This document shows positions 1 through 20,000 of a stretch of DNA of 20,000 nucleotides, one piece after another (the first letter of the stretch is position 1; each line of letters begins with the position of its first letter). The translations under genes were made by a program, and so were the position numbers. This DNA comes from Rozella allomycis CSF55 (lineage: Eukaryota), in contig KE561145.1 of NCBI GenBank assembly GCA_000442015.1, positions 58,061 through 78,060 of the forward strand. Direction: 5' to 3'. The notes under the pieces were generated by a model. The model was not told where the DNA came from, did no database searches, and saw nothing but the letters and a program-made list of their open reading frames with translations.

Positions 1-257
1 AATAATGAAACCGCTCAAGATATAACAATTTTTTCGTCAAAGGATGATTTTGCCTTGGCGTCAGCAATTTCAGTTGTTGAAGAGATTTCAAAGGTATTCA
101 ATTCTTAAAAATGATAGATAAGAAAAATATGTTTACAGATTTGGCTAATTTCACAATCCGATGCGAGACTTGTCATTCTGGCTTCATAGGTACTGATGAC
201 GCTCAAAGACACGCACAGGAAACTGGCCACACTAATTTTGCAGAATTTAAAAATTAA
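1..257 (+). CDS. OTU1: OTU1/YOD1-type deubiquitinase, C-terminal part (5'-truncated by the window)
   Basis: Splicing out intron 94-122 gives ...DITIFSSKDDFALASAISVVEEISKKNMFTDLANFTIRCETCHSGFIGTDDAQRHAQETGHTNFAEFKN*. This matches the C-terminal C2H2 zinc finger of OTU1 (FTDxANFTxRCxxC...HAxxTGHxNFxE). Confidence 0.88.
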
Positions 258-329
258 AATTAATCTATTAAAAAATAAATGTTCAATGCGTGACTTCGAT
301 TTTTTCAGGGGTTGTCATTTGTCATTATT

Positions 330-1168
330 ATGTTAAAAAGATTTCATTTTATTCAAAAACGTTATTTGCATAAAAGGTTTTGGAAAACATCAGTTGTTCG
401 CCCAAATGATAAAGGTAGTTTTTGTTAAATGCTATTATAGGGCTGTACGAAATTCTTCTTGATAGCAAACCCATTAAGGATCAAAAGGGAAGACCATTTA
501 CCTTAAAGTCGGAGATAATGGCAAATTTAGTATCTCTGGAATGGAATATGCAGCCGCAAATGTTTAATCCAAACGACATTATTTTGGTAATCACCAATGG
601 CCTCTGAAATTTAGTTTGATATTCTAAATAGAGCAAGAGTAATAGAGGAAAATACTAGTCTACGAAAAGAAATCATGGTTAACGATCTGTTCAGATATCT
701 TGATACAGATACTCTGCGATACTTTGAACAAACCGACAAGAATTTGGTAAAGTTGCAGGAGTCTAATTGGCTCCCGTTGGTAGAATGGGCTAGTCATTTG
801 TTGAATACTGAATTAGAAGTAGTCAATGGTATTATTGGCTTGACAAGTTCATTGGACAAGGAAATAGTTTCACAACGTATTTTAAACTTGACAAAAGATG
901 TGAATCATAACACATTTGCTGGTATAATTTTAACCCGATATTTTATGTAGCTTTTGAAAGAGCCGTAATATCTTCAAAGTCCATGATTGTCGGGCTAGCC
1001 TTAGTACTTGGCAAGATTTCTTCAAAGGAGGCAATCGAAATTTCCCTTTTAGAAATTAATTATCAAAAGAGTAGGTGGGGTTCCATTGATGAATTTCATC
1101 TGCTTGAACCTGCCACCTTACAAAGAGTGTTTTCATTGGTAAATTTGCTGAAATCGTATAATATTTAA
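330..1168 (+). CDS. ATP12: Mitochondrial F1-ATPase assembly chaperone ATP12/ATPAF2
   Basis: ATG at 330 begins a basic presequence-like N-terminus (MLKRFHFIQKRYLHKRFWK). Family motifs are YEILLDSKPIK, LVSLEW, RYLDTDTL, QESNWLPLVEWA and LEINYQKSRWG. Introns 415-440, 587-614 and 922-950 join three ORF-track pieces in frame. Confidence 0.9.
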
Positions 1169-1191
1169 ATAAAATACAATTTATTCAACTT

Positions 1192-1773
1192 TTAAAATTT
1201 GGATGATATCGATTTCTTCTGCATTCCCCTTCGTTTCCTTGCATTAATGAGCCATGTCGAGACTTGCTTTATGCTGAGGTTAGCTCGTTTCGCCAATTCT
1301 TCTCTTTCTTTTCCTGTACAATATGGATAATCGCGGTGATCTTTGAGCCAATTTTCCAAAACTATTAGTGATTCGACAGGATGTTTATTTTTGATTGTTT
1401 CAAAGTTGGATCTTTCACTAGACTGCGAAGATATTGAAGGGGAATTCGGACAGGATGATGGAGTTGGTGGACATGCAATAGAATTATTTGAATACTCAAA
1501 ATTATCTGTTTTAATTGCTTCAGAAGGCCAAATGTATTGTTGTAGAGCAAATTCCCTAATCTTTTCCCTAGTTTCTTCCAAGTAAGACATGTAATCAGTT
1601 GGCAGGTAATCAACCAACAAGCGCATGTAATGATCCATAGATAGTAAAAACAAGTTGAGATCCTTATTGTCGGTGTCACTATAATTTAGTGATTGATGGA
1701 TAGTTTGAAGTGTCTCAATATGTCTCATGACAGTTTCTGATGGGATTGAAGTCAAAGAGTTTGTCGTCATCAT
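1192..1773 (-). CDS. TALE-class homeodomain transcription factor (MEIS/TGIF/Cup9-like, Ile50)
   Basis: Intronless 193-aa ORF. The C-terminal LENWLKDHRDYPYCTGKEREELAKRANLSIKQVSTWLINARKRR has the three-residue loop extension (YPYC for HPYP) and a WxINAR recognition helix. Confidence 0.9.
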   Translation of the reverse strand: MMTTNSLTSIPSETVMRHIETLQTIHQSLNYSDTDNKDLNLFLLSMDHYMRLLVDYLPTDYMSYLEETREKIREFALQQYIWPSEAIKTDNFEYSNNSIACPPTPSSCPNSPSISSQSSERSNFETIKNKHPVESLIVLENWLKDHRDYPYCTGKEREELAKRANLSIKQVSTWLINARKRRGMQKKSISSKF

Positions 1774-1816
1774 TTTTCTCCAGGGGTTTACTCTTCATCT
1801 TGGCAAAATCTGGTAG

Positions 1817-1885
1817 GTGTCAAAGTCGTGTCAAAGGAAATGACAGGGGTGTTAATTGGCATGATTAGCAAACGTGGCGCTGTCA
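1817..1885. promoter_or_regulatory. Cluster of TGACA/TGTCA (TALE-type) sites upstream of the homeobox gene
   Basis: TGTCA at 1818 and 1829 (as the direct repeat GTGTCAAAG), TGACAG at 1841 and CTGTCA at 1880. Confidence 0.5.
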
Positions 1886-1933
1886 ACTCATTTTGACTTT
1901 TCTCGAAAAAAGGAATTAAAAAAAGATAAGCGT

Positions 1934-3724
1934 TTATTCAAAATCGTCAATGTTAAGATTTTTGGTGTCGGCCGCAGACGCCAAAAATTCTAGTGAATTT
2001 TGATGACCCCTAATTGGAAAAAATAGAAGAATAGTACTCTCTAACGTCCAAATTTTCTGATTGGGACCACTCTAAACCCTAATAAACTGATAAAAATTAA
2101 ATTACAGAGCTCAATGGTTCTTTAATCGGAGATGGTGCTCTTGACGACGTGTGCGCGCTTTGAGTTGCTGATTCTGATAGGACAATTTTATTGGGATCAT
2201 CATCATGATGAGTGGGATTGTTGCATTTATTAACAAAATTTTTAATTTCGTTTAAAGTTTTCACATCCAAAGCGTCAATTTCTAACTCTATTTCGTCCGT
2301 TTCACTTGTTTTAAGAGTTGGCATGGACTTTTGAATAATGTCTACAACCATTAAAATCTGATTTTGGTTTAGATTATTAATGTCTTCACTTAATTTCTTT
2401 TTTTCTTCAAAAGTCAAAGGCCTATAGAGTGGCTTTTGCACCGATGGTTTTGCCGGGGTAGACACGGATGTAGCTGATTCAGGTTTCCTTTGTGGTTTTC
2501 GCTTTTTGGCACGTAATTGGTTTAATTGACTTTTTAAGTTTTGTATTTGAGCCTTTATGGATTTTATAGCCCTAGAGTCTAAAGTCTGTAAGGGATAAAT
2601 GACTTACCTTCGTCGGACGAATACTCTCCATCTGTTTCATCTGAAGACTCATCGAAATCGTCTGTGAAAATAGGTTTATCTTTCCATTTATTTAAAAACA
2701 CATTCTCGAATTTGTTGCACATTTGAACAATTTCAGAGTCTGGAGGATTGAAAGTTCTACAATTGTTAAACATTAACAAGACGTCGTCGTGGAATTCATC
2801 AGAGGTGCGATATTCACGGGAATCAATTTTCTTTTTGATAGTAGAAAGGTCCATTGGGTGCTTAATAATGTCAAAGTAGGTAGGAACTCCAAGGGCAATA
2901 GGGTCTACAGGTTCCAAGAATGGCCATGCGATATCTTGGTAAGACTTTTTCGTCAAGTCTTTCCAAATTTGCAAACAATATTTTAAATGTTCATTTTGAG
3001 TATTTTTTCTTACAACTTGATTAGCAATGCTGCCTCTGGCTCTAGAGGCACGTTTAACATCTGGTGAATGCATAGAGTTACTATTCCTTCGCTTCTTTAT
3101 CTATAAGTTTTAATATGCGTTTTTACTCGCCGTTCATCGTCATAAAGAGATCCTACTGGTGATTGTTCAGTAGGCATTTTGGTCAAGTATGAATTAAAAG
3201 ACTTTTCAAGATTTTTGGCCATCTTTGAGATAGGAGATTCTGATCCATTGTATACGAAGCAATTATTTATCATCAATTTAAAATCGTTTATAAACTCATC
3301 AGCACTTTCATATGCCGCAGAGTCTAATTTTTTGCCCATAGTGCTAAGATCCATAGGCACTTTAATTATCGTTGGATAATCAGGAATGTTCAAGGCAATG
3401 GGGTCAACCGGCAACAGGAATGGTGAGGCATCTTTATGGCGCCTTAAGGCCTTTAAAATAGTTGTGCAATACTTCAATTGTTCTCGAACTATTGTCCCTT
3501 TTGGCCTAGTCGATCCATCGTCTTTGGACACCTGTCTTAACTCACATATTCTTATACTTGGTCATCTTGCCCCGGAAAATTACTGCCGGTGTCAGATCTC
3601 AGTCCAGAACTATTCATTGACGAATCATAAACACTTTGGAAAACACTATTGTTAGATCTGCATAAATTAATTAGATAAATGTTAAAATAATAAAATAAAT
3701 CACATCATTTCGTAATTACCTCAT
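1934..3724 (-). CDS. BDF1: BET-family double-bromodomain + ET protein
   Basis: Two bromodomains (ASPFLLPVDPIALNIPDYPTIIKVPMDL and AWPFLEPVDPIALGVPTYFDIIKHPMDL) and an ET domain (LTFEEKKKLSEDINNL...EIELEIDALD). Inferred introns are 3719-3658, 3557-3532, 3126-3101, 2607-2579, 2105-2079 and 2037-2010. The 5-nt first coding exon and the last two exons are less certain. Confidence 0.92.
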
Positions 3725-3899
3725 CTTTGAAATTTCGGAAATTCCGCAGGGGGATTTTCTTCGCTCATCCTTTTATACTGCCAAACCCTGGTCTAGTGGC
3801 TTAGGAACAGTGTGCATTCAAACTTTCATAAAGAGATTGTGTTTTTTACATATGTTGCTATTTTTATCATATTTTCCCGCGCATTTGTAAACAAACTTA

Positions 3900-4637
3900 A
3901 TGCCAAAAGAAAGCGTTCTCGTTTCTAATCATTTGACAAATACTTTAACTGTTTCTCAAAGAAATGTCTCTAGTGCTTTGTACGAAAGAATACAAAAACT
4001 TTTTCCAGGAGAAGGAATTAAATCCAATCACGCCCCAACCCCAATAATTTCTAAATCAAGTCCTGTTAAAGAGTTAATAATGAAGTTTGATACAAAATTT
4101 AATGGGCTGGAAAAGGAGTATTTGCTACTAACAAAGAGGACCTCAATGCATCCACCAAATGGTGGGCAATCAAAAGATTCCTTTCAAAATAGTATAAACT
4201 ACAAAAAGGCATATGTTGACTATAAAAACTGGATTGAAAAGAATGGTGGATTCCTTACTTTTTCTTCAGTCGAAGCATTATATGGAATATCCCAAGACGT
4301 CCAAAAGGAGGGCACAGTCCTAATAATAGACCATACTATTAAAGAGGGCACCATAATTGTATGCAATGATAAAGGGCGCAATAGTATCAATGAAATGATT
4401 ATTGGCAATGTCGTGAATTTCAACAAAATGGAAAAGCTACCGTTAGTCATAAATGACTTTTCTAATATTGCTAGCCATAATTGCCATTGGAATAGTTTTA
4501 TGGACGATTCATCAAAAGCTATGAAGGATTTTGATAAAATGATGAGAAAAGTTGCCAAAGAAGAGTCACTGCGGCGAACGTTTTCAGAACTAAAAAGCAG
4601 AGCTCAAAATTTGTCCAAAATTATAAGAGTGGATTAA
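3900..4637 (+). CDS. Hypothetical protein (245 aa), no recognisable domain
   Basis: Long uninterrupted ORF in AT-rich DNA, with a CCCG motif ~20 nt upstream and AATAAA just after the stop. Transcribed divergently from BDF1. Confidence 0.7.
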   Translation: MPKESVLVSNHLTNTLTVSQRNVSSALYERIQKLFPGEGIKSNHAPTPIISKSSPVKELIMKFDTKFNGLEKEYLLLTKRTSMHPPNGGQSKDSFQNSINYKKAYVDYKNWIEKNGGFLTFSSVEALYGISQDVQKEGTVLIIDHTIKEGTIIVCNDKGRNSINEMIIGNVVNFNKMEKLPLVINDFSNIASHNCHWNSFMDDSSKAMKDFDKMMRKVAKEESLRRTFSELKSRAQNLSKIIRVD

Positions 4638-4717
4638 TGTAATAAAATTAATAAACAATATGGCATATGCTGTTTCAATTTTTGAGTCACCTACCCCAGT
4701 TATAGTTTCAGAATTTC

Positions 4718-6143
4718 ATGTTCATATCTCTAGATGATTTTACACTAGAAGAAAAGGTGGGGGAAGGCACATTTGGGTATGAAGAGTATTAATTTTATTA
4801 ACTTGAGAGAAGTTTATAAAGGACTGCACAAATCTAGCGGAGAAAAAGTAGCCTTAAAGCGTTTGTTGGTACATAAGAGAGAAACTGGGGTAATTAAAAT
4901 CAAATATTTTTTAAAGTTTCCTCTCACCTCGATAAGAGAAATTAGCGTGTTACAAAGCCTGATGCATTTAAATATAATCAATATTCACTCATTTTGTACT
5001 GGCCCCGGTGAATCTGGCGACGATATTTACATGGTATTTCCATACATGGAACATGATCTTACTGGTATTTTAGAGAATCAAACAATCAAATTGTCTAATT
5101 CCATTATTAAATGCTATATGAAGCAACTTTTTGAAGGTTTATATTATATTCACAAAGTAAGACATATTTTTCATCTTGATGCTGGCTGGTTTTATCCACA
5201 GAGATATTAAGGCTTCAAATTTATTGATTGACAATAACGGAAATTTAAAAATAGCTGATTTTGGCCTTGCCAGAAAATATAATTCAATCACTTTGACTCC
5301 AGGTGTGGTGACAAGATGGTACAGGGCTCCTGAAGTATTGCTAGGATTAAAAGAGTATACCCCTGCTATTGATATTTGGAGTGGCGGGTATTTGGACTGA
5401 TTTTTCATAAACAGATGCGTTTTTGCCGAAATGTTTAAAAGAGAGCCAATTTTTCAAGGTTCTTCTGACATTGATCAGCTCGAGTTAATAATAAAATATC
5501 TCGGAAATATTGATGAGCGGAATATGCCGGGTTATAAAAATTGTATTGTTTCACCAAGAAGGCTAAACAATCAAGGAGGAAGCGAACAGTTAAGATTGTA
5601 TCTAAATACGTACTATTTATCAAATTCTGGAACATTAGTTTTATCCAAGATAACACTGCTATCGAGCTAATAGAAAAAATCCTATGCTTAAACCCGCACA
5701 CTCGCTTAAAAGCGTCCAGTGTCCTTACCGACAACTATTTCTGGTCTTTTCCACTCCCAATAAAAAAGGAAGAGTATTCGCAACAAAGCTATGTTATTTA
5801 GGATACCTTCATTCCCTAGTAGTCACGAAATCGATAAAAGAAAGCCTAGAAAACGAGAACTTGAAACGAAATATAACCGTATCACTTTACCATATATAAA
5901 ATAGACATTAATTTAGGCAAGAATAATTCCATTCTCTCAAGACATCCCCCGCCTCCTGAAGGGAAATTGGGCAATCGACACCCACCTCCACCTTCAATGA
6001 ATCACTTAAGTAGGACTAAAGCAAGCAAAAGGCCGAGAATTGATAGCTACATTCCTTCTAAAAAAGTAAAAGAATCTATTGGATTGCCTCCTTCTTCAAA
6101 GCCAATGACCGATGAAATTGAAGACGGCGAAATTTTTGAATAA
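4718..6143 (+). CDS. BUR1: Transcriptional cyclin-dependent kinase, CDK9/BUR1-like
   Basis: Motifs: [83 protein letters not shown] and a Pro-rich tail. Introns are 4777-4807, 4890-4916, 5157-5184 (GT-TG), 5388-5414, 5610-5638, 5774-5801 and 5879-5904. The subfamily assignment (CDK9 versus CDK10/11) is less certain than the CDK call. Confidence 0.82.
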
Positions 6144-6182
6144 TAAACAACCTTAAAATGATTTCGTTGTCAAGCATTACAG

Positions 6183-8408
6183 ATGCATCCTTTAATATCT
6201 CTCATCATTGTTTTTCTTGCTTCATGTTGTTTTGGTTTATCAAATGTAGATATGTTAACTACATTTCCTAATGTGTTTCCATCAAATTTCACATTCCTCA
6301 ACACATCCAATCCTTGGTACAAATTTTCTTTCTCGAGTCAATACGATATATATTGGCAGGTTAAAAATGAAAACTCGTCCAGTCTTGGTGCTATTCAAAT
6401 ACTTCTAAACAGGAAAGGAAAAGGATTTACTGGTCTTGCTTTGTCTCAGAATTTTGAAATGTTGAATTCAGATTTTATTATAGTTACCAGTATTGATGAT
6501 GGACAGACATTGTCTGTGAATGATTATTATAATCCGCCAACGAGCAGAGGCCCGGTTTTTGATACCACAATCCCAGGAGGGACTAATAACATTGACATCA
6601 TTTCTTATAACATTACTAATGCAAATTATCAGGTTTTATTTCAAAGATTGTTAAATACTGGCGATCCGTTTGATATTCCGATTTTACCAACTAGAATGAA
6701 GGTGCTTTATTCTTTGTCGAACTCTTGGTCATTATCTTACCATGGAAAAATGAATAGAGGATTTGCTTACATAGATTTCCTGAAAACTTCCGGGACACTG
6801 AAGGATTCTCTATATCTTCCAGTTCCTTCCACGGCAGTTGGTTCTACATCATCACCAACGAGGTCTTTCGCTTTCATCGTGTTCCATGGAATAACAATGT
6901 TCGTATCATTTACTATCATTTTTCCGCTAGGAATATTTTTCGCGCGTTATTGGAGAGGAGCAAGATGGCTGACTTTACACAGGGCGAGCATGACGTTTGC
7001 GACATCTCAGTCTTTTACAATATCTTTGGCGGCTTTACTTCAGAGTAATTTTAACGCTTCATCAGAACATTCCATAATAGGCGTATCAGTTACAACGCTA
7101 CTAGTTTCCCAATTAATTCAAGGCTTCGTAATTACGAAAAATTATCCAAGACTGGTCAATGTGGCATACGTTTTAAGACTTATTCATAAAATATCAGGTT
7201 ACTTAATATTCGTTTTGGGGATTGTAAATTCCTATTTTGGCCTGTACAAAGCGTCCGCGGGGAGCGGGAACGAAACCTATCTTGTAGGTATTTATTCGGC
7301 ATGGCTAACATCTGTTGTAATCTGTTTTATTATAATGGGTCATTTTGGCTATATCTTCAAATTTCGTTCAATACAAACTGAATCACAAACCAAGCTGGCT
7401 ATTTTTTCAAAGGAAGAATTTGGAAATAAAATTAAAGCGGGGTCGAAATGGGTAATACATGAGGATTTAATATACGACGTCGGTGATTTCTCTCAACAGC
7501 ACCCTGGAGGATCTGAAATTTTAGTCAATCAAATAGGTACCGACATCACCAAGGCCTTCTCTGGACAAGTTAATGAAACTGGGAAAAGACATGTTCATTC
7601 CAGATTCGCTGTCGCAAAGCTAGGGGAAATGATAGTTGGAAGATTGAACACAGCGAAGGGCGAAAAATCATCGAAGAAACTTTTGACTTCTTTAAGAAGT
7701 GCTTTGGAAATCAAATCTACATTTTCAAATTTAGTACATGGTTCTGAGAAGGGTTCGAGTGAATTTGTTGGTATTTTAACAATGAAAAAATTGGTAACAG
7801 GGCCGGAAATGGTCAGCCCGGTATATAAATTCAGAATTAGGCTTCCTCAATCAATCAAAATTGAGAAATGGCCGTCATATTTCTTTTTAAAATGCAACAA
7901 TGTTTCAAGACCTTACACTAACGTTAACTCGGGCACAGTTGACGAGCTTGAATTTCTTATTCGACTTTATCCTGAAGGACAAATGTCACGTATTTTAAAA
8001 ACTATAAAAGTTAATGACAGCATATTTGTTGGTCCTCCTTCATATTCCGATGCAACTTTTCCAAAAGATGAAAATTCTTATTTTGCTCTTGTTGCAGGTA
8101 CTGGCATCACACCCGTCCTTCAGTTTCTCTCGTATTTTTGGAAAAGAAACGTCATCTTAAATATTCACGTCTTCGCAATTCACAAAAGCCCAGATGATGT
8201 CTTTTATAATGAAGACATGACAAAGCTGGCTAGGTATCACAAAATCACTATAAGCAAAGAATTTACCAACGGTAACAGGTTCACAAAAGAGCTTTGGAAT
8301 ACATTCGTTCCAAAGGACGAAACAAAAACCCTCATTGTTTGTGGTCCCAAGAGTTTTATCGAGACAGTTGACAGCTTCAAGTTAAAAAATCCTATGATAT
8401 GCCTTTAA
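6183..8408 (+). CDS. Membrane redox fusion: signal peptide + DOMON + cytochrome b561 + cytochrome b5 + FAD/NAD(P)-binding reductase
   Basis: DOMON with Met (EMLNSD) and His (SYHG) ligands. Five TM segments carry four b561-type His (FHG, LHR, EHS, IHK). The b5 motif is WVIHEDLIYDVGDFSQQHPGG...GTDIT...HS. FNR/CBR motifs are RPYT, YPEGQMS, AGTGITP and CGP. Confidence 0.88.
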   Translation: MHPLISLIIVFLASCCFGLSNVDMLTTFPNVFPSNFTFLNTSNPWYKFSFSSQYDIYWQVKNENSSSLGAIQILLNRKGKGFTGLALSQNFEMLNSDFIIVTSIDDGQTLSVNDYYNPPTSRGPVFDTTIPGGTNNIDIISYNITNANYQVLFQRLLNTGDPFDIPILPTRMKVLYSLSNSWSLSYHGKMNRGFAYIDFLKTSGTLKDSLYLPVPSTAVGSTSSPTRSFAFIVFHGITMFVSFTIIFPLGIFFARYWRGARWLTLHRASMTFATSQSFTISLAALLQSNFNASSEHSIIGVSVTTLLVSQLIQGFVITKNYPRLVNVAYVLRLIHKISGYLIFVLGIVNSYFGLYKASAGSGNETYLVGIYSAWLTSVVICFIIMGHFGYIFKFRSIQTESQTKLAIFSKEEFGNKIKAGSKWVIHEDLIYDVGDFSQQHPGGSEILVNQIGTDITKAFSGQVNETGKRHVHSRFAVAKLGEMIVGRLNTAKGEKSSKKLLTSLRSALEIKSTFSNLVHGSEKGSSEFVGILTMKKLVTGPEMVSPVYKFRIRLPQSIKIEKWPSYFFLKCNNVSRPYTNVNSGTVDELEFLIRLYPEGQMSRILKTIKVNDSIFVGPPSYSDATFPKDENSYFALVAGTGITPVLQFLSYFWKRNVILNIHVFAIHKSPDDVFYNEDMTKLARYHKITISKEFTNGNRFTKELWNTFVPKDETKTLIVCGPKSFIETVDSFKLKNPMICL

Positions 8409-8454
8409 TAAATCTTTGGAATTCAACCTTTTCATTTCCTAAAATTTTGAAATA

Positions 8455-9614
8455 ATGAGAGTAGTTTAAAATTTTCTATTTTCACATTAGGTTGCAGTAA
8501 TCGGTTGTTGCCATGGTGAATTGGACAAAATATATGAAACTTGCAGTAAAATAAAGCCAGCCATAGATCTTGTTTTGATAACCGGTGATTTTCAGAGTAT
8601 TCGTGATGAATATGACCTTTCATGCATGGCAGTGCCAGATAAATACAAAAATATGGGAGTATTCCATGAATATCATTCCGGAAAGAAAGTGTCCCCGATA
8701 TTGACTATTTTTGTTGGTGGAAATCACGAGGCATCAAACTACTTGAGAGAATTGTACATTTATTTCTCTTCAGGAATATTTAGGTATTTTGGTGGTTGGG
8801 TAGCAAAAAATATTTATTTTCTTGGGTTTTCAGCTGTTGTGAATGTTGGTGGTCTTACGATAGGGGGTATCTCCGGAATTTTCAATAAAAGCGACTACAA
8901 AAAAGGTATTGGAACTATAGGCTTTCGAAAGGATATTTTGAAACTTTTCCACATGATTTGAGGGCAGCATATCACACTAGGGAATTCGAAGTAATTAAAT
9001 TGGCTAAAGTAATACACATTCATTATGAGGAGTAGTTCAATGGGAAGATTGATATTTTTCTTTCACATGATTGGCCTCAGGGAATCGAACATTGCGGAGA
9101 CACAAATGATTTGCTTCGTCGTAAACCATATTTTAAGAATGATATTGAAAATGGCAATCTCGGTAGCCCTTTGAATAAATATCTATGTGAACATTTAAAA
9201 CCAAAGTATTGGTTCTCATCTCATCTTCACGTTAAATTCAACGCTGTCATAAACCACAGCGACGGCAATACAACGAATTTTCTGGCACTTGATAAGGTTC
9301 TTCCTTATAGGAAGTTTATCCATGTATTTAACACATTTTCAAAACAATGCTAGATAGTTGATTACCCAAGCGTTGGTGAAATGAAGCTCAAGATAAATTT
9401 GGAATGGATTAATATCCTTAGGAAAACGATGAAATTAATGCCTTTAGGCAACCAAAACGTAGAGTTTTCCTCTCTTTGCAATGAAAACGAGCTCAAAGAA
9501 AATGAGTACGATGGTGACCTAAATCCAATTGATTTCGAAGAACATCCGTCAATTGCAAAGTTTTGTTCAAAATTTGATATCTCTTTTCCATTGAACTCAA
9601 TAAACATTTATTAG
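8455..9614 (+). CDS. DBR1: RNA lariat debranching enzyme
   Basis: [59 protein letters not shown] and FLALDK. Introns are 8461-8490, 8754-8783, 8906-8931, 9009-9035 and 9324-9353. Confidence 0.95.
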
Positions 9615-9615
9615 G

Positions 9616-10200
9616 CTACTTGATATTATAAGTGATAGATGGATTATCATAGTCATCCTGCTTGGATATAATAGTTTCGTTTTCCAACGACAAGGATGAA
9701 ATGTGATAGATTTGATTTATTAGACGCTCTCGCAAAATTCTTTTGTCTAAATTTCGGGCCTGTTTTGATCATACCATTTTCTGAAGAACCAAGTTTAACA
9801 TTTAAAACCCACTTTTCTACCTTTTCAGATTGAACAGATGCATTAAGGATCCAGGACTTTCTTTCCTTTCTTTTTAATATTTCGATAACTATTCTCTCCT
9901 TTCTTTTTCCAATGTTCTTTACATTTTGTCGAACCTTTTGAGCGATTATGTCATTGTCGATTCCAAGTGTGGGCTATAATTAGATATGTAAGAATACTAC
10001 ATAGACAATGTCCAATTCTTTAAATTCTAAATCAACAGGCTCGCAAGGTACAATTAATCTATGGAATAGTATTGTATGAACAATGACTTAAAGTCCACAA
10101 ATAGAAAACGTTACCTAAAACGCAGCTTTCGAGTATCCCAGAGTTATATTCCTACATAATAAATTAGATCCTGAAGTACAATATCGATAGAGTATTCCAT
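9616..10200 (-). CDS. ATG101: Autophagy-related protein 101 (HORMA domain); not in the ORF track
   Basis: Removing introns 10179-10152, 10114-10087, 10000-9974 and 9774-9747 gives MEYSIDIEYNSGILESCVLVIVHTILFHRLIVPCEPVDLEFKELDIVYPTL...KRKERKSWILN...EKVEKWVLNV...ITYNIK*. HTIxFHR, the basic-SW finger and ExW are ATG101 hallmarks. Confidence 0.8.
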
Positions 10201-10432
10201 CAGATTCAAAGTATATTAAGCTATACCAAAATTTAATTCAAATTGACCGGCCATACTCATATTTTTAAACAATGTATATACAACTTAGCTATTGTTATTT
10301 AACTTTCAAAGAACAATCAAAAAAATCAGGTGGGATTTGGGAACTTTAGAACTCCGATCCTTTTTCGAACTCCTTAGATCGAGTTTCTCGATAACCGTGT
10401 ATATTGCTATTTTATTAGTAAAAACGAAAAAT

Positions 10433-12119
10433 ATGCTAAGTGTAAACAAAAATAGTAATACGCCGAATGAAATTGGGGAATGGGCAATTTTTTGAGTTTT
10501 CTCCTAGGCAGAGTGTTTTTAAGTTGACAAACTCGAGCAATGAAAATCTTGAAATGCCTTTATCTCGACAAAAGCAAAACGGGGATATGTGGATCAAAAG
10601 ATCCAATTTTAGTGCTAAAAGCAACGAAAAGAAGGCGGACTTGCAAAAGATAGGTAAAAAAATAGATAACTTGAACAAAGTTGAACAACAAGACTTGATA
10701 ATTAAGTACTATCAGCAGAAATATCCAAAGGAAAATCCTGACCCAGATTTGGAGTTTTTGAAAGCGATTCCGAGCCTTGATTTAACTGACATTGGCCAAT
10801 TTATGAAAGCTGAAAGCATTTGGAAGGCTTATCAGTCACAGATAAGCAGTCTTCAAAAATTACTTCAGGTAGCGTATGCTATTTTTGCTTAAGAAGGAAG
10901 AAATGAGTAAAAGAGACCGACAGTAATTAATATATATCTAAGATACAGAGAAGTGGATATGAGTCTTTCAAAAGTGGAAGTTTTAAGAAAAGAAAATCAA
11001 ATTTTACTTGAGCAAAACAAAAGGAATGAAGAAATTGTACTGAAATACTTTTCTTTGGTAGAAAAGCAAGCAAAGATGGAGAATGAATTCGCACGAATTC
11101 AAAAAGAAATCTGTTCGCTATCTGAATTAAACCAAATTTTAGTCAAGGAGAACAACATGAAACTTAAGGAAAATAGAGATTTGAATGAAAATATTGAAAA
11201 ATTGCGCATGACCTGCCAGGCATTACAGCATAATGAAAACACAATGAAAGCTAAGCTTCAATCAGTATGCCATGAAAGAGACAGCTATATGGACAAGTTT
11301 TCCCTTTTATCTAATCGAAGTTCCGTATTGGAGATTTGGATCAATAGCGTAGTGAAGCCTATCATAGAGGATTATAAAGAGTAATGGTTATCTAGTTACA
11401 AAATGTTTATAGATCATTGACATACTTGAATGTTCCTTTCCCTTATGACGAAGATTCATTCCCGTTGACTCCTGATGATAAATCAGAACTTGGCATATTT
11501 AAGCCGTTATCAGAAATTGCCAAGTCATTTGCTACAGAACGTAAAGGTAAACTATTATTTGATGTAAATTAAGAACTTCAGTCTCTTAGAGATAAATTGA
11601 ATGAAACAAAGAAGAAATTAAACACACTTGAAGTTAAATACAAAAACGATATTCACGTCGAGGAAATAATGAATCAAGAAGGGAAACTCCATATTGAAAC
11701 TTTGATGTCGATGGTAGTTTTATTTTAAGAACTAAATCAAGGCGGAAAAATGCAAAATTGAAAGAGACGATGCCCTGAAGAAGTGTCTGTCCCATGAAAA
11801 AGATCTGATTAAGGCACGACAAGAGTACCGCCTGCTGAAAATAGATAACCAGACGATTCTCGATCAAATAGTCCATGACACTAAATTAAGATTATCGGAA
11901 CTCGAAAATAGAGCCCAGACAGACAGAGAAAACTACGATACCATGATATCTCAATTATCGAAATCGAAAATTGACCTACAAGCCGAGGTTGGTATATTGC
12001 TTCGCGAAAAAAGACAAGTACAGGAAGAGTTGAGACAAGTTTACAACGATTGGGACAAAGCTAGAGGATCATTTTTACATTCTTTGGATGTCGCAAGAAA
12101 CGAATTTACAAAGACATGA
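10433..12119 (+). CDS. Long coiled-coil protein (possibly centrosomal/basal-body; family not securely identified)
   Basis: Exons rich in E/K/Q/L heptads join in frame across 25-32 nt GT-AG introns starting near 10869, 10923, 11381, 11547 and 11715, and end at TGA 12117-12119. The start is either ATG 10433 (needs a GC-AG intron) or ATG 10467. Confidence 0.75.
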
Positions 12120-12128
12120 AATAAACTT

Positions 12129-13950
12129 TTACATGAAAATTTCTTTATTAAACGTCAGATTTGAACGTTTAGAATGTTTTCCGAGGTTAGAAACACGATA
12201 AAAACCCTTTTTCGAGTGAACCCCAATTTGGGGTCGATGATCGAAGTTTCGAGAAAGAGACTTCACCGAAGATATGAGCTCAAATAGTTTTTCTTCATGG
12301 GAAAATAAAATAGACTCGTGATTAACATTATTATCAAGTTCCGTCAAAATTTCGGGCGGTTGCTCTTTTATCGGTTGCTTTACACGATTTAAAGTTTTGG
12401 CGTATCTAGGGATCCAGTATTCAATAAAATATGCCAGAGAATCATTTCTTTTAATAATTTTGTCATAATTGGTATTGTGAACCAGAAATGTTTTTCTTTT
12501 GACAGTGGCTTCTTGTTTAGCTAGATCAAAGTTAATAATGTCTGGAGCAGTATCCTTCAATTTCGTTCTTTCTGAAGTGAAGAAAAGGTCATTTAGATAG
12601 ATAGCTAATTATGCTCATTTGTACTCTATTACCCAGAACAGGGATGTGAGGCTGCCTTGACATAATAATCTGATTTAATGGTTCCCGCAATCTTTTGAAA
12701 TTATTAGACGGGTCCAATATTCCTTGTAGTAAACTTAAAATACCTTGCTCGTATATTCTAAGGTTTTGCCACTCCTTTCTCAGTTTATCGATTTCATGGC
12801 TATTTAAACCAGCCACTAATTCTGCTGCACCGCTGTAATTTTTCAACAGTAAACATTTATATGCTATACGACATATTTTAGAGAATATTAAGAACTGATT
12901 TCTTTTGTCTTTTTGGTTTGAAATTTCATAAACAACCCATGCAGCCATCTACAATACCAATTAATCATGTATACCGTATTAAAATGATTAATATAATTTA
13001 AAATATTTGGGGATTTTTGGATTTTGCTTTCAGACAACCATCCAAGGGAATCAAACTCGTCGCTCTTAATTTGGATCATCAAGGTCCTTTCAATCAAAGT
13101 TAACTGCTCTGCAAATTCTGATGATGAATATTTCAATAATTTATCTGTTTTTTCTGGATTAATATCATTTTGCAATCTCGAGAGTCCTTCACTAATAAAC
13201 TTTTTCAGTTTAATACCGACAGGCATCATTTGGCGATAATCAATGATGGGCGACTGAATTCTGAGGTTTTCATCGCCCATTAGAGGAATTTCGAGCGCAT
13301 GGAAACCAAGATCCATCAATGAATCCCGTCTTACTGCAGTATCTCTGCCTTTATTCTCAAGAAAGTACTTTATTGAATGTGCATGAAAAATATTAATGTA
13401 TTTCCTATATTTTTCATGCACCAGCAAGTTGTCTATTAATGATAACAAACGATTGGTCAAATTATCTGTAAAGTCTCTTTCGTATCGATTAGCTAGCCAA
13501 TAACGAACAATTACAAAAATTCTATGCGGCTATATTATATAGATTACTTTTTGAAAATATCTTTTCGTTTATCAGGAGCTGAATATGCCCAGCGAAGTCT
13601 TTGTATAATACAATCCAATAGTTCATCACTGGAAACATAATCTGTCATACGACTGAAAAACGCTATAATATGATCGTCATCTTTTTATGCAGTTTTGAGT
13701 GGTTGATACCTTTCACTGCAGAAGTTAAATAAATTAAAGCCTCGTGTCGGGTAGCTTTCGGGAGACTAAATGACATATTTTCAGCATTCGACCTTTCAAA
13801 CCACAACATATCAACATCTTCAATAGCTACAGGCCCCATATTTATATATACATTTCGATAATTATTCTTATCGTCAAAATCGAACACGTTTGCCTTATTG
13901 CATTCATAACCATCGATAATTGACATTATTTTGATATTAACTGTCAACAT
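12129..13950 (-). CDS. Ras-family guanine nucleotide exchange factor (REM + CDC25 domains; REM resembles Lte1-type)
   Basis: REM: FFSRMTDYVSSDELLDCIIQRLRWAY...IFVIVRYWLANRYERDF. CDC25: EFAEQLTLIE, SPNILNYINHFN, WVVYEI, LKNYS, NNFKRLR, PHIPVL and IINF. Four 26-29 nt introns. The start could be 13950 or 13926. Confidence 0.88.
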
Positions 13951-14082
13951 AAACAGGGACCAATTTCTTTTCCAGTGGAAAAAATATATTTATAATAATA
14001 TATTATCATCTTGTTTAAAGATTCATCCATAAAAGGGATTGATAACTCATAACATATTAATGTTTGCATAGATACAAAGCAC

Positions 14083-15165
14083 ATGTCGAGTCACGATATA
14101 TCACTGGAAGAATTCTTCAGGATTAATTTAGAAAAAAAATTGCTCATGTAATTTTTGGTTTTGATAAATAATAAGAAACGTTCCTGAAGCAGATGACACA
14201 GAGTTGACCTCCGGAACACGCTTACTTGAAGTCCGGCGCCAGACTCAAGAAATAGATCAAGGATTGGCTTTCCAAAAGGAAGAATTTTCTTTAAAAATGG
14301 AAAATATAGAACAAAGAAGAATTGAGCTTATGAAGAAGAAGGTAACATTAGACGAGAGCCTGGAGAAATTTGACAAATTTTTAAAGGTAACGTCTTAAGC
14401 ATTAATTTTAAAAGGAAAATGATGCCAAAAGACAACGAGCTTTAAAAAAAGCAACAGATGAAGAAAAACAAAGGCAGTTAAAAGAGGTGGAGCTTTCTAC
14501 GTTGAAGGAGTTAAGTGCCCACGTCATAGAAAGAAAAGATATATCCGATCAAATAAAAAACAGAGGTAGATATTTGAAATGAATCAAAAATAAGATTTTT
14601 TATACCATAGATTTCTTGAAGGTACAATCGAGCAAACCCAAGACTACGATGAAATAAAAGATCTTCTTGCAAGATACGAAACACTTATTACCACTTATAA
14701 TGACCTACTATTGCGATCACAAGAGGCCCAGGAAAGTATTGAAAAGGAAAGGTCCAGACTAGTTCATCTTCTTGAAGTACTTTAATTTTTAAAACAGAAC
14801 AGGCTAAAAACGACACGATTCTTTCCCATAACAATGAATTATCTAGACTTCATGATATTCTAGAGATTGCTCAAAGAAAAACTGTTATGATGGAGCATGA
14901 AATAGACAAGAAAACGAAGGAATCAACTCAGAGAACTTTGATTCTTGGAAAAGTAAAATTGTAGCAAAGTTATTATATAATCAATTATAGGGCTTCCAAT
15001 AACCTATACATGCTTATACGCAACAATTTCAATTCTAGAATGATCAATACAAATGATACAATGACCCAGCTCAAAAAAATACAGCAGACTATCATAGATT
15101 TGTCAGAAATAGTACATGAAAGTAATTCAGAGAGACCCCTTTTATCAGCAAAAATATTGAAATAA
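14083..15165 (+). CDS. Cilia/flagella-associated coiled-coil protein, CFAP73/CCDC42 (DUF4200) family
   Basis: LTSGTRLLEVRR...QKEEFSLKME...LEKFDKFLKENDAKRQRALKKA and DEIKDLLARYETL match the CCDC42/CFAP73 pattern. About five tiny introns. Confidence 0.85.
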
Positions 15166-15225
15166 ATTGAGAAATTTCATTTATTGCGGCTTAGTAAACT
15201 ATCGACCCCGGACAAAAAAAGTAAA

Positions 15226-15729
15226 ATGTCTGACGAATTTGAAAACGAAACTTTTGAGGTATTTTATTTTAAGTCTTACATATAGTCTGCAGATGCGGGT
15301 GCGTCTCTTTCATATCCAGTTCAATGTTCCGCTCTTCGCAAAAACGGTTTTGTGAATATTAAAGGTCGTCCTTGCAAAATTGTTGACATGTCCACTTCTA
15401 AGACTGGTAAGCACGGACACGCAAAAGTCCATCTTGTCGGAATTGATATTTTCACTAATAAAAAATATGAAGATGTTTCCCCATCCACTCATAACATGGA
15501 TGTCCCTCGCGTTAGCCGTCAAGAATACTCTTTGCTTGACATCGATGATGGCTTTTTGTCTTTAATGACTCCATCAGGAGAAACTAAAGATGACTGCAAG
15601 CTCCCAGAAGGAGAAATTGGTGAAAAGATCAGCGCAGAATTTGAAGAAGGAAAGGAACTTTTAGTTACTATTGTATCTGCTATGGGTGAAGAACAATGCA
15701 TTTCTTACAAAGAAGCACCAAAGAATTAG
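15226..15729 (+). CDS. eIF5A: Translation factor eIF5A
   Basis: [11 protein letters not shown], intron 15259-15285, then SADAGAS...[10 protein letters not shown]...[14 protein letters not shown] (hypusine site). Confidence 0.97.
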
Positions 15730-15907
15730 ATAAAATAAATATTGTTGCTTGATTGGATATTTATGTCGGTATATATAATGTATTTTAATATTTACATTTT
15801 TTGGAGAAATGATGAAAGGGCATAGTGTTCATTTTTTAAACATCATTGGTCAATCAATTTTTTGTGAAATTTTGCCTTTTCTTTAGTCTTCAAAATTTTA
15901 AAACCCT

Positions 15908-16913
15908 ATGTCTGTTGTTTCAAAGGTTTTGAATTATCCAGTGGACTTGTGGTATTATTTATTAGAGACAATGGTTGAACTCAATATGACAAATGTGGAT
16001 ACCACGAGCTCGTAATCTTATTCCACAGAATGCATCTTAGAATCTTAATCGCTTCCACAGTTAATATCATGCATATTATTTTGCAACTAATGAAGGAAGA
16101 TGAATATTTAGAGACTGACGAAGATTTACTTTTGAATAATCGGTTCTCTTTCACGAGTATTTTGGAAGTAGCACTTGCACTTTTTAGTTTCATAAACACG
16201 ATATGGCTATTTAGCTCATACAAAATATATCAACTATTTAGCGCACTGGTAATGAGAAATATTTAAAATATATAAAGGACATTCCAAACTCACCAAATAT
16301 ATCTAGGGTTGCTCTCTATAAGAATGAAATATATAAATGGCCTAATCTAATGCCCGTGAGATTTTTGTAATTCATAGCTATTAGAAATATAAATAGAAAG
16401 GCAATATGGAATTTGCTAAAATCCTCCAAGAATGCGACAGAACAAAGTATCCATCACATAATCCAGTTAAAGATATGGGTATGAATTACATTTTATGACT
16501 AACAGAGTCCATCTGTGTTTAATCTTTATTTTTTTGCGATATTTTCACCTGTTCATTGCTACTTATTATACAATCTTTCATCATCAGACTTGCGCTTCCT
16601 CATGCCTTTGAATGTTCTTTTATCATTTCAATTCATAATTTTGATTGACAGGTTTCTGGTCGCTATCAAAGACCAACAAATAAAGTTTAACGAGGTATAC
16701 AACGAATATGACACCAAGTTTGTCAAGCCAAGACTGTCCATTCGAAAATTTAGGACTGGTAAAGAGGAAGAAGTATTCGATTCTCCATTTACGCCATTAT
16801 TTTTAAAGAAAAAAAATTCCGCATCTGACAGGGCATTTCATAGCCCTTCATTTCGCTTGCACAAAACAGCCACTCTGGACGATAATGATCTTTTACCCGA
16901 TGTTAACTGTTGA
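15908..16913 (+). CDS. NUR1: Nuclear rim protein Nur1/Mug154 (DUF2418) family membrane protein
   Basis: YPVDLW, SFINTIWLF..YKIYQLF, PNSPN, LKIWSPSVFNLYFFAIFSPVH and KDQQIKFNEVYNEYDTKFVKPRL. Introns are 16012-16040, 16249-16277, 16367-16396 and 16479-16505. Confidence 0.8.
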
Positions 16914-17045
16914 TTGACTGATAAGACATAAATGAAGAGCTCTTCCTCTTTTCTATAAATAAGTAATAAAACTATGGCTTGAAGCATAACCGATTTATTT
17001 TTATATATCGACGGTCAATGAAAGTCTTGCAAATATATTTTTAAC

Positions 17046-17845
17046 TTTATCGGACGGGGAGGGGAGTTTACGACCCGGACTTCAGAAACGATTATTGGCA
17101 AAATGAGTGAATGCCATTTTCACTTCGAATATACACTCACTTTAAGGGATTTACACCGTGAACCAGGGTGGTTGTCGAGTGGTGTGTGTGTGTGTATGTG
17201 TGTCTGTAACCATTTTTTGCTTCCGTTTTCTCCCAAATTTGGTCTTTGAAATCAGAACATGCAATATATAAAGTAATATTTATTTTCAGTCCGTATAGTA
17301 AAGGTAGTTGTTGAGATATAGATGGCGGAAGTTTTGGAAGCGGCATGTTGGATTGCTCATTAATATCGTCCATATGTGTCTAATTACAATTTACATATAA
17401 ATAAAATTAAATTAATAAATTGTTCTTTTATCTACTTTATTAGCGTTTTAGAGACATTAAAATCGCTTGTTACACTTAGTTTTGAGTCCCATGGACAGCA
17501 TAGTGTAGCATTTAAAAGTATACAATTGTATAATTATTATTATATTAATTTAAAGATAAATGTTTTTATTAGAACAAGATAAATGGAGATTCGGGATTCG
17601 CAGGAGGAAACTGGAAAACGGTAAATGAAGGTCACAGGCGATAAAAGAAACCGGTAAAATGAATTCCTGAATGTTTTGAATATAGATAGATAGATTCTAT
17701 TTTAGGCGATTAACGCTAATGTAAAAAAATGATTAGACAGAAAACAGTTGTTTTGTGTGAAAAAATTTATTGATAATTATAAACTCCCCGTCCGATTTAA
17801 CGAGCACTGCGAGACTTGTTGAGTCCCGACTGCTGTTGAATTTTC
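17046..17845. mobile_element. Non-autonomous element with inverted repeats, microsatellite and 3' hairpin (HINE/DINE-1-like, or a MITE)
   Basis: ATCGGACGGGGA(GGGGA)GTTTA at 17049-17070 is inverted to TAAACTCCCCGTCCGAT at 17780-17796. There is an internal GT repeat and an imperfect hairpin at 17804-17833. No coding capacity. Confidence 0.6.
17182..17203. repeat. (GT)n microsatellite
   Basis: gtgtgtgtgtgtgtatgtgtgt. Confidence 0.9.
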
Positions 17846-17870
17846 AATTAGGAAATAGCTGAATCAAGAA

Positions 17871-19049
17871 ATGCACCAGACAATTCATCAGACAATATCT
17901 CACCATGCTCTTTTAAAGTGGTATTCACCTTCGACAAAATTGATTGAAAGATTAATTTACCCAGTCTTTGTAAGCACAGAGGAAAATTGTTATGAAGACT
18001 TGATGTACTTACCAGGACAAAAAAGGTATAAAAGGGTTTAAGTAAATGAATAGAATAGGGACAAAAAGATTGTATAATCATTTAAAACCATTAGTAGATG
18101 GTGGTTTACAATCGATAATTCTATTTATTTCTTCTGATAGCATTCACAAGGTAATCAGTATATATTTGTAGTAATTTACAGGACGAAGAAGGTTCATTCG
18201 CAGATGACTCTGTAAATCCTGTAATTAAAGCCATTGGGTTGCTAAAGGAGTGGTTTCCGAGACTTCTAATCGCCTGCGACGTGTGTGTTTGCGCGTACAC
18301 AAGCCATGGCCATTGTGGTAAACAATAATAAGTTTGATGTTAGGGCTTACTTTGGCGAACGGAAACATTGATAATAGCAGATCGATCAAGAGGCTAGCGG
18401 ATATCGCTTTAGCTTATGCGCAAGCAGGTAGTTGGATTGAATGTAGATTATAGGCTGTGATGTTGTAGCACCCTCAGACATGATGGACAATAGAGTCATG
18501 GCAATCAAAGAGATCCTCAGGGCCAATTCTTTATCTTCGACAGTAACCATGTAGTATAATCATGATAGGTATCAATACTTTCGTATGCAGCCAAATTTCA
18601 CTCATCACTTTACACCCCTTTTAGAAAAGTTTCATCTTCAAGTCCTCTCTATGGAGATCGATCAAAATATCAATTGCCGTTTGAGTCGCATTCGGTTGCG
18701 ATGAAGTCAATCGTAAGCATTATTACCCTTTTTCATAAGAAAAGAGATATCGAGGAAGGAGCGGATTTCATAATAGTTAAACCCGGTCTTTTTTACTTGG
18801 ATATTGTTTGCAAGGCTAAAGAACTTTTCCCATTCACACCGGTTGCAGTGTACCAAGTTTCAGGGGAATATGCTGCAATTTATCATGCTTCAAAAGCAGG
18901 AATACTCGACTTGGACCAAACTATTCATGAATATTTATCAGGTTGCATCAGAGCAGGTATGAGAATGAATACTTTTGTATATAGGAGCCTCAATGATCAT
19001 TACCTATTTTGTTCCCCAAATAATTTTTAACAAAAACCACGAATATTAG
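17871..19049 (+). CDS. HEM2: Delta-aminolevulinic acid dehydratase (porphobilinogen synthase)
   Basis: LIYPVFV, LPG, Zn site [27 protein letters not shown] and VKPG (the two catalytic Lys), YQVSGEYA and IITYF. Seven 26-31 nt introns. Confidence 0.95.
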
Positions 19050-19095
19050 CAATATTGACTACAACCAACAATGAATAAACAAAATGGTTTTTTTA

Positions 19096-19551
19096 TGTTG
19101 TACCAGGGATTCCTTGGATTCATTATCGTAGAGAGGAGTCATAATTCTCAAAGGATCTCTTAATCCTGACAGATCTCTATTCTGATACTTATAGAAAGAA
19201 CCACCATATAAGACTACAAGGAGATATCAATAAATAGAACTAAATGTAATAGAATAGGTTAGTTGACAAGTAAAAGGCCCGGGTCTTAGTTTAGCCACTA
19301 CATTATCCCGTCCATTATGAAGGAGAACCGCGGGGAAGGCAAGATCTGGGTGACTGATGAACAAGATCTTGCTTGACACCATTTGATATGTTCCTAGTGG
19401 CATTTGTTTGGAGATGAAGAATGGGCCATCTCAAATAGACTAAACTTCTAGAATAAATCTTGCAAGTTTCTATCTTATTTTTCTTCCTTTTAAACGAGTG
19501 TTCATCATTGCTTTTGGCGGGAAACCTGAAGTTGCTCTAAGAGGGTCAGTA
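19096..19551 (-). mobile_element. Degenerate Ty3/Gypsy 3' end: integrase GPY/F relic, polypurine tract and ~207-bp LTR (19096-19302)
   Basis: The minus strand reads SI*DGPFFISKQMPLGTYQM (GPY/F-like), then GGACGGGATAA directly before TGTAGT...ACAACA, with an internal TATAAG and AATGAA. Confidence 0.62.
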
Positions 19552-19762
19552 GGATACGTCGGTTCGTCACCCGCCTATAGTCGGGTCGTCACACCCCAAA
19601 GTAAGGATGTCACCCTCATTTGGTGGCTCGTCACCCTACATGTAAAGAGAGCACCCCGGTTCGGGGGGTTGTCACTCTACAACATAAAGTCGTCACCCTA
19701 GATCAGGTCAGCACCCCACCAAAAATTTTTGTCACCCTGGTAAATGTCGGCTCAGCACTCTA
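19552..19762 (+). repeat. Array of ten degenerate GTCGGnTCGTCACCC units at ~21-bp spacing; probable complex terminal repeat of a Mutator-like DNA transposon
   Basis: Cores (GT/AG)CAC(C/T/A)C begin at 19566, 19588, 19609, 19630, 19650, 19671, 19692, 19710, 19731 and 19754. Confidence 0.7.
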
Positions 19763-19867
19763 CAGGTGATCCAGTTGAGCAGGAAGTGGTACAGGTGATA
19801 CCGCGAGGAGTATCATACGAGCTAGTGTCTTAGGTGAATGCTGTCGGCTTGAAGATATTACGAGCAG

Positions 19868-20000
19868 TGTTGTTTGGCCTGTAAAATCCGTTCGAACCAA
19901 CGAAACTAAAAATTCACTTGACTGTGGTCATAACACATTTTCTATAACGTATTTAGATTGCATCTGTTACCCAAATTGTAAAATTGCGTTTAAGTCTGTT
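19868..20000 (+). pseudogene. Decayed RING-HC zinc-finger coding fragment
   Basis: CCLACK, then a frameshift, then LDCGHNTF(S)IT(Y)LDCIC(Y)PNCK. The three missing Cys positions are TCT, TAT and TAC, each one substitution from a Cys codon. Confidence 0.45.

What the first reader, a model, noticed from the sequence alone, without database searches (positions are those of the whole stretch)
6183..8408. Single-polypeptide transmembrane electron chain: DOMON-b561-b5-flavin reductase
Seen: a signal peptide, a heme-type DOMON with Met/His ligands, and five TM helices with all four b561 histidines. These are followed by a cytochrome b5 domain (HPGG plus a distal His) and a cytochrome-b5-reductase/FNR module (RPYT, AGTGITP, CGP). 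The odd TM count puts DOMON outside and b5 plus reductase in the cytosol. Known: DOMON-b561 proteins (CYBDOM, FRRS1/SDR2) normally depend on a separate cytosolic donor such as ascorbate, and b5+CBR is the electron-input module of nitrate reductase and NCB5OR. Inference: the protein carries electrons NAD(P)H > FAD > b5 heme > two b561 hemes > external DOMON heme by itself. That would be a convergent alternative to NOX/FRE ferric reductases, plausibly for iron/copper acquisition or ROS production at a host interface. Partial fusions are known in protists, so the novelty of the full architecture needs checking.
Basis: partly seen in the sequence, partly recalled or inferred. Interest (0 to 1): 0.8.

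Follow-up and report, generated by a model that had tools for sequence, protein, structure and literature searches.

The report
Self-fuelled transmembrane haem wire, uncapped form
One fungal-type gene joins an NAD(P)H-oxidising flavin enzyme to five probable haem sites that span a membrane, apparently replacing the vitamin C donor that such proteins normally need; the design occurs in many microbial eukaryotes, often with an extra enzyme on its outer end, and I found no study of it.

Summary
Confirmed. Window 6183-8408 (+) is a single-exon 741-aa ORF with DOMON, cytochrome b561, cytochrome b5, FAD- and NAD-binding domains, all above Pfam cut-offs, five membrane helices and all eight haem ligands. 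It is not unique: it is a compact, uncapped member of a family seen in chytrids, Gonapodya, Gigaspora, Rigifila, Cyanophora, stramenopiles, Stentor and Cercozoa. 67 of 126 family rows carry an animal-type peroxidase cap; this scan noted that form before in three windows of other genomes. New here: the cap is swappable (also cytochrome-c-peroxidase-like or ceruloplasmin-like); the family has mostly lost the arginines of the b561 ascorbate site; and a complex model docks b5 on exactly that site (0.64, best control 0.00). Best reading: NAD(P)H > FAD > b5 > two b561 haems > outer DOMON haem (about 0.8). The acceptor is untested: Fe(III)/Cu(II) is most likely for this copy, a partner enzyme next, superoxide output least. 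It is not a NOX/FRE/DUOX member. Nine literature searches found no description; two key reviews were not held. A host-interface role is not shown.

The parts
6183..8408 (+). Whole single-exon gene, 741 aa (P0001): DOMON-b561-b5-FAD-NAD
   Evidence: one full-length copy in G000
6183..6236 (+). Predicted signal peptide (aa 1-18)
   Evidence: hydropathy only; coordinates
6336..6776 (+). DOMON domain (aa 52-198), haem ligands Met93 (codon at 6459) and His187 (6741); outside or luminal
   Evidence: PF03351 E 5e-16; M in 96 of 101 and H in 111 of 112 non-gap rows; fold match to dopamine beta-hydroxylase Z 16.8, rmsd 2.6, 145 aligned
6855..7358 (+). Five-helix cytochrome b561 (aa 225-392): His235+His296 outer haem, His266+His335 inner haem, Arg255 at the haem-propionate position; ascorbate-site arginines absent
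   Evidence: PF03188; model; conservation; position scheme from PMC10691727 and PMC10784544 passages
7392..7652 (+). Cytochrome b5 (aa 404-490): HPGG His440 and distal His472 in a family-typical HxHS motif; predicted to dock on the cytosolic face of b561
   Evidence: PF00173; PDB b5 matches; HxH[STG] in 93 of 120 family b5 against 5 of 73 b5 domains from hits without b561; complex model
7659..7754 (+). Low-confidence linker (aa 493-524) between b5 and the reductase; inferred hinge for b5 shuttling
   Evidence: pLDDT under 50
7764..8048 (+). FAD-binding domain of cytochrome-b5-reductase type (RPYT, GQMS)
   Evidence: PF00970; the family profile's best reductase match is Physarum CBR 2eix, E 3.7e-51
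8070..8405 (+). NAD(P)H-binding domain (AGTGITP, CGP), shortened, ends in Leu
   Evidence: PF00175; FNR-family fold Z 20-22, rmsd 2.2-3.9, 204-228 aligned

Best explanation
The protein is a self-contained transmembrane reductase of the secretory pathway (plasma membrane or an endomembrane; not resolved). Shown by sequence and model: five haem sites and one flavin in one chain, DOMON on one side and b5 plus reductase on the other. Inferred: the CBR-type domain takes a hydride from NAD(P)H (the family leans to NADPH), FAD hands single electrons to b5, b5 swings on a flexible linker and plugs into the pocket where ordinary b561 proteins bind ascorbate, and electrons cross by the two b561 haems to the Met/His DOMON haem (about 0.8 for this wire). 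In relatives a fused outer enzyme takes the electrons. This copy has no cap, so its acceptor is free. I commit to Fe(III)/Cu(II) chelates, with Fe(II) entering by the genome's NRAMP transporter (a little over half, given the wire).
For: Domains and ligands. Ascorbate-site positions H3+21 and H4-7 are basic in only 13 of 124 and 9 of 125 family rows, while the haem-binding H1+20 Arg/Lys is kept in 112 of 118. Two of three b5-less b561 controls keep both arginines (read by eye). Complex model of b561 (222-396) with b5 (400-492) and three haems: score 0.64, best of 3 controls 0.00, runs agree in at least 79% of contacts, partner pLDDT at least 82; the mark was reached by 51 of 78 solved and 2 of 108 mismatched microbial pairs, and by 39 of 65 solved eukaryote pairs without a like complex and 2 of 126 unrelated pairs. 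Its interface is residues 259-264, 318, 328, 332, the ascorbate positions. Characterised CYBDOMs reduce ferric and cupric substrates (PMC10784544). G000 has an NRAMP; its 3 ferric-reductase-domain hits read as NOX-type; no FTR1, multicopper oxidase or ALO match was found. Three relatives carry a multicopper-oxidase cap, ceruloplasmin-like in the one tested against the PDB.
Against: No activity, location or expression data. The commonest cap is a peroxidase (67 of 126 rows), which points to H2O2 rather than iron for the family as a whole. The genome's own b5-less DOMON-b561 gene (L006) also lacks the two arginines, so their loss is not diagnostic alone. One of three complex runs scored 0.21, the alignments were not used, and small molecules were not in the calibration. 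The full-length model does not fix domain positions (pTM 0.52). Genome absences are weak: exon-by-exon search of a possibly incomplete assembly. The nucleotide-specificity loop of P0001 is shortened and did not align.
Confidence: 0.45

Rival explanations
1. Same wire, but the DOMON haem feeds a separate outer redox enzyme (a peroxidase or copper enzyme), as the related cytochrome domain of cellobiose dehydrogenase feeds LPMOs (recalled). The family would be a cell-surface NAD(P)H-driven H2O2 or O2 reductase, and this copy would work with its cap in trans.
For: Three unrelated caps sit at the same place in the chain: animal-type peroxidase (67 of 126 rows), class I peroxidase like cytochrome c peroxidase (P0062, P0085; E 4e-25 to yeast CcP for P0062) and multicopper oxidase (P0037, P0110, P0138). 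All three accept single electrons from a donor (established knowledge). G000 has three class I peroxidase loci, two beside copper-radical-oxidase-like frames.
Against: No animal-type peroxidase or multicopper oxidase was found in G000 (the control rang nowhere). L013 reads like a mitochondrial-type CcP; no secreted partner was identified. Only 19 of 49 full-length animal-type caps keep distal His, distal Arg and proximal His together.
Confidence: 0.22
2. An ordinary ascorbate- or small-molecule-fed CYBDOM, with b5 and reductase fused but not obligately coupled (serving other cytosolic or membrane partners, or decaying in this copy).
For: The NAD domain of P0001 is short and divergent. Some family rows end after b5 or FAD (many may be fragments). 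A basic residue at H1+23, one of HYP1's ascorbate positions, is kept in 70 of 118 rows, and H4-3 is basic in 104 of 125.
Against: FAD and NAD motifs are intact in P0001 and conserved (R576 in 101 of 111 non-gap rows, G639 in 109 of 112, G721 in 100 of 100). 69 of 126 rows keep the five domains in order across distant lineages. b5 docks on the ascorbate site in the model. No ALO gene for ascorbate synthesis was detected.
Confidence: 0.15
3. A NOX/DUOX-like oxidase: the outer haem reduces O2 to superoxide/H2O2 for a peroxidase or for signalling.
For: The peroxidase-capped form mirrors DUOX architecture, and the cap's profile matches DdPoxA, lactoperoxidase and DUOX1. [quoted passage not shown]
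Against: b561 and Met/His DOMON haems are of clearly higher potential than NOX haems and than the O2/superoxide couple (recalled, not measured here). A multicopper-oxidase cap does not fit an H2O2-supply logic. G000 already has three NOX-type genes, and this copy has no peroxidase.
Confidence: 0.13
4. Electrons run inward or the chain is a redox sensor: an outer reductant reduces DOMON and the chain loads b5 for cytosolic use.
For: Sequence cannot give direction.
Against: CBR-type domains run from NAD(P)H to b5 (established knowledge), and reducing NAD(P)+ from b-type haems is strongly uphill.
Confidence: 0.05

Closest known systems
CYBDOM proteins (Arabidopsis HYP1/CRR, insect CG8399, animal FRRS1/SDR2)
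   Same: Signal peptide, Met/His DOMON, five-helix b561 with two His pairs; a three-haem conduit to outer acceptors (PMC10784544 passages).
   Different: They take electrons from cytosolic ascorbate. This protein lacks HYP1's R299/R307/N311 equivalents (I317, A328, R332) and carries b5 plus a CBR-type reductase at the C-terminus.
DOMON-bearing ferric reductases (eFRE clade of Naegleria and oomycetes)
   Same: Same logic in one chain: NADPH, FAD, two membrane haems, outer DOMON (PMC3591440 passage).
   Different: Those use the ferric-reductase membrane domain (four His on two helices) and have no b5 in the described models; here four His lie on four helices, spaced 31, 30 and 39 residues apart, and b5 bridges flavin and membrane.
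DUOX / NOX / FRE (FRD superfamily)
   Same: NAD(P)H-driven transmembrane electron transfer; the commonest relative carries an animal-type peroxidase domain like DUOX, often with a degenerate distal pocket.
   Different: Non-homologous membrane domain, CBR-type rather than NOX-type dehydrogenase, no EF-hands, extra b5 and DOMON haems; this copy has no peroxidase.
b5 + cytochrome b5 reductase module of nitrate reductase and NCB5OR (CYB5R4)
   Same: Fused b5 and CBR-type FAD/NAD domains in the same order.
   Different: There the module feeds a soluble molybdenum centre or other partners; here it is tethered to a b561. The family mostly lacks an acidic residue at the position of CBR's NADH-selecting Asp (3 of 78 non-gap rows; role of that Asp recalled) and mostly ends in an aliphatic residue.

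Membership tests
Eukaryotic cytochrome b561 | Four haem-ligand His on four successive membrane helices; PF03188 | tested here: met
   H235, H266, H296, H335 on four helices; PF03188 29.2 bits against cut-off 23
Eukaryotic cytochrome b561 | Arg/Lys at H1+20 binding the cytosolic haem propionate | tested here: met
   R255; basic in 112 of 118 rows; scheme from PMC10691727
Eukaryotic cytochrome b561 | Basic ascorbate-binding residues at H2-7, H2-3, H4-7 (Dcytb, AtCytb561) | tested here: not met
   G259, L263, A328; family basic in 23 of 121, 2 of 121, 9 of 125. H2-3 is also non-basic in insect CYBDOMs, so H4-7 is the telling one.
CYBDOM | Signal peptide, haem-type DOMON (Met/His), five-helix b561 | tested here: met
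CYBDOM | Ascorbate site of HYP1/CG8399 (Arg at H3+21 and H4-7, Asn at H4-3) | tested here: not met
   I317, A328, R332; family basic at H3+21 in 13 of 124, at H4-7 in 9 of 125; Asn at H4-3 in 2 of 125
CYBDOM | Ascorbate-dependent ferric/cupric reductase activity | not testable with these tools
   needs oocyte or yeast assay
FRD superfamily (NOX/FRE) | Ferric-reductase membrane domain PF01794 with four His on two helices | tested here: not met
   no PF01794 match at E 0.1; the own-genome PF01794 search hit three other loci, not this gene; His on four helices
FRD superfamily (NOX/FRE) | FAD_binding_8 / NAD_binding_6 dehydrogenase | tested here: not met
   P0001 matches FAD_binding_6 and NAD_binding_1 only; family profile ranks CBR first among reductases
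DUOX | N-terminal animal haem peroxidase domain and EF-hands | tested here: not met
   none in P0001; no cap match upstream in the window, and the previous gene's frame ends 42 bases before the ATG
Cytochrome b5 reductase-type module | RxY(T/S), GxM(S/T), GTGITP and CGP motifs; FNR-family fold | tested here: met
Cytochrome b5 reductase-type module | Acidic residue selecting NADH over NADPH | tested here: inconclusive
   P0001 falls in a gap at this column; family acidic in 3 of 78 non-gap rows, S/T in 34, K/R/H in 24
Cytochrome b5 | HPGG His plus second axial His | tested here: met
   H440 in 124 of 125 and H472 in 120 of 121 non-gap rows
Undescribed (cap)-DOMON-b561-b5-reductase family of microbial eukaryotes | Five core domains in this order with full-length homology | tested here: met
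   24% identity over 719 columns to P0002, E 5e-45
Undescribed (cap)-DOMON-b561-b5-reductase family of microbial eukaryotes | Outer enzyme cap (common, not universal) | tested here: not met
   uncapped, like Stentor P0069 (706 aa, DOMON from residue 25) and an Atlas cluster of 54, commonest phylum Ciliophora

The most novel reading that the evidence does not exclude
Eukaryotes have a second, independently built class of NAD(P)H-driven transmembrane oxidoreductases besides NOX/FRE, old enough to be shared by fungi, CRuMs, glaucophytes and SAR. In it a tethered cytochrome b5 has taken over the ascorbate pocket of cytochrome b561, and interchangeable outer enzymes (two unrelated peroxidase folds, a ceruloplasmin-like oxidase, or none) are fed electrons from inside. 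The peroxidase-capped forms would then be cell-surface NAD(P)H peroxidases, the reverse of DUOX logic, and this 741-aa protein is the minimal wire.
Probability: 0.35. Interest if true: 0.85.

Novelty: new variant of a known kind. Interest (0 to 1): 0.68.

Why it matters
The characterised b561 proteins in the papers I read use ascorbate, and NAD(P)H-driven transmembrane reduction in eukaryotes is credited to the NOX/FRE superfamily. A b561 wired to NAD(P)H through b5 would be a second route, working in cells that make no ascorbate, and it is spread over many poorly studied lineages including zoosporic and arbuscular mycorrhizal fungi and brown algae. This copy is among the shortest complete ones found and has no introns, so it is the easiest to express. 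The predicted b5-in-ascorbate-pocket interface is a sharp, mutation-testable claim. The swappable caps suggest a modular device for exporting reducing power.

Tried and rejected
Word-index homologue search found one relative with the single sequence and none with alignment A2 at 'longer' or 'near' lengths; the HMMER search showed these blanks reflect low sensitivity. RNA evidence: no RNA holder listed, so expression is untested. Foldseek's top hits were bacterial SpNOX, but at rmsd 17-18 and TM 0.24, driven by the shared flavin fold; rejected as evidence of NOX kinship. No solved b561 appeared in either fold list for the 741-residue model; the domain was not folded alone, so this is inconclusive. 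A spliced-in upstream cap: rejected. Horizontal transfer or an exact origin: the tree leaves P0001 on a long branch (1.02) at open nodes, with no starred set holding it (quick method, LG+G4, 85 of 126 rows, no outgroup). Uncapped rows are scattered on that tree, which fits repeated cap loss, but many uncapped rows are fragments and gain versus loss was not tested. A first motif-regex count of peroxidase residues undercounted and was replaced by an alignment count. Atlas search with the oxidase-capped P0138 gave no usable hit. Earlier-findings search by sequence gave nothing.
Full report
OBSERVATION. The finding is real. Window 6183-8408 (+) is one open frame of 741 codons in a compact, intron-bearing eukaryotic genome of 11.86 Mb, where it is the only full-length copy. 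Earlier notes of this scan on the same genome call it a Rozella-type parasitic fungus (e1-7125706, e1-7126375); I did not check that label. Five Pfam domains pass their gathering scores in the order DOMON, Cytochrom_B561, Cyt-b5, FAD_binding_6, NAD_binding_1, and no other family matched at E 0.1. The AlphaFold2 model (42-row alignment, pLDDT 79.7, pTM 0.52) shows the beta-sandwich, five membrane helices, the b5 fold and the two reductase domains, with low confidence at 1-40, 203-222, 394-397 and 493-524. Positive charges cluster in the loops after helices 1, 3 and 5, and glycosylation sequons lie in the loops after helices 2 and 4. The frame of the upstream kinase gene ends 42 bases before the ATG, and none of eight capped relatives matched the window outside this ORF, so no outer domain is spliced on.

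THE FAMILY. A full HMMER search of 1.84 billion representatives gave 1931 hits at E 0.001, of which the best 150 were returned. With profiles built from those hits, 126 of 152 rows (query, P0002 and the 150) have b561 followed by b5; 69 have all five core domains in order, and 50 of these 69 also have an N-terminal animal-type haem peroxidase (67 of the 126 overall) (Pfam check on 30 rows). I looked up 30 of the 150 for names. Those with an organism were chytrids (Polychytrium, Chytriomyces, Thoreauomyces, Cladochytrium, Blyttiomyces, Boothiomyces; Quaeritorhiza), Gonapodya, Gigaspora, Rigifila, Cyanophora, Discosporangium, Tribonema, Chrysoparadoxa, a bicosoecid, Platysulcus, Stentor and a cercozoan. 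The ESM Atlas gave a 54-member cluster without peroxidase among its listed families (0.95, commonest phylum Ciliophora) and a 179-member peroxidase-capped cluster (0.77, a lead only). A quick tree of 85 of the 126 rows groups several named stramenopile rows, and most chytrid rows, with each other, leaves P0001 unresolved on a long branch, and scatters the uncapped rows. Three earlier scan notes describe the peroxidase-capped form in other genomes; they are leads, not support.

THE CAP IS SWAPPABLE. A Pfam scan of 30 rows, most chosen by hand for unexplained N-termini, found a class I peroxidase cap in 2 (Gonapodya P0062, P0085) and a multicopper oxidase in 3 (P0037, P0110, P0138). P0062 matches yeast cytochrome c peroxidase (E 4e-25) and keeps distal Arg, distal His and proximal His in the alignment; P0085 has lost the distal His. 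P0138 matches ceruloplasmin (E 3e-123). Complete uncapped forms exist too: P0001 and Stentor P0069. Among 49 full-length animal-type caps, 19 keep distal His, distal Arg and proximal His together, and 43 keep the proximal His. The three cap types are unrelated folds whose shared trait is that they accept single electrons (established knowledge). This suggests that the conserved core supplies electrons outward and the cap, where present, spends them.

EVIDENCE THAT b5 REPLACES ASCORBATE. All eight haem ligands are kept in 91 of 94 rows that cover them. PMC10691727 (passages) gives the ascorbate-binding positions of Dcytb as H2-7, H2-3 and H4-7, and those conserved in insect CYBDOMs as H1+23, H3+21 and H4-7. 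PMC10784544 (passages) docks ascorbate on HYP1 R307 and N311 and lists K234, R299 and R307 as equivalents of the solved site. In this family H3+21 is basic in 13 of 124 rows and H4-7 in 9 of 125, while the haem-binding H1+20 is basic in 112 of 118; H4-3 has become basic in 104 of 125, and H1+23 stays basic in 70 of 118. Two b5-less CYBDOMs among the hits keep both arginines, but the genome's own b5-less gene L006 does not (read by eye), so the loss is suggestive, not diagnostic. The family's b5 has its own signature, HxH[STG] at the distal ligand, in 93 of 120 rows against 5 of 73 b5 domains from 18 hits without b561. Folding b561 (222-396) and b5 (400-492) as separate chains with three haems scored 0.64 (runs 0.70, 0.21, 0.64) against 0.00 for the best of three controls; runs agree in at least 79% of contacts and partner pLDDT is at least 82. 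The mark was reached by 51 of 78 solved and 2 of 108 mismatched microbial pairs, and by 39 of 65 solved eukaryote pairs without a like complex and 2 of 126 unrelated pairs; ligands were not in the calibration and my alignments were not used. The interface is b561 residues 254, 259-264, 318, 321-325, 328-329 and 332, that is H2-7 to H2-2, H3+22, H4-7 and H4-3, against b5 residues 439-442 and 470-484; F475 touches L263, T318, A328 and R332. The model supports binding and does not show it. I know of no solved b5-b561 complex it could be recalling (own knowledge).

THE REDUCTASE. The family profile's best reductase matches are cytochrome b5 reductases (2eix, E 3.7e-51), then nitrate reductase and CYB5R4, far ahead of FNRs. 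FAD and nucleotide motifs are conserved. At the column that aligns with CBR's NADH-selecting Asp (role recalled), 3 of 78 non-gap rows are acidic, 34 are Ser/Thr and 24 Lys/Arg/His. That leans to NADPH or dual use and does not fit the label 'NADH-type' in two earlier notes. P0001 itself has a shortened loop and falls in a gap there.

HOW IT MOST LIKELY WORKS. Shown: parts, order, sidedness, conserved ligands. Modelled: b5 on the former ascorbate pocket. Inferred: NAD(P)H > FAD > b5 > inner haem (H266/H335) > outer haem (H235/H296) > DOMON haem (M93/H187), with b5 moving between flavin and membrane on the 493-524 linker; about 0.8. The acceptor of this uncapped copy is untested. Fe(III)/Cu(II) chelates rank first: that is what characterised CYBDOMs reduce, and G000 has an NRAMP but no detected FRE-type reductase, FTR1, multicopper oxidase or ascorbate-forming ALO (all weak as absences). 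A separate outer enzyme ranks second, on the evidence of the caps. Superoxide output ranks low, because b561 and Met/His haems are too oxidising (recalled potentials) and the genome has three NOX-type genes. Nothing here ties the protein to a host interface.

COMPARISON AND NOVELTY. It works like a ferric reductase or NOX in being NAD(P)H-driven and transmembrane, but it fails FRD membership on the membrane domain and the dehydrogenase type. It is a CYBDOM by its outer half but fails on the ascorbate site. The nearest described analogue is the DOMON-bearing eFRE clade of Naegleria and oomycetes (PMC3591440, passages), which reaches the same plan with NOX-type parts. Nine full-text searches (listings seen) and passages of six papers showed no description of a b561 fused to b5 and a reductase. 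PMC10784552 does say that DOMON is often fused to FAD/NAD-binding oxidoreductases, citing a source I did not see. Iyer et al. 2007 and Asard et al. 2013 were not held, no supplements were read, and subscription journals are mostly missing, so the architecture may have been drawn before. Database names for the looked-up members are generic ('hypothetical protein', 'heme peroxidase', single-domain names). Verdict: a new variant of a known kind, widespread and apparently unstudied, with a testable mechanism; interest 0.68.

Noticed in passing
L015:1-2202 (G000:C556): A glyoxal/galactose-oxidase frame (PF07250, PF09118) is followed about 260 bases later, on the same strand, by a class I peroxidase frame (PF00141). 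It may be one spliced oxidase-peroxidase fusion: an H2O2 producer joined to a peroxidase.
   Followed up: partly
L014:1444-3306 (G000:C769): A class I peroxidase gene lies directly before a membrane-anchored PAN-domain frame whose end reads by eye like the start of a glyoxal oxidase: a second peroxidase/oxidase neighbourhood.
   Followed up: partly
L006:970-2334 (-) (G000:C731): A second DOMON-b561 gene without b5 or reductase; by eye its DOMON lacks the Met/His ligands, and its b561 lacks the usual ascorbate arginines.
   Followed up: partly
L007, L008, L009: Three NOX-type genes in a compact genome (two with frames ending in KENF); no FRE-type, FTR1, multicopper oxidase or ALO match, but one NRAMP.
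   Followed up: partly
P0037 (2338 aa, unnamed source): DOMON-b561, then a multicopper oxidase, then DOMON-b561-b5-FAD-NAD in one chain: two b561 units flanking an oxidase.
   Followed up: partly
P0084, P0101: The N-terminal cap has a His...Cys-x2-His-x2-Met pattern like a type 1 blue-copper site (by eye); no Pfam match.
   Followed up: partly
   Followed up: partly
P0030 (1958 aa); P0119 (4632 aa): One relative also carries a protein kinase domain after the FAD domain; another has 20 DOMON repeats before the b561.
   Followed up: no
window 4700-6141 (+), 8490-9200 (+), 1192-1773 (-), 2097-3900 (-): Neighbours are housekeeping genes, several split by small introns: a CDK-like kinase ending 42 bases before the ATG, a downstream gene with a lariat-debranching-enzyme-like motif (recalled; no Pfam hit on the 111-aa piece), a TALE homeobox gene and a bromodomain gene. 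No iron or redox gene cluster.
   Followed up: no
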